From assembly GCF_003991155.1 (NCBI RefSeq), contig NZ_CP031293.1: DNA of 64,000 bases; one strand, given 5' to 3'. The stretch is from Escherichia coli. Its GTDB lineage: Bacteria; Pseudomonadota; Gammaproteobacteria; Enterobacterales; Enterobacteriaceae. Shown piece by piece: positions 1 through 64,000 of the stretch. The position numbers and the translations under genes are program-made. The notes under the pieces are model-generated. The model searched no databases and had not been told where the DNA came from. It saw only the letters and a program-made list of their open reading frames with translations. Position 1 is the stretch's first letter. Each line of letters begins with the position of its first letter.

Positions 1-4273
<4,273 letters not shown>

Positions 4274-4301
4274 TACAAATGTGATCACGGCTGCATTCTC
4301 T

Positions 4302-4705
<404 letters not shown>

Positions 4706-4706
4706 A

Positions 4707-6261
<1,555 letters not shown>

Positions 6262-6467
6262 TTAACATCTGTTGTTGTTTTGCACGGTTTTTGTCGGGTA
6301 TGGATTTGGCGATTGCTGCGCAAATGCACACTTTCAGGGCAACAACTGCCTGATTTTTGGGCAAGATAATTAACGTTTTCGTATAGTAACAGAGTGAAAG
6401 TATTTTAAATCAAGGGATTAGATTTATGCTTTAATCGCAAATTGCGATCTAAATCAAATTAATCAGT

Positions 6468-6496
6468 TAAAGATAACCGCAGCGGGGCCGACATAA
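6468..6496 (+). promoter_or_regulatory. Candidate sigma-28 (FliA) class 3 promoter for aer (taaagata-N11-gccgacataa)
   Basis: Match to TAAAGTTT-N11-GCCGATAA consensus about 50 bp upstream of aer start; aer is a known flagellar-regulon gene. Confidence 0.5.
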
Positions 6497-6543
6497 ACTC
6501 TGACAAGAAGTTAACAACCATATAACCTGCACAGGACGCGAAC

Positions 6544-8064
6544 ATGTCTTCTCATCCGTATGTCACCCAGCAAAATACCCCGCTGGCGGACGATACCACT
6601 CTGATGTCCACTACCGATCTGCAAAGCTATATCACTCATGCTAATGACACTTTTGTGCAGGTGAGCGGCTATACCTTGCAAGAGTTACAGGGGCAGCCGC
6701 ACAACATGGTGCGTCACCCGGATATGCCAAAAGCGGCGTTTGCGGATATGTGGTTCACCCTGAAAAAAGGGGAGCCCTGGAGCGGCATCGTGAAAAATCG
6801 CCGCAAAAATGGCGACCATTATTGGGTGCGGGCCAATGCGGTACCGATGGTGCGCGAGGGAAAAATCAGTGGCTATATGTCGATTCGTACCCGGGCGACG
6901 GATGAAGAGATCGCGGCGGTGGAGCCGCTGTACAAAGCGTTGAACGCCGGACGGACCAGTAAGCGTATTCATAAAGGCCTGGTGGTGCGTAAAGGCTGGC
7001 TGGGAAAACTGCCTTCATTACCGCTTCGCTGGCGGGCGCGTGGCGTGATGACCCTGATGTTTATCTTGCTGGCGGTCATGCTTTGGTTTGTTGCTGCCCC
7101 GGTGGTGACGTATATCCTCTGTGCGTTAGTGGTATTGTTGGCAAGCGCCTGTTTTGAATGGCAGATTGTCCGCCCGATAGAAAATGTCGCCCGTCAGGCA
7201 CTGAAGGTGGCGACCGGAGAGCGTAATAGTGTTGAGCATCTGAATCGCAGCGATGAGCTGGGGCTGACATTACGCGCGGTAGGGCAGCTTGGCCTGATGT
7301 GCCGTTGGCTAATTAACGATGTCTCAAGCCAGGTGTCCAGTGTCAGAAATGGCAGTGAGACGCTGGCGAAAGGCACCGATGAACTGAACGAACATACCCA
7401 GCAGACAGTTGATAACGTTCAGCAAACGGTGGCGACCATGAACCAAATGGCGGCGTCGGTGAAACAGAACTCTGCCACGGCGTCGGCTGCCGATAAACTT
7501 TCTATCACCGCCAGTAATGCGGCAGTGCAGGGCGGGGAGGCGATGACTACGGTGATCAAGACAATGGACGATATCGCCGACAGTACCCAGCGCATTGGCA
7601 CCATTACTTCGCTGATTAACGATATTGCGTTTCAGACCAATATCCTGGCCCTGAATGCGGCGGTGGAAGCGGCGCGAGCCGGCGAACAAGGCAAAGGTTT
7701 TGCAGTGGTGGCAGGGGAAGTGCGTCATTTAGCCAGCCGCAGCGCCAATGCCGCCAACGATATTCGCAAGCTGATTGATGCCAGTGCTGATAAAGTGCAA
7801 TCTGGTTCGCAGCAGGTACACGCCGCCGGACGGACGATGGAAGATATTGTGGCACAGGTAAAAAACGTCACCCAGTTGATAGCTCAGATTAGCCATTCAA
7901 CGCTGGAACAGGCCGATGGGCTTTCCAGCCTGACCCGTGCAGTGGATGAGCTTAATCTCATCACCCAGAAAAACGCCGAGTTAGTGGAAGAGAGTGCGCA
8001 GGTGTCGGCGATGGTGAAACACCGCGCCAGCCGACTGGAAGACGCGGTGACGGTGCTGCATTAA
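6544..8064 (+). CDS. aer: Aerotaxis receptor Aer (PAS-FAD sensor plus methyl-accepting signalling domain)
   Basis: 506 aa; N-terminal PAS, two TM helices, HAMP and MCP signalling domain. Confidence 0.9.
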
Positions 8065-8067
8065 TCG

Positions 8068-8165
8068 GTATGCCGGATCCGGCAGTTGGCGCACAATGCC
8101 TGATGCGATGCTGGCGCAGCTTATCAGGCCTACGGGGGGGTAGGGCACGCCACATCCGGCAATCG
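8068..8165. repeat. REP (repetitive extragenic palindromic) elements
   Basis: gccggatccggc... / gcctgatgcgatgctggcgcagcttatcaggcctac REP-type palindromes. Confidence 0.6.
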
Positions 8166-8169
8166 GTGA

Positions 8170-8793
8170 TTAATCCAGTTGCGTAATATCAAAAGCGGCG
8201 CGGTCGATCACCGCAATGATCTTTTTTACTTGTGCATCAGTGATATCGCTCTGGTTGACGCGTAAATCCAGCACCGCTTTAAAATTATCCAGCGCCCGCT
8301 TCATTTGCGGGTTCTGGCGCAGCGCAGCGCCAACGCAACGCGCTTTGATGCGTTCTTCAATCATCTCTACCTGTTCGCGGTTTTCTTCCAGCCACTGCGC
8401 GCCTTGTTCGGTCAGTGCAATCTGCTTCTTACCACCTTCCTCTTCGCGGATGGTAATCAGCGACTGCTCCTGCAGAAAATCCAGCGTTGGGTAGATGACG
8501 CCCGGGCTTGGGGTGTAATTCCCCTGGGTTAGATTCTCAATCGCTTTAATCAACTCGTAACCGTGGCTGTCATCGCGCGAGAGAATATCCAGAATCACCA
8601 GACGTAATTCACCGTGACCAAAGAAACGTTGCCGACGACCGCCGCCGCGACCGTGGCGACCACCGCAGCATTGACCGTGTTCATGCTGGTGACCGTGTCC
8701 GCAGTGCTCGTGTTCTGACTTCTCACCTTTGCAGCAGCCCTCATGGCGTGGCTGGCCTTCATGTTTACAACACCCTTCGTGATGATGGCTCAT
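8170..8793 (-). CDS. yqjI: PadR-family transcriptional repressor YqjI with His/Cys-rich N-terminal metal-binding region
   Basis: 207 aa, MSHHHEGCCKHEGQPRHEGCCKGEKSEHEHCGHGHQHEHGQCCGG... followed by PadR-like winged helix. Confidence 0.85.
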   Translation of the reverse strand: MSHHHEGCCKHEGQPRHEGCCKGEKSEHEHCGHGHQHEHGQCCGGRHGRGGGRRQRFFGHGELRLVILDILSRDDSHGYELIKAIENLTQGNYTPSPGVIYPTLDFLQEQSLITIREEEGGKKQIALTEQGAQWLEENREQVEMIEERIKARCVGAALRQNPQMKRALDNFKAVLDLRVNQSDITDAQVKKIIAVIDRAAFDITQLD

Positions 8794-8813
8794 ATCAGCC
8801 TCCTTTTGCTTAA

Positions 8814-8827
8814 TTAGATATATCTAA
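8814..8827. promoter_or_regulatory. Palindromic operator ttagatatatctaa in yqjI promoter (candidate YqjI autoregulatory site)
   Basis: Perfect 14-bp palindrome; near-identical second copy at 9044-9057. Confidence 0.55.
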
Positions 8828-8893
8828 TTTATATCTGATATGAGCACTCTTGCAAGAATAAAAATGATTTTTAAATGTGGACTCATCTCACAC

Positions 8894-8975
8894 GTAGGCC
8901 GGATAAGGCGTTCACGCCGCATCCGACATTGAGCAATAATGCTTGATAAGAGGTTGCGCGTCTTATCAGACTACA
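8894..8975. repeat. REP elements in yqjI-yqjH intergenic region
   Basis: gccggataaggcgttcacgccgcatccg... REP-type palindromes. Confidence 0.55.
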
Positions 8976-9004
8976 GATATATCAGTTCTACAAATCGCTT
9001 GCAT

Positions 9005-9031
9005 TTATCATGATTAACAATCATTATCATT
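9005..9031. promoter_or_regulatory. Fur-box-like sequence upstream of yqjH
   Basis: ttatcatgattaacaatcattatcatt resembles the gataatgataatcattatc Fur consensus. Confidence 0.5.
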
Positions 9032-9043
9032 TACGAAAATTAT

Positions 9044-9057
9044 TTAGATATATCTGA
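9044..9057. promoter_or_regulatory. Second operator palindrome ttagatatatctga just upstream of yqjH
   Basis: 13/14 match to the palindrome at 8814-8827. Confidence 0.55.
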
Positions 9058-9080
9058 TTACCATCACGAAGGCGATAACA

Positions 9081-9845
9081 ATGAATAACTCCCCCCGCTA
9101 CCCGCAGCGCGTTCGCAATGATCTGCGCTTCCGTGAACTGACTGTGTTACGCGTTGAGCGCATCAGCGCCGGTTTTCAGCGCATTGTCCTCGGCGGCGAG
9201 GCGCTGGACGGTTTTACGTCGCGCGGCTTTGACGATCACAGCAAACTCTTCTTTCCTCAACCTGACGCTCACTTTGTGCCGCCAACGGTAACGGAAGAGG
9301 GCATCGTCTGGCCGGAAGGACCACGCCCACCGTCGCGTGACTATACGCCGCTGTATGACGAACTACGCCATGAACTGGCGATCGATTTCTTTATTCACGA
9401 CGGTGGGGTCGCCAGCGGCTGGGCGATGCAGGCGAAACCGGGCGATAAACTTACGGTGGCAGGTCCGCGCGGTTCGCTGGTGGTGCCGGAAGATTACGCG
9501 TATCAGCTGTATGTCTGCGATGAATCCGGAATGCCGGCACTGCGCCGCCGCCTGGAAACGTTGAGCAAACTTGCCGTTAAACCGCAAGTTAGTGCGCTGG
9601 TTAGCGTGCGGGATAACGCCTGTCAGGATTATCTCGCGCACCTTGATGGTTTTAATATCGAATGGCTGGCACATGATGAGCAGGCGGTAGATGCGCGTCT
9701 GGCGCAGATGCAAATCCCTGCCGATGATTACTTCATCTGGATAACCGGCGAAGGCAAAGTCGTTAAGAATTTAAGCCGCCGCTTTGAAGCGGAACAGTAT
9801 GACCCACAGCGGGTACGTGCAGCGGCTTACTGGCACGCAAAGTAA
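9081..9845 (+). CDS. yqjH: NADPH-dependent ferric-siderophore reductase (siderophore-interacting protein family)
   Basis: 254 aa, FAD-binding ferredoxin-reductase-type fold; synteny. Confidence 0.85.
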   Translation: MNNSPRYPQRVRNDLRFRELTVLRVERISAGFQRIVLGGEALDGFTSRGFDDHSKLFFPQPDAHFVPPTVTEEGIVWPEGPRPPSRDYTPLYDELRHELAIDFFIHDGGVASGWAMQAKPGDKLTVAGPRGSLVVPEDYAYQLYVCDESGMPALRRRLETLSKLAVKPQVSALVSVRDNACQDYLAHLDGFNIEWLAHDEQAVDARLAQMQIPADDYFIWITGEGKVVKNLSRRFEAEQYDPQRVRAAAYWHAK

Positions 9846-9860
9846 CTGATATATAAAAAG

Positions 9861-9890
9861 AAAAAGGCTGACGATTTCTCGTCAGCCTTT
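9861..9890. terminator. Bidirectional rho-independent terminator between yqjH and ileX
   Basis: aaaaaggctgacg-atttctc-gtcagccttt hairpin flanked by A/T runs. Confidence 0.7.
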
Positions 9891-9898
9891 GCTATGTC

Positions 9899-9974
9899 TG
9901 GTGGCCCCTGCTGGACTTGAACCAGCGACCAAGCGATTATGAGTCGCCTGCTCTAACCACTGAGCTAAGGGGCC
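9899..9974 (-). tRNA. ileX: tRNA with CAU anticodon, consistent with tRNA-Ile2 (lysidine-modified)
   Basis: Reverse complement reads GGCCCCTTAGCTCAGTGGTTAGAGCAGGCGACTCATAATCGCTTGGTCGCTGGTTCAAGTCCAGCAGGGGCCACCA: cloverleaf, CAU anticodon, encoded CCA. Confidence 0.85.
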
Positions 9975-10098
9975 ATGGTAGAGGATTATAAAGTAACTCC
10001 GTGTCGCAATCCAGCCATTACCGCGCGCCTGCTGTTTTTATAAACAATGTATTTTCAATCCGTTATACTTTTCCTGGTGATGTTAGAAAGGAGTAAAT

Positions 10099-10605
10099 AT
10101 GGTTGAGGATATTTTGGCTCCAGGGTTACGGGTCGTGTTTTGCGGTATCAACCCTGGGCTTTCATCCGCCGGAACGGGTTTTCCCTTTGCTCATCCGGCA
10201 AATCGCTTCTGGAAGGTGATATATCAGGCCGGGTTTACCGACCGTCAGTTGAAGCCGCAGGAGGCACAGCATCTGCTGGATTATCGTTGTGGCGTCACCA
10301 AACTGGTAGACCGTCCAACGGTGCAAGCCAATGAAGTGTCAAAGCAGGAGCTGCACGCAGGCGGGCGTAAGCTAATTGAAAAAATAGAAGATTATCAGCC
10401 GCAGGCGTTGGCGATTCTGGGCAAACAAGCATATGAACAGGGATTCAGCCAGCGCGGTGCACAGTGGGGGAAACAAACGCTCACCATTGGTTCGACGCAG
10501 ATTTGGGTGCTGCCAAATCCCAGTGGTTTAAGTCGCGTTTCACTGGAGAAACTGGTTGAAGCGTATCGCGAGCTGGACCAGGCGCTGGTAGTGCGTGGGC
10601 GATAA
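10099..10605 (+). CDS. mug: G/U mismatch-specific DNA glycosylase
   Basis: 168 aa, ...[27 protein letters not shown]... UDG family 2 motif. Confidence 0.9.
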
Positions 10606-10612
10606 AAAACGC

Positions 10613-10625
10613 CACCGAAAAGGTG
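10613..10625. repeat. Left 13-bp target-site duplication (caccgaaaaggtg) of IS4 copy 2
   Basis: Identical 13-mer at 10613-10625 and 12052-12064. Confidence 0.85.
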
Positions 10626-12051
10626 TAATGCCAGTCAGTTAAGCAACTGACTGGCTCTTTTTCGGGGCTGTGGGGTATTTCCAGGGCCTCTCCTTTACCA
10701 CTCTCGGGAAGGCCCTTTCCCTTCTTGTCGGTAATTTCACAAGTTGTCCCATACTTGCAAGATCGCGCATCAGCTCCGGTATACGTCCCGGTGAAGCGCC
10801 CTGCAATGTCATCAGCATTCTCATCACCATTCCGCATGATTCTGAGAAACTCAGTTGATTCGGCCAGTAACCTTTCAGATGTTCCGCCATTTTAATCATC
10901 TGATATCTCACCAGATTATAAGCCAGTAAGACACCCCACAGCTCTTGCTCCACAAGCTCCGGTTTTTTACTTCTCAGCGTCAGCCTGCTCAGTTGCATCG
11001 TCTGTTTTATCTCCCTGTATCCCAGTTCGATTTCCCAGCGATGACTGTACAGATCCGCCATTTCTCCTCCGGGGAAGCGCATGGCGTCCGTCATCGACGT
11101 CAGCAGATGGCAGACTTTTCCTTTGCGCGTCACGGTCAGCAGGCGGGCTGTCACTTCATTTCCCAGTCCCGGCCACTTTTTTCGTGCCTGCGGGCTGGTT
11201 TTCAGCTTCACCAGATGATCGCCTTTACCCAGTTTTCTGATCTCTTCATATTGCGCTCCCTTTCTGAGAGGTATCATCCAGTGGCGGTGTTCTCCCGCCA
11301 GGCTCCAGGCATTTAACAGTCCCAGTGAGTAATAACCTTTATCCATTAACGTCAGAGTGTTATCGCCGGTTTGTTCTATAAGTTGCTCAGCAAGCTCATT
11401 TTCGCTGTTCTTCATCGTGCCGAAGGCTGCAGCCGTCAGCAGATGGCTGGTCAGTTCCATCTGGCAGACCATTTTGACCTGCGGGTAGAGCGCCGGGTTC
11501 CCGGCATGTGTCTGGCGGGGGAAGGCTGCATCGTTCTCTGGTGTATCCGGTGTGCGCCAGAACACACCATCGATGGCCAGCAAGGTCAGGCCGCACCAGT
11601 GCGGATGCGGCGTGGCGTTATGCCAGAGCTGCGCTGTTTTCGTGAACACGCGGCGGACAGCCTCACTTCCCAGGCGCTGGCGGGCCTGAATAACGGCACT
11701 GGGGGCAACGAAGGGGCGATTGCCCGGCAGCATGATGTCCAGGCGATTCACAATCTGGTGAAGAGGTTCTTTACGCTCAAGCGCCATGCCAACAATACAC
11801 CAGACCATCATTTCGAGGGGAAGACGGCGCTTGCGTAGCGTTACAGTACCTGATTCGGCAAGGCAACGAGAGATGAGTTCGGGGTCGAGGTAATCCCCCA
11901 GAGAAGTCAGTGGGTTACGCAGAGAATCGTAACGGGATACCAGATCAAGAGCCTGTCCAATGTGCATAAAAAAATCCGGAAACAAGTGAGCGTTTCCGGA
12001 TTCTTACACAGCCACTGGATCGGTCAACTGATCCTTAACTGATCGGCATTA
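10626..12051 (-). mobile_element. IS4 insertion sequence, copy 2 (1426 bp), same orientation as copy 1
   Basis: Identical to copy 1 except one nucleotide (copy 1 pos 2412 g vs copy 2 pos 11339 t); own 13-bp target-site duplication. Confidence 0.93.
10639..11967 (-). CDS. insG: IS4 transposase (442 aa)
   Basis: Same protein as copy 1 with Lys at ...TLTLMD[K]GYY... Confidence 0.9.
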
Positions 12052-12064
12052 CACCGAAAAGGTG
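12052..12064. repeat. Right 13-bp target-site duplication of IS4 copy 2
   Basis: caccgaaaaggtg. Confidence 0.85.
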
Positions 12065-12120
12065 GCGTTTGTGCAGAGGGACTAGTGCCGGGTGCGGCGT
12101 AACGCCTGATCCGGCCTACC
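12065..12120. repeat. REP-like palindrome immediately downstream of rpoD stop
   Basis: tgccgggtgcggcgtaacgcctgatccggcctac. Confidence 0.5.
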
Positions 12121-12122
12121 GA

Positions 12123-13964
12123 TTAATCGTCCAGGAAGCTACGCAGCACTTCAGAACGGCTCGGGTGACGCAGTTTGCGCAGCGCCTTCGCTTCGATCTG
12201 ACGGATACGTTCGCGGGTAACGTCGAACTGTTTACCCACTTCTTCCAGCGTGTGGTCGGTGTTCATATCGATACCGAAACGCATACGAAGAACTTTTGCT
12301 TCACGCGCGGTCAGGCCAGCCAGCACGTCGTGCGTTGCCGCACGCAGGCTTTCGGTGGTCGCAGAATCCAGCGGCAGCTCGAGGGTGGTATCCTCGATGA
12401 AATCCCCCAGATGCGAATCTTCATCATCACCGATCGGCGTTTCCATGGAGATTGGCTCTTTGGCGATCTTCAGCACTTTGCGGATCTTGTCTTCCGGCAT
12501 CAGCATACGTTCAGCCAGTTCTTCCGGCGTCGGTTCACGGCCCATCTCTTGCAGCATCTGGCGAGAAATACGGTTGAGTTTGTTGATAGTCTCAATCATA
12601 TGCACCGGAATACGGATGGTGCGCGCCTGATCCGCGATAGAACGGGTGATCGCCTGACGGATCCACCAGGTTGCGTAGGTGGAGAACTTGTAACCACGGC
12701 GGTATTCGAATTTATCAACCGCTTTCATCAGGCCGATGTTACCTTCCTGAATCAGGTCAAGGAACTGCAAGCCACGGTTGGTGTATTTCTTGGCGATAGA
12801 AATAACCAGACGTAAGTTCGCTTCAACCATCTCTTTCTTCGCACGGCGGGCTTTCGCTTCACCGATGGACATACGACGGTTGATATCTTTAACCTGCTCG
12901 ATGGTCAGGCCGGTTTCTTCTTCAATCTGCTGCAGTTTCTGCAGGGCGCGATGCACTTCTTCAGAGACATCGTGCAGTTTTTCCGACCACGGCTTGTTCA
13001 TCGCAATTGCCGCGTTGAACCAGGTATCGCTGGTTTCGTTGCCGGTAAACAGGGTAATGAAGTTTTTCTTCGGCATTTTGCACTGCTCAACGCAGAGCTT
13101 CATGATCAGACGTTCTTGCGTACGAACGCGGTCCATCATGACGCGCATGCTGTTGACCAGGTAGTCAAACTGCTTTGGCACCAGGCGGAACTGTTTGAAT
13201 ACTTCAGACAGTTTCAGGATCTCTTCCTGAGCGGCAGCGTGACTGCGACCTTTCGCTTTGATGGTGTCACGCGTTACAACGTACTGAGCGCGCAGTTCCG
13301 CAAATTTTTCGCGAGCCAGTTCCGGGTCGATGCTGTTGTCATCATCGGCGCTGTCGTCATCGCCATCTTCTTCGTCTTCATCTTCGTCATCGTCCAGATC
13401 TTCCTGGGAAAGCTCAGAACCGACGTGAGTGGCGGTAGGTGCCAGATCTTCTTCTGCGTTCGGGTCAACAAAGCCGGTGATCAGATCGGACAGACGCGCT
13501 TCTTCTGCTTCAACACGATCGTACTGTTCCAGCAGATAGGTGATCGCTTCCGGATATTCAGCAACGGAGCATTGAACCTGGTTGATCCCGTCTTCAATAC
13601 GCTTAGCGATGTCAATTTCGCCTTCGCGGGTCAACAGTTCAACGGTGCCCATTTCACGCATGTACATGCGTACCGGGTCAGTCGTGCGCCCGATTTCAGA
13701 TTCCACGCTGGAAAGCACCTGCGCGGCGGCTTCGGCAGCATCTTCGTCCGCGGTGTTTTCAGCCAGCATCAGATCATCGGCATCCGGTGCTTCTTCCATC
13801 ACCTGAATGCCCATGTCGTTGATCATTTGGATGATGTCTTCGATCTGATCTGAATCGACGATATCTTCCGGCAGATGGTCATTGACCTCGGCATAGGTCA
13901 GATAGCCTTGCTCCTTACCACGGGTGACAAGAAGTTTCAGCTGTGACTGCGGGTTTTGCTCCAT
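12123..13964 (-). CDS. rpoD: RNA polymerase sigma-70
   Basis: 613 aa, [36 protein letters not shown]..., acidic region 1.1 and 2.4/4.2 regions. Confidence 0.97.
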
Positions 13965-14158
13965 AAGACGGTATCCACACTTATTTCATGAGGTTGGTGT
14001 TGGGCGATTGACCCGATGTCCTTCAGCCGTTAACGCTGAAATCCAACGGTTGTTTACCGCCAACGATAATTACGAGGGCGTACTTATATATTTGCCGCTG
14101 CCTCTCAGTGCGGCTGTCGGGGGCTTCCCGATCGCTCTTCGGCACTTAAGCCGTTAAA

Positions 14159-15904
14159 TCACTTTTTCGCCAGCTCCTGGTTTAATGTCCAGAGCTCCAG
14201 GCGTTCTTCGTTGCTTAAACCATGCGTGCGCTCACGAGCGATTAACTCTTCCTGGCGCAGTTCAAGCAGCGAATCAAACATATGGTTGAGTGAGTCGGTG
14301 AAGGTTTGCTCAGCAATATTCTTATCTGCTATATCGTCCCACATCGACAGTTTTTCAAGGGTGGCAGCATTATTTGTACCACGATAGTGCTCTAAAAGTT
14401 GCCCGGTGGTCAGACCTGGCTGGGAGAGACAAGTGTTGACCAGTTCTCTGAATAAGCCAAGTCCAGGGAGCTTATTTTCATCCAGATTCTCAAGCGGCGG
14501 GACCAACGTCGCTAATTCTGGATTTTGCACCAGCAACCCTATAAGTATACGCATGGTCGTGCGTTTTAGCTGCGGAACAGGGCGAGAAACGCCGCTCTCT
14601 GCCGCTTTTGGCATTAATCGTTCAAGCTGGCTGTCATCAAGTATGCCTAATTTGTTGCCTAATTCCTGACGAAGATATATTCGCAGCGTTTCGCCCGGCA
14701 CTTGCGATATCAATGGCAGTGCCAGCGTACTCAAACGTGCGCGCCCGTCAGGGGTACTCAGATCAACTTGCGGCATCAGACTGTTAAACAGAAATGCGGA
14801 GAGTGGCATCGCCTGCTCCATCCGCGCTTCAAACGCTTCTTTACCTTCTTTTCGTACCAGCGTGTCAGGGTCTTCGCCATCAGGCAAAAACATAAAGCGT
14901 AGCTGACGACCGTCTGTCATGTAAGGCAGCGCCGTTTCCAGCGCTCGCCAGGCGGCATCGCGGCCTGCACGGTCGCCGTCATAACAGCAAATGACATTGT
15001 TGGTCGCGCGGAACAACAGTTGTATGTGATCGGCAGTGGTTGACGTACCTAACGACGCAACGGCGTAATTAATGCCGTATTGCGCCAGCGCCACCACGTC
15101 CATATAGCCTTCGACCACAAGCAGACGATTGGGTTCAGCGTTATCCTGCTGCGCTTCATAAAGACCGTAAAGCTGGCGGCCTTTATGGAAAATGTCCGTT
15201 TCCGGCGAGTTCAGGTATTTGGGGGTATCGTTGCCCAGCACGCGTCCGCCAAAACCAATCACCCGACCGCGTTTATCACGAATGGGGAACATCACCCGCT
15301 CGCGGAAACGGTCGTAACTGCGCCCCTGATCGTTAGTGACCAACATGCCCGCATCAATCAATGACTGGCGATTTTCTGGATTGCCACCAAACCGCTTCAG
15401 GACGTTGTCCCAGCCAGGGGGGGCAAAACCAATCGCAAAGCGGGCGATAACCTCGTGGCTTAATCCGCGTTTTTCCAGATACTGGCGCGCAGACGTGGCA
15501 ACAGGTTGCTGTAAAGATTGTTGGTAAAACGTATTCAGACCGTCCATCAACTGATAAAGCGTTTGTCGTTGATGGCGCTCGATCTGGCTGGGGCCGCTAC
15601 CTGCTTCAAATGGCACTTCAAGATTGTGCATTGCTGCCAGCTCTTCGACCGTTTCGACGAACTCAAGCTTGTCGTAGTTCATCAGGAAGTCGATCGCGTT
15701 GCCGTGCGCGCCACATCCAAAGCAGTGGTAAAACTGTTTCTCACCGTTAACGGTGAATGATGGGGTTTTCTCGTTGTGGAATGGACAACACGCGTGGAAA
15801 TTCTTGCCCTGCTTTTTCAGCTTCACACGGGCATCGATCAGATCGACGATGTCAGTGCGTGCCAGCAGATCATTAATGAATACGCGTGGGATTCGTCCAG
15901 CCAT
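14159..15904 (-). CDS. dnaG: DNA primase
   Basis: 581 aa, zinc-ribbon CCPFHNEKTPSF...HCFGCG and TOPRIM domain. Confidence 0.97.
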   Translation of the reverse strand: MAGRIPRVFINDLLARTDIVDLIDARVKLKKQGKNFHACCPFHNEKTPSFTVNGEKQFYHCFGCGAHGNAIDFLMNYDKLEFVETVEELAAMHNLEVPFEAGSGPSQIERHQRQTLYQLMDGLNTFYQQSLQQPVATSARQYLEKRGLSHEVIARFAIGFAPPGWDNVLKRFGGNPENRQSLIDAGMLVTNDQGRSYDRFRERVMFPIRDKRGRVIGFGGRVLGNDTPKYLNSPETDIFHKGRQLYGLYEAQQDNAEPNRLLVVEGYMDVVALAQYGINYAVASLGTSTTADHIQLLFRATNNVICCYDGDRAGRDAAWRALETALPYMTDGRQLRFMFLPDGEDPDTLVRKEGKEAFEARMEQAMPLSAFLFNSLMPQVDLSTPDGRARLSTLALPLISQVPGETLRIYLRQELGNKLGILDDSQLERLMPKAAESGVSRPVPQLKRTTMRILIGLLVQNPELATLVPPLENLDENKLPGLGLFRELVNTCLSQPGLTTGQLLEHYRGTNNAATLEKLSMWDDIADKNIAEQTFTDSLNHMFDSLLELRQEELIARERTHGLSNEERLELWTLNQELAKK

Positions 15905-16014
15905 AGGCCCCGATTTTTAGCAATTCATAAACGAAAATAAGCCGCGCATTCCTTTCGGAAGCACGGCCTTACAACTACAACTCGGTCTGATCGGAGAGCA
16001 ACGCTCTCGGGGAA

Positions 16015-16269
<255 letters not shown>

Positions 16270-16467
16270 TCAACGCCAGCTTATTTCAAAATGGTGCGGA
16301 ATTTTACTGCAATTGCTGCTGCTTTGTAAAGCACCGCGGCCTTTTTTGAAAGGGACTTTTATAAGGGTGAGGAGTATACACGAGGCTTTCTCCAGGGGCG
16401 AACAAAGTTTTACATCAACCCGCATTGGTCCTACACTGCGCGGTAATAAAGCGAGGTAAAACAAGTC

Positions 16468-17481
16468 ATGCGTGTACTGGGTATTGAAACTTCCTGCGAT
16501 GAAACCGGCATCGCCATTTACGACGATGAAAAAGGTTTGTTAGCCAACCAATTGTATAGTCAGGTGAAATTGCACGCTGACTACGGCGGCGTCGTGCCTG
16601 AACTGGCCTCCCGCGATCACGTGCGTAAAACCGTACCGTTGATCCAGGCGGCGCTGAAAGAGTCCGGTTTAACGGCAAAAGACATTGACGCCGTGGCCTA
16701 TACTGCAGGCCCTGGATTAGTCGGTGCGCTGTTGGTTGGCGCAACGGTCGGGCGTTCGCTGGCATTTGCCTGGGGCGTTCCGGCGATCCCGGTACACCAT
16801 ATGGAAGGGCATCTGTTAGCGCCGATGCTGGAAGATAACCCACCGGAATTTCCGTTTGTCGCGCTGCTGGTTTCCGGCGGTCATACGCAGTTAATCAGCG
16901 TGACTGGCATTGGTCAGTACGAGCTGCTCGGTGAGTCTATTGATGATGCCGCCGGTGAAGCGTTTGATAAAACCGCGAAGCTGCTGGGGCTGGATTATCC
17001 TGGCGGGCCATTACTGTCGAAAATGGCGGCTCAGGGTACTGCCGGGCGCTTTGTCTTCCCGCGCCCGATGACCGACCGTCCGGGGCTGGATTTCAGCTTT
17101 TCTGGTCTGAAAACCTTCGCGGCAAATACCATTCGTGATAACGGCACCGACGACCAGACGCGTGCTGATATCGCCCGCGCCTTTGAAGATGCGGTGGTCG
17201 ATACGTTGATGATTAAGTGTAAGCGAGCGCTGGATCAGACAGGCTTTAAGCGACTGGTAATGGCAGGCGGCGTGAGTGCTAACCGCACGTTACGGGCGAA
17301 GCTGGCTGAAATGATGAAAAAACGCCGTGGCGAAGTGTTCTACGCGCGTCCGGAATTTTGTACTGATAACGGCGCGATGATCGCCTATGCCGGAATGGTG
17401 CGGTTTAAAGCAGGCGCGACGGCGGATCTCGGCGTTAGCGTGCGTCCGCGCTGGCCGCTGGCAGAGTTACCGGCCGCGTAA
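16468..17481 (+). CDS. tsaD: tRNA N6-adenosine threonylcarbamoyltransferase (Kae1/YgjD family)
   Basis: 337 aa, [20 protein letters not shown]... Confidence 0.95.
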
Positions 17482-17484
17482 AAC

Positions 17485-17523
17485 TATTAGGTGCCGGAGA
17501 GTCACTTCCGGCACCGTCCTCAC
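17485..17523. terminator. Bidirectional terminator between convergent tsaD and ttdT
   Basis: gtgccggag-agtcac-ttccggcac hairpin. Confidence 0.6.
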
Positions 17524-18987
17524 TTAAAGCAACACCACGGGCATCCACAGTAAGCCGGTAATCACCAGCAACACGAGGAATATCAGCCCAAAAATCGCCC
17601 CCAGTCGCCAGTAATCCACCGTTGGCAGATAACCACTGCCGTAGTAAATCGGACTGGGTCCGGTGGCGTATGGTGTAAGAATGCTCCCCAGACCAATTGC
17701 CGCGCCAACCATCAGGCAGAATACCGGCAGCGGGATTTCCGGCATCGCCAGCGCGGCGGCAATCATCATCGGCGCGAGAGCGGAGGTATACGCCGTGGCG
17801 CTGGCGAAAAAGTAGCGCAGCAGATAAAAGACCACAATCAACGCCACCATCACTATCGTTGGCGAATAACCGCTTAAGCTGCCTGCTAACAGTTTGCCAA
17901 ACCAGCTAATAAAACCGGTGTTGTTGAGTCCGGTAGCGAGGGTGATAAGCGAGGCCAGCCAGAAGAAAACGTTCCACGCGGCTTTATTACTGACAATGTC
18001 GTCCCAACTGATAATGCGCAGAAGCAGCATCAGCGCCACCACGCTGTAACCGACCATCGCGGCATCGATATAATCACCGCCGAAAATCCACAGCACCAGC
18101 GCGCCTACCATCAGCCCCAGCATCCGTTTTTCACGCGAACAGAGCGGGCCCATTGCCTGCAGTTCCGTCTCTGCCCAGCGCGGCACCTGATCACCAGACT
18201 TCAGTACCGGCGGGTACAGCACGTAAGCCAGCCAGGGAACCAGCAGAACCAGTAAAATGCTGAGCGGCAACATCCCGAGGAACCAGTCGCCCCAGCTCAG
18301 CGTGGCGTGAGATGCGCTTTTCATCAGTCCAATTAACAGCAAATTTGGAGCCATCGCCGTCAGGAAAATGGCGCTGGTCACGCAGTCGGCAACAATCCCC
18401 ATCCACATGATGTACGAGCCAATGCTGCGCGAACTGCTGTCGTTTGGTTGTGATTGATAGAGCGGTGGCAGGTTACGGATGATGGGATAGATAATCCCCG
18501 CACCACGCGCCGAGTTGGACGGTGTTACAGGCGCGAGTATCAGCTCGGAGAACATCACTGCATAGCCGAGAAACAGCGTGCGATGCCCCATTTTTTTCAC
18601 CAGAATCAGCGCGATACGTCGCCCCAGCCCGGTTTTTTCATAGCCTGTGCCAAACATAAAGGCGGCGAAAATCAGCCAGATAACCGAATTAGAAAAACCA
18701 GAAACCGCCCAGGAGAGGGATTTGGCGGTGAACTTAAAACCTGGCTGGGCGAGCTGCTCCGGGCTGAACAGCAGCCAGGGAGAGAGAATGGCGATAATGG
18801 AGATACCCACCATCGCCACCACGGCACCCGGCACGGGTTCGAGGATCAGTCCAACGATCACGCCAGTAAAAACAGCAAAGTAGAGCCAGGTATGACTCTC
18901 CAGCCCTGCGGGAAGCGGAAGTAGAGCAATAATGGCGATGACCGCCAGCGGCGCAAGGTATCGCCACCATTCAGTGGAAGGTTTCAT
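17524..18987 (-). CDS. ttdT: Tartrate/succinate antiporter (DASS family)
   Basis: 487 aa polytopic membrane protein; synteny with ttdAB. Confidence 0.85.
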   Translation of the reverse strand: MKPSTEWWRYLAPLAVIAIIALLPLPAGLESHTWLYFAVFTGVIVGLILEPVPGAVVAMVGISIIAILSPWLLFSPEQLAQPGFKFTAKSLSWAVSGFSNSVIWLIFAAFMFGTGYEKTGLGRRIALILVKKMGHRTLFLGYAVMFSELILAPVTPSNSARGAGIIYPIIRNLPPLYQSQPNDSSSRSIGSYIMWMGIVADCVTSAIFLTAMAPNLLLIGLMKSASHATLSWGDWFLGMLPLSILLVLLVPWLAYVLYPPVLKSGDQVPRWAETELQAMGPLCSREKRMLGLMVGALVLWIFGGDYIDAAMVGYSVVALMLLLRIISWDDIVSNKAAWNVFFWLASLITLATGLNNTGFISWFGKLLAGSLSGYSPTIVMVALIVVFYLLRYFFASATAYTSALAPMMIAAALAMPEIPLPVFCLMVGAAIGLGSILTPYATGPSPIYYGSGYLPTVDYWRLGAIFGLIFLVLLVITGLLWMPVVLL

Positions 18988-19035
18988 CGTGTTATGCCTG
19001 CGAAAAAGGAGAGGGGGTGAGCCTCTCCGGGAGGG

Positions 19036-19641
19036 TTATTTGATGTAGTGGACGTGCTCGCAAATCTCTTCCACGATGGGATCGCGGCGTTCGGCGAACA
19101 GCTTTTTGTTTTCGGCTATCAGGTTGTTGCCGTGGGTATCAATAGAGACAATCAGCGGGCCGAACTCTTTGACCCGGCAGACCCACAGTGACTCCGGCAT
19201 CCCGAGTTCTGTCCAGTGCACCTCTTCAATCTCTTCCACCTGGGTTGCCGCCAGTACTGCGCAGCCTGCCGGGAAAATCACATGCAGCGCCTTGAATTTC
19301 TGGCAGCCTTCTTCGGTCAGCGGCCCCATTCCGCCTTTGCCGACCACCAGTTTCACGCCGGTCTGTTCGATAAATTCACGTTCAAAACTTTCCATACGCA
19401 TACTGGTTGTCGGGCCGACGGATACCATCTCCCATTTGTCGCCGTTTTTGCGCACGATGGGGCCAGCGTGGAAAATCGCTTTGCCGTTGAGATCGTAAGG
19501 GATCGGACGTTTGAGTTCGATCAAACGACGGTGACAAACGTCACGGCAGGTCACCAGCGTACCGGTCAGGTAGATCACATCGCCGACGCGAATATCTTGC
19601 AGATCTTCAGCTTTGATCGGGGTTGTCAGGATCTTTTTCAT
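19036..19641 (-). CDS. ttdB: L(+)-tartrate dehydratase beta subunit
   Basis: 201 aa fumarate-hydratase class I C-terminal-like. Confidence 0.88.
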
Positions 19642-20549
19642 AACGCGCTCCGGGTGTGAGACAGATTTTCAAAGGTGAGATCGGCATGAACCAGCAGTGT
19701 GCCGCGACGATGCGCCCAGCAGCCTGTAGAAACAGCAACGCCGATGGTTGACGGATGGCGGGCGGCAGATTCGATATGTACGCCCATCACTGAACTGTTG
19801 CCAGTCAGCCCTTGTGGACCAATCCCCAGACGGTTGAGTCCTTCTTCCAGGCGTAGCTCCAGCTCTGCCGCTTTTGGATTGGGATGGCGGCTGCCAATCG
19901 GGCGCAAAATGGCTTTTCGCGAGAGCACGGCGGCGGTTTCCACCGAGGTGGCGATGCCCACGCCCACCAGTACCGGTGGACAGGCGTTTACGGCGAGGGT
20001 GGAGATATTTTCGAAGACGAATTTCACTACGCCTTCGTAGCCTTCTGACGGCATTAACACTTTCGAGCGGCCTGGTAGCGTGCAGCCGCCGCCTGCCATG
20101 TAAACTTCGATTTCCGCATCGTCATTGTCGGGGATGATGTCCCAGGTGACCCACGGTACGCCGCTGCCGGTATTTTTGCCGGTGTTTACTTCGTCAAAAA
20201 TTTCTACCGCATTGTGACGCAGTGGCGCTTTGACGGTTGCCTCTTCCACGGCTTGTTTGAGTATGCTTTGCAGCTCGCCAAGCAGTGGGAAACGGGAACC
20301 GACCTTAACAAAAAACATGATTTCGCCGGTGTCCTGACAGGCAGGACGATTCAGGTCGATCGCTTTTTGCATGTTATCGAACATCGTGTGGTAGATGATT
20401 TTTCCCATCGACGATGTTTCGGCATCCTTTAGCTGTTTTAGTTTGTCCACCACGTCATCGGGCATTCGGGTAGAAATCATGGCGGTAAAGTTAGCGACAA
20501 TCTCCGTCAACTTATTCACTGCCTGTTGCTTATTACTTTCGCTCATCAT
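19638..20549 (-). CDS. ttdA: L(+)-tartrate dehydratase alpha subunit
   Basis: 303 aa; 4-bp overlap with ttdB start. Confidence 0.88.
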
Positions 20550-20755
20550 GGCAACTCCAGTTTATGTATTTGTCTGGAAAAATTCACCGCCACAAACTAC
20601 CACTAAAAATGTGGTTTTATATTTTTTGCCGCCGTGAATATGTAATTCACAGTTCGTGAATCAACGCGAAAATAAGAATGAATATTGCGCCAGAGCAGGG
20701 AATGGCAATGTTTTGCGAAATACACTGCGCTTATCACAACTGCGGATAATTAACG

Positions 20756-21688
20756 ATGCTGAATAGCTGGCCTTTAGCCAAAGATTTGCAGGTACTGGTA
20801 GAAATCGTCCACAGCGGGAGTTTTAGTGCTGCAGCGGCGACGCTTGGGCAGACGCCTGCATTTGTCACCAAGCGGATCCAAATCCTTGAAAATACGCTGG
20901 CAACAACGCTGCTGAACCGCTCCGCTCGCGGTGTGGCGCTGACTGAAAGTGGCCAACGTTGTTACGAGCATGCGCTGGAAATCCTCACCCAATATCAGCG
21001 ACTGGTCGATGACGTCACGCAAATCAAAACGCGCCCGGAGGGGATGATTCGTATTGGTTGCAGTTTTGGTTTTGGGCGCAGCCATATTGCGCCAGCCATT
21101 ACCGAACTGATGCGCAATTATCCTGAGTTACAGGTGCATTTTGAATTGTTCGATCGGCAAATTGATTTAGTGCAGGATAATATTGATCTGGATATTCGTA
21201 TTAATGACGAAATTCCTGATTATTATATTGCGCATCTGTTAACGAAAAATAAAAGAATATTATGCGCAGCACCTGAGTATCTGCAAAAATATCCGCAGCC
21301 ACAATCCTTACAGGAATTAAGTCGTCATGATTGTCTGGTGACCAAAGAGCGCGATATGACCCACGGAATATGGGAGTTGGGGAACGGTCAGGAGAAAAAA
21401 TCGGTGAAGGTAAGCGGGCATCTTTCCTCCAATAGCGGCGAGATAGTGTTGCAATGGGCGCTGGAGGGCAAAGGGATTATGTTGCGTTCCGAGTGGGATG
21501 TGTTGCCGTTTCTGGAGAGTGGCAAACTGGTGCGAGTATTGCCGGAGTATGCACAAAGCGCCAATATCTGGGCTGTTTACCGGGAGCCGCTCTATCGCAG
21601 CATGAAATTACGTGTCTGCGTGGAATTTCTGGCGGCATGGTGCCAGCAACGGCTGGGCAAGCCCGACGAAGGCTATCAGGTCATGTAA
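20756..21688 (+). CDS. ttdR: LysR-family activator of ttd operon
   Basis: 310 aa LysR helix-turn-helix plus substrate-binding domain, divergent from ttdA. Confidence 0.85.
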
Positions 21689-21700
21689 ATCCACCAGAAA

Positions 21701-22318
21701 TCACTCGGGATCCTTTTCGCGCTTTCTTTTGAATTTCGTCCAGATTTTTGTCTCCTGACGACGCCACAGACGCTGGATGTTGTCATGATGACGCAGCAGG
21801 ATCAGGCAAGAGAGCATCGAAACCGGGAAGGTGAATTGTGGCTTAAACCACCAGACATAAAACGGAGCAATCAGTGCACTGACAATCGCTCCCAGCGACG
21901 AGTAACCACTCAATAGCACGGTCAGTAACCAGGTTCCCGCCATTACTCCAGTGAGATCCCAGCCAATTGGTGCGATGGCACCAAAAGCGGTAGCAACGCC
22001 TTTTCCTCCTTTAAAACCGAAGAAAACGGGCCAGATGTGTCCAAGACAGGCGGCGATGGCAATTAAGCCTAGCCAGAAGGGGCTGACACCTAATTCATAC
22101 GCGCCCCAGACGGGCAACATTCCTTTCAGAACGTCGAAAATCAGTACTGCTACGGCTGCTCCCTTGCCACCGATACGTAACACATTGGTTGCGCCTGGAT
22201 TGCCGGAGCCGCTGGTTCGCGGATCGGGCAGCCCACACAAGCGGCAAACCAGAATGGCACTGGAAATGGAGCCGCAGAGGTACGCGATGAGGATCATTCC
22301 AGGCGCGATTGCACTCAT
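21701..22318 (-). CDS. plsY: Glycerol-3-phosphate acyltransferase PlsY
   Basis: 205 aa membrane protein [27 protein letters not shown]... Confidence 0.9.
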
Positions 22319-22422
22319 AAGCTGTTCCGTTTTGAAAATTCGTGTTCAACGATGAATCTGTGGATAATACGCACATTTCGCCGGAAGTGGTATCCGGTTA
22401 GCCAAAAAGCAGGCAGGACGTG

Positions 22423-22791
22423 ATGGATATTGTATTTATAGAGCAACTTTCGGTAATCACCACTATTGGTGTTTACGACTGGGAACAGACCATCGAACAG
22501 AAGTTAGTGTTCGATATCGAAATGGCGTGGGATAACCGTAAAGCGGCGAAAAGTGATGATGTGGCGGATTGCCTCAGTTACGCTGGCATTGCAGAAACGG
22601 TGGTCAGCCACGTCGAGGGGGCGCGTTTTGCGCTGGTGGAACGCGTGGCTGAAGAGGTGGCGGAGCTGCTGTTAGCACGCTTCAACTCGCCGTGGGTGCG
22701 TATCAAACTCAGCAAGCCAGGCGCAGTGGCGCGGGCGGCGAATGTTGGTGTCATCATTGAGCGTGGCAATAATCTGAAAGAAAATAATTAA
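22423..22791 (+). CDS. folB: Dihydroneopterin aldolase
   Basis: MDIVFIEQLSVITTIGVYDWEQTIEQKLVFDIEMAWD... Confidence 0.9.
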   Translation: MDIVFIEQLSVITTIGVYDWEQTIEQKLVFDIEMAWDNRKAAKSDDVADCLSYAGIAETVVSHVEGARFALVERVAEEVAELLLARFNSPWVRIKLSKPGAVARAANVGVIIERGNNLKENN

Positions 22792-22881
22792 TTTTACAGC
22801 TGTTAAACCAAACGGTTATAACCTGGTCATACTGCAGTAGTTCGGACAAGCGTTACATTTTTATAATTTAGGGGTTTATTG

Positions 22882-23703
22882 ATGAGCGATATGCACTCGC
22901 TGCTGATAGCGGCAATATTGGGTGTGGTCGAAGGATTGACAGAATTTCTGCCGGTATCCAGCACGGGCCATATGATTATTGTCGGTCACTTGTTGGGATT
23001 TGAGGGCGACACGGCGAAAACCTTTGAAGTCGTGATCCAGTTAGGATCAATTCTGGCGGTAGTAGTGATGTTCTGGCGGCGTCTGTTTGGCCTGATTGGC
23101 ATTCACTTTGGTCGTCCGCTGCAACACGAAGGAGAAAGCAAAGGCCGTTTAACGCTGATCCACATTCTGCTTGGCATGATCCCAGCGGTAGTATTGGGGC
23201 TGTTGTTCCACGACACGATTAAGTCGTTGTTTAATCCAATAAATGTGATGTATGCGCTGGTCGTTGGCGGTCTGTTGCTGATTGCCGCTGAATGCCTGAA
23301 GCCGAAAGAGCCGCGTGCGCCGGGTCTCGATGATATGACCTATCGTCAGGCGTTTATGATTGGCTGCTTCCAGTGTCTGGCGCTGTGGCCAGGTTTCTCC
23401 CGTTCCGGGGCGACCATTTCAGGTGGGATGCTGATGGGCGTGAGCCGTTACGCTGCTTCCGAGTTCTCGTTCCTGCTGGCGGTGCCGATGATGATGGGCG
23501 CAACGGCGCTCGATCTCTACAAAAGCTGGGGCTTCCTGACAACCGGCGATATCCCGATGTTTGCCGTTGGGTTTATCACCGCTTTTGTGGTGGCGCTGAT
23601 AGCGATTAAAACCTTCCTGCAATTGATTAAGCGCATTTCGTTTATCCCTTTCGCCATTTATCGCTTTATTGTGGCGGCTGCGGTGTATGTCGTGTTCTTT
23701 TGA
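22882..23703 (+). CDS. uppP: Undecaprenyl-diphosphate phosphatase
   Basis: 273 aa membrane protein [30 protein letters not shown]... Confidence 0.92.
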
Positions 23704-23783
23704 TTGAGGAATAGTGTCGGATATGACGCTTGTGCGTCTTATCCGACCTGGCCGGTGTTTGCAATAAATTGAAATTCAAGTGC

Positions 23784-25022
23784 TTAATCAGGCTTTGGAC
23801 AACGTTGTTCCTTCCAGCTGGCTACCGCCGCAATCCGCCGTCGGGTCAGCTCCTCGCGAATCTCCACACCTTTAAATCCCGCTTCAACGACGGCTTTTGT
23901 CGGCACTGACTGTGCCACTTCCCAGGCTTCGCGCAACCAGCGGCCTTGCGGGTAGTCGGCTGATTCAAAACCGGTTCTGCCGCGCACATCAGCCTCGCTG
24001 GTCAGCGCCAGTTGCTCGACACGCTGCGGTTTACGCCAGGCGTCGATGGAATCAAATAGTTTGACGATGGTTTTTGGGTTCAGCATTGGGAAGGTGTGGA
24101 TGAGATCGTGAAACTCAGCCACCAGTCTGGCTAAATCGCGAATTTCATTTGGCACGCGCAGACGCTGACAGAGTTGTTCCACTAACTTCACACCCGCCGG
24201 GCCATGACCATGATGACGCGGCCAAAGTTCTGGTGGCGTCAGTCCTTTACCGAGATCGTGGCATAACGTTGCGAAACGGACATCGACCTGCGGACTCAGC
24301 ATCGCCGCCATTGAGAGCGTCATTAAGGTATGAATACCCGTGTCGATTTCCGGATGCCACCTGGCAGGGGCCGGAACGCCAAACAGGGCGTCAATTTCCG
24401 GGAATAAAACGCGCAGTGCGCCGCAATCGCGCAGTACCTGGAAGAACACCTGGGGATTGCGGGTAGTGAGGGCGCTTTCCGTCTCTTTCCATACCCGTTC
24501 AGGCGTCAGGTGTTCCAGTTCACCCGCGTGGGTCATCTCGCGCATCAGCGCCAGAGTTTCATCGGCAATACGAAAACCGAGGTGGGCATAACGCGCAGCA
24601 AAACGCGCTACGCGCAACACGCGTAACGGATCTTCGCCAAAAGCGGGGGAAACATGGCGCAACAGACGATTTTGCAGATCGCCCAGACCGTTGTACGGGT
24701 CGATAATCTCGCCGTTATCGTCCTGGGCCAGCGCATTAATGGTCAGATCGCGACGCTTAAGATCATCTTCCAGCGTGACATCCGGTGCGGCATAGCAGGT
24801 AAAACCGGTGTAACCGGAACCGGATTTCCGTTCGGTACGTGCCAGTGCATACTCTTCATGCGTTTGCGGATGCAGAAACACAGGAAAATCGCGGCCTACC
24901 TGCTGGTAGCCCGCGTCGAGCATCTCCTGTGGCGTACTGCCGACCACCACCCAATCTCTGTCTTTGACCGGTAGCCCTAACAATGCATCCCGAACAGCAC
25001 CACCGACCAGATAAATCTTCAC
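23784..25022 (-). CDS. cca: tRNA CCA-adding nucleotidyltransferase with HD phosphohydrolase domain
   Basis: 412 aa [28 protein letters not shown]... Confidence 0.93.
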
Positions 25023-25085
25023 GCCATCATCCCTTCGTCAAATACACAATTCCTAATAATAAGACAGTGCAACGAAGAAGGCGAT

Positions 25086-25706
25086 TTAGTTCATCCAGCG
25101 ATCTTTGCGTTTGCGGCTTGGGATCAGGTGCGGCAGTACCAGACCGAGCAGCAAGCCAAGCCCCAGCACGCCGCCGCCATACATAAACCATTGCATGATG
25201 ATGGTGCGCTGTTTGTCATCCAGCTGTACGCTGGCGGCATCGACCTTTTTCTGCGCGACAATCAGCTCGTTTTTCAGTTTCTGATTTTCTTCTTTTAACC
25301 CGTTGATCACGCTGTCGCTCTGCGCCACTTTTTGCTGCATTTCTGCGGTGCGCTGATTCCAGGTGTTATCGATATTGGTGAGTTTATCGGTCAGGGTTTT
25401 GACCTGATTTTCCAGATCTGGCACACGGGAGCGCAGGCTTGGCTCAGTGCTAAGTTGTTTCAACGGGATCCAGGCGGTACGGCCAGAGCTGTCTTTCACC
25501 TGGGCATAATTGGTGTTGGCGTCAGTTTGTAATAAGGTCACTTCCTCGCCGGCGTTAACCGTGCCTACGAGGCGATAATGATCTCCCGGACCGCTACGGA
25601 CCCAGGTATTCAGTTCATCAGAAACATAGCGCGTTTCTTCAGCGTGTGAGACGGCAGTGGCGCTAAGTGCGAGTAAAGTTAATCCGATCAGGCGTAATTT
25701 TGGCAT
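25086..25706 (-). CDS. ygiM: SH3-domain signal-transduction membrane protein YgiM
   Basis: 206 aa, signal peptide, coiled coil, C-terminal TM segment. Confidence 0.8.
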   Translation of the reverse strand: MPKLRLIGLTLLALSATAVSHAEETRYVSDELNTWVRSGPGDHYRLVGTVNAGEEVTLLQTDANTNYAQVKDSSGRTAWIPLKQLSTEPSLRSRVPDLENQVKTLTDKLTNIDNTWNQRTAEMQQKVAQSDSVINGLKEENQKLKNELIVAQKKVDAASVQLDDKQRTIIMQWFMYGGGVLGLGLLLGLVLPHLIPSRKRKDRWMN

Positions 25707-25947
25707 CAGGCTGTCGTTATTGTCATGGAAAGTGGAACGATAGTAGTGGCATCAGTGTCGCTACGCAAAGCATTCGACATCAATCGGAATCCTCTGTGTC
25801 AGGTCTTGCCACTGCTTCAAACTTTTACGCCCGTCAAATTGCCCGTTGCATGGCAATTTGGCGCAAAATACTATCTACTGACAAAAAAGATCGCATTAAG
25901 TTCGCCGTTCATCGTCACTTATGTGACATAACCGATAAGTAAAGGCT

Positions 25948-27261
25948 ATGGCTCAGGAAATCGAATTAAAGTTTATTGTTAATCACAGTGCCGTTGAGGC
26001 GTTGCGTGACCATCTCAATACGCTGGGCGGCGAGCACCATGACCCCGTGCAGTTGCTGAATATTTACTACGAAACGCTGGATAACTGGCTGCGTGGGCAC
26101 GACATGGGCTTGCGTATTCGTGGCGAAAACGGTCGCTATGAGATGACCATGAAAGTTGCAGGAAGAGTGACAGGCGGCTTACACCAGCGCCCGGAATATA
26201 ACGTGGCTTTGAGCGAACCGACGCTCGACCTGGCGCAGTTACCGACGGAAGTCTGGCCGAACGGCGAATTGCCTGCCGATCTCGCTTCCCGCGTGCAGCC
26301 GCTGTTTAGCACCGATTTTTATCGCGAAAAGTGGCTGGTAGAGGTTGATGGTAGCCAAATTGAAATCGCCCTCGACCAGGGGGAAGTGAAAGCGGGTGAA
26401 TTTGCTGAACCTATCTGCGAGCTGGAACTGGAACTGCTTAGCGGCGACACGCGCGCGGTGCTGAAACTGGCGAACCAACTGGCGAACCAACTGGTATCGC
26501 AAACCGGATTACGCCAGGGCAGCCTGAGCAAAGCGGCGCGTGGCTATCATCTGGCGCAGGGCAATCCGGCGCGTGAAATCAAACCGACCACCATTTTACA
26601 TGTTGCGGCAAAAGCTGATGTCGAGCAGGGGCTGGAAGCGGCGCTCGAGCTGGCGTTAGCGCAATGGCAGTATCATGAAGAGCTGTGGGTACGCGGCAAC
26701 GATGCGGCGAAAGAGCAGGTGCTGGCAGCCATTGGCCTGGTCCGTCATACGCTGATGCTGTTCGGTGGCATTGTGCCGCGTAAAGCGAGCACTCACTTAC
26801 GTGATTTGCTGACCCAATGCGAAGCGACCATCGCTTCAGCGGTTTCTGCCGTGACGGCGGTCTATTCTACCGAAACGGCAATGGCGAAGCTGGCGTTGAC
26901 CGAATGGCTGGTAAGCAAAGCCTGGCAGCCGTTTTTAGATGCCAAAGCGCAGAGTAAAATGAGCGATTCCTTCAAACGCTTTGCCGATATCCATCTTTCC
27001 CGCCATGCCGCTGAACTGAAAAGCGTTTTCTGCCAGCCGTTGGGCGATCGCTACCGTGACCAGTTGCCACGCCTGACGCGTGATATTGACTCAATCCTGT
27101 TGCTGGCGGGTTACTACGATCCTGTCGTCGCGCAAGCCTGGCTGGAGAACTGGCAGGGGCTGCGTCACGCTATTGCGACCGGACAACGCATTGAAATTGA
27201 ACATTTCCGTAATGAGGCAAACAATCAGGAACCGTTCTGGTTGCACAGCGGAAAACGTTAA
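25948..27261 (+). CDS. ygiF: Inorganic triphosphatase (CYTH-CHAD protein) YgiF; contains an in-frame 12-bp tandem duplication (LANQ-LANQ)
   Basis: 437 aa [24 protein letters not shown]...; tandem ctggcgaaccaa x2 at 26467-26490. Confidence 0.85.
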
Positions 27262-27283
27262 TCAGGCAAGGATAAAATCGCTT

Positions 27284-30124
27284 ATGAAGCCGCTCTCTTC
27301 ACCGTTACAGCAGTACTGGCAGACCGTTGTTGAGCGGCTGCCAGAGCCTTTAGTCGAGGAATCACTTAGCGCACAGGCGAAGTCAGTACTTACTTTCAGT
27401 GATTTTGTGCAGGACAGCGTGATTGCGCATCCAGAGTGGCTGACGGAACTGGAAAGCCAACCGCCGCAGGCCGACGAATGGCAGCATTACTCTGCATGGT
27501 GGCAGGAGGCGCTCAGTAATGTGAGTGACGAAGCCGGGTTAATGCGCGAGCTGCGGCTATTCCGGCGGCGCATTATGGTGCGCATCGCCTGGGCGCAAAC
27601 GCTGGCATTGGTTACTGAAGAGAGCATTTTGCAGCAGCTCAGCCATCTGGCGGAGACGCTGATTGTTGCGGCGCGTGACTGGCTGTATGACGCCTGCTGC
27701 CGCGAATGGGGAACGCCGTGCAATGCGCAGGGCGAAGCGCAACCGCTGCTGATTTTAGGCATGGGTAAGCTGGGCGGTGGGGAGCTGAATTTCTCCTCAG
27801 ATATCGATCTGATTTTTGCCTGGCCGGAACATGGTTGTACCCAGGGCGGACGCCGGGAACTGGATAACGCGCAGTTTTTTACCCGCATGGGGCAGCGGCT
27901 GATTAAAGTGCTGGATCAACCAACGCAGGATGGCTTCGTCTATCGCGTGGATATGCGACTGCGTCCGTTTGGCGAAAGTGGCCCGCTGGTGCTGAGCTTT
28001 GCGGCACTGGAAGATTATTACCAGGAGCAGGGGCGCGACTGGGAGCGTTACGCGATGGTCAAGGCGCGGATTATGGGCGATAGCGAAGGCGTCTATGCTA
28101 ACGAGTTGCGTGCGATGCTGCGCCCGTTTGTTTTCCGTCGTTACATCGATTTCAGCGTGATTCAGTCGCTGCGCAACATGAAAGGGATGATTGCCCGTGA
28201 AGTGCGTCGGCGCGGTTTGACCGACAACATCAAACTTGGCGCGGGTGGCATTCGTGAAATTGAATTTATCGTCCAGGTATTCCAGCTTATTCGCGGCGGG
28301 CGCGAGCCGTCGCTGCAATCGCGCTCTTTACTGCCAACGCTCAGCGCTATTGCCGAGCTGCATCTGCTTTCTGAAAACGATGCTGAACAATTGCGAGTGG
28401 CGTATCTGTTCCTGCGGCGTCTGGAAAACCTGCTGCAAAGCATTAACGACGAACAAACCCAGACGCTTCCTTCTGATGAGCTTAACCGTGCGCGGCTGGC
28501 GTGGGCGATGGACTTTGCTGACTGGCAGCAACTGACTGGGGCGCTGACCGGACATATGACCAATGTGCGCCGGGTGTTTAATGAATTGATTGGCGACGAC
28601 GAAAGTGAAACTCAGGAAGAGTCGCTGTCGGAACAGTGGCGTGAGCTGTGGCAGGACGCGTTGCAGGAAGATGACACTACACCAGTGCTGGCGCATCTTA
28701 GCGAGGACGATCGCAAACAGGTGCTGACGCTGATTGCCGATTTCCGCAAAGAGCTGGATAAGCGCACCATCGGGCCACGCGGACGTCAGGTGCTCGACCA
28801 TCTGATGCCACATCTGCTAAGAGATGTCTGTACACGTGAAGACGCTGCTGTCACGCTGTCGCGCATTACGGCCTTGCTGGTGGGGATTGTTACCCGCACC
28901 ACCTATTTAGAATTGCTTAGTGAATTTCCTGCGGCGCTTAAGCATTTGATTTCTCTGTGTGCCGCATCGCCGATGATTGCCAGCCAGCTGGCGCGTTATC
29001 CGTTATTGCTGGATGAACTGCTCGATCCAAACACTCTCTACCAGCCGACGGCGACCGATGCTTACCGTGATGAGTTGCGCCAGTATTTGCTGCGCGTGCC
29101 GGAAGATGACGAAGAACAACAGCTTGAGGCGCTGCGTCAGTTCAAACAGGCGCAACTGTTACGCATTGCGGCAGCGGATATCGCCGGTACGCTGCCGGTA
29201 ATGAAAGTGAGCGATCACTTAACCTGGCTGGCGGAAGCCATGATTGACGCCGTTGTTCAGCAGGCGTGGGTTCAAATGGTGGCCCGCTACGGTAAGCCAA
29301 ATCACCTCAACGATCGCGAAGGCCGTGGTTTTGCGGTGGTCGGCTACGGCAAGCTGGGCGGCTGGGAGTTAGGCTACAGTTCCGATCTTGACCTTATCTT
29401 CCTCCATGATTGCCCAATGGATGCGATGACTGACGGCGAGCGGGAAATCGACGGGCGACAGTTTTATCTGCGTCTGGCGCAACGCATTATGCATCTGTTC
29501 AGTACGCGAACCTCTTCCGGCATTTTGTATGAAGTGGATGCTCGACTGCGTCCATCCGGGGCGGCGGGAATGCTGGTGACATCCGCAGAAGCATTTGCTG
29601 ATTATCAGAAAAACGAGGCCTGGACGTGGGAGCATCAGGCGCTGGTGCGTGCGCGTGTAGTGTACGGCGATCCGCAGCTCACCGCGCACTTTGACGCAGT
29701 ACGCCGGGAGATTATGACGCTGCCGCGCGAAGGCAAAACCCTGCAAACGGAAGTGCGGGAAATGCGCGAGAAAATGCGCGCTCATCTCGGCAATAAACAT
29801 CGCGATCGCTTTGATATCAAAGCCGATGAAGGCGGAATTACCGATATCGAATTTATTACCCAATATCTGGTGTTGCGCTACGCTCATGAAAAACCGAAGT
29901 TAACGCGCTGGTCAGACAACGTGCGTATTCTGGAGCTGCTGGCGCAAAACGACATTATGGAAGAGCAGGAAGCGATGGTGCTGACCCGTGCTTACACGAC
30001 GCTGCGCGATGAACTTCATCATCTGGCATTACAGGAATTGCCGGGCCATGTGTCGGAGGATTGCTTCACCGCAGAGCGTGATCTGGTGCGGGCAAGCTGG
30101 CAGAAGTGGCTGGTGGAAGAATGA
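27284..30124 (+). CDS. glnE: Glutamine synthetase adenylyltransferase / adenylyl-removing enzyme
   Basis: 946 aa from [22 protein letters not shown]; ORF track's 27080 start is an upstream over-extension overlapping ygiF. Confidence 0.93.
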
Positions 30125-30171
30125 AGTATGGTATTATCGCGCGCAAATTTTGAATCTCTCAGGAGACAGGA

Positions 30172-31605
30172 ATGAAAGTAACGCTGCCAGAGTTTGAACG
30201 TGCAGGAGTGATGGTGGTTGGTGATGTGATGCTGGATCGTTACTGGTACGGTCCCACCAGCCGTATCTCGCCGGAAGCGCCGGTGCCCGTGGTTAAAGTG
30301 AATACCATCGAAGAACGTCCGGGCGGCGCGGCTAACGTGGCGATGAATATCGCTTCTCTCGGTGCTAATGCACGCCTGGTCGGGTTGACGGGCATTGACG
30401 ATGCGGCGCGCGCGCTGAGTAAATCTCTGGCCGACGTCAACGTCAAATGCGACTTCGTTTCTGTACCGACGCATCCGACCATCACCAAATTACGGGTACT
30501 TTCCCGCAACCAACAGCTGATCCGTCTGGATTTTGAAGAAGGTTTCGAAGGGGTTGATCCGCAGCCGCTGCACGAGCGGATTAATCAGGCGCTGAGTTCG
30601 ATTGGCGCGCTGGTGCTCTCTGACTACGCCAAAGGTGCGCTGGCAAGCGTGCAGCAGATGATCCAACTGGCGCGTAAAGCGGGCGTTCCGGTGCTGATTG
30701 ATCCAAAAGGTACCGATTTTGAGCGCTACCGCGGCGCTACGCTGTTAACGCCGAATCTCTCGGAATTTGAAGCTGTTGTCGGTAAATGTAAGACCGAAGA
30801 AGAGATTGTTGAGCGCGGCATGAAACTGATTGCCGATTACGAACTCTCGGCTCTGTTAGTGACCCGTTCCGAACAGGGTATGTCGCTGCTGCAACCGGGT
30901 AAAGCGCCGCTGCATATGCCAACCCAGGCGCAGGAAGTGTATGACGTTACCGGTGCGGGCGACACGGTGATTGGCGTCCTGGCGGCAACGCTGGCAGCGG
31001 GTAATTCGCTGGAAGAAGCCTGTTTCTTTGCCAATGCGGCGGCTGGTGTGGTGGTCGGCAAACTGGGGACATCCACGGTTTCGCCGATCGAGCTGGAAAA
31101 CGCAGTACGTGGACGTGCAGATACCGGCTTTGGCGTGATGACCGAAGAGGAACTGAAGCTTGCTGTAGCGGCAGCGCGTAAACGCGGTGAAAAAGTGGTG
31201 ATGACCAATGGCGTCTTTGACATCCTGCACGCCGGACACGTCTCTTATCTGGCAAATGCCCGTAAACTGGGTGACCGTTTGATTGTCGCCGTCAACAGCG
31301 ATGCCTCCACCAAACGGCTGAAAGGGGATTCCCGCCCCGTTAACCCGCTCGAACAGCGTATGATTGTGCTGGGCGCACTGGAAGCGGTCGACTGGGTGGT
31401 GTCGTTTGAAGAAGACACGCCGCAGCGCTTGATCGCCGGGATCCTGCCAGACCTGCTGGTGAAAGGCGGCGATTATAAACCAGAAGAGATTGCCGGGAGT
31501 AAAGAAGTCTGGGCCAATGGTGGCGAAGTGCTGGTGCTCAACTTTGAAGACGGTTGCTCGACCACTAACATTATCAAGAAGATCCAACAGGATAAAAAAG
31601 GCTAA
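30172..31605 (+). CDS. hldE: Bifunctional D-beta-D-heptose 7-phosphate kinase / heptose 1-phosphate adenylyltransferase
   Basis: 477 aa [27 protein letters not shown]... Confidence 0.95.
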
Positions 31606-31694
31606 CCGGAAAGCGCTTCACAGTTCTCGCGTTGTGCCGGATAGACCTATTGACGCTGTTGTTTTTTCAACCTAAAGTAAAGGAACAAGGGTAA

Positions 31695-31830
31695 GGGAGG
31701 ATTTCTCCCCCCTCTGATGAGTTGTTAGTAAGTCGGGAAACTTAACAGTAACAACACAACCAGTATGATGACGAACTTCATCATAACCCTTTCCTTCTAT
31801 AAGGCCCCTTCCTCGGGAGGGGCTTTCCCG
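31695..31830 (+). ncRNA. sib: Sib-type antisense RNA (type I antitoxin) overlapping the ibs toxin ORF; ends at hairpin gcccct-tcctcggg-aggggc + ttt
   Basis: Fully antisense to the 19-codon ibs ORF; terminator-like hairpin at 31806-31825; location between hldE and yqiK matches the known sibD/sibE locus; exact ends not determinable by eye. Confidence 0.5.
31725..31784 (-). CDS. ibs: Ibs-family type I toxin, 19-aa hydrophobic peptide MMKFVIILVVLLLLSFPTY
   Basis: Manual translation of minus strand; ATG-ATG start, 19 hydrophobic codons, TAA stop; too short for the ORF track. Confidence 0.75.
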   Translation of the reverse strand: MMKFVIILVVLLLLSFPTY

Positions 31831-32023
31831 TTTCAGCCCCTTGCTGACTCCCCGATTGTTGATGAGCGCCGGACTCCGCGCAACGCTTTCCCAGAGGCAG
31901 TTTTGCCTTCCCCGAGCAGTCACGCAAAACGCTGCAACAGCCTGATCATTTGCACCTTTTTGCGGAACGCAGATATAAAAAATCCCCGGCTTTTTGGGCC
32001 AGGGATTATTCATAGAAGAGGGT

Positions 32024-33685
32024 TTACTCTGTTTTTTCTTCGACGGGAGTTGTTGAGGTTAAGGGGGAAGTCAATGCCGCCAGTGAGCCGCCTGAAACGC
32101 CAATTTCATTGAGCAAGGAGTCAATCAGTGGTGCCTGTGTGCGGTAAGAGAGTGCGGCTGATAATGCTTGTTCCGCCAGGTTTCCGCCCCCCACATTACC
32201 CGTGTTTGCATCCCCCGCAATACCACCACGATTCAGACCATCGACCTGAATAATCTTGATACCGTCAATGGACTTCATTGGTTCCACGGATTTCTCAATT
32301 ACCGCAGGTAGCGCCTGCAACAAGGCCAGTTTGAATTTAAGGCTGGTTTGTTCGTCAGAAAGTACGTTGATAGCATCGTTCAGCGCACGTTGTGCTTCTG
32401 CTTCCGCCAGGCCTTTTTTACGCGTAGCTTCGGCTAACTCAACGATCGCCGCCGCCTGCATCTCTGCGGCTTCTTTTTCTGCTTTCGCCCGCACGGTCAG
32501 TTCAACCGCTTTGGTTTCTGCATCCTGTGCTGCGGCAATCAGCGCCACCTGCTTGGCACGATCGGCTTCTGCGGTCTGGCGAGTGGTTTCAACGTTTTGT
32601 TGGGCGCTTACTGCTTCTGCGAGTGCAAGGTTAGCACGCGCTTCTGCCTGGGACTGTTGTTCCGATTTGGCGGCAATAGCGATCGATTTCGTCTGGTTAG
32701 CGATTTCGGTGACCTGCTGCTGTTCGATTTCTTTAATGCGAACTTCACGTTCAGCTTCAACTTTTCTGGAACGGACGGCCTGTTCGCGGTCGATTTCTGT
32801 TTCCTGAATCTGTCGTTCAGCCAGAATTCGCGTCTGCTCTGCTTCACGACGACGTTCAGCTTCAAAAGCCGCAATTTTCGCATTCTGCTCAGCGGTACGG
32901 GTTTTAACCTGCTGCTCCTGCTCAAGCGTCATAAACGCTTCTTGCTGTTCAATCTCCAGCTTGCGCGAAAGCGCATCACGGTTTTTCTCACGCACCGCAA
33001 CTTCTACATCCTGTTCAACTTCGTTACGTTCGCGACGACGGCGCTCCGTCTCCTGCGTCAGCTTGGTTAAACCTTCGGCGTCAAAGGCGTTGTTAGGATT
33101 GAAATGTTCTTTCGACGTCTGGTTAAAGTTGGTAAGTGAAACGCTTTCCAGTTCCAGGCCGTTTTTTGACAGATCTTCAGCAACGGTATTTTGTACGCCC
33201 TGCACGAAGTTCTCGCGGGTATCCTGTAACTCATGCATGGTCATTTGCGCAGCTGTTGCACGGAGGGCATCGACAAATTTATCTTCAACCAGCATACGTA
33301 AGTCTTCAGGCGACAGGGTGCGTTGCCCCAGCGTCTGGGCGGCGGTGGCAATACCTTCCACTGACGGTTTTACCCGCACAAAGAAAGCGACAACGACATC
33401 GACGCGCATACGATCTTTCGTAATCAGGCTATCAATGGTTGAGCGGCTGACTTCCAGCTTCAGAGTATTCATATTGATGGGGATTATTTCATGAAAGATC
33501 GGCATCACGATTGCGCCACCGCTCATTACCACTTTTTGCCCACCTAAACCAGTACGAACAAAAGCTTGCTCTGCCGAAGCGCGACGATAGAGCCTGGCGA
33601 AAATAATTCCAATAATAAACAGAATGCATACGGCAATAATCGCGGTAAACATCCAGGAGGGCACAGAATTAACAATATCATCCAT
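32024..33685 (-). CDS. yqiK: Flotillin/band-7 (SPFH) family inner-membrane protein with long E/A/Q-rich coiled coil
   Basis: 553 aa; N-terminal TM, SPFH domain, low-complexity charged repeats. Confidence 0.88.
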   Translation of the reverse strand: MDDIVNSVPSWMFTAIIAVCILFIIGIIFARLYRRASAEQAFVRTGLGGQKVVMSGGAIVMPIFHEIIPINMNTLKLEVSRSTIDSLITKDRMRVDVVVAFFVRVKPSVEGIATAAQTLGQRTLSPEDLRMLVEDKFVDALRATAAQMTMHELQDTRENFVQGVQNTVAEDLSKNGLELESVSLTNFNQTSKEHFNPNNAFDAEGLTKLTQETERRRRERNEVEQDVEVAVREKNRDALSRKLEIEQQEAFMTLEQEQQVKTRTAEQNAKIAAFEAERRREAEQTRILAERQIQETEIDREQAVRSRKVEAEREVRIKEIEQQQVTEIANQTKSIAIAAKSEQQSQAEARANLALAEAVSAQQNVETTRQTAEADRAKQVALIAAAQDAETKAVELTVRAKAEKEAAEMQAAAIVELAEATRKKGLAEAEAQRALNDAINVLSDEQTSLKFKLALLQALPAVIEKSVEPMKSIDGIKIIQVDGLNRGGIAGDANTGNVGGGNLAEQALSAALSYRTQAPLIDSLLNEIGVSGGSLAALTSPLTSTTPVEEKTE

Positions 33686-33711
33686 TATTAAATTTCCTTT
33701 TGATTAATAAA

Positions 33712-34341
33712 TTACAATATTTGGGGCCAGGGATTGTTTTCCGCCAAATATCGAGTTGCAGAAAGTCGGCAAATAATTAACACTTTGTCTCCTTTAGTGA
33801 AAATTTTTCCTTCTTCAGGCTCCAGTAGTAAATAATGTATTTGGCCAAATTGATCGGTGAGTTTTCCTTCGCAGGGATTACCTGAAGTGGCTTGATGACC
33901 GGTAATTAACGCCATGCTACCAATATATTCTTCTTCTGTAATAGCTGAACTATGGTCGCGTGGAATCCAGGGCGCAACTATTTTACCGGTATAATGCACC
34001 GCAATAATCGTAAACAGTAAACTGACAGGAACCACGAACAGGTTCGACAGTGGTGATTGCCAGACCATGATGCAGGCATGCTGCAACAGGATGCCAATAA
34101 GACCAAAAAAACCAGCCAGTAAGCAGAGAACGACGAGAGCTGGCAATCTTCCAATATTGAGATAATGAAGTGCCTGGCTAATATGACCTGTGGTTATAGA
34201 ATCATAATGGTCAAGATGTGCATCAAGAGCACCGGAGAGCATGTGACCGCAGATAAGCGCAAAAATTTCTAACAGGCCGATCAACAGTACAAAGGAAATA
34301 GCGAAAAGATAAGGGGTGTTATAGTCGGCGAATAAAATCAT
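33712..34341 (-). CDS. yqiJ: NfeD-like inner-membrane protein partner of YqiK
   Basis: 209 aa polytopic membrane protein with C-terminal OB-like segment; operon with yqiK. Confidence 0.85.
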
Positions 34342-34609
34342 ATATCACTCCAATGTCCATTTAGTGACGCAATATTTACTTTGTAATAGTTTCCTTGCTT
34401 ACATTTATCTGTGTTAATAATAACACAGGTTAGAGAAGTTCTGGAAGAGAAAGTCTTTTAATATGGTTTTTTATTTTTCACTAAAAAGTGTGATCGGGGA
34501 CAATATATTTACGCACGTTATGTTTAAAGGCACTACACTGATTGGGGAATACTGAAATCAGAAAAAGCATATGGCCTTAAAAGGTATGCGATAACCGGAG
34601 GATGTGCTT

Positions 34610-34810
34610 ATGGATCATAGTCTTAATTCTTTAAATAATTTCGATTTCCTGGCGCGTAGTTTTGCCAGAATGCACGCAGAAGGTCGCCCGGTCGATATTC
34701 TGGCCGTTACTGGTAACATGGATGAAGAACATAGAACCTGGTTTTGCGCACGTTATGCCTGGTATTGTCAACAGATGATGCAGGCAAGAGAGCTGGAGTT
34801 AGAGCACTGA
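34610..34810 (+). CDS. glgS: Small surface-composition regulator GlgS (66 aa)
   Basis: [66 protein letters not shown]. Confidence 0.9.
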
Positions 34811-34852
34811 TATAACGGGCCTGATGGCCCGTTTTAGTGTTTGTATTAGATA

Positions 34853-35917
34853 CTAGTTATAGGTGATTTTCAGGATTACGTCTTTACTAAACGGTCCCTC
34901 AACAACCGTTTCTGCCGGGTTCGCACTCAGTTCTGCCCTGAATGGTGCGGTGACCGAAGGCGCACTAGACGATGAAAAAGAAGCAAATTGTGAGAAGCGG
35001 TTAAATTCCGTTGCTGTTCCATCGTTATGAAATATCTTCAATAGCAGACCATTACCTATATCCAGATGGCTATAATCACTCAAAATATCCGTAGTGAAAA
35101 AACTCCCTAAAATATTAAACTGCTCAGTACAGGCCGCACCCGGATCTTTGGTCATGACTACGCTAAACGTCTCACTCACGCTGGTATTTTTAATTGTTCG
35201 GGAATTTATTTTACCAAAGTCGACAACGCCATCAGCTGGTTCCAGATCAACATTAACAAAGCAGTCAAGGACATGAATGTTATTTAATCCGCGAATCCTG
35301 AAGGTCAGATTTTTATCTACTTCTATAGCACCTGCTCCGCTCATACCTTTAAATTCAAGTGTTATATATTCGTCAGGTAATACAAGTTTTTTATTTACTT
35401 TATTGGCATTTTTAGCTAGCTTAATATATAGCTGCACTCGTACTGGAAAAGTTACTGATAATTGCGGTTCAGGACCGCCACTACAGACTGCGGGCTTTTT
35501 GTAGCCATTCCCGAAGGTTCCGGCTCCTTTTATATCAATACATACAGGTGCTGCAATAGGTAGTGGAGATGTAGAATCATAATCAACCCCATTATAAGTT
35601 ACACCGAAAGTATAAGAGTTTTGATTATAAAAGTCTTGACCTGATGCTAACAACATCATTATATTTGCCCATGCAGATGGGGATTCTTCTCCTGGAGATG
35701 GGCCTGGTAGTGCATTATTACAGAAAACATTCATAAAATATTCACTGCTTTGCCAGATTTTATCACCTTTTTTACCATCGCTGGGGATAGAGATTCTTGG
35801 TACGTAACCAATGACAACGGTATTTCCACCTTCATGTTCAGCATAGCAGTCCATTGCCCATGCAGGTAATGAACTAAAACCCATAAAAAAAGTAATAACA
35901 ATTAACAAGTAGCGCAT
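34853..35917 (-). CDS. yqiI: Fimbrial adhesin-like protein (chaperone-usher tip subunit)
   Basis: 354 aa with signal peptide; last gene of usher operon; low GC. Confidence 0.8.
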   Translation of the reverse strand: MRYLLIVITFFMGFSSLPAWAMDCYAEHEGGNTVVIGYVPRISIPSDGKKGDKIWQSSEYFMNVFCNNALPGPSPGEESPSAWANIMMLLASGQDFYNQNSYTFGVTYNGVDYDSTSPLPIAAPVCIDIKGAGTFGNGYKKPAVCSGGPEPQLSVTFPVRVQLYIKLAKNANKVNKKLVLPDEYITLEFKGMSGAGAIEVDKNLTFRIRGLNNIHVLDCFVNVDLEPADGVVDFGKINSRTIKNTSVSETFSVVMTKDPGAACTEQFNILGSFFTTDILSDYSHLDIGNGLLLKIFHNDGTATEFNRFSQFASFSSSSAPSVTAPFRAELSANPAETVVEGPFSKDVILKITYN

Positions 35918-35918
35918 A

Positions 35919-36668
35919 TTATTGATCTCGGTTGGCTACAGAAATATTACAAATGTTATTTACTACAGGGCAGTTTATTTCATAAAAACTTAATCCACCA
36001 AAGTCATTGATATAACCCACCTGAAAAGTTGACGGAACATTTTTAAACTGCGTATTTGCATAGCTAAAAGGGGTTACCATTAAGCTTTGCGTTTGTGGTA
36101 ACATCGTTACCCCATTTGTTCCGATATAACCCAGCGTAACGTGATAAGGCATCTTATTGTTAAAGCGGATCGAACCGTCATTTCTACGAATGATTTCAAC
36201 TTTTTCGTAAGTCATTACCCCATCGTCTTCTAATTCAATGGCTTTTGGCCGCCAGAATAGTTTCAATGCGTGCTGCATAGTGACTTGCATCACATTTTTT
36301 TTATCTGTTTTGGGCGGTATTTCTCGCACGTTAAAATAGAAGAGCGTTTCTCTGTCTTTAGGAAGTTGAGCAATTTTTTCCTGAGTTATCATTCTTATTT
36401 GAATTTGCTCACTGGGATTTAAACGCACCATTGGAGGAACAGTGACAATAAAGTCACGCGATTTATTGCCTTTCGTATCTTCTATCCATGTTTGGGCCAG
36501 ATAGGGCAGGTTTTTACTTTGATTAGTAAGTTTTAATGCTTCGCCTTTATCTGACTCATTCATTATGATACGGGTACGATCCGGGATGATGGCACCCCAG
36601 GCAATGCTGCTCATACAGGAGAGTAATACTCCTGCTGCAATGATATTCTTTGTATTTAAGTAGCGCAT
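35919..36668 (-). CDS. yqiH: Periplasmic fimbrial chaperone (PapD-like)
   Basis: About 249 aa, signal peptide, PapD-like fold; ORF track start at 36677. Confidence 0.82.
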   Translation of the reverse strand: MRYLNTKNIIAAGVLLSCMSSIAWGAIIPDRTRIIMNESDKGEALKLTNQSKNLPYLAQTWIEDTKGNKSRDFIVTVPPMVRLNPSEQIQIRMITQEKIAQLPKDRETLFYFNVREIPPKTDKKNVMQVTMQHALKLFWRPKAIELEDDGVMTYEKVEIIRRNDGSIRFNNKMPYHVTLGYIGTNGVTMLPQTQSLMVTPFSYANTQFKNVPSTFQVGYINDFGGLSFYEINCPVVNNICNISVANRDQ

Positions 36669-36683
36669 TAGTTTCATCCTGAA

Positions 36684-39197
36684 TTAATTTTGGCTAATAC
36701 ACGGTAAAATAGCCGTTCCGGTGGTTAAGTTGCTGCTATTGGGTGGTTGAATAAAACAAGATTTGTCACCCCAGCGTAAAGCAAGTTTGTTATCATCCTG
36801 AATGCCGTTGAGGTATACAAAGCCGCCATCAGCAACCAGTCCTAATTCTTTGTGGCTGGTTTCATCTTTTACGCTAATCCCCAGTGGTGGATGACTACCA
36901 TCTGCCAGGCGAATAACCCCTATGATTTGGTAGCCCTTGCGGGTATCAAGTTTGGCGTAGCCAATAGCACCCTCGGTTAAGGTGGTGGTGATAACCGAGT
37001 TTTCGATATCCACATTTTCTGGCAGATTTCGGGTATCAACACTTAATGATGTTGTTATGTAACTGCTGACTGATGGAATAACTCCGATGCCATACCGATT
37101 AGTTACCGCGCGTTTATTGTTCAACGGAATATCTTCAGTGCCGTCTGCGTCGATCATAAAACGCGAGTCAGCACTACCGCTATAGTCGTGGAAAGCGGCA
37201 CCGTGGCGAGTCGCAGTGAATGAACCATTCCAACTGGCATTCAGAGAATAATAACTGTCTCGCTGTGATGTACCGGAGAGGTAGAGTCGACCGTTCTCGG
37301 TATTATGCTGATAACTGGCGCGTAGTGACGCTTTCATATCTTTGAATTCATCATTGTCGCCTGAAGCAGAAACGCTCCAGGAATTATTTCGATCGGAAGA
37401 GTCATACCACGAAGCAGTATGCGAAATCTCATTATCCTGATTTCGTTGCATACCATAGCTCAATGTTCTACTAGTTCCCCAGGGAATCGAAATATTTAGG
37501 TACAGTTGATCCTGGTTGTCTTCTTCCCAGTTTATTCGGCTAAATGTTAGAGAAGTGGAGACGTTTTTTAATGGCCCGATATCAAAATCGCGGCTAAGTG
37601 ATAATGAATAATTCACATTACTGCTGGCGTCCCAGTAAGTATTACGAGCCAAACTTACGTATGTATTTAACCTTAATGATTCAAGATACTGGTTAAACGT
37701 GACAATATAACTCTCTTTTTCATTCTGATAATTCGTGTAATGGTTAGTGTCATTGATATATTCATTCATTGTCACAAAGTTTTTATCAGAGAAACGGTAA
37801 CCAGCGAAAGTGAGCTGGCTACCGGTAGATTCAAAACGTTTTGAATAGTTAGCGCGGTAGCTATAACCCGTTTCTTTATCCTGATTATGCAACTGAGCAT
37901 CAGATCGTGTGACATCAAAAGATAATGAACCTAATGAGTTAAGGTTAAAACCAACGCCGGCAGCCAGAGATTGATAATCACGGTTTGTTAAAACTGAACC
38001 ACCATACAGGGATACATTGTTCAGCCACCCCCATGAGAATTCACCAGTCCAGAAGAAGGGTTGTTGTAAGGAATCACCACCAACGCTGGTCGGTTTACCC
38101 ATAGCAGTGGTGTAGCGAATCTGCCCTTTACGCGTCAGATAAGGAATACTATTAGATGCAACTTGCCATTGCGTAACGCGTCCGTCCTCTTCTTCAACCT
38201 TGACGTCAAGTTGCCCCTGTAATGTATTGAATAAATTGGTAATAGCAAATGGGCCTGGAGGAACATTTTCTTGATAAATAATACGGTTGTTCTGTGAGAC
38301 AGTGACCTTTGCATTCGTTTGTGCGACACCCGTGATTTGCGGTGCGTAACCACGTAGGTCTGGCGGTAACATATTCTCATCGCTTTTCAACGAAATGCCA
38401 GAAAAATGGAAAGAGTCGAAAATAGAGGATTCAGTATCGTATTGACCTATAGTTAGTTTTGCATTCATTGCTGGGATTGGGCGAAACAAATAAATACGCG
38501 GAAAATCCAGGTTGGTCGCCTGGCTTTTGCCATTGTTAAATGACTGATCGTACTGGTAATCAGTACGCAGGCGCCAGGCCCCAAGATTAACCCCAGCCTG
38601 CCCATAGGAACTTATATTTTGCGAATTATCGCCCTGATGTGGTGCATAATGAGAGGCATATAAATTGTAGTCAAGAAATGCCCCAGCAATACCATGATTC
38701 CAAAGTTCAGGAGGCGTCCAGTTTGCATCTTTGTATTTTAACCATGCCTGAGGTGCAGATATGGATAATTGCATTTTCCCTTTATCGAGATAAGTTGTAA
38801 TTTGTTTTTCTTTTTCGATAGGGTAACAACCATCGATCAGGTTTTGCTGAGTTTTTTCAATAAATTCATCAGTAAATCCTAATAATGTTAATTGCTCTGG
38901 TGTCACGCAAACTGCAGTTTGGTTATCAATTAATACCCATTGGAGGTCAAGGTGGATTGGCGTCCTCTTATTATTAATCAGAGTGCTTAGTGAATATTTG
39001 CCGACGGGTAATTGGCCATCAGTTTCAAATTGGGAAAGGTTAACGTTTTCACGATCTTCGGCTTCGATTAAATCTTTGTTGAATTCAACGGCATAAGCTG
39101 ACGCACAACCAATGATGATAACGGATAATGAACAATAAATATTTTTAATCAATTCGCTTATTGTGGTTAATTTTAATTTTTTATACATCTGATCCAC
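36684..39197 (-). CDS. yqiG: Outer-membrane fimbrial usher, intact reading frame
   Basis: 837-aa uninterrupted ORF with usher-type beta-barrel sequence; exact start uncertain. Confidence 0.85.
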   Translation of the reverse strand: MDQMYKKLKLTTISELIKNIYCSLSVIIIGCASAYAVEFNKDLIEAEDRENVNLSQFETDGQLPVGKYSLSTLINNKRTPIHLDLQWVLIDNQTAVCVTPEQLTLLGFTDEFIEKTQQNLIDGCYPIEKEKQITTYLDKGKMQLSISAPQAWLKYKDANWTPPELWNHGIAGAFLDYNLYASHYAPHQGDNSQNISSYGQAGVNLGAWRLRTDYQYDQSFNNGKSQATNLDFPRIYLFRPIPAMNAKLTIGQYDTESSIFDSFHFSGISLKSDENMLPPDLRGYAPQITGVAQTNAKVTVSQNNRIIYQENVPPGPFAITNLFNTLQGQLDVKVEEEDGRVTQWQVASNSIPYLTRKGQIRYTTAMGKPTSVGGDSLQQPFFWTGEFSWGWLNNVSLYGGSVLTNRDYQSLAAGVGFNLNSLGSLSFDVTRSDAQLHNQDKETGYSYRANYSKRFESTGSQLTFAGYRFSDKNFVTMNEYINDTNHYTNYQNEKESYIVTFNQYLESLRLNTYVSLARNTYWDASSNVNYSLSLSRDFDIGPLKNVSTSLTFSRINWEEDNQDQLYLNISIPWGTSRTLSYGMQRNQDNEISHTASWYDSSDRNNSWSVSASGDNDEFKDMKASLRASYQHNTENGRLYLSGTSQRDSYYSLNASWNGSFTATRHGAAFHDYSGSADSRFMIDADGTEDIPLNNKRAVTNRYGIGVIPSVSSYITTSLSVDTRNLPENVDIENSVITTTLTEGAIGYAKLDTRKGYQIIGVIRLADGSHPPLGISVKDETSHKELGLVADGGFVYLNGIQDDNKLALRWGDKSCFIQPPNSSNLTTGTAILPCISQN

Positions 39198-39247
39198 TTA
39201 TCATTAATCCGTTAATGATGTGGCCGGGCGAACCCGGCCAAATGCGA

Positions 39248-39799
39248 TTACTCGTAAGCAATCTTGTAGTCAGCCTGAGCGTAAACGTTGCCCGGGGTGG
39301 CATCTTTGCTTGGGGATTCCATACGAGCTTTGAAATTCAGTTCCTGATAGCTGTTGGTATTGTTGAACGTAATTACTACCGGAGTACCTAAAGTTACTTC
39401 GCCGCTCTGGCTGTCCAGAATACGTACGCCAACGCCAGTGGCGCCGCCGATTTCAGTTTCTTTGGTATTTTTCAGAAGATCAGACTGACCCGTCATGGTA
39501 TTTGCTGTAGTGAAAGTAACCTTCGCTTTTGAATAAGTAGTTCCACCCTGACTCAGCATGCAGTCCTGCAGGTGAATAGTGAAAGGTTCAGCCAAAGATT
39601 TCTGATCGCTTTTCAGTACGGTATCTGCTACTTCACCCAGATTTACAGTTAAATCTTCGTCACCTGGTTTAATAGAACATGGAGCAGAGATAACTTCACC
39701 TTTAAATTTAACAATACCGTGACCTTCATCAGCAAACACGTTATTGGAAAGAATCATTGCTACGCCAGCAACAAGAAGTGACTTTTTAAAAGCGGACAT
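39248..39799 (-). CDS. ygiL: Fimbrial major subunit-like protein
   Basis: 183 aa, signal peptide, fimbrial subunit C-terminal beta-strand. Confidence 0.82.
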   Translation of the reverse strand: MSAFKKSLLVAGVAMILSNNVFADEGHGIVKFKGEVISAPCSIKPGDEDLTVNLGEVADTVLKSDQKSLAEPFTIHLQDCMLSQGGTTYSKAKVTFTTANTMTGQSDLLKNTKETEIGGATGVGVRILDSQSGEVTLGTPVVITFNNTNSYQELNFKARMESPSKDATPGNVYAQADYKIAYE

Positions 39800-40082
39800 A
39801 ATATTCCTTTATATAAAGATAAGTAGAAAAGAGAATGATTAGTAACTGTTATTTAAGGACTGCTAATCATTGAAATATGATATTTTATTTTGTGTTTTTT
39901 ATAAAATTAGTTTATCTAAATATCGATTAAGTAAAACTTAAAAAATACATTGCAATTATACTTTCAATTGTACTCATTCATTTTTGTGATGGTTTTCTGA
40001 ATGGGATTACGCGATAAGGTAATAGAAAGCACTATAAATTAGAGGATTAATTCATAATTTACAGTGCATTAAAGACGAATGT

Positions 40083-40373
40083 TTACAGCGTTGGGGGGAG
40101 AGTCTCTGGATCTGGCTGCTTTTTGATCTCAGTACTGCGATTTTCCAGTTCGCTGATTCTTTGTTCAAGCAGCGCCAGTTTTTCACGAGTCCGTAACAGG
40201 ACTTGCGTTTGGACGTCGAACTCTTCACGGCTTACAAGGTCGAGGCGCGTCAGCTGCGCTTGTAGGGTTTGGCGGATTTTTTTCTCCACATCTTCCCCGA
40301 ACTCCCTGATTCCTTTAGGCATTGATTCGTGAACCTGGCGAGCGATTTGCTCAATTTTTTTCGGGTCAATCAT
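40083..40373 (-). CDS. ubiK: Ubiquinone biosynthesis accessory factor UbiK (BMFP family coiled-coil protein)
   Basis: 96 aa from [21 protein letters not shown]...; ORF track start 40433 is an upstream extension. Confidence 0.85.
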
Positions 40374-40494
40374 TGTAGTTTCCCTGTACTGATAGGTGTT
40401 GAGTGCCATTGTAGTGCGATAAGGGTAAGTCATAAACCAGAATTATGTGAAGCTATGCGTTGCTGCCGCTAATCATTAGCGTTATAGTGAATCC

Positions 40495-40700
40495 GCTTAT
40501 TCTCAGGGCGGGGCGAAATTCCCCACCGGCGGTAAATCAACTCAGTTGAAAGCCCGCGAGCGCTTTGGGTGCGAACTCAAAGGACAGCAGATCCGGTGTA
40601 ATTCCGGGGCCGACGGTTAGAGTCCGGATGGGAGAGAGTAACGATTCTGTCGGGCATGGACCCGCTCACGTTATTTTGGCTATATGCCGCCACTCCTAAG
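40495..40700 (+). promoter_or_regulatory. FMN riboswitch (RFN element) in ribB leader
   Basis: Conserved RFN core ...agggcggggcgaaattccccaccggcggtaaatcaactcagttgaaagcccgcgagcgctttgggtgcgaactcaaaggacagcagatccggtgtaattccggggccgacggttagagtccggatgggagagagtaacg... upstream of ribB. Confidence 0.85.
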
Positions 40701-40746
40701 ACTGCCCTGATTCTGGTAACCATAATTTTAGTGAGGTTTTTTTACC

Positions 40747-41400
40747 ATGAATCAGACGCTACTTTCCTCTTTTGGTACGCCTTTCGAACGTGTTGAAAAT
40801 GCACTGGCTGCGCTGCGTGAAGGACGCGGTGTAATGGTGCTTGATGATGAAGACCGTGAAAACGAAGGTGATATGATCTTCCCGGCAGAAACCATGACTG
40901 TTGAGCAGATGGCGCTGACCATTCGCCACGGTAGCGGTATTGTTTGCCTGTGCATTACTGAAGATCGCCGTAAACAACTCGATCTGCCAATGATGGTAGA
41001 AAATAACACCAGCGCCTATGGCACCGGTTTTACCGTGACCATTGAAGCAGCTGAAGGTGTGACTACCGGTGTTTCTGCCGCTGACCGTATTACGACCGTT
41101 CGCGCAGCGATTGCCGATGGCGCAAAACCGTCAGATCTGAATCGTCCTGGCCACGTTTTCCCACTTCGCGCTCAGGCAGGTGGTGTACTGACGCGTGGCG
41201 GTCATACTGAAGCAACTATTGATCTGATGACGCTGGCAGGCTTTAAACCGGCTGGTGTACTGTGTGAGCTGACTAATGACGATGGCACGATGGCGCGTGC
41301 ACCAGAGTGTATTGAGTTTGCCAATAAACACAATATGGCGCTCGTGACTATTGAAGACCTGGTGGCATACCGTCAGGCACATGAGCGTAAAGCCAGCTGA
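40747..41400 (+). CDS. ribB: 3,4-dihydroxy-2-butanone 4-phosphate synthase
   Basis: 217 aa [42 protein letters not shown]... Confidence 0.95.
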
Positions 41401-41430
41401 AAACCGCTGCTTAATTTACTGCCTTAATCA

Positions 41431-41462
41431 AGAAACCGAAGTTGTAGCAGGCTTCGGTTTTT
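41431..41462 (+). terminator. Rho-independent terminator of ribB
   Basis: gaaaccgaag-ttgtagcagg-cttcggttt followed by ttatttttc. Confidence 0.75.
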
Positions 41463-41661
41463 ATTTTTCCCTGCTATGCAAGATGTTAATTCCGCTTCTC
41501 TTTCTATGAGAAAATTTCATTAATATCAGGCATTCTTTTTCATTATGATCAAAATCATATAATTGTTCCGTTATTATGCGACCATATGAATATATCCGAA
41601 AAAGGATATGTGAAATTTATACGCTAAATGTTTAGTATTGTTAAATATTAAGGGTAAAAGG

Positions 41662-41832
41662 ATGTTTATCGCCTGGTACTGGATTGTATTGATTGCTCTG
41701 GTTGTGGTGGGTTATTTCCTGCATTTGAAACGTTATTGTCGGGCGTTTCGCCAGGACAGAGACGCACTGCTTGAAGCGCGGAACAAATACTTAAACAGTA
41801 CGAGAGAAGAGACAGCCGAAAAGGTAGAATAA
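41662..41832 (+). CDS. Small single-pass membrane protein (56 aa from ATG; track version starts at upstream TTG 41638); identity not confidently recalled
   Basis: MFIAWYWIVLIALVVVGYFLHLKRYCRAFRQDRDALLEARNKYLNSTREETAEKVE: one hydrophobic helix plus charged tail; weak SD; lies in ribB-zupT spacer. Confidence 0.45.
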   Translation: MFIAWYWIVLIALVVVGYFLHLKRYCRAFRQDRDALLEARNKYLNSTREETAEKVE

Positions 41833-41889
41833 GGCTTTCGTGAAGCTGGCAGAAGTTGTCCATGCGCTGGACAACTTCTGATGTTGTTT

Positions 41890-42663
41890 TTAACCAATTC
41901 CCGCCGTTTGTAGCAGCACTAAACTGAATCCCATCACTGACATTCCACATAGTACGCCATAGCTGGGGTTATTATTAGGGTCAATCTCTTTGGCGAGCGG
42001 CATTAATTCATCAACCGAGAGCGCCACCATAATTCCTGCAACCGCCGCCATGATTGCCGCCATGACCACCGGGGAAATCATGCTACCGAGGATTAACCAC
42101 GCCAGCACACCACCAAGAATTTCTGCTAGTCCAGAAATTCCCGCCCACAGAATCGCGGTGCGTTTAGACCCCGTTGCCGCATAAACCGGGCCTGCCACTG
42201 CCAGACCTTCAGGGATATTGTGCAACGCGACGGCCAGTGCGATGCCAAATCCCAGCTCCAGGTTGCTGCTCGCCGTGACAAAGGTGGCAATCCCTTCCGG
42301 GAAGTTATGCAGACTGATGCCGAGAGTGAGCAGAATGGCTGTGCGCTTGATCGATTTTGGCAACGGCTGCACCGATTTTTGCATTAAATCCTGCGGATGA
42401 GCATGTGGCAACATGCGGTCCAGGCCAAAATAGCCAAGCAGACCGAAGATAAACATTCCATAACCCAACACAGGCGACATTCCTTCAGCTGCTAGTGCGG
42501 CAGGAAGCATTTCCATTAATGAGATGAGCAACATGATCCCCGCCGCAAAACCTAGCGAAAACGCCAGTAAGCGGTTCGAGGGTTTTTGCCCGAGAACGCC
42601 GAGAAACGCGCCAATAAACGTGGCTGCCCCCGCCAGTATGGTCAGAATGAGAGGTACTGACAT
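41890..42663 (-). CDS. zupT: ZIP-family zinc transporter
   Basis: 257 aa from [20 protein letters not shown]... Confidence 0.9.
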
Positions 42664-42778
42664 CGACAACTCCTTATAAATCTTCACCTTCAGGCAGATC
42701 GTCAAAATAACTGATGATCATCATCATTGTTATCCGGGTTCTTACTCCGCCGAACAAGCGTATTGTGAGGATATCAAA

Positions 42779-43594
42779 ATGACACCTTTAGTTAAGGATA
42801 TCATCATGTCTTCAACACGTATGCCAGCATTGTTTTTAGGTCACGGTAGTCCGATGAACGTGCTGGAAGATAATTTGTATACCCGCAGCTGGCAGAAGTT
42901 GGGGATGACATTGCCACGCCCGCAAGCGATTGTGGTGGTTTCGGCTCACTGGTTTACCCGTGGAACAGGAGTGACCGCGATGGAGACGCCGCCCACGATT
43001 CATGACTTTGGTGGCTTCCCGCAGGCGCTGTACGATACGCATTATCCTGCTCCGGGTTCGCCTGCGCTGGCACAGCGTCTGGTTGAGCTGTTAGCGCCGA
43101 TCCCGGTGACGCTGGATAAAGAAGCCTGGGGCTTTGACCACGGCTCGTGGGGCGTGCTGATTAAGATGTATCCTGACGCTGATATCCCGATGGTGCAGTT
43201 GAGTATCGACAGTAGCAAACCTGCCGCCTGGCATTTCGAAATGGGGCGCAAACTGGCAGCGCTGCGAGATGAAGGAATAATGTTGGTCGCCAGCGGTAAC
43301 GTGGTGCATAACCTGCGCACAGTGAAGTGGCACGGTGATAGTTCACCGTATCCGTGGGCGACGTCGTTTAATGAGTATGTGAAAGCGAATCTGACGTGGC
43401 AAGGGCCAGTGGAACAACATCCTCTGGTGAATTACCTCGACCATGAAGGTGGCACGTTATCGAACCCAACGCCAGAGCATTATTTGCCGTTGTTGTATGT
43501 GTTAGGTGCGTGGGATGGGCAGGAGCCAATTACCATTCCGGTTGAGGGTATAGAAATGGGCAGCCTGAGTATGCTGTCGGTGCAGATAGGCTAA
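42779..43594 (+). CDS. ygiD: Extradiol ring-cleavage dioxygenase class III (DOPA-dioxygenase-like) YgiD; true start may be the internal Met at 42806
   Basis: ...MPALFLGHGSPMNVLEDN...SAHW...HN motifs of LigB-type dioxygenase. Confidence 0.85.
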   Translation: MTPLVKDIIMSSTRMPALFLGHGSPMNVLEDNLYTRSWQKLGMTLPRPQAIVVVSAHWFTRGTGVTAMETPPTIHDFGGFPQALYDTHYPAPGSPALAQRLVELLAPIPVTLDKEAWGFDHGSWGVLIKMYPDADIPMVQLSIDSSKPAAWHFEMGRKLAALRDEGIMLVASGNVVHNLRTVKWHGDSSPYPWATSFNEYVKANLTWQGPVEQHPLVNYLDHEGGTLSNPTPEHYLPLLYVLGAWDGQEPITIPVEGIEMGSLSMLSVQIG

Positions 43595-43631
43595 CAATTA
43601 CCGGATGGCGAGTGCCATCCGGTATCGTGGC

Positions 43632-44792
43632 TTATTCAACAAAAATATGTGGATAAAACCGAGACATATCCTGGGTGATCAATGCACGGTCTTCACGAAT
43701 GCCAATTCCGGCGGGTTGATCGTTCACCAGCCAGCTACCAATCAGCATATAGCTGTCGCCGAATTTCGGTAACGGGTGGAATTGCTGAACAATCATCCCT
43801 TCTTCGCCATACGGACCTTCCGCTGCTTCAATGGTTTTGCCGTTCTCAATGATCGACACGTTTGCGCCTTCACGGGAGAAGATCGGTTTAACCACATATT
43901 TTTCCATTTGCGGATGATCATCTTCCGCAAAATAAGCGGGCAGCAGGTTCGGGTGATTCGGGAACATCTCCCACAGTAGCGGTAGAAGTGCCTTGTTGGA
44001 GATAATGCTCTTCCACGCCGGTTCCAGCCAGCGTACGCCTGCATCCTCCAGCTTGGTTGAGAACATCTCACGCAACATAAATTCCCACGGATACAGTTTG
44101 AACAGGTTGGAAATTACCTGATCCTGTAAATCCGTGAACTGACCTTTTTCACCTAACCCGATATCATCGATGTAGAGGAACTCAGTAGCAATTTCAGCTT
44201 CCGTTGCGCAGTCCTGCAAATACTGAATGGTTCCGCGATCTTCCACCGTGTCGCGACAGCAGGTGAGATGCAGCAACTGGAAGCCATACTGTTCACGCAG
44301 CTCAACGAAGCGATCGATCAGTTTTTCTTGCAGACTGTTAAACTGGTCGCTGCCCTCCGGCAAGTTACCGGCGTTAAGCTGATCTTCCAGCCAGATCCAC
44401 TGAAAGAACGCCGCCTCGTATAGTGACGTTGGCGTATCGGCGTTATTTTCCAGAAGTTTAGGTTCACCAGTGCCATCCCACGCCAGATCAAGACGCGAAT
44501 AAAGCGATGGCTGGTGCGTCAGCCATGACTGGCGCACAAAACTCCAGGTGTGTTTTGGAATGCGGAATTTGGTCATCAGCTCATCGCTGGCGATCACTTT
44601 TTCCACCACTTTCAGGCACATCTGGTGCAGTTCGGCGGTGACTTCTTCCAGCTTTTCAACCTGGGCGAGGGTCAACTTGTAGTAAGCATCTTCACACCAG
44701 TACGGCTCGCCGTACATGGTGTGAAAATTGAAACCGTATTCGTGGGCTTTCTCACGCCAGTCCGGGCGCTCGGTAATACTGACTCTTTCCAT
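43632..44792 (-). CDS. ygiC: Glutathionylspermidine-synthase-like ATP-grasp protein
   Basis: 386 aa [32 protein letters not shown]... Confidence 0.85.
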
Positions 44793-44797
44793 CGGTA

Positions 44798-45469
44798 TCA
44801 GCCACCCATTGAACGAGAAGAGGTACCGGTTGCACTACGCTGCATAGTGCTTTGTTTGGCAACAGATTCACCAAAACCGCCACGGGTAACGGTAGTGGTG
44901 GTCGCCGGTTTTGGTGCCATTGCCGTCTTCGGTACGGTCATGGTGCGGCCTGGCTGGGCTGCGCCATAGTTTTTACCCGTCGCGTCGGTATATTTACCGT
45001 AAGCCGGACTGGCTGGGTTTTTCGAGGAGAACAGCGGCTGCTGTGCAAATCCCGCGCCGCCGCCCATCAGACGCCCCATCATGTAACCGGCCATCAGCGG
45101 CATCCAGAAACTCCCGCTGGATTGCTGGGCCTGCGCCTGGTTTTCTGGTGCCATGCCAGCCTGGGCTGGTGCCTGCTGGCACTGACCTTCACCAAATTCA
45201 GCAACACAGTCTTCACGGGTGGCGTATTTCGGCGCAGTACGTTCGGCTTCTTTCAGCGCATTGTTGTACGCGGTGGTACATTCGGCGCTTTTGCCTGGGT
45301 TTGCAGCTGAACAGTCGTCAGCATTTTGATAGAGAGACACTGTTTCATCACTCTTTTCACAGCCAGCCAGCATAAAAACAGTGGCAACCGCGAGAGCGAC
45401 TGGTGTCAGATGGCGTGCGCTCCAGTTTTTGCGGAACGATGCGTGGCGTATGGATTTTGTCCGTTTCAT
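44798..45469 (-). CDS. ygiB: DUF1190 family lipoprotein-like protein YgiB
   Basis: 223 aa from [16 protein letters not shown]...; operon with tolC. Confidence 0.8.
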
Positions 45470-45616
45470 TTTTGTCTTCCGGGACCAGTGGTAAATACCC
45501 ATCAGAATAGAGGATGGCTGGTCGAAATTGAAGCGAGAAGGGGGAAGAATGCGGCAGATAACCCGTATCTTTACGTTGCCTTACGTTCAGACGGGGCCGA
45601 AGCCCCGTCGTCGTCA

Positions 45617-47098
45617 TCAGTTACGGAAAGGGTTATGACCGTTACTGGTGGTAGTGCGTGCGGATGTTTGCTGAACGACTGGTGCCGGGCTATCAGGCGC
45701 ATAACCATCAGCAATAGCATTCTGTTCCGGCGTTTGCGGTGCAACGTTTTCCGGATTAGTGGAAACCGGTTTGCTCAGCGCATTGTTCAGTGCCAGCAGA
45801 TCCTGCTCGTTCAACGTACCCAGAGCTGACTTAATATTCAGCTGATTAATCAGGTAGTTATAACGCGCATTCGCCAGCTCTTGCTTGGCGTTGTACAACG
45901 TGGTGGTCGCATCCAACACATCAACAATGGTACGCGTACCGACCGAGTAGCCCGCTTCCATCGCGTCTAATGAGCTTTGAGCGGAAACTACGGCTTGTTT
46001 GTAGGCGTTAATGCTACTGATAGATGCATTAATGTTGTTGAAGGAGGAACGCACGGTCTGCACGACGCTACGATGGGCACTTTCCAGTTGCTCGCTGGCA
46101 CCGACAAAGTTGTACTGTGCCTGTTTCACCTGCGAGTTAACCATTCCGCCCTGATAAATCGGCAGCGAGAAGCTCAGGCCAACTTTGTTCTGGCCCATAT
46201 TGCTATCGTCATACTGGGTACCAGCGGCACCACGGGTTTTCGAACCGCTATAAGAGGTGTCAGAAATCCCGGTAGAAGCCGTTAAATCCAGAGTCGGTAA
46301 GTGACCATCCTGCGCCTGGCGAATTTGCTCGCGCGCCAGGTCCTGGCTCAAGCGTGCCTGTAACAGCGACAGGTTGCGTTTTTCGGCTTCTTTCAGCAGC
46401 GCGTTAACCGGCTGTGGTTTGTCGGTTTTAAAGTTTTCGACATTCAGCGCAGCCAGTTCCGGATAGTAGTTACCGGTGATCTGGCGCAGCTGCTCTACCG
46501 CGTTATCAAGGTTATTACGTGCGGTCACTTCGTTCGCCAGCACGGTATCGTACTGTGCGCGGGCGTTCTGCACGTCGGTGATCGCTACCAGGCCCACGTT
46601 AAAACGTTGGGTGGTTTGATCTAATTGACGGTAGATCGCTTCTTTTTGTGCCTGTGTATAGGAAAGAACGTCAATAGCATTCAACACGTTGAAATAAGCG
46701 GTCGCGGTGTTGAGGATCAAGGTTTGCTGATCGGTCTGATACGTGACGTCCTGAATCCCTGCTGCTTTTTCCTGCAGCGTTAACGCACGCCATTTCGACA
46801 TATCAAAAATGGATTGAGTTAACTGCAAGGACGCACTGGTCGCGTTAGAGTTGATGCCGTTCGCGTCGCGGTAGCCGTTGCTATAGGTGTAATCTGCACC
46901 TAAACCTAGCTGTGGCAGTAATGGACTGCGCGCTTCATTAATTTTTTCAAAGGCAGCATCACGATCGGCGGCAGACTTACGCAATTCCGGGTTACTAAGG
47001 CGTGCTTGCTGATAAACTTGCATCAGGTTCTCGGCCTGGCTCAACGAACTGAACCCAGAAAGGCTCAGGCCGATAAGAATGGGGAGCAATTTCTTCAT
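45617..47098 (-). CDS. tolC: Outer-membrane efflux channel TolC
   Basis: 493 aa from MKKLLPILIGLSLSGFSSLSQAENLMQVYQQARLSNPELRKS... Confidence 0.97.
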   Translation of the reverse strand: MKKLLPILIGLSLSGFSSLSQAENLMQVYQQARLSNPELRKSAADRDAAFEKINEARSPLLPQLGLGADYTYSNGYRDANGINSNATSASLQLTQSIFDMSKWRALTLQEKAAGIQDVTYQTDQQTLILNTATAYFNVLNAIDVLSYTQAQKEAIYRQLDQTTQRFNVGLVAITDVQNARAQYDTVLANEVTARNNLDNAVEQLRQITGNYYPELAALNVENFKTDKPQPVNALLKEAEKRNLSLLQARLSQDLAREQIRQAQDGHLPTLDLTASTGISDTSYSGSKTRGAAGTQYDDSNMGQNKVGLSFSLPIYQGGMVNSQVKQAQYNFVGASEQLESAHRSVVQTVRSSFNNINASISSINAYKQAVVSAQSSLDAMEAGYSVGTRTIVDVLDATTTLYNAKQELANARYNYLINQLNIKSALGTLNEQDLLALNNALSKPVSTNPENVAPQTPEQNAIADGYAPDSPAPVVQQTSARTTTSNGHNPFRN

Positions 47099-47302
47099 TT
47101 GCATTCCTTGTGGTGAAGCAGTATTTAGCGCGATCAAACTGTAAAATTATTGCGGATTCTAGCAGAAGCCGCTACCGCAAAAGGTTGGCGTTACGTGCCA
47201 TAGGGCGTTAATGTGCCTCAATTTAACACATGACTGCTCAAACGGCAGTCAAACGTCGCTGAAATTCACATTTAATTCACTATTAGTGCCAGGACATTAA
47301 CA

Positions 47303-47932
47303 ATGCTTAAGCCAGACAACCTGCCCGTTACATTTGGCAAAAACGATGTAGAAATTATTGCACGAGAAACACTTTATCGCGGCTTTTTTTCATTAGATCT
47401 TTATAGATTTCGTCATCGTCTATTCAACGGGCAAATGAGTCATGAGGTGCGGCGGGAAATTTTTGAGCGCGGTCACGCCGCAGTCTTGCTACCCTTTGAC
47501 CCAGTGCGTGATGAAGTTGTGCTGATTGAGCAGATTCGGATTGCCGCGTACGACACCAGCGAAACCCCTTGGCTACTGGAGATGGTTGCCGGGATGATTG
47601 AAGAGGGTGAAAGTGTGGAAGATGTTGCCCGTCGCGAAGCGATTGAAGAGGCGGGACTGATAGTCAAACGGACCAAACCGGTGTTAAGTTTCCTGGCAAG
47701 CCCGGGGGGCACCAGTGAGCGTTCGTCAATTATGGTGGGCGAAGTGGACGCCACGACCGCAAGCGGTATTCACGGTCTGGCTGATGAAAACGAAGATATT
47801 CGCGTTCATGTGGTAAGCCGGGAACAGGCATACCAGTGGGTAGAAGAGGGGAAAATCGACAACGCAGCGTCGGTCATCGCTTTGCAATGGCTGCAGCTGC
47901 ATCATCAAGCGTTAAAAAATGAGTGGGCATAA
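47303..47932 (+). CDS. nudF: ADP-ribose pyrophosphatase (Nudix)
   Basis: 209 aa, Nudix box ...[22 protein letters not shown]... Confidence 0.93.
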
Positions 47933-48355
47933 ATGAAGCGTTACACACCTGACTTTCCTGAAATGATGCGCCTGTGCGAGATGAACTTTTCACAATTGCG
48001 CCGTTTGTTACCGCGCAATGACGCACCCGGCGAAACTGTAAGCTATCAGGTGGCAAACGCACAATATCGGCTGACGATTGTGGAATCGACCCGATACACT
48101 ACCCTGGTGACAATAGAACAGACTGCGCCCGCGATCAGTTACTGGAGCCTTCCGTCAATGACGGTGCGTCTGTATCATGACGCGATGGTGGCTGAAGTGT
48201 GTTCAAGCCAGCAGATTTTTCGCTTCAAAGCGCGGTATGATTATCCTAATAAAAAGTTGCATCAACGCGACGAAAAGCATCAAATTAATCAGTTTTTAGC
48301 GGACTGGTTGCGATACTGTTTAGCACATGGAGCGATGGCGATTCCGGTTTATTAG
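47933..48355 (+). CDS. yqiB: DUF1249 protein YqiB
   Basis: 140 aa; start overlaps nudF stop; conserved operon. Confidence 0.8.
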
Positions 48356-48379
48356 CGTCGTGAAACCTAAGGACACCAT

Positions 48380-49207
48380 TTGGAAAGCCTGTTAACCCTT
48401 CCTCTGGCTGGTGAGGCCAGAGTCAGGATTTTACAAATTACCGACACTCACCTGTTTGCACAAAAGCACGAAGCCCTGTTAGGGGTAAACACCTGGGAGA
48501 GTTACCAGGCGGTGCTGGAGGCGATTCGGCCACACCAGCACGAATTCGACCTGATTGTCGCGACAGGTGATTTAGCGCAGGATCAATCCTCTGCGGCCTA
48601 TCAGCATTTCGCTGAAGGCATCGCAAGTTTTCGTGCGCCCTGCGTCTGGCTGCCGGGCAACCACGATTTCCAGCCCGCGATGTACAGCGCGTTACAGGAT
48701 GCGGGTATCTCCCCGGCGAAGCGCGTGTTTATTGGTGAGCAATGGCAAATCCTGTTGCTGGATAGCCAGGTGTTTGGCGTGCCGCACGGTGAGCTGAGCG
48801 AGTTTCAGCTTGAGTGGCTGGAACGTAAACTGGCCGATGCGCCAGAACGCCATACGTTGCTGCTGCTGCATCATCATCCGCTACCTGCGGGTTGTAGTTG
48901 GCTCGATCAACACAGTCTGCGTAACGCGGGCGAACTGGATACCGTGCTGGCGAAGTTTCCGCACGTCAAATACTTGCTGTGCGGTCATATTCATCAGGAG
49001 CTGGATCTCGACTGGAATGGTCGCCGCCTGCTGGCAACGCCGTCGACCTGTGTGCAGTTTAAGCCGCACTGTTCCAACTTTACGCTGGATACCATCGCGC
49101 CCGGCTGGCGTACTCTCGAGTTACATGCTGATGGCACGCTGACCACCGAGGTGCATCGCCTGGCGGACACACGTTTCCAACCTGATACCGCTTCAGAAGG
49201 CTACTGA
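48380..49207 (+). CDS. cpdA: 3',5'-cyclic AMP phosphodiesterase (metallophosphoesterase)
   Basis: 275 aa, ...ATGDLAQD...GNHD... metallophosphatase motifs. Confidence 0.92.
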
Positions 49208-49788
49208 TGTCTACGCTTCTTTATTTACACGGTTTCAACAGCTCGCCGCGCTCTGCAAAAGCGAGCTTGTTAAAAAACTGGCTGGCGGAACATCACCCTG
49301 ACGTTGAGATGATCATTCCGCAGTTGCCGCCGTATCCTTCCGACGCGGCAGAGCTGCTGGAATCCATTGTCCTGGAACATGGCGGTGATTCGCTGGGTAT
49401 TGTCGGTTCGTCACTGGGGGGATATTACGCCACCTGGTTGTCACAATGTTTTATGCTGCCCGCAGTGGTGGTAAACCCGGCGGTGCGCCCGTTTGAACTG
49501 CTGACGGACTATCTCGGTCAGAACGAGAACCCCTACACCGGGCAGCAATATGTGCTAGAGTCACGCCATATTTACGATCTTAAAGTCATGCAGATTGACC
49601 CGCTGGAAGCGCCGGATTTGATCTGGCTGCTGCAACAGACGGGAGATGAAGTGCTGGATTACCGCCAGGCGGTGGCGTACTACGCTTCCTGCCGCCAGAC
49701 TGTCATAGAAGGCGGCAACCACGCATTCACGGGCTTCGAAGATTATTTCAACCCGATCGTCGATTTTCTTGGTCTGCACCATCTCTGA
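49207..49788 (+). CDS. yqiA: Esterase YqiA (alpha/beta hydrolase)
   Basis: 193 aa [19 protein letters not shown]..., GSSLGG nucleophile elbow. Confidence 0.88.
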
Positions 49789-49813
49789 CGATCAACTCGA
49801 ATTACTAACTTAA

Positions 49814-51709
<1,896 letters not shown>

Positions 51710-51756
51710 AGGAAAGAACATTGCCCGGTCAGGATGGCCGGGCAAACAAGGCAGGA

Positions 51757-52071
51757 TTAAATCCCTGGCTGCAGAATACGGATATTCATCTCCAGCACGT
51801 CACCTTTTACGGCTTCGCTATACGCCTTCATGTGCGGGGTTTGCAGATGCGCTTCAAGATGCGCGATGCTTTCCCACTGCTCAATCATCACGATAGAATC
51901 CGGTGCCATAGACTGGAAACTCACGCCAGCTGCGCAATCCACCATTGGCGCATAGCCGTGGCAACCTTCTTCTTTCAGTACGGTTGGAACGATTTTAGCA
52001 AACTGATCCAATACCGCCTGACGGTGATGTTGACCAGGACGAGTACGGATTTCTGCGATTACGGTAAGCAT
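51757..52071 (-). CDS. ygiN: Quinol monooxygenase (ABM domain)
   Basis: 104 aa MLTVIAEIRTRPGQHHRQAVLDQFAKIVPTVLKEEGCHGY... Confidence 0.9.
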   Translation of the reverse strand: MLTVIAEIRTRPGQHHRQAVLDQFAKIVPTVLKEEGCHGYAPMVDCAAGVSFQSMAPDSIVMIEQWESIAHLEAHLQTPHMKAYSEAVKGDVLEMNIRILQPGI

Positions 52072-52101
52072 GGTTAACTCCTTCTAAAGCCTGAGCTCTA
52101 G

Positions 52102-52683
52102 TTAACCAAAAATTTCCACAAGATGCTTGCGATATTCTTCAGTATAGCGGGGAACATCAGGCATTTTTATCACGTCATTAGCGATAAATGTCGGCAGCGG
52201 TTCCATACCGAGGAATTGGTTTGCTTTATGGAACGGCAGATACACACCGTCAACGCCAACGCCGTGGAAGAACTGATCTTTTTCGGTGAAGGCTTCCATT
52301 GGTGCGTTCCAGGTCAGAGAAAGCATATATTTTTTGCCCTGTACCAGGCCGCCGGAACCGTATTTTTTCGACGGATCTTTGCGGGTACGACCATCGCTGG
52401 CATACAGCGTCCCGTGACCTTCGGTGAATACATCATCAATGTATTTTTTCACTGTCCACGGCGCGCCCATCCACCAGCCTGGCATCTGCCAGATCACCAC
52501 ATCAGCCCAGAGAAAGTTTTGTACTTCCGCTTTGACATCGTAGTCGCTGTCGGCGCGAACGATGCGGACATCATGCCCAAGGTCGCGCAGTGTGCCATCC
52601 GCGACTTCGGTCAGGGTGTCGTTCAGTTGACCATTGGAGTGGGCGAATTTTTTCGCGCCGTTGATAATCAGGATGTTGCTCAT
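52102..52683 (-). CDS. mdaB: NADPH:quinone oxidoreductase MdaB
   Basis: 193 aa MSNILIINGAKKFAHSNGQLNDTL... Confidence 0.93.
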   Translation of the reverse strand: MSNILIINGAKKFAHSNGQLNDTLTEVADGTLRDLGHDVRIVRADSDYDVKAEVQNFLWADVVIWQMPGWWMGAPWTVKKYIDDVFTEGHGTLYASDGRTRKDPSKKYGSGGLVQGKKYMLSLTWNAPMEAFTEKDQFFHGVGVDGVYLPFHKANQFLGMEPLPTFIANDVIKMPDVPRYTEEYRKHLVEIFG

Positions 52684-53001
52684 TTTTTAACCTCAAGGTG
52701 AGACGTTTGCCGACTATAGTACGTCACAGAGCGGTACGGTGAAATTAGCAAAATGTGCAAAGTCTTTTGCGAATTTAGCAAAAGTCTGATCTTACTCTGA
52801 CTCACCGATGCAGGATAAATATTTTCTGAAAATGACAATACTGATAGCCATTCCTCATAATTCTTACTCGCACCGGAATAATTTACACGTTTGGTTCGGT
52901 TTTTTTGGGGATTGAAAATATGGCTTTGAATAAGTAAAAGATGAAAGTATCAACGTGTCATGTTGATAATTATAAATGGATTTTTATGAGCGTACTGATA
53001 T

Positions 53002-53334
53002 ATGTTAAAGCAGAAAATTAAAACAATATTTGAAGCATTGCTATATATAATGCTTACTTATTGGTTAATAGATTCTTTTTTTGCTTTCAATAAGTATGAC
53101 TGGATGCTTGAGTCGGGAGGAAATATTTGCAGTATACCTTCCGTTTCAGGCGAAGATCGTATATTGCAAGCAATGATTGCAGCATTTTTTCTTCTTACGC
53201 CACTTATTGTTCTTATCTTAAGAAAACTCTTTATGCGGGAAATGTTCGAGTTTTGGGTATATGTATTCTCGCTCGGTATTTGTCTGGTTTGTGGTTGGTG
53301 GCTTTTTTGGGGACGGTTTATATTTTGCTATTAG
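53002..53334 (+). CDS. ygiZ: Small inner-membrane protein YgiZ, in an AT-rich islet
   Basis: 110 aa, 3 predicted TM helices; locally low GC. Confidence 0.75.
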   Translation: MLKQKIKTIFEALLYIMLTYWLIDSFFAFNKYDWMLESGGNICSIPSVSGEDRILQAMIAAFFLLTPLIVLILRKLFMREMFEFWVYVFSLGICLVCGWWLFWGRFIFCY

Positions 53335-53379
53335 TAAAATCTATGAGAGTCGTTTTAACGGCTCTCATAGACAGAGAAG

Positions 53380-54729
53380 TTACCAGCTTACCTTCGCCTC
53401 AAATCCACCTTGTTCCGCATTCCCAAATTCAACATTCATGCCATGCAATTTGGCGATTCGCTGGACAATCGATAGCCCAAGCCCGCTGCCGGTAGCGGTT
53501 TGTCCGGGTGGGCGATAGAAGCGTTCGCCAATTCGCGCCAGTGCCTCTGGTGTCACACCGGGGCCGTTATCCCTCACGATGAAATTATCAGCATTCAGCG
53601 TGACGTCTACCACGCTGCCCTGTGGACTGTAGCGCACGGCGTTATCCAGCAAATTTCGCACCAACAAACTTAGCAATAGCGGTTGCCCGGTGCGTTTGAT
53701 GCTGTGGGCATTGAGTGTCAGTCGCACGTCAATTTTCGCCTGCTGCGCCGTGTGGTAAATATCCATCACCGACGATTGCAGGAGATCTTCAAGCGGGATC
53801 TCCGCGACGTCCTGAAGGTTATCCAGTGAGTCCAGCCGCGATAGCGTGAGCAGTTGATCAACCAGACGAGTAGCGCGATCGATCCCGGAATGTAATTGGA
53901 GCAGTGCTTTTTTCCGCGCCTGCGGATCATCGTCAGAGAGCTGCGCAACTTCGGTTTGCACTTTCAGCGCCGTTAACGGGCTACGAAGTTCGTGAGCTGC
54001 GTCGGAGGTAAAGCGTCGTTCACGAACCATCATCGCATGTGTGCGGGCGAACAGTTGATTTAGCGACTCAACCAGTGGCCGCACTTCGCTGGGTACGCCA
54101 GTCGCGTTTAGTGGTTTTTCCGAGTCAGGGTCACGCATACGTAGTGCCAGCGCCAGTTTGTTCAGCGGCGCGAGTTCACGACCCAGTAGTACCATCATGA
54201 TGATTAACATAATCGGCAGTGCGACCAGCCACGGGATCAATTGCCCGGCAACAATCGCCAGCGCCATGTCTTCACGGTATTCCCATTCCTGGCCAACAAC
54301 GATGCGATATTTGCCATCAGGTGAGGTCATCCAGACAAAACGCCAAGGATCGTCTTCACCGACCAGTTGCCCGTCAGCAAAACCTTCCCGTTGATAGCTA
54401 TAGGGAATATCTTCTCCGTTATCGCCATCATTAAGGACCATTCTGCCGTCGTGGGTAAAGATGGCAAAGGTCAGCGCATCGTCATCAACATGACCGTGTT
54501 TTAATCTATTTGGCGTCTGTGCCATGCGATCCGCCGCGTTGATTTCGTTGAGATCGAGCGTACTTAACCGCTTGGCAAACAGCATCAGTTGGGTGTCGAA
54601 CAATTCATCGACGTTATCCGTTGTTTGTTTCCAGGCGACAAAGCTGGAAAGCAGCCAGGTCACCGAGGCCAGAATTAAAAAGATTAGCGTCAGCCTGACG
54701 CGCAGACTAAGACGTTGGGTAAATTTCAT
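53380..54729 (-). CDS. qseC: Quorum-sensing sensor histidine kinase QseC
   Basis: 449 aa; two TM helices, HisKA (..HELRSPL..) and HATPase domains. Confidence 0.93.
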
Positions 54730-55385
54730 TTCTCACCTAATGTGTAACCAATACCATGCACGGTACGAATAAAATCACTACCGAGTTTGCGTCGCAGATG
54801 ATGCACATGCACTTCAACGGCATTACTGGTGACCTCTTCGTCCCAGGTATACAGTTTCTCTTCAATCAGTTTGCGCGGCAGTACCCGACCAGCGTTACGC
54901 ATCAGTAATTCCAGCAGGGCAAATTCTTTTGGTTTCAGTGTTAAGGGTTCGCCAGCCAGCGTGGCGATACGTTTGCCGGGGTCGAGCATGACGTTACCGT
55001 GGCGCAGCTCGTTGCTGGCCTGGCCGTTGGTTCGGCGCATCAGAGCTTCCAGCCTGGCGGCGACTTCTATCAACGCAAAAGGTTTACACAGATAATCGTC
55101 AGCTCCCAGACGCAGCCCTTCTACACGTTCCGCCAGCGCATCGCGCGCGGTCAGGATCAGTACCGGCTCACGCTGACCTTTTTCTCGCCATTCGCGCAAA
55201 ATATCGCGACCATCCATGCCTGGTAAGGTTAAATCCAGGATCACCGCATCATAAGGTGCGCTATAAAGCGCCTCTTTTCCCTGACGACCTTGTGTAAACC
55301 AGTCGACGCTAAAACCCATTTTACTAAGGCCCGTTTTGATGCCGTCGCCAATCAGCATGTCATCTTCTATCAGTAAAATTCGCAT
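54726..55385 (-). CDS. qseB: Response regulator QseB (OmpR family)
   Basis: 219 aa [20 protein letters not shown]...; 4-bp overlap with qseC. Confidence 0.93.
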
Positions 55386-55536
55386 TTTTTCATCCCTGCG
55401 ATAACCGTATTTGCTGCCAGTAAACCGTGTTGTAACGCGCTCTGTACAGCACTAAATTTTATTTTTTTCCCTTAAGAAGTTGTTAAGGACTATCTTGTTA
55501 AATGCTCGGAAACAGACATTAAAGGGAGTAATAAAC

Positions 55537-55929
55537 ATGAAAAAATTCGCAGCAGTAATCGCAGTAATGGCCCTGTGCAGCGCACCGGTGATGGCAGCAG
55601 AGCAGGGCGGTTTTTCTGGCCCATCGGCAACGCAAAGTCAGGCCGGAGGATTCCAGGGGCCGAACGGCAGCGTAACGACTGTAGAAAGCGCAAAATCCCT
55701 GCGTGACGACACCTGGGTAACCCTGCGCGGCAATATCGTTGAACGCATCTCTGACGATCTCTACGTGTTCAAAGATGCCAGCGGTACTATCAATGTTGAT
55801 ATCGACCACAAACGCTGGAACGGCGTGACGGTGACGCCGAAAGATACGGTTGAGATTCAGGGTGAAGTCGATAAAGACTGGAATTCTGTTGAAATTGACG
55901 TCAAACAGATCCGCAAAGTAAATCCGTAA
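55537..55929 (+). CDS. ygiW: Periplasmic BOF/OB-fold stress protein YgiW (VisP)
   Basis: 130 aa from MKKFAAVIAVMALCSAPVMA...; divergent from qseBC. Confidence 0.85.
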   Translation: MKKFAAVIAVMALCSAPVMAAEQGGFSGPSATQSQAGGFQGPNGSVTTVESAKSLRDDTWVTLRGNIVERISDDLYVFKDASGTINVDIDHKRWNGVTVTPKDTVEIQGEVDKDWNSVEIDVKQIRKVNP

Positions 55930-55981
55930 TTGTTACCGCTCCCGGGACGCGTTCCCGGGAATAATTTCGCAGGGAGGCAAA

Positions 55982-56464
55982 ATGACAAACCTGACACTGG
56001 ATGTAAACATTATCGATTTCCCATCAATACCTGTGGCGATGTTGCCGCACCGCTGTAGCCCTGAATTGCTCAACTACAGCGTGGCGAAATTTATCATGTG
56101 GCGTAAAGAGACGGGGCTTTCTCCTGTTAACCAAAGCCAGACTTTTGGCGTCGCCTGGGACGACCCTGCCACCACCGCACCGGAAGCGTTTCGCTTTGAT
56201 ATCTGCGGCAGCGTTAGCGAACCGATTCCCGATAATCGTTATGGTGTGAGCAATGGTGAACTTACCGGTGGACGTTATGCCGTGGCCCGCCACGTTGGCG
56301 AGCTGGACGATATTTCACACACGGTATGGGGCATCATTCGCCACTGGCTGCCTGCAAGCGGCGAGAAAATGCGTAAAGCACCGATTCTGTTTCACTACAC
56401 CAATCTTGCCGAAGGGGTGACAGAGCAGCGACTGGAAACGGATGTTTATGTGCCGTTGGCGTGA
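55982..56464 (+). CDS. ygiV: GyrI-like small-molecule-binding domain protein YgiV
   Basis: 160 aa; position between ygiW and mqsR. Confidence 0.8.
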   Translation: MTNLTLDVNIIDFPSIPVAMLPHRCSPELLNYSVAKFIMWRKETGLSPVNQSQTFGVAWDDPATTAPEAFRFDICGSVSEPIPDNRYGVSNGELTGGRYAVARHVGELDDISHTVWGIIRHWLPASGEKMRKAPILFHYTNLAEGVTEQRLETDVYVPLA

Positions 56465-56594
56465 TGCCTGACTCCAGCTTCCCTTATAAATTCCTGCTTC
56501 AAACTGGCGCTACTAATGCGCCACTTTCTTATATGGTCAATCACTTTCCTTAAAGAATACGTTTTGTGTGGTCACTATCTCCGTACATCTAACT

Positions 56595-56640
56595 AACCTT
56601 TTAGGTGCTTTTTCATTGCTGTAATTAACCTTTTAGGTTA
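56595..56640 (+). promoter_or_regulatory. Two MqsA operator palindromes (aaccttttaggt, taaccttttaggtta) in mqsRA promoter
   Basis: Two copies of ACCT-N4-AGGT palindrome 20 bp apart, 30-75 bp upstream of mqsR. Confidence 0.8.
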
Positions 56641-56668
56641 TAACTAAAGTAACAGGGAGGCGGGGGTT

Positions 56669-56965
56669 ATGGAAAAACGCACACCACATACACGTTTGAG
56701 TCAGGTTAAAAAACTTGTCAATGCCGGGCAAGTTCGTACAACACGTAGTGCCCTGTTAAATGCAGATGAGTTAGGTTTGGATTTTGATGGTATGTGTAAT
56801 GTTATCATTGGATTATCAGAGAGCGACTTTTATAAAAGCATGACCACCTACTCTGATCATACTATCTGGCAGGATGTTTACAGACCCAGGCTTGTTACAG
56901 GCCAGGTTTATCTTAAAATTACGGTAATTCATGACGTACTGATCGTCTCGTTTAAGGAGAAGTAA
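56669..56965 (+). CDS. mqsR: mRNA interferase toxin MqsR
   Basis: 98 aa MEKRTPHTRLSQVKKLVNAGQVRTTRSALLNADELGLDFDGM... Confidence 0.93.
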   Translation: MEKRTPHTRLSQVKKLVNAGQVRTTRSALLNADELGLDFDGMCNVIIGLSESDFYKSMTTYSDHTIWQDVYRPRLVTGQVYLKITVIHDVLIVSFKEK

Positions 56966-56966
56966 T

Positions 56967-57362
56967 ATGAAATGTCCGGTTTGCCACCAGGGAGAAATGG
57001 TTTCTGGCATTAAAGATATTCCATACACCTTCCGTGGACGAAAAACAGTATTGAAAGGTATCCACGGTTTATATTGTGTCCATTGCGAAGAGAGCATCAT
57101 GAATAAAGAAGAGTCAGATGCTTTCATGGCGCAAGTAAAGGCATTTCGGGCTTCGGTGAATGCCGAAACAGTGGCACCTGAATTTATAGTGAAGGTTCGA
57201 AAAAAGCTCTCTCTTACCCAAAAAGAGGCAAGCGAAATTTTTGGGGGAGGTGTAAATGCGTTTTCGCGTTACGAAAAAGGCAATGCCCAACCTCATCCTT
57301 CCACAATCAAACTTTTACGTGTTCTGGATAAGCATCCAGAACTATTGAATGAAATCCGTTAA
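56967..57362 (+). CDS. mqsA: Antitoxin / helix-turn-helix regulator MqsA (zinc-ribbon N-terminus)
   Basis: 131 aa MKCPVCHQGEMVSGIKDIPYTFRGRKTVLKGIHGLYCVHCEES... Confidence 0.93.
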   Translation: MKCPVCHQGEMVSGIKDIPYTFRGRKTVLKGIHGLYCVHCEESIMNKEESDAFMAQVKAFRASVNAETVAPEFIVKVRKKLSLTQKEASEIFGGGVNAFSRYEKGNAQPHPSTIKLLRVLDKHPELLNEIR

Positions 57363-57494
57363 TTAATGGAAAAGCGGGGGCAACTCGCTTTTTTCTTTAC
57401 CGGAGTGTGAGCCAAATCACTCGCGATAAGTTTGAGCGAACAATGCCACAGGCGTATTGTTGTTGGGCTTATAATTTCTCCGGTAAGGAATACC

Positions 57495-59102
57495 ATGTAT
57501 ACGCGAAATTTATTATGGCTGGTCAGCCTGGTAAGTGCGGCTCCTCTCTACGCTGCTGACGTTCCCGCCAACACACCGCTCGCCCCGCAACAAGTCTTTC
57601 GTTACAACAATCATAGCGACCCAGGTACGCTCGACCCGCAAAAGGTGGAGGAGAATACTGCCGCGCAGATTGTGCTGGATCTGTTTGAAGGTCTGGTATG
57701 GATGGACGGTGAAGGCCAGGTGCAGCCCGCTCAGGCTGAACGCTGGGAGATACTGGACGGCGGCAAGCGCTATATTTTCCATCTGCGTAGCGGTTTGCAG
57801 TGGTCCGACGGTCAGCCTCTGACGGCAGAGGATTTTGTCCTCGGCTGGCAGCGCGCGGTTGACCCGAAAACGGCAAGCCCTTTTGCTGGCTATCTGGCAC
57901 AGGCGCACATTAACAATGCCGCAGCTATTGTTGCGGGTAAAGCAGATGTTACATCGCTGGGTGTCAAAGCGACGGATGATCGTACTCTTGAAGTTACGCT
58001 TGAGCAGCCGGTTCCTTGGTTCACGACGATGCTCGCCTGGCCGACGCTGTTCCCGGTTCCTCATCATGTCATCGCTAAACATGGCGATAGCTGGAGTAAG
58101 CCAGAGAACATGGTTTACAACGGTGCCTTTGTGCTTGATCAGTGGGTAGTTAACGAAAAGATTACTGCACGCAAAAATCCAAAGTACCGCGATGCGCAAC
58201 ATACAGTATTGCAACAGGTTGAGTATCTGGCGCTAGATAATTCGGTCACCGGCTATAACCGCTATCGCGCGGGAGAGGTCGATCTCACCTGGGTTCCGGC
58301 GCAGCAAATTCCCGCCATTGAAAAATCACTGCCTGGCGAGCTACGAATTATTCCGCGTCTGAACAGCGAATATTACAACTTCAACCTTGAGAAACCGCCA
58401 TTTAACGATGTGCGAGTGCGTCGGGCGCTATATCTTACGGTTGATCGACAGCTTATTGCGCAAAAGGTACTGGGGTTGAGAACGCCCGCAACCACGCTGA
58501 CGCCGCCAGAGGTAAAAGGCTTTAGCGCGACGACGTTCGATGAACTGCAAAAGCCAATGAGTGAGCGCGTCGCGATGGCAAAAGCCTTGCTGAAACAGGC
58601 GGGATACGACGCCTCTCATCCGCTACGCTTTGAGCTGTTCTACAACAAGTACGATCTGCATGAAAAGACCGCGATAGCGTTGTCTTCCGAATGGAAAAAA
58701 TGGCTGGGTGCACAGGTGACGCTGCGCACAATGGAGTGGAAAACCTATCTTGATGCCCGACGAGCCGGTGATTTCATGCTGTCTCGGCAGTCGTGGGATG
58801 CGACGTACAATGATGCTTCCAGCTTCCTGAACACGCTCAAAAGCGATAGTGAAGAAAACGTCGGTCACTGGAAAAATGCGCAGTATGACGCCTTACTAAA
58901 CCAGGCCACGCAGATCACTGATGCGACAAAGCGTAATGCGTTGTATCAGCAGGCAGAAGTGATCATCAACCAACAGGCACCGCTGATTCCTATCTACTAT
59001 CAGCCGTTAATCAAACTGCTTAAACCCTACGTTGGCGGTTTTCCGCTGCATAATCCCCAGGATTATGTCTACAGCAAAGAGTTGTATATCAAGGCACATT
59101 GA
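57495..59102 (+). CDS. ygiS: Periplasmic solute-binding protein (family 5, oligopeptide-binding-like) YgiS
   Basis: 535 aa from MYTRNLLWLVSLVSAAPLYA; ORF track start at 57432 is an extension. Confidence 0.85.
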   Translation: MYTRNLLWLVSLVSAAPLYAADVPANTPLAPQQVFRYNNHSDPGTLDPQKVEENTAAQIVLDLFEGLVWMDGEGQVQPAQAERWEILDGGKRYIFHLRSGLQWSDGQPLTAEDFVLGWQRAVDPKTASPFAGYLAQAHINNAAAIVAGKADVTSLGVKATDDRTLEVTLEQPVPWFTTMLAWPTLFPVPHHVIAKHGDSWSKPENMVYNGAFVLDQWVVNEKITARKNPKYRDAQHTVLQQVEYLALDNSVTGYNRYRAGEVDLTWVPAQQIPAIEKSLPGELRIIPRLNSEYYNFNLEKPPFNDVRVRRALYLTVDRQLIAQKVLGLRTPATTLTPPEVKGFSATTFDELQKPMSERVAMAKALLKQAGYDASHPLRFELFYNKYDLHEKTAIALSSEWKKWLGAQVTLRTMEWKTYLDARRAGDFMLSRQSWDATYNDASSFLNTLKSDSEENVGHWKNAQYDALLNQATQITDATKRNALYQQAEVIINQQAPLIPIYYQPLIKLLKPYVGGFPLHNPQDYVYSKELYIKAH

Positions 59103-59239
59103 TGCCTTTATCGCCGTCGGAGCACGTCCGGCGGCGCTATTCACGCTGATCTCCTGTGACTCGACGCGGCAGATAATGTAGTATCTCCGGCAATATTGCC
59201 CCTTTGAAGGCTGGCGAATAAGTTGAGGAATCAGAATTA

Positions 59240-61498
59240 ATGAGCGATATGGCAGAGCGCCTTGCGCTACATGAATTTACGGAAAACGCCTACTTAAACT
59301 ACTCCATGTACGTGATCATGGACCGTGCGTTGCCGTTTATTGGTGATGGTCTGAAACCTGTTCAGCGCCGCATTGTGTATGCGATGTCTGAACTGGGCCT
59401 GAATGCCAGCGCCAAATTTAAAAAATCGGCCCGTACCGTCGGTGACGTACTGGGTAAATACCATCCGCACGGCGATATCGCCTGTTATGAAGCGATGGTC
59501 CTGATGGCGCAACCGTTCTCTTACCGTTATCCGCTGGTTGATGGTCAGGGGAACTGGGGCGCGCCGGACGATCCGAAATCGTTCGCGGCAATGCGTTACA
59601 CCGAATCCCGGTTGTCGAAATATTCCGAGCTGCTATTGAGCGAGCTGGGGCAGGGGACGGCTGACTGGGTGCCAAACTTCGACGGCACTTTGCAGGAGCC
59701 GAAAATGCTACCTGCCCGTCTGCCAAACATTTTGCTTAACGGCACCACCGGTATTGCCGTCGGCATGGCGACCGATATTCCACCGCATAACCTGCGTGAA
59801 GTGGCTCAGGCGGCAATCGCATTAATCGACCAGCCGAAAACCACGCTCGATCAGCTGCTGGATATCGTGCAGGGGCCGGATTATCCGACTGAAGCGGAAA
59901 TTATCACTTCGCGCGCCGAGATCCGTAAAATCTACGAGAACGGACGTGGTTCAGTGCGTATGCGCGCGGTGTGGAAGAAAGAAGATGGCGCGGTGGTTAT
60001 CAGCGCATTGCCGCATCAGGTTTCAGGTGCGCGCGTACTGGAGCAAATTGCTGCGCAAATGCGCAACAAAAAGCTGCCGATGGTTGACGATCTGCGCGAT
60101 GAATCTGACCACGAGAACCCGACCCGCCTGGTGATTGTGCCGCGTTCCAACCGCGTGGATATGGATCAGGTGATGAACCACCTCTTCGCTACCACCGATC
60201 TGGAAAAGAGCTATCGTATTAACCTTAATATGATCGGTCTGGATGGTCGTCCGGCGGTGAAAAACCTGCTGGAAATCCTCTCCGAATGGCTGGTGTTCCG
60301 CCGCGATACCGTGCGCCGCCGACTGAACTATCGTCTGGAGAAAGTCCTCAAGCGCCTGCATATCCTCGAAGGTTTGCTGGTGGCGTTTCTCAATATCGAC
60401 GAAGTGATTGAGATCATTCGTAATGAAGATGAACCGAAACCGGCGCTGATGTCGCGGTTTGGCCTTACGGAAACCCAGGCGGAAGCGATCCTCGAACTGA
60501 AACTGCGTCATCTTGCCAAACTGGAAGAGATGAAGATTCGCGGTGAGCAGAGTGAACTGGAAAAAGAGCGCGACCAGTTGCAGGGCATTTTGGCTTCCGA
60601 GCGTAAAATGAATAACCTGCTGAAGAAAGAACTGCAGGCAGACGCGCAAGCCTACGGTGACGATCGTCGTTCGCCGTTGCAGGAACGCGAAGAAGCGAAA
60701 GCGATGAGCGAGCACGACATGCTGCCGTCTGAACCTGTCACCATTGTGCTGTCGCAGATGGGCTGGGTACGCAGCGCTAAAGGCCATGATATCGACGCGC
60801 CGGGCCTGAATTATAAAGCGGGTGATAGCTTCAAAGCGGCGGTGAAAGGTAAGAGCAACCAACCGGTAGTGTTTGTTGATTCCACCGGTCGTAGCTATGC
60901 CATTGACCCGATTACGCTGCCGTCGGCGCGTGGTCAGGGCGAGCCGCTCACCGGCAAATTAACGTTGCCGCCTGGGGCGACCGTTGACCATATGCTGATG
61001 GAAAGCGACGATCAGAAACTGCTGATGGCTTCCGATGCGGGTTACGGTTTCGTCTGCACCTTTAACGATCTGGTGGCGCGTAACCGTGCAGGTAAGGCTT
61101 TGATCACCTTACCGGAAAATGCCCATGTTATGCCGCCGGTGGTGATTGAAGATGCTTCCGATATGCTGCTGGCAATCACTCAGGCAGGCCGTATGTTGAT
61201 GTTCCCGGTAAGTGATCTGCCGCAGCTGTCGAAGGGCAAAGGCAACAAGATTATCAACATTCCATCGGCAGAAGCCGCGCGTGGAGAAGATGGTCTGGCG
61301 CAATTGTACGTTCTGCCGCCGCAAAGCACGCTGACCATTCATGTTGGGAAACGCAAAATTAAACTGCGCCCGGAAGAGTTACAGAAAGTCACTGGCGAAC
61401 GTGGACGCCGCGGTACGTTGATGCGCGGTTTGCAGCGTATCGATCGTGTTGAGATCGACTCTCCTCGCCGTGCCAGCAGCGGTGATAGCGAAGAGTAA
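59240..61498 (+). CDS. parC: DNA topoisomerase IV subunit A
   Basis: 752 aa [32 protein letters not shown]... Confidence 0.97.
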
Positions 61499-61731
61499 TA
61501 TGCCGGGGAGGGCGCTGTTTCCTCCCGCTTGCAAGGAACGCCGGATGAAACGTTAAGTCGTCATCCGGCAGCGTATTCAACCCCCGGAAACGATAAAAAT
61601 TCCCTTGAAACCGTTGTTTATTCATGCGTTGCGATTAACAATACGCTTTTCCAGAGAGCGGCTTTTAACAATGCCCTAACCTGATTTCAGGTGACGTACA
61701 ATGCCAGTCTCTCAGACCTTCAGAGGGTGTT

Positions 61732-62469
61732 ATGCTATATATCTTTCGTCTTATTATTACCGTGATTTACAGCATCTTAGTCTGTGTATTCGGCTCCATT
61801 TACTGCCTTTTCAGCCCGCGTAACCCGAAACATGTGGCCACCTTTGGGCATATGTTTGGCCGTCTTGCGCCGCTGTTTGGCCTGAAAGTTGAGTGCCGTA
61901 AACCTACAGACGCTGAAAGCTACGGCAATGCTATCTATATCGCTAACCACCAGAACAACTATGACATGGTGACAGCATCGAACATCGTGCAACCGCCGAC
62001 GGTGACGGTAGGTAAAAAGAGCTTGCTGTGGATCCCCTTCTTCGGGCAGTTGTACTGGTTAACCGGCAACTTATTGATCGACAGAAACAATCGCACTAAA
62101 GCTCACGGCACCATTGCGGAAGTAGTGAATCACTTCAAAAAACGCCGTATTTCCATCTGGATGTTCCCGGAAGGAACCCGCAGCCGTGGTCGCGGCCTGC
62201 TACCGTTCAAGACTGGAGCATTTCACGCGGCAATTGCGGCGGGCGTCCCGATTATTCCCGTGTGCGTCTCTACAACTTCGAATAAGATTAATCTTAATCG
62301 ACTGCACAACGGTCTGGTGATTGTCGAAATGCTGCCGCCAATTGACGTCAGTCAGTATGGCAAAGATCAGGTTCGTGAGCTGGCTGCCCATTGTCGTTCG
62401 ATAATGGAACAAAAAATCGCCGAGCTCGATAAAGAAGTCGCAGAACGCGAAGCCGCCGGAAAAGTTTAA
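61732..62469 (+). CDS. plsC: 1-acyl-sn-glycerol-3-phosphate acyltransferase
   Basis: 245 aa, NHQNNYD and FPEGTR acyltransferase motifs. Confidence 0.95.
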   Translation: MLYIFRLIITVIYSILVCVFGSIYCLFSPRNPKHVATFGHMFGRLAPLFGLKVECRKPTDAESYGNAIYIANHQNNYDMVTASNIVQPPTVTVGKKSLLWIPFFGQLYWLTGNLLIDRNNRTKAHGTIAEVVNHFKKRRISIWMFPEGTRSRGRGLLPFKTGAFHAAIAAGVPIIPVCVSTTSNKINLNRLHNGLVIVEMLPPIDVSQYGKDQVRELAAHCRSIMEQKIAELDKEVAEREAAGKV

Positions 62470-62543
62470 GTCGGCAATCTGTATTTTTGCGGGGAACACT
62501 TTCCTGCACGGTATTACTTTAGCCAGTTTTACATGGAGCAAAT

Positions 62544-63956
62544 ATGTCACTCAGTCGGCGTCAGTTCATTCAGGCATCGGGGATTGCACTTTGTGCAGGC
62601 GCTGTTCCCCTGAAGGCCAGCGCAGCCGGGCAACAGCAACCGCTACCCGTTCCGCCGCTACTTGAATCTCGCCGTGGGCAACCGCTGTTTATGACTGTAC
62701 AACGTGCGCACTGGTCATTTACGCCAGGGACACGCGCGTCGGTCTGGGGAATCAATGGTCGTTACCTGGGGCCGACTATCCGCGTCTGGAAGGGCGACGA
62801 TGTTAAGCTTATTTACAGCAACCGCCTGACAGAAAATGTCTCAATGACGGTGGCCGGGCTACAGGTACCAGGCCCGCTGATGGGCGGTCCGGCACGGATG
62901 ATGTCGCCAAACGCTGACTGGGCACCCGTACTGCCCATTCGCCAGAACGCAGCTACTCTGTGGTATCACGCCAATACTCCCAACCGCACGGCTCAGCAGG
63001 TCTATAACGGCCTTGCCGGAATGTGGCTGGTGGAAGATGAAGTCAGCAAGTCGCTGCCTATCCCCAACCATTATGGTGTGGATGATTTTCCGGTCATTAT
63101 CCAGGATAAACGGCTGGATAACTTTGGTACGCCAGAATACAACGAACCGGGAAGCGGCGGCTTTGTTGGTGATACGCTGCTGGTTAACGGTGTACAAAGC
63201 CCGTACGTTGAAGTCTCGCGTGGCTGGGTGCGCTTGCGACTGCTGAACGCGTCGAACTCTCGTCGCTATCAACTACAGATGAACGATGGTCGCCCGTTAC
63301 ATGTGATTTCTGGCGATCAGGGATTCCTGCCTGCTCCTGTATCGGTGAAGCAACTTTCGCTGGCACCGGGCGAGCGCCGCGAGATTCTGGTGGATATGAG
63401 CAACGGCGATGAAGTGTCGATCACCTGTGGCGAAGCGGCGAGCATTGTTGATCGTATTCGTGGCTTCTTTGAGCCATCCAGTATTCTGGTTTCTACCCTG
63501 GTGCTAACGCTGCGCCCAACCGGCCTTCTGCCGCTGGTCACAGACAGTCTTCCGATGCGCTTGCTGCCAACTGAAATCATGGCTGGTTCGCCAATTCGCA
63601 GTCGCGATATCAGTCTGGGTGATGACCCGGGTATTAATGGACAGCTGTGGGACGTCAACCGTATTGATGTCACCGCGCAGCAAGGAACGTGGGAACGCTG
63701 GACGGTACGCGCGGACGAGCCGCAAGCGTTCCATATTGAAGGCGTAATGTTCCAGATCCGTAACGTGAATGGCGCGATGCCGTTCCCGGAAGACAGAGGC
63801 TGGAAAGATACCGTTTGGGTTGACGGACAAGTGGAGCTGCTTGTTTATTTCGGTCAGCCTTCCTGGGCGCACTTCCCGTTCTACTTCAACAGTCAGACGC
63901 TGGAAATGGCGGACCGTGGCTCGATTGGGCAACTGTTGGTCAATCCGGTACCGTAA
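62544..63956 (+). CDS. ftsP: Cell division protein FtsP (SufI), multicopper-oxidase fold with Tat signal
   Basis: 470 aa MSLSRRQFIQASGIALCAGAVPLKASA... twin-arginine signal. Confidence 0.93.
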   Translation: MSLSRRQFIQASGIALCAGAVPLKASAAGQQQPLPVPPLLESRRGQPLFMTVQRAHWSFTPGTRASVWGINGRYLGPTIRVWKGDDVKLIYSNRLTENVSMTVAGLQVPGPLMGGPARMMSPNADWAPVLPIRQNAATLWYHANTPNRTAQQVYNGLAGMWLVEDEVSKSLPIPNHYGVDDFPVIIQDKRLDNFGTPEYNEPGSGGFVGDTLLVNGVQSPYVEVSRGWVRLRLLNASNSRRYQLQMNDGRPLHVISGDQGFLPAPVSVKQLSLAPGERREILVDMSNGDEVSITCGEAASIVDRIRGFFEPSSILVSTLVLTLRPTGLLPLVTDSLPMRLLPTEIMAGSPIRSRDISLGDDPGINGQLWDVNRIDVTAQQGTWERWTVRADEPQAFHIEGVMFQIRNVNGAMPFPEDRGWKDTVWVDGQVELLVYFGQPSWAHFPFYFNSQTLEMADRGSIGQLLVNPVP

Positions 63957-64000
63957 TCTTCATACTCGCCCGAGGAGGGCGAGTATGGAATACCTTTCGA

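Follow-up and report, generated by a model that had tools for sequence, protein, structure and literature searches.

The tolC-ygiB-ygiC locus of Escherichia coli: probable expression in two overlapping units and a conserved C-terminal Gly-Gly in DUF1190 proteins

The locus and its genes

The window analysed here is a stretch of 64,000 nucleotides (64 kb) of Escherichia coli DNA (GCF_003991155.1, NZ_CP031293.1), which carries tolC, ygiB and ygiC one behind the other on its minus strand (Table 1). The three products are 100% identical to those of the E. coli MG1655 RefSeq annotation, and the stretch is found in 5420 of 5426 complete E. coli genomes. TolC, which ranks among the most thoroughly studied outer-membrane proteins, contains two OEP stretches (PF02321, 209 bits in Pfam) and is thereby a member of the OEP family. 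This is a well-known E. coli locus that has already been described and is textbook material as it stands. A scan of positions 43300-47500 against Rfam gave no match at E <= 1.

A preliminary description of the window, made from the sequence alone, had given the outer coordinates of three co-oriented genes, with 5 bp between ygiB and ygiC, and both the minus-strand ORFs and the RefSeq match agree with this. The distance between tolC and ygiB, however, had been put at 118 bp, while it measures 147 bp (45470-45616) to the annotated ygiB start. A longer ygiB ORF beginning at the ATG at 45502 would reduce it to 114 bp. In an alignment of the spacers this upstream ATG is not kept outside Escherichia, whereas the ATG at 45469 and the SD-like GGAAG belonging to it are kept, so that 147 bp is the correct distance.

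Table 1 Features of the tolC-ygiB-ygiC locus, in positions of the window
Feature	Position	Strand	Description
tolC CDS	45617..47098	-	493 aa, outer-membrane channel; supported by ORF, RefSeq annotation and Pfam
GC-rich hairpin GACGGGGCTTCGGCCCCGTC	45590..45609	-	Starts 8 nt past the tolC stop; without U-tract
CpxR-like tandem box GTAAGGCAACGTAAA	45570..45584	-	Ends 100 nt upstream of the ygiB ATG
Putative ygiB promoter	45504..45532	-	-35 TTCAAT (45527-45532), 17-nt spacer, -10 TATTCT (45504-45509)
ygiB CDS	44798..45469	-	223 aa, DUF1190 lipoprotein precursor
ygiC CDS	43632..44792	-	386 aa, stand-alone GSP_synth/ATP-grasp ligase
Strong hairpin ACCGGATGGC-actc-GCCATCCGGT	43600..43623	-	Past the ygiC stop; common to convergent ygiD

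The DUF1190 protein YgiB

YgiB is assigned to the DUF1190 family by Pfam (PF06693, 187.4 bits against a cutoff of 22) and by the NCBIfam equivalog NF008655 (404 bits against 223), and it carries the signature of the family, consisting of the lipobox cysteine, four further cysteines, a FMPxMAG segment, a RGGFG motif and a C-terminal Gly-Gly, which in YgiB is part of RSMGG. Residues 34-37, behind a hydrophobic stretch, form the lipobox LAGC, which fits the lipoprotein pattern [LVI][ASTVI][GAS]C, with C37 as the predicted lipid-anchor cysteine; most of 115 DUF1190 representatives have a lipobox-like match as well. Conservation among 91 diverse DUF1190 sequences is highest at the cysteines (C37, C53, C64 and C88, 100%; C97, 98%), followed by P124 (98%), G128 (95%), the stretch R196-G200 (96-100%) and the terminal glycines G222 (84%) and G223 (82%). 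In the n-region of the signal peptide, the family alignment shows K2 and R3 at 90% conservation or more.

The literature describes YgiB as a predicted outer-membrane lipoprotein, and the protein was detected in the envelope-vesicle proteome of a tolA mutant. The further conserved cysteines suggest disulfide formation in the periplasm, which is the predicted location of YgiB. A confident AF2 model built with a diverse alignment (pLDDT 82.5, pTM 0.73) has no solved structural relative that could be found, and according to this model YgiB would have a compact fold of its own, with flexible last ~12 residues. The charge asymmetry between the cysteine domain (-6.8) and the tail (+9.8) had raised the idea of a transmembrane helix with a cytoplasmic basic tail. 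This was rejected on two grounds: the Met-rich segment has little hydrophobicity (mean KD 0.70, none above 1.6), and AF2 folds this segment and the 'tail' into a confident beta-sheet.

The ligase YgiC

YgiC matches GSP_synth over its full length (PF03738, 546.7 bits against a cutoff of 29.3, residues 12-384 of 386). Its residues 1-386 are identical to residues 9-394 of 7UK8_A (E 4.6e-273), one of the two crystal structures of the 'Putative acid--amine ligase YgiC' (7UK8/7UKA). Together with those of the paralogue YjfC (7UK6/7UK7), with which YgiC shares 51% identity, these structures overtake the structure prediction and comparison of active sites with Gss that had been proposed. When this comparison was run, YgiC R100, D102, E115 and N117 aligned with Gss R316, D318, E330 and N332, and all four were invariant across 30 sequences, down to 41% identity. 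In Gss, these residues reportedly have roles in the binding of ATP and Mg. With its ATP/Mg catalytic residues intact, YgiC is not catalytically dead. The enzyme is 77-80% identical across Enterobacterales, out to Photorhabdus, Yersinia and Serratia; the matches of a genome-contig search with YgiC were all from Enterobacteriaceae, at 89-99% identity. YgiC has also been found in a screen for association with the inner membrane.

Pederick et al. (2023, Biochemistry 62:899) are cited as reporting peptide-spermidine ligase activity of YgiC and YjfC in vitro. A phrase search of the literature citing this paper returned nothing. The preliminary description rightly took YgiC for a homologue of Gss-like ATP-grasp ligases, while its statement that no substrate is established holds for the physiological substrate but not in vitro, where peptide and spermidine are reported as substrates. 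Of the two genes to which it assigned no function, ygiC has a product with crystal structures and a reported activity in vitro. By analogy with Gss, cytoplasmic YgiC would first convert the C-terminal carboxylate of a peptide into an acyl-phosphate at the expense of ATP, and amidation with spermidine would follow.

Gene pairing and wider context

In all but one of 74 Enterobacteriaceae loci, ygiB and ygiC stand 5 or 2 bp apart. Family-wide context was collected by 11 exact-protein look-ups, and in six of seven informative diverse contexts a GSP_synth gene directly follows the DUF1190 gene; one contig was too short to be used. The ligase gene is not found downstream of the atypical DUF1190 member P0345. 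In E. coli itself the same gene order recurs in the yjf cluster, where the DUF1190 protein YjfM is 24% identical to YgiB. Edwardsiella and Photorhabdus have the ygiBC pair intact, though not beside tolC. DUF1190 proteins and Gss-like ATP-grasp enzymes have also been described in PspA-CesT/K-channel/DUF350 operons (Ravi et al. 2024, mSystems, PMC11237479). Co-occurrence, a check that the preliminary description had recommended, shows the pairing beyond tolC as well, and what is conserved as a unit is a DUF1190 gene with a GSP_synth gene behind it. Within this unit the cysteine-rich DUF1190 protein YgiB, predicted to be exported and lipid-anchored, would be the obligate partner of YgiC, and some form of cooperation between the two is to be presumed. 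The ygiBC pair is probably a shortened copy of yjfIJKLMC, a PspA-linked cluster for polyamine and membrane stress, reduced to its two final genes.

The tolC-ygiB spacer

The hairpin GACGGGGCTTCGGCCCCGTC behind tolC folds with an 8-bp stem, and the whole 81-nt region is unexceptional (z -1.6). It is found in Escherichia and some Citrobacter, and its place is taken by REP-like sequence in other genera. The hairpin may be a partial terminator or a stabiliser of the 3'-end of the tolC mRNA; since it is not followed by a U-tract, read-through is likely.

The box GTAAGGCAACGTAAA is the sole match to GTAAR-N5-GTAAR in the window, with 0.34 expected. As 30% of shuffles also contain at least one such match per 64 kb, this single match is not significant alone, and the case for a CpxR-like element is built on its position, its conservation and the data from Citrobacter. 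The box is kept in 69 of 75 tolC-ygiB spacers of Enterobacteriaceae with diverging flanks, and the block downstream of it is likewise conserved (69/75). In Edwardsiella, in Photorhabdus and in two distant loci, the region upstream of ygiB has no tandem CpxR-like box. In Citrobacter rodentium, a ygiB-lux reporter depends on CpxRA, and a putative CpxR site lies 91 bp upstream of ygiB. These observations make Cpx control of ygiB plausible in E. coli as well.

Within the spacer, conservation is highest in the block CTCGCTTCAATTTCGACCAG.CATCCTCTATYCTGA, which contains the putative ygiB promoter, and the -35 and -10 hexamers in Table 1 are candidate assignments. This promoter lies below the strength that a consensus scan can detect: such a scan for terminators and sigma-70 promoters returned nothing on the minus strand within the tolC-ygiB spacer, the hairpin GACGGGGCTTCGGCCCCGTC included. 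At the other end of the locus, the hairpin ACCGGATGGC-actc-GCCATCCGGT has a folding energy of -24.7 kcal/mol (z -6.0), with none of 200 shuffles folding as well. It is likely the end of the transcription unit, where it would serve as a terminator.

One operon or two expression units

The preliminary description had treated the three genes as a conserved operon. Within Enterobacteriaceae the arrangement is indeed conserved (74 loci), but in Edwardsiella and Photorhabdus ygiBC stands apart from tolC. Co-transcription, which it had likewise assumed, is at most partial in view of the Cpx-dependent ygiB promoter in Citrobacter, the conserved box and the response to BaeR, induction of which raises tolC 1.9-fold without significant change in ygiB or ygiC.

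We consider it probable, at roughly 0.6, that the locus consists of two overlapping expression units, of which ygiBC is a Cpx-activated stress-tolerance cassette. The first unit would be tolC, transcribed from its own upstream promoters and ending at the GC hairpin without U-tract, with some read-through probable. The second would be ygiB-ygiC, a translationally coupled pair, driven by a promoter in the 147-bp spacer that CpxR would activate under envelope stress. The ygiBC pair would then act as a module for tolerance of envelope stress, which would explain why its loss worsens tolC-null and Cpx-related phenotypes. In the literature, deletion of ygiBC is associated with the severely impaired growth that tolC mutants show in minimal medium with glucose.

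This last phenotype could also be accommodated by a classical single operon, in which the tolC promoters alone drive all three genes and YgiB and YgiC assist TolC-dependent efflux as accessory factors. The three genes share one orientation, and they are neighbours in each of the 74 Enterobacteriaceae loci that have sufficient flanking sequence; the hairpin after tolC is likely to be read through, and the literature calls tolC-ygiBC an operon, with the demonstration of co-transcription attributed to Dhamdhere and Zgurskaya (2010). Such an operon would however be free of internal promoters and terminators, whereas the spacer contains a hairpin, a CpxR-like box and a promoter block, of which the latter two are conserved. 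It would also be linked wherever its genes occur, but linkage to tolC is absent in Edwardsiella, in Photorhabdus and in all more distant DUF1190-GSP_synth loci, and elsewhere the pair is found as yjfMC or within PspA/K-channel operons. In C. rodentium, tolC-lux is regulated differently from ygiB-lux with its separate Cpx-dependent promoter, reportedly in the opposite direction, and BaeR acts on tolC without significantly affecting ygiB or ygiC. Furthermore, a 2025 review of TolC states that deletion of ygiBC leaves the localisation, folding and activity of TolC unaffected. A single operon is accordingly improbable, and two overlapping units remain the preferred interpretation.

The substrate of YgiC

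For the reaction catalysed by YgiC, one candidate is glutathionylspermidine synthesis, which would make the enzyme a redundant Gss without amidase domain. The Pfam score of 547 bits, the homology to the synthetase domain of Gss (residues 251-617, E 3e-34) and machine-learning annotators, which predict EC 6.3.1.8, would all fit. The alignment is confined to this part of Gss, and the N-terminal CHAP amidase domain is absent from the 386 residues of YgiC. However, YgiC scores only 168.1 bits against the NCBIfam Gss equivalog NF007801, which has a cutoff of 882. Next to the Mg ligands, Gss S335-A-S337-C338 is replaced by T120-P-T122-S123, and an insertion of ~40 residues in Gss is missing. Glutathionylspermidine synthetase activity is reported absent from YgiC and YjfC, with the purified enzyme inactive (Sui 2012, as cited). 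On this literature the assignment is refuted, and its chance of being correct is very slight.

A different candidate emerges from the C-terminus of the partner protein. Among 104 DUF1190 representatives, each drawn from a separate 50%-identity cluster, 83 end in Gly-Gly, where ~3.6 are expected from shuffled tails and the maximum in 2000 shuffles was 10. Of these 83 proteins, 67 carry W, F or M at position -3, and 76 of the 104 representatives have Ser at position -4. The ending RSMGG is kept in 116 of 120 clusters of close YgiB orthologues while the residues before it drift, and YjfM ends in HWGG despite its low identity with YgiB. The conserved DUF1190 C-terminus S-[W/F/M]-G-G is a new observation.

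This terminus could be the physiological 'peptide' substrate of YgiC and YjfC. In such a protein C-terminal polyamination, the ligase would amidate the terminal glycine of the pre-lipoprotein with spermidine while the protein is still in the cytoplasm and not yet exported by Sec; the unusually long, basic and conserved n-region MKR[ST]...FRK could help it to dock. The frequency of Gly-Gly, the biases at -3 and -4, the persistence of RSMGG and HWGG and the conservation of K2 and R3 are in line with such a modification, as are the flexibility of the YgiB C-terminus in the AF2 model and the ligase gene directly behind the DUF1190 gene (6/7 contexts). The nearest characterised relatives of YgiC, Gss and trypanothione synthetase, act on the glycine carboxylate of glutathione. 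YgiC itself reportedly takes peptides in vitro. Against this stands the mismatch of compartments between YgiB, with its lipobox, four further conserved cysteines and occurrence in envelope vesicles, and the cytoplasmic, ATP-dependent YgiC. In addition, the last residue is Ser or Ala in about 20% of DUF1190 proteins, which have a ligase partner nonetheless. Docking was not predicted in an AF2 model of YgiC fused through a GGSx5 linker to YgiB 148-223: the ligase folded well and the whole YgiB tail stayed below pLDDT 50, in what is a weak test run without ATP/Mg and without alignment depth for the tail. The proposal of polyamination of the DUF1190 C-terminus was not found in the open-access literature, and we regard it as speculative and rather unlikely to be correct.

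Extended to the family, it would make DUF1190 proteins generally the missing physiological substrates of YgiC and YjfC, yielding a polyamine-tipped envelope lipoprotein of previously unseen fold on demand under Cpx or Psp stress, which is an equally doubtful prospect. If true, bacterial envelope-stress responses would involve a novel type of protein modification, C-terminal polyamination, which would account for the phenotypes associated with tolC, Cpx and Psp. Otherwise ygiBC stays a modestly interesting, partly characterised y-gene module. The conserved Gly-Gly makes the question of the ligase substrate a simple matter of mass spectrometry or peptide assay.

Comparison with known systems

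The ygiC gene of the window is the gene of the peptide-spermidine ligase YgiC, without any difference in sequence from the crystallised protein. With Gss (2IO7) and trypanothione synthetase (2VOB) the enzyme shares the pre-ATP-grasp/ATP-grasp domain (E 3e-34 and 9e-40, respectively). The R/D/E/N catalytic residues of Gss are conserved in YgiC, and spermidine is the reported amine substrate in vitro. Gss differs in its N-terminal CHAP amidase, its internal insertion and its SASC stretch (TPTS in YgiC), and in using glutathione, which YgiC is reported not to do.

At the level of gene order, the yjfIJKLMC cluster and the PspA-CesT/K-channel/DUF350 operons (PMC11237479) end in DUF1190 and GSP_synth genes, with the order and tight spacing of ygiB-ygiC. 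The PspA, DUF2170, DUF2491, DUF350 and K-channel genes of the yjf-type operons are absent from ygiBC, which, unlike those operons, sits behind tolC under a CpxR-like box in Enterobacteriaceae.

RimK, acting on ribosomal protein S6, and tubulin-tyrosine ligase are ATP-grasp enzymes that join an amine to the C-terminal carboxylate of a specific protein. They serve as an analogy for the speculative polyamination only, in which the strongly conserved extreme C-terminus of the DUF1190 proteins would be the site of attachment. The acceptor is an amino acid for RimK and tubulin-tyrosine ligase, whereas for YgiC it would be a polyamine, with an exported lipoprotein as the candidate substrate.

The conserved unit

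The tolC-ygiB-ygiC locus is already known, and its arrangement is real as the preliminary description gave it, apart from one wrong number: the tolC-ygiB gap measures 147 bp (ygiB ATG 45469) instead of 118 bp, while the 5-bp ygiB-ygiC gap and the shared orientation were recovered, with all three ORFs on the minus strand. An alternative ygiB ATG at 45502, giving a longer ORF and a gap of 114 bp, is confined to Escherichia, and the spacer comparison shows a GGAAG Shine-Dalgarno sequence and ATG 45469 to be conserved. The genes are flanked by divergent nudF and convergent ygiD. The source is E. coli K-12: over positions 43000-47600 it matches MG1655 at 100% identity, and 5420 of 5426 complete E. 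coli genomes carry the stretch at nearly full length. The sole top whole-genome match in two pieces is NZ_CP018801.1 (E. coli strain 'tolC-'), with IS5 under the match, which is consistent with inactivation of tolC by IS5 insertion.

Features of the tolC-ygiB-ygiC region and nearby sites (window coordinates)
Feature	Position	Strand	Description
tolC	45617-47098	-	493 aa, OEP x2 (Pfam)
GC hairpin, 8-bp	45590-45609	-	8 nt past tolC stop codon, no U-tract
CpxR-like box GTAAGGCAACGTAAA	45570-45584	-	after hairpin; fits CpxR consensus GTAAA-N5-GTAAA
Putative ygiB promoter	45504-45532	-	-35 TTCAAT, 17-nt spacer, -10 TATTCT, within CTCGCTTCAATTTCGACCAG.CATCCTCTATYCTGA
ygiB 5'-UTR site GGAAGACAAAAATG	45470-45482	-	ACA at reported MazF cleavage position
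86-aa ORF	45357-45617	-	from tolC stop region across spacer into ygiB, other frame
ygiB	44798-45469	-	223 aa, DUF1190 (Pfam)
Intragenic site GCGGCGCGGGATTTGCA	45044-45060	-	inside ygiB; once in window
ygiC	43632-44792	-	386 aa, GSP_synth (Pfam)
Strong hairpin	43600-43623	-	after ygiC, common to convergent ygiD; -24.7 kcal/mol, z -6.0
FMN riboswitch (RefSeq)	~40495-40643	+	upstream of ribB; 496-644 of locus L001

The conserved unit is not tolC-ygiBC. The conservation ascribed to the three genes holds in Enterobacteriaceae but not in Edwardsiella tarda or Photorhabdus (YgiC 78% identical), where ygiB-ygiC is intact and tolC is not adjacent. A GSP_synth gene directly follows diverse DUF1190 genes (29-44% identity to YgiB) in six of seven informative contigs. 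Among the compared loci, the pair stands without further partners in L084-L087; in L083, L089 and L092 a K-channel and DUF350 precede it, and in L082 it closes a DUF2170-PspA-K channel-DUF2491-DUF350 series. The E. coli genes yjfI-J-K-L-M-C encode, in order, DUF2170, PspA, DUF2491, DUF350, DUF1190 and GSP_synth, which corresponds to the 'third group' among PspA operons (Ravi et al. 2024, mSystems, PMC11237479). From these gene orders it follows that ygiBC is a duplicate, cut down to the last two genes, of a membrane-stress/polyamine module; in Enterobacteriaceae it would have come to sit behind tolC, under Cpx control.

In Edwardsiella tarda (L093, 6304-9847) ygiBC has an Orn/Lys/Arg decarboxylase (OKR_DC_1) and an amino-acid permease as convergent neighbours, a polyamine-producing pair adjoining a polyamine-ligase cassette. 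The atypical DUF1190 protein of L090 (P0345, 217 aa) has no FMPxMAG segment, and its His/Ser-rich tail ends VGG; in place of the ligase, the next gene encodes a 148-aa protein without a Pfam match. This DUF1190 protein may represent a divergent subfamily paired with another partner. In two E. coli proteins annotated as DUF1190+GSP_synth 'fusions' (P0121 and P0122, 569 aa), the junction is a frameshift close to the ygiB stop, with the reading frame continuing across the 5-bp gap; sequencing or annotation errors, or rare mutants, are the probable explanation.

Transcription units

Spacers between tolC and ygiB, taken from 74 Enterobacteriaceae species genomes, are 64-626 bp long. The 86-aa ORF, which we take to be the old 'ygiA' (b3036) that a 2009 operon table still lists, does not qualify as a conserved gene, since the spacer it spans varies this widely between genera. 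The tolC-proximal part is not conserved: Escherichia and some Citrobacter have the hairpin there, other genera REP-like sequence. In L004, L006, L007 and L016 (Citrobacter, Salmonella) REP-like palindromes such as GCCGATGGCG...CGTAGGTCCGGTAAG replace the Escherichia hairpin in this half of the spacer. A stem-loop of some kind, though no particular one, seems to persist downstream of tolC. Of 75 spacers, 69 carry the CpxR-like box; its consensus match occurs once in the window against 0.34 expected by chance, which alone is not significant. Downstream lies a near-invariant block that would constitute a -35/-10 promoter, with the hexamers putatively assigned.

Box and block agree with published data from Citrobacter rodentium: there, expression of a ~300-bp ygiB-lux fusion depends on CpxRA, the regulation of tolC-lux differs, and a putative CpxR site has been placed 91 bp upstream of ygiB. 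BaeR overproduction in E. coli raises tolC 1.9-fold, with no significant change in ygiB and ygiC. Because of these data, the spacer hairpin, the box and promoter block, and the hairpin after ygiC, the best model would be a tolC unit with possible read-through and a separate Cpx-controlled ygiBC unit. The proposed three-gene operon holds only in part, and the picture needs an internal Cpx-dependent promoter.

Two further sites have been reported. PMC5001579 lists ygiB in the MazF regulon and puts the cleavage site 6 nt before the AUG; since an ACA sits at this position, a near-leaderless ygiB mRNA may arise under MazF stress. The intragenic site is the sigma-54 binding site IS37 (PMC4591121; distance column 258, downstream gene ygiC). 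The FMN riboswitch, about 3 kb off, is unrelated to the locus.

YgiC as an enzyme

Gss residues R316/D318 and E330/N332, reportedly ATP/Mg ligands, align with YgiC R100/D102 and E115/N117 (HMMER), which are invariant among 30 sequences down to 41% identity; this argues for a live enzyme and against the possibility that YgiC is catalytically dead. Nearby, YgiC has T120-P-T-S123 where Gss has S335-A-S-C338, a ~40-residue Gss insertion is absent, and the score against the NCBIfam equivalog for bifunctional Gss is 168 bits, below the 882 needed. As judged by sequence, YgiC belongs to the GSP_synth superfamily but is not a Gss. It is 77-80% identical as far as Photorhabdus, Yersinia and Serratia, and is under strong constraint.

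PDB entries 7UK8/7UKA show a protein identical to YgiC, and 7UK6/7UK7 its paralogue YjfC; the call for structure prediction and active-site comparison with Gss is out of date given these crystal structures. According to a 2025 TolC review, YgiC has no glutathionylspermidine synthetase activity (citing Sui 2012) but acts in vitro as a peptide-spermidine ligase (citing Pederick 2023), and two further papers describe the enzymology alike. The review also reports that ygiBC deletion leaves TolC localisation, folding and activity unaffected, and links the deletion to the severe growth defect that tolC mutants show in minimal glucose medium. The description of YgiC as lacking an established substrate stands for the physiological substrate but not for the in vitro activity; likewise, the 'undiscovered biochemistry' expected of the pair is partly discovered, in structures and ligase activity, with the physiological substrate remaining.

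YgiB and a candidate substrate

DUF1190 is a modest family (794 clusters at 50% identity). Among 91 diverse members, the lipobox C37 and C53, C64 and C88 are invariant, C97 is present in 98%, and TAPKY, [FW]xMPxMAG[YF]M, QPL[YF], RGGFG and the extreme C-terminus are conserved. The signal peptides (YgiB 1-37; YjfM 1-56, L088:3154-3792:-) have an unusually long and basic n-region, with a net charge of about +4 to +6, MKR in at least 90% of sequences and a common FRK-like motif; this region is atypical for lipoprotein signal peptides and may be a cytoplasmic recognition element. The AF2 model of YgiB is confident, without a solved structural relative. A transmembrane helix with a cytoplasmic basic tail, which would have reconciled an exported YgiB with a cytoplasmic ligase, was ruled out, as the Met-rich segment is weakly hydrophobic and forms a beta-hairpin in the model.

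The C-terminal signature is a new observation. Gly-Gly ends 83 of the 104 representatives with the GGFG motif; shuffling each tail predicts 3.6 and never gave more than 10 in 2000 rounds. W, F or M stands at position -3 in 67 of these 83, and Ser at position -4 in 76 of all 104. Close orthologues preserve RSMGG in 116 of 120 clusters while upstream residues drift, and YjfM, 24% identical to YgiB, also ends HWGG.

Gss and trypanothione synthetase, the nearest characterised relatives, amidate the glycine carboxylate of glutathione. Because YgiC accepts peptides and the protein encoded directly upstream bears a conserved ...ΦGG-COOH, YgiB is a candidate substrate, which YgiC would amidate with spermidine at this end, although we consider this unlikely, at roughly one in five. 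YgiB resembles an exported lipoprotein (lipobox, conserved Cys, vesicle proteomes), whereas YgiC is cytoplasmic and ATP-dependent, so that modification would have to precede export; moreover, AF2 leaves the tail disordered when it is fused to YgiC through a linker, and about 20% of DUF1190 members end in Ser/Ala with the ligase pairing kept. A search of open-access papers turned up no earlier proposal of this kind. The signature and the confident YgiB model make the question of the physiological substrate experimentally approachable.

Comparison with known systems

The yjfIJKLMC cluster ends, like ygiBC, in DUF1190 and GSP_synth genes, whereas ygiBC lacks the cluster's PspA, DUF2170, DUF2491 and DUF350 genes. 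With Gss, YgiC shares the aligned R/D and E/N residues, while the SASC stretch and the insertion of Gss are absent from YgiC.

Follow-up and report, generated by a model that had tools for sequence, protein, structure and literature searches.

The question raised by this locus is whether a two-gene operon on an E. coli chromosome represents a known toxin-antitoxin system or a new one, and what its setting reveals about a physiological role that is disputed in the literature, where MqsRA has been variously described as a stress regulator, an addiction module and a phage defence. The operon lies in the window, the whole stretch of 64,000 nucleotides that was analysed, which is the E. coli chromosome around qseBC-ygiW-ygiV-mqsRA-ygiS-parC. 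The evidence indicates, with a probability of about 0.97, that the operon at 56669-57362 is the canonical chromosomal mqsRA type II toxin-antitoxin system of E. coli (b3022/b3021, formerly ygiU/ygiT), identical in sequence to that of K-12. The locus is an already known and much-studied system; to name it so is correct annotation and no discovery.

Both proteins are identical over their full length to proteins of solved structure. MqsR matches chain B of 3HI2 (crystallised E. coli MqsR, "motility quorum-sensing regulator MqsR") at 98 of 98 residues, and MqsA matches 2KZ8_A and 3GN5_A/3O9X (MqsA/YgiT) at 131 of 131. The sequence-only reading had called the locus a known MqsR-MqsA system, not to be taken for something novel, and had proposed protein alignment as the check; the complete identity to the E. 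coli structures, together with Pfam scores far above the cut-offs, bears it out. MqsR covers the whole of profile PF15723 (120.1 bits, E = 5.5e-35; cut-off 26.2), the only Pfam match of the toxin, and an NCBIfam search found no model matching MqsR. MqsA matches PF15731 over residues 1-131 (188.3 bits, E = 7e-56; cut-off 30), as well as TIGR03830 (146.7 bits) and TIGR03831, and its residues 76-117 give a match to HTH_3 below the threshold (20.4 bits; cut-off 23). Residues K56, Q68, Y81 and K96 of MqsR, defined as toxicity residues by alanine scanning (PMC2791442), are all in place. The same is true of the CxxC...CxxC zinc ligands C3, C6, C37 and C40 in MqsA's N-terminal domain (PMC2791442) and of the DNA-contact residues N97 and R101 in its C-terminal HTH-XRE domain (PMC5422877). 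Every sequence-level defining feature of MqsRA that was checked is present.

The DNA agrees with the proteins. Many E. coli chromosomes match the segment 56400-57500 at 100% identity and show the RefSeq gene order ygiV, mqsR, mqsA, ygiS; in over 2,200 complete E. coli genomes, RefSeq names the identical DNA mqsR/mqsA. Compared with K-12 MqsR/MqsA (PDB 3HI2, 3GN5, 3O9X, 2KZ8), the window has the same proteins in the same order, the same 1-nt gap, the same ACCT-TTT-AGGT pair and the same ygiV and ygiS flanks, with no difference within the cassette that carries them. The toxin gene comes first, as had been noted from the sequence, and the stated gap of 1 bp is exact: the stop codon TAA of mqsR occupies 56963-56965, and just one base, the T at 56966, separates it from the ATG of mqsA, which begins at 56967. 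A search of Rfam over 54-60 kb at E <= 1 returned zero matches, so there is no known RNA element in or beside the operon. The features of the locus are collected in Table 1.

Table 1. Coordinates of the mqsRA locus and its control elements in the window
Feature	Position	Strand	Basis and remarks
mqsRA accessory cassette, 927 bp	56467-57393		Alignment to empty-site alleles; holds hairpin, promoter/operators, mqsR, mqsA and terminator
Terminator-like hairpin, TGGCGC-loop-GCGCCA with T-rich tail	56505-56533	+	Terminator scan; left end of cassette, downstream of ygiV
Operator palindrome 1, ACCT-TTT-AGGT	56596-56606		Motif search; left arm extends to TAACCT, right arm AGGTGC
Likely pRA promoter	56616-56644	+	-35 TTGCTG (56616-56621), 17-nt spacer, -10 TATAAC (56639-56644); putative hexamers read from the sequence
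Operator palindrome 2, TAACCT-TTT-AGGTTA, perfect over 15 bp	56626-56640		Core ACCTTTTAGGT at 56628-56638
mqsR ribosome-binding site, GGGAGG	56655-56660	+	8 nt ahead of ATG; direct sequence reading
mqsR	56669-56965	+	98-aa RelE-like endoribonuclease toxin; PDB identity and PF15723
Tentative pA2 -10, TG-T-TATCAT, extended -10 type	56800-56808	+	Positional arithmetic only; predicted start near 56816
Sigma-70 match TTGTTA-16-TAAAAT within mqsR, probable pA1	56892-56919	+	Predicted start near 56927
mqsA ribosome-binding site, AAGGAG	56954-56959	+	Within the last mqsR codons
mqsA	56967-57362	+	131-aa antitoxin and repressor; PDB identity and PF15731
Operon intrinsic terminator, hairpin AAAAGCGGG-loop-CTCGCTTTT followed by T run	57370-57397	+	RNA fold; right end of cassette

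The sequence-only reading had further singled out mqsRA, among the modules of the window, as the one most clearly of a defence or stress type. To that statement a footnote applies: a type I Ibs/Sib toxin-antitoxin locus is also present, at ~31.65-31.80 kb. The window has only one Sib/Ibs copy, at ~31.7 kb, where K-12 carries tandem sibD/sibE at the corresponding place, and for this reason the DNA may not be that of MG1655 itself.

Among other toxin-first systems with an HTH-XRE antitoxin, HigBA is the closest in outline. Like MqsRA, such systems encode the toxin first and combine a RelE-superfamily RNase with an XRE-type HTH antitoxin. Unlike their antitoxins, MqsA carries a zinc-binding domain at its N terminus and is folded over its whole length, and MqsR, unlike HigBA-type toxins, cuts at GCU without the ribosome and acts as an anti-repressor instead of a co-repressor (PMC4803016, PMC5422877). 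HigBA was rejected for this locus on the grounds that the toxin matches PF15723 only and that the similarity of MqsA to HigA-2 is confined to the HTH (residues 63-130, E = 4.6e-4).

The promoter region contains two operator palindromes, as had been read from the sequence, but with a different spacer from the one then proposed. The motif was given as ACCT-N4-AGGT, which has zero matches across the whole 64-kb window. ACCT-N3-AGGT has exactly two, both ACCTTTTAGGT (56596-56606 and 56628-56638), against 0.55 expected from shuffled sequences. The two sites are 32 bp apart, at distances of 73 and 41 nt ahead of the start codon of mqsR, and both form part of a 17-nt direct repeat, TAAYTAACCTTTTAGGT. 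They differ in quality: palindrome 1 is perfect over its 11-bp core only, whereas palindrome 2 has no mismatch to AACCTNNNAGGTT. The 3-nt spacer is that of the published site, given for E. coli as "two identical palindromes" of the form 5'-ACCT(N)3AGGT (PMC5422877) and, in another paper, as 5'-AACCT(N)3AGGTT, occurring as a pair of palindromes in p-mqsRA (PMC4894380). Elsewhere in the window there is a single operator near-match, at 60362 with one mismatch, which is at chance level.

The arrangement of the operators around the likely pRA promoter suggests how repression would work. The consensus promoter scan demands a T at position 6 of the -10 hexamer and missed pRA because its putative -10 does not end in T; pRA was assigned by eye and by comparison with relatives. 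On the reading TTGCTG-17-TATAAC, the spacer is taken up by palindrome 2, whose arm also covers the first two bases of the -10. An MqsA dimer bound to a site so placed would block RNA polymerase at pRA and so repress transcription. Repression of pRA by MqsA has been measured, with activity rising from ~111 to 369 AU in an mqsRA deletion and restored in trans (PMC6918082).

With mqsR ahead of mqsA, surplus antitoxin would need a source other than pRA alone, and a pA1-like site within mqsR would supply it. The same scan found just one promoter-like match in 56400-57520, the sigma-70 match TTGTTA-16-TAAAAT inside mqsR. A sigma-70 promoter, pA1, has been described inside the mqsR ORF, where it drives mqsA from a start site 8 nt downstream; a second start site lies 111 nt upstream of the pA1 start and has its own promoter, pA2, 8 nt upstream (PMC6918082). 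The two internal promoters are described as constitutive, as free of autoregulation and as stronger than pRA in its repressed state (PMC6918082). Applied to the window, these distances place the pA1 start at 56919 + 8 = 56927 and, 111 nt before it, the pA2 start at ~56816. The scan match is the probable pA1, an antitoxin-only promoter. We infer the pRA hexamers and the pA1 and pA2 assignments jointly from the sequence and the distances in PMC6918082.

Growth arrest by GCU cleavage, neutralisation of the toxin and repression of pRA have been shown for the identical proteins and promoter (PMC2791442, PMC4905990, PMC6918082). MqsR is reported to cleave single-stranded RNA, chiefly at 5'-GCU and without needing the ribosome (PMC4905990, PMC4803016); the structure paper argued for ribosome dependence, a point contested at that time (PMC2791442). 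As a small RelE-fold endoribonuclease, MqsR would shut down translation through GCU cleavage. MqsA is described as folded throughout, with a zinc domain that neutralises MqsR and an HTH domain that dimerises and binds DNA (PMC4803016, PMC2791442). In this operon the two-domain, fully folded antitoxin would bind and neutralise MqsR through the zinc domain formed with C3, C6, C37 and C40, and would dimerise through the HTH-XRE domain to bind the two ACCT-N3-AGGT palindromes. [quoted passage not shown] The target triplet itself is sparse in the operon RNA, with one GCU in mqsR (56890) and three in mqsA (57120, 57150 and 57206), but shuffled sequences average 3.5 +/- 1.7 and 4.6 +/- 2.0, respectively, and the depletion is not significant. 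It is mild at best and partly an effect of low GC, and no claim is based on it.

Comparison with E. coli alleles that lack the operon shows that mqsRA is a self-contained, low-GC indel of 927 bp with its own promoter, its own operators and flanking terminator-like hairpins. Its GC content of 41.1% is below that of the window (51%) and of the genes on either side (52-53%). Against the empty-site alleles L003 and L002, homology is lost at 56466/56467, two bases past the ygiV stop codon, and regained at 57393/57394; in the empty sites ~5 unrelated nucleotides (AAGAA or GGGAA) replace the cassette. Alignment of the junctions revealed no target-site duplication, recombinase footprint or recombinase gene at the cassette ends. 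The RNA of the left hairpin folds at -10.9 kcal/mol (z -2.6), and the hairpin probably shields the mqsRA promoter from read-through out of ygiV. At the right end, the RNA of 57356-57400 folds at -14 kcal/mol (z -3.6), and only one of 200 shuffled sequences folds as well.

A strong, unannotated hairpin of 98 nt is found in the ygiS leader (57393-57490), and the end of the cassette falls at its base. In a covariation comparison limited to just four E. coli alleles, the outer stem of this hairpin is invariant.

The cassette is an accessory element of the species. Of 5,426 complete E. coli genomes, 2,282 (~42%) carry it at a threshold of at least 80% coverage, in every case chromosomally and with at least 99% identity, and it is cleanly absent from the remaining ~58%. 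All chromosomal copies sit at one locus, with no sign of ongoing mobility. The empty sites are of two kinds: ygiV-ygiS-parC, as in L003, and ygiV-parC, as in L002, in which ygiS is also replaced. Given that ygiS is intact in 4,052 genomes, at least ~1,770 genomes have ygiS but lack mqsRA. In one strain, an IS1 element is inserted into mqsR.

More distant relatives are carried on plasmids. A sensitive DNA search of plasmids recovered mqsRA homologues in Rahnella, Rouxiella, Pectobacterium, Yersinia, Herbaspirillum and others, and these align to mqsRA within the coding region only. In the five that were examined, protein identity is 60-68% for MqsR and 51-67% for MqsA, and all five have the toxin gene first with a gap of 1-2 nt. 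Two exact ACCT-N3-AGGT sites, 31-34 bp apart, are found in three of the five. The Yersinia plasmid has a variant palindrome, TACCCTTTTAGGGTA, in which both arms are changed symmetrically (ACCC/GGGT), and in Pectobacterium an additional small ORF separates the operators from mqsR. Four of the five relatives (L004, L005, L007 and L008) have a proximal palindrome that is followed immediately by TATAAT (AGGTTATAAT or GGGTATAAT). Because this paired-palindrome footprint recurs in promoters that otherwise do not align, it lends independent support to the operator role of the palindromes and to the putative -10 of pRA. The plasmid family resembles the E. coli operon in the length of MqsR (98 aa) and MqsA (131-133 aa), in gene order, in the gap, in the paired palindromes and in the abutment of the proximal one on the -10. 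It differs in its protein identity of 51-68% and in its neighbours, which are often antirestriction (ardA) or DUF905, DUF932 or DUF4942 genes, in contrast to the chromosomal slot between ygiV and ygiS.

What the cassette does for its host is a separate matter from what it is. The plasmid neighbourhoods, with ardA, DUF905, DUF932 and DUF4942 beside the homologues, are one of several observations that would suit a selfish addiction or anti-phage module, acting by post-segregational toxicity or by defence of the abortive-infection or persistence type, and not a host regulator. A discrete low-GC indel that is polymorphic for presence and absence at a single site is consistent with such a module, as is the protection against phage T2 afforded by a three-gene variant, MqsRAC (PMC9519451). 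However, no PADLOC model calls mqsRA: PADLOC reported no defence system here, and MqsA gave only weak HTH-level matches to RmrA, with no matches for MqsR, ygiS or ygiV. A tblastn search with MqsR against 50,697 phage records found no homologue, and the confinement of nearly identical chromosomal copies to one locus also speaks against a module of this kind. On balance, an addiction or anti-phage function for the cassette is possible but doubtful. It is extremely improbable that the locus is itself the tripartite MqsRAC toxin-antitoxin-chaperone phage-defence system. MqsRAC is found in certain E. coli strains, C496_10 among them, and contains a toxin and antitoxin pair homologous to that in the window, but neutralisation of its toxin depends on a SecB-like chaperone, MqsC, and the system defends against phage T2 (Vassallo et al. 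2022, PMC9519451). The gene after mqsA in the window is ygiS, which encodes a 535-aa family-5 periplasmic solute-binding protein and no SecB-like chaperone (PF00496, SBP_bac_5; NF007287 equivalog at 1293 bits) and which lies beyond the operon terminator, outside the cassette. Moreover, the 131-aa MqsA is identical to the chaperone-independent K-12 protein. MqsRAC was rejected for want of a SecB-like MqsC gene, and the operon is the two-gene form.

The position of ygiS directly downstream of mqsA counts in favour of a rival reading centred on host regulation. According to papers from the discovering laboratories (PMC4894380, PMC4905990; summarised in PMC4803016), the main job of MqsRA would be global regulation of stress and biofilm: MqsA represses rpoS, csgD and cspD through palindromes like those of mqsRA, and Lon degrades MqsA under stress, freeing MqsR to degrade mRNAs selectively, including that of ygiS. 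[quoted passage not shown] The genomic evidence points the same way, since a cassette missing in ~58% of complete genomes fits poorly with a core regulator, and at least ~1,770 genomes keep ygiS without mqsRA. Within the window, the sole other operator near-match does not exceed chance. It seems unlikely that stress and biofilm regulation is the main role of the locus. The accessory distribution fits an addiction or defence-type element better than a core regulator, but it proves neither. A more elaborate proposal joins these observations: the cassette would have been acquired horizontally and have landed at the base of the ygiS-leader hairpin, its real value would lie in addiction or phage defence and not in stress regulation, and the hairpin could be a cis-regulatory RNA not described before, or else a target for recombination. 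Taken as a whole, this proposal is quite improbable.

The value of identifying the operon as canonical mqsRA is mainly that of a correct negative: this is a textbook toxin-antitoxin locus and should be filed as such. For annotation, the MqsA operator has a spacer of 3 nt, not 4, and the probable antitoxin-only promoters within mqsR would mean that transcription of mqsR and mqsA is uncoupled. Finally, the accessory status of the cassette and the frequent occurrence of ygiS without mqsRA bear on the disputed claims that MqsRA acts through ygiS as a core stress regulator of E. coli.

The ygiV-parC interval of E. coli exists as three haplotypes, carrying mqsRA together with ygiS, ygiS alone or neither, as revealed by comparison of the 927-bp mqsRA cassette (56467-57393) with two cassette-free loci (L003, ygiV-ygiS-parC; L002, ygiV-parC). 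The haplotype with both mqsRA and ygiS accounts for ~42% of genomes. In the haplotype that lacks both, 236 bp of unrelated DNA (L002, 2696-2931) stands in place of ygiS, flanked by the first ~22 nt and the last ~42 nt of that gene. The replacement DNA has no match in Rfam.

The leader of ygiS folds into a long imperfect hairpin, the base of which coincides with the exact right edge of the mqsRA cassette. The RNA of this region (57388-57497) has a minimum free energy of -38.9 kcal/mol (z -4.95), and none of 200 shuffled sequences folded equally well. The AAGGAA directly 5' of the ygiS ATG (57495) forms the end of the 3' arm. The hairpin, which likewise matches no Rfam family, is retained in strains without mqsRA and also in one strain without ygiS. 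It could serve as a translational control element or be a recombination hotspot.

Elsewhere in the window, a Sib antisense RNA opposite a 19-aa Ibs-type hydrophobic ORF constitutes the second toxin-antitoxin module, a type I system. Only one Sib/Ibs copy is found here; K-12 presumably carries tandem sibD/sibE at the equivalent locus. The FMN riboswitch and the tRNA-Met gene are ordinary features. The extended operator, the longer form of the MqsA-binding palindrome upstream of mqsR, has a sole other near-match within the window; this site is probably meaningless, because the number of such matches (3 found versus 1.26 expected) is at chance level.

Coordinates of features in the window
Feature	Position	Strand	Basis or detail
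Long imperfect hairpin, ygiS leader	57393-57490	+	RNA fold
Sib antisense RNA	31650-31799	+	RF00113, 142 bits
Ibs-type hydrophobic ORF, 19 aa, MMKFVIILVVLLLLSFPTY	31784-31725	-	Opposite Sib RNA
FMN riboswitch	40495-40643	+	RF00050, 121 bits
tRNA-Met (CAT) gene	9899-9974	-	
Near-match ATCCTCGAAGGTT to extended operator AACCTNNNAGGTT	60362-60374	+	1 mismatch

Homologues of mqsRA on plasmids (L004, L005, L006 and L008) adjoin antirestriction genes (ArdA and others) and genes encoding DUF905, DUF932, DUF4942 and DUF5983, a gene set typical of leading-region or anti-defence neighbourhoods. In the Pectobacterium copy, an additional 75-aa ORF separates the operators from mqsR. Finally, mqsR is split by an IS1 element in the chromosome of E. 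coli strain 203740 (NZ_CP025913.1, 417502-419460; cassette match H1). This strain is a natural toxin knockout in which mqsA is still intact.
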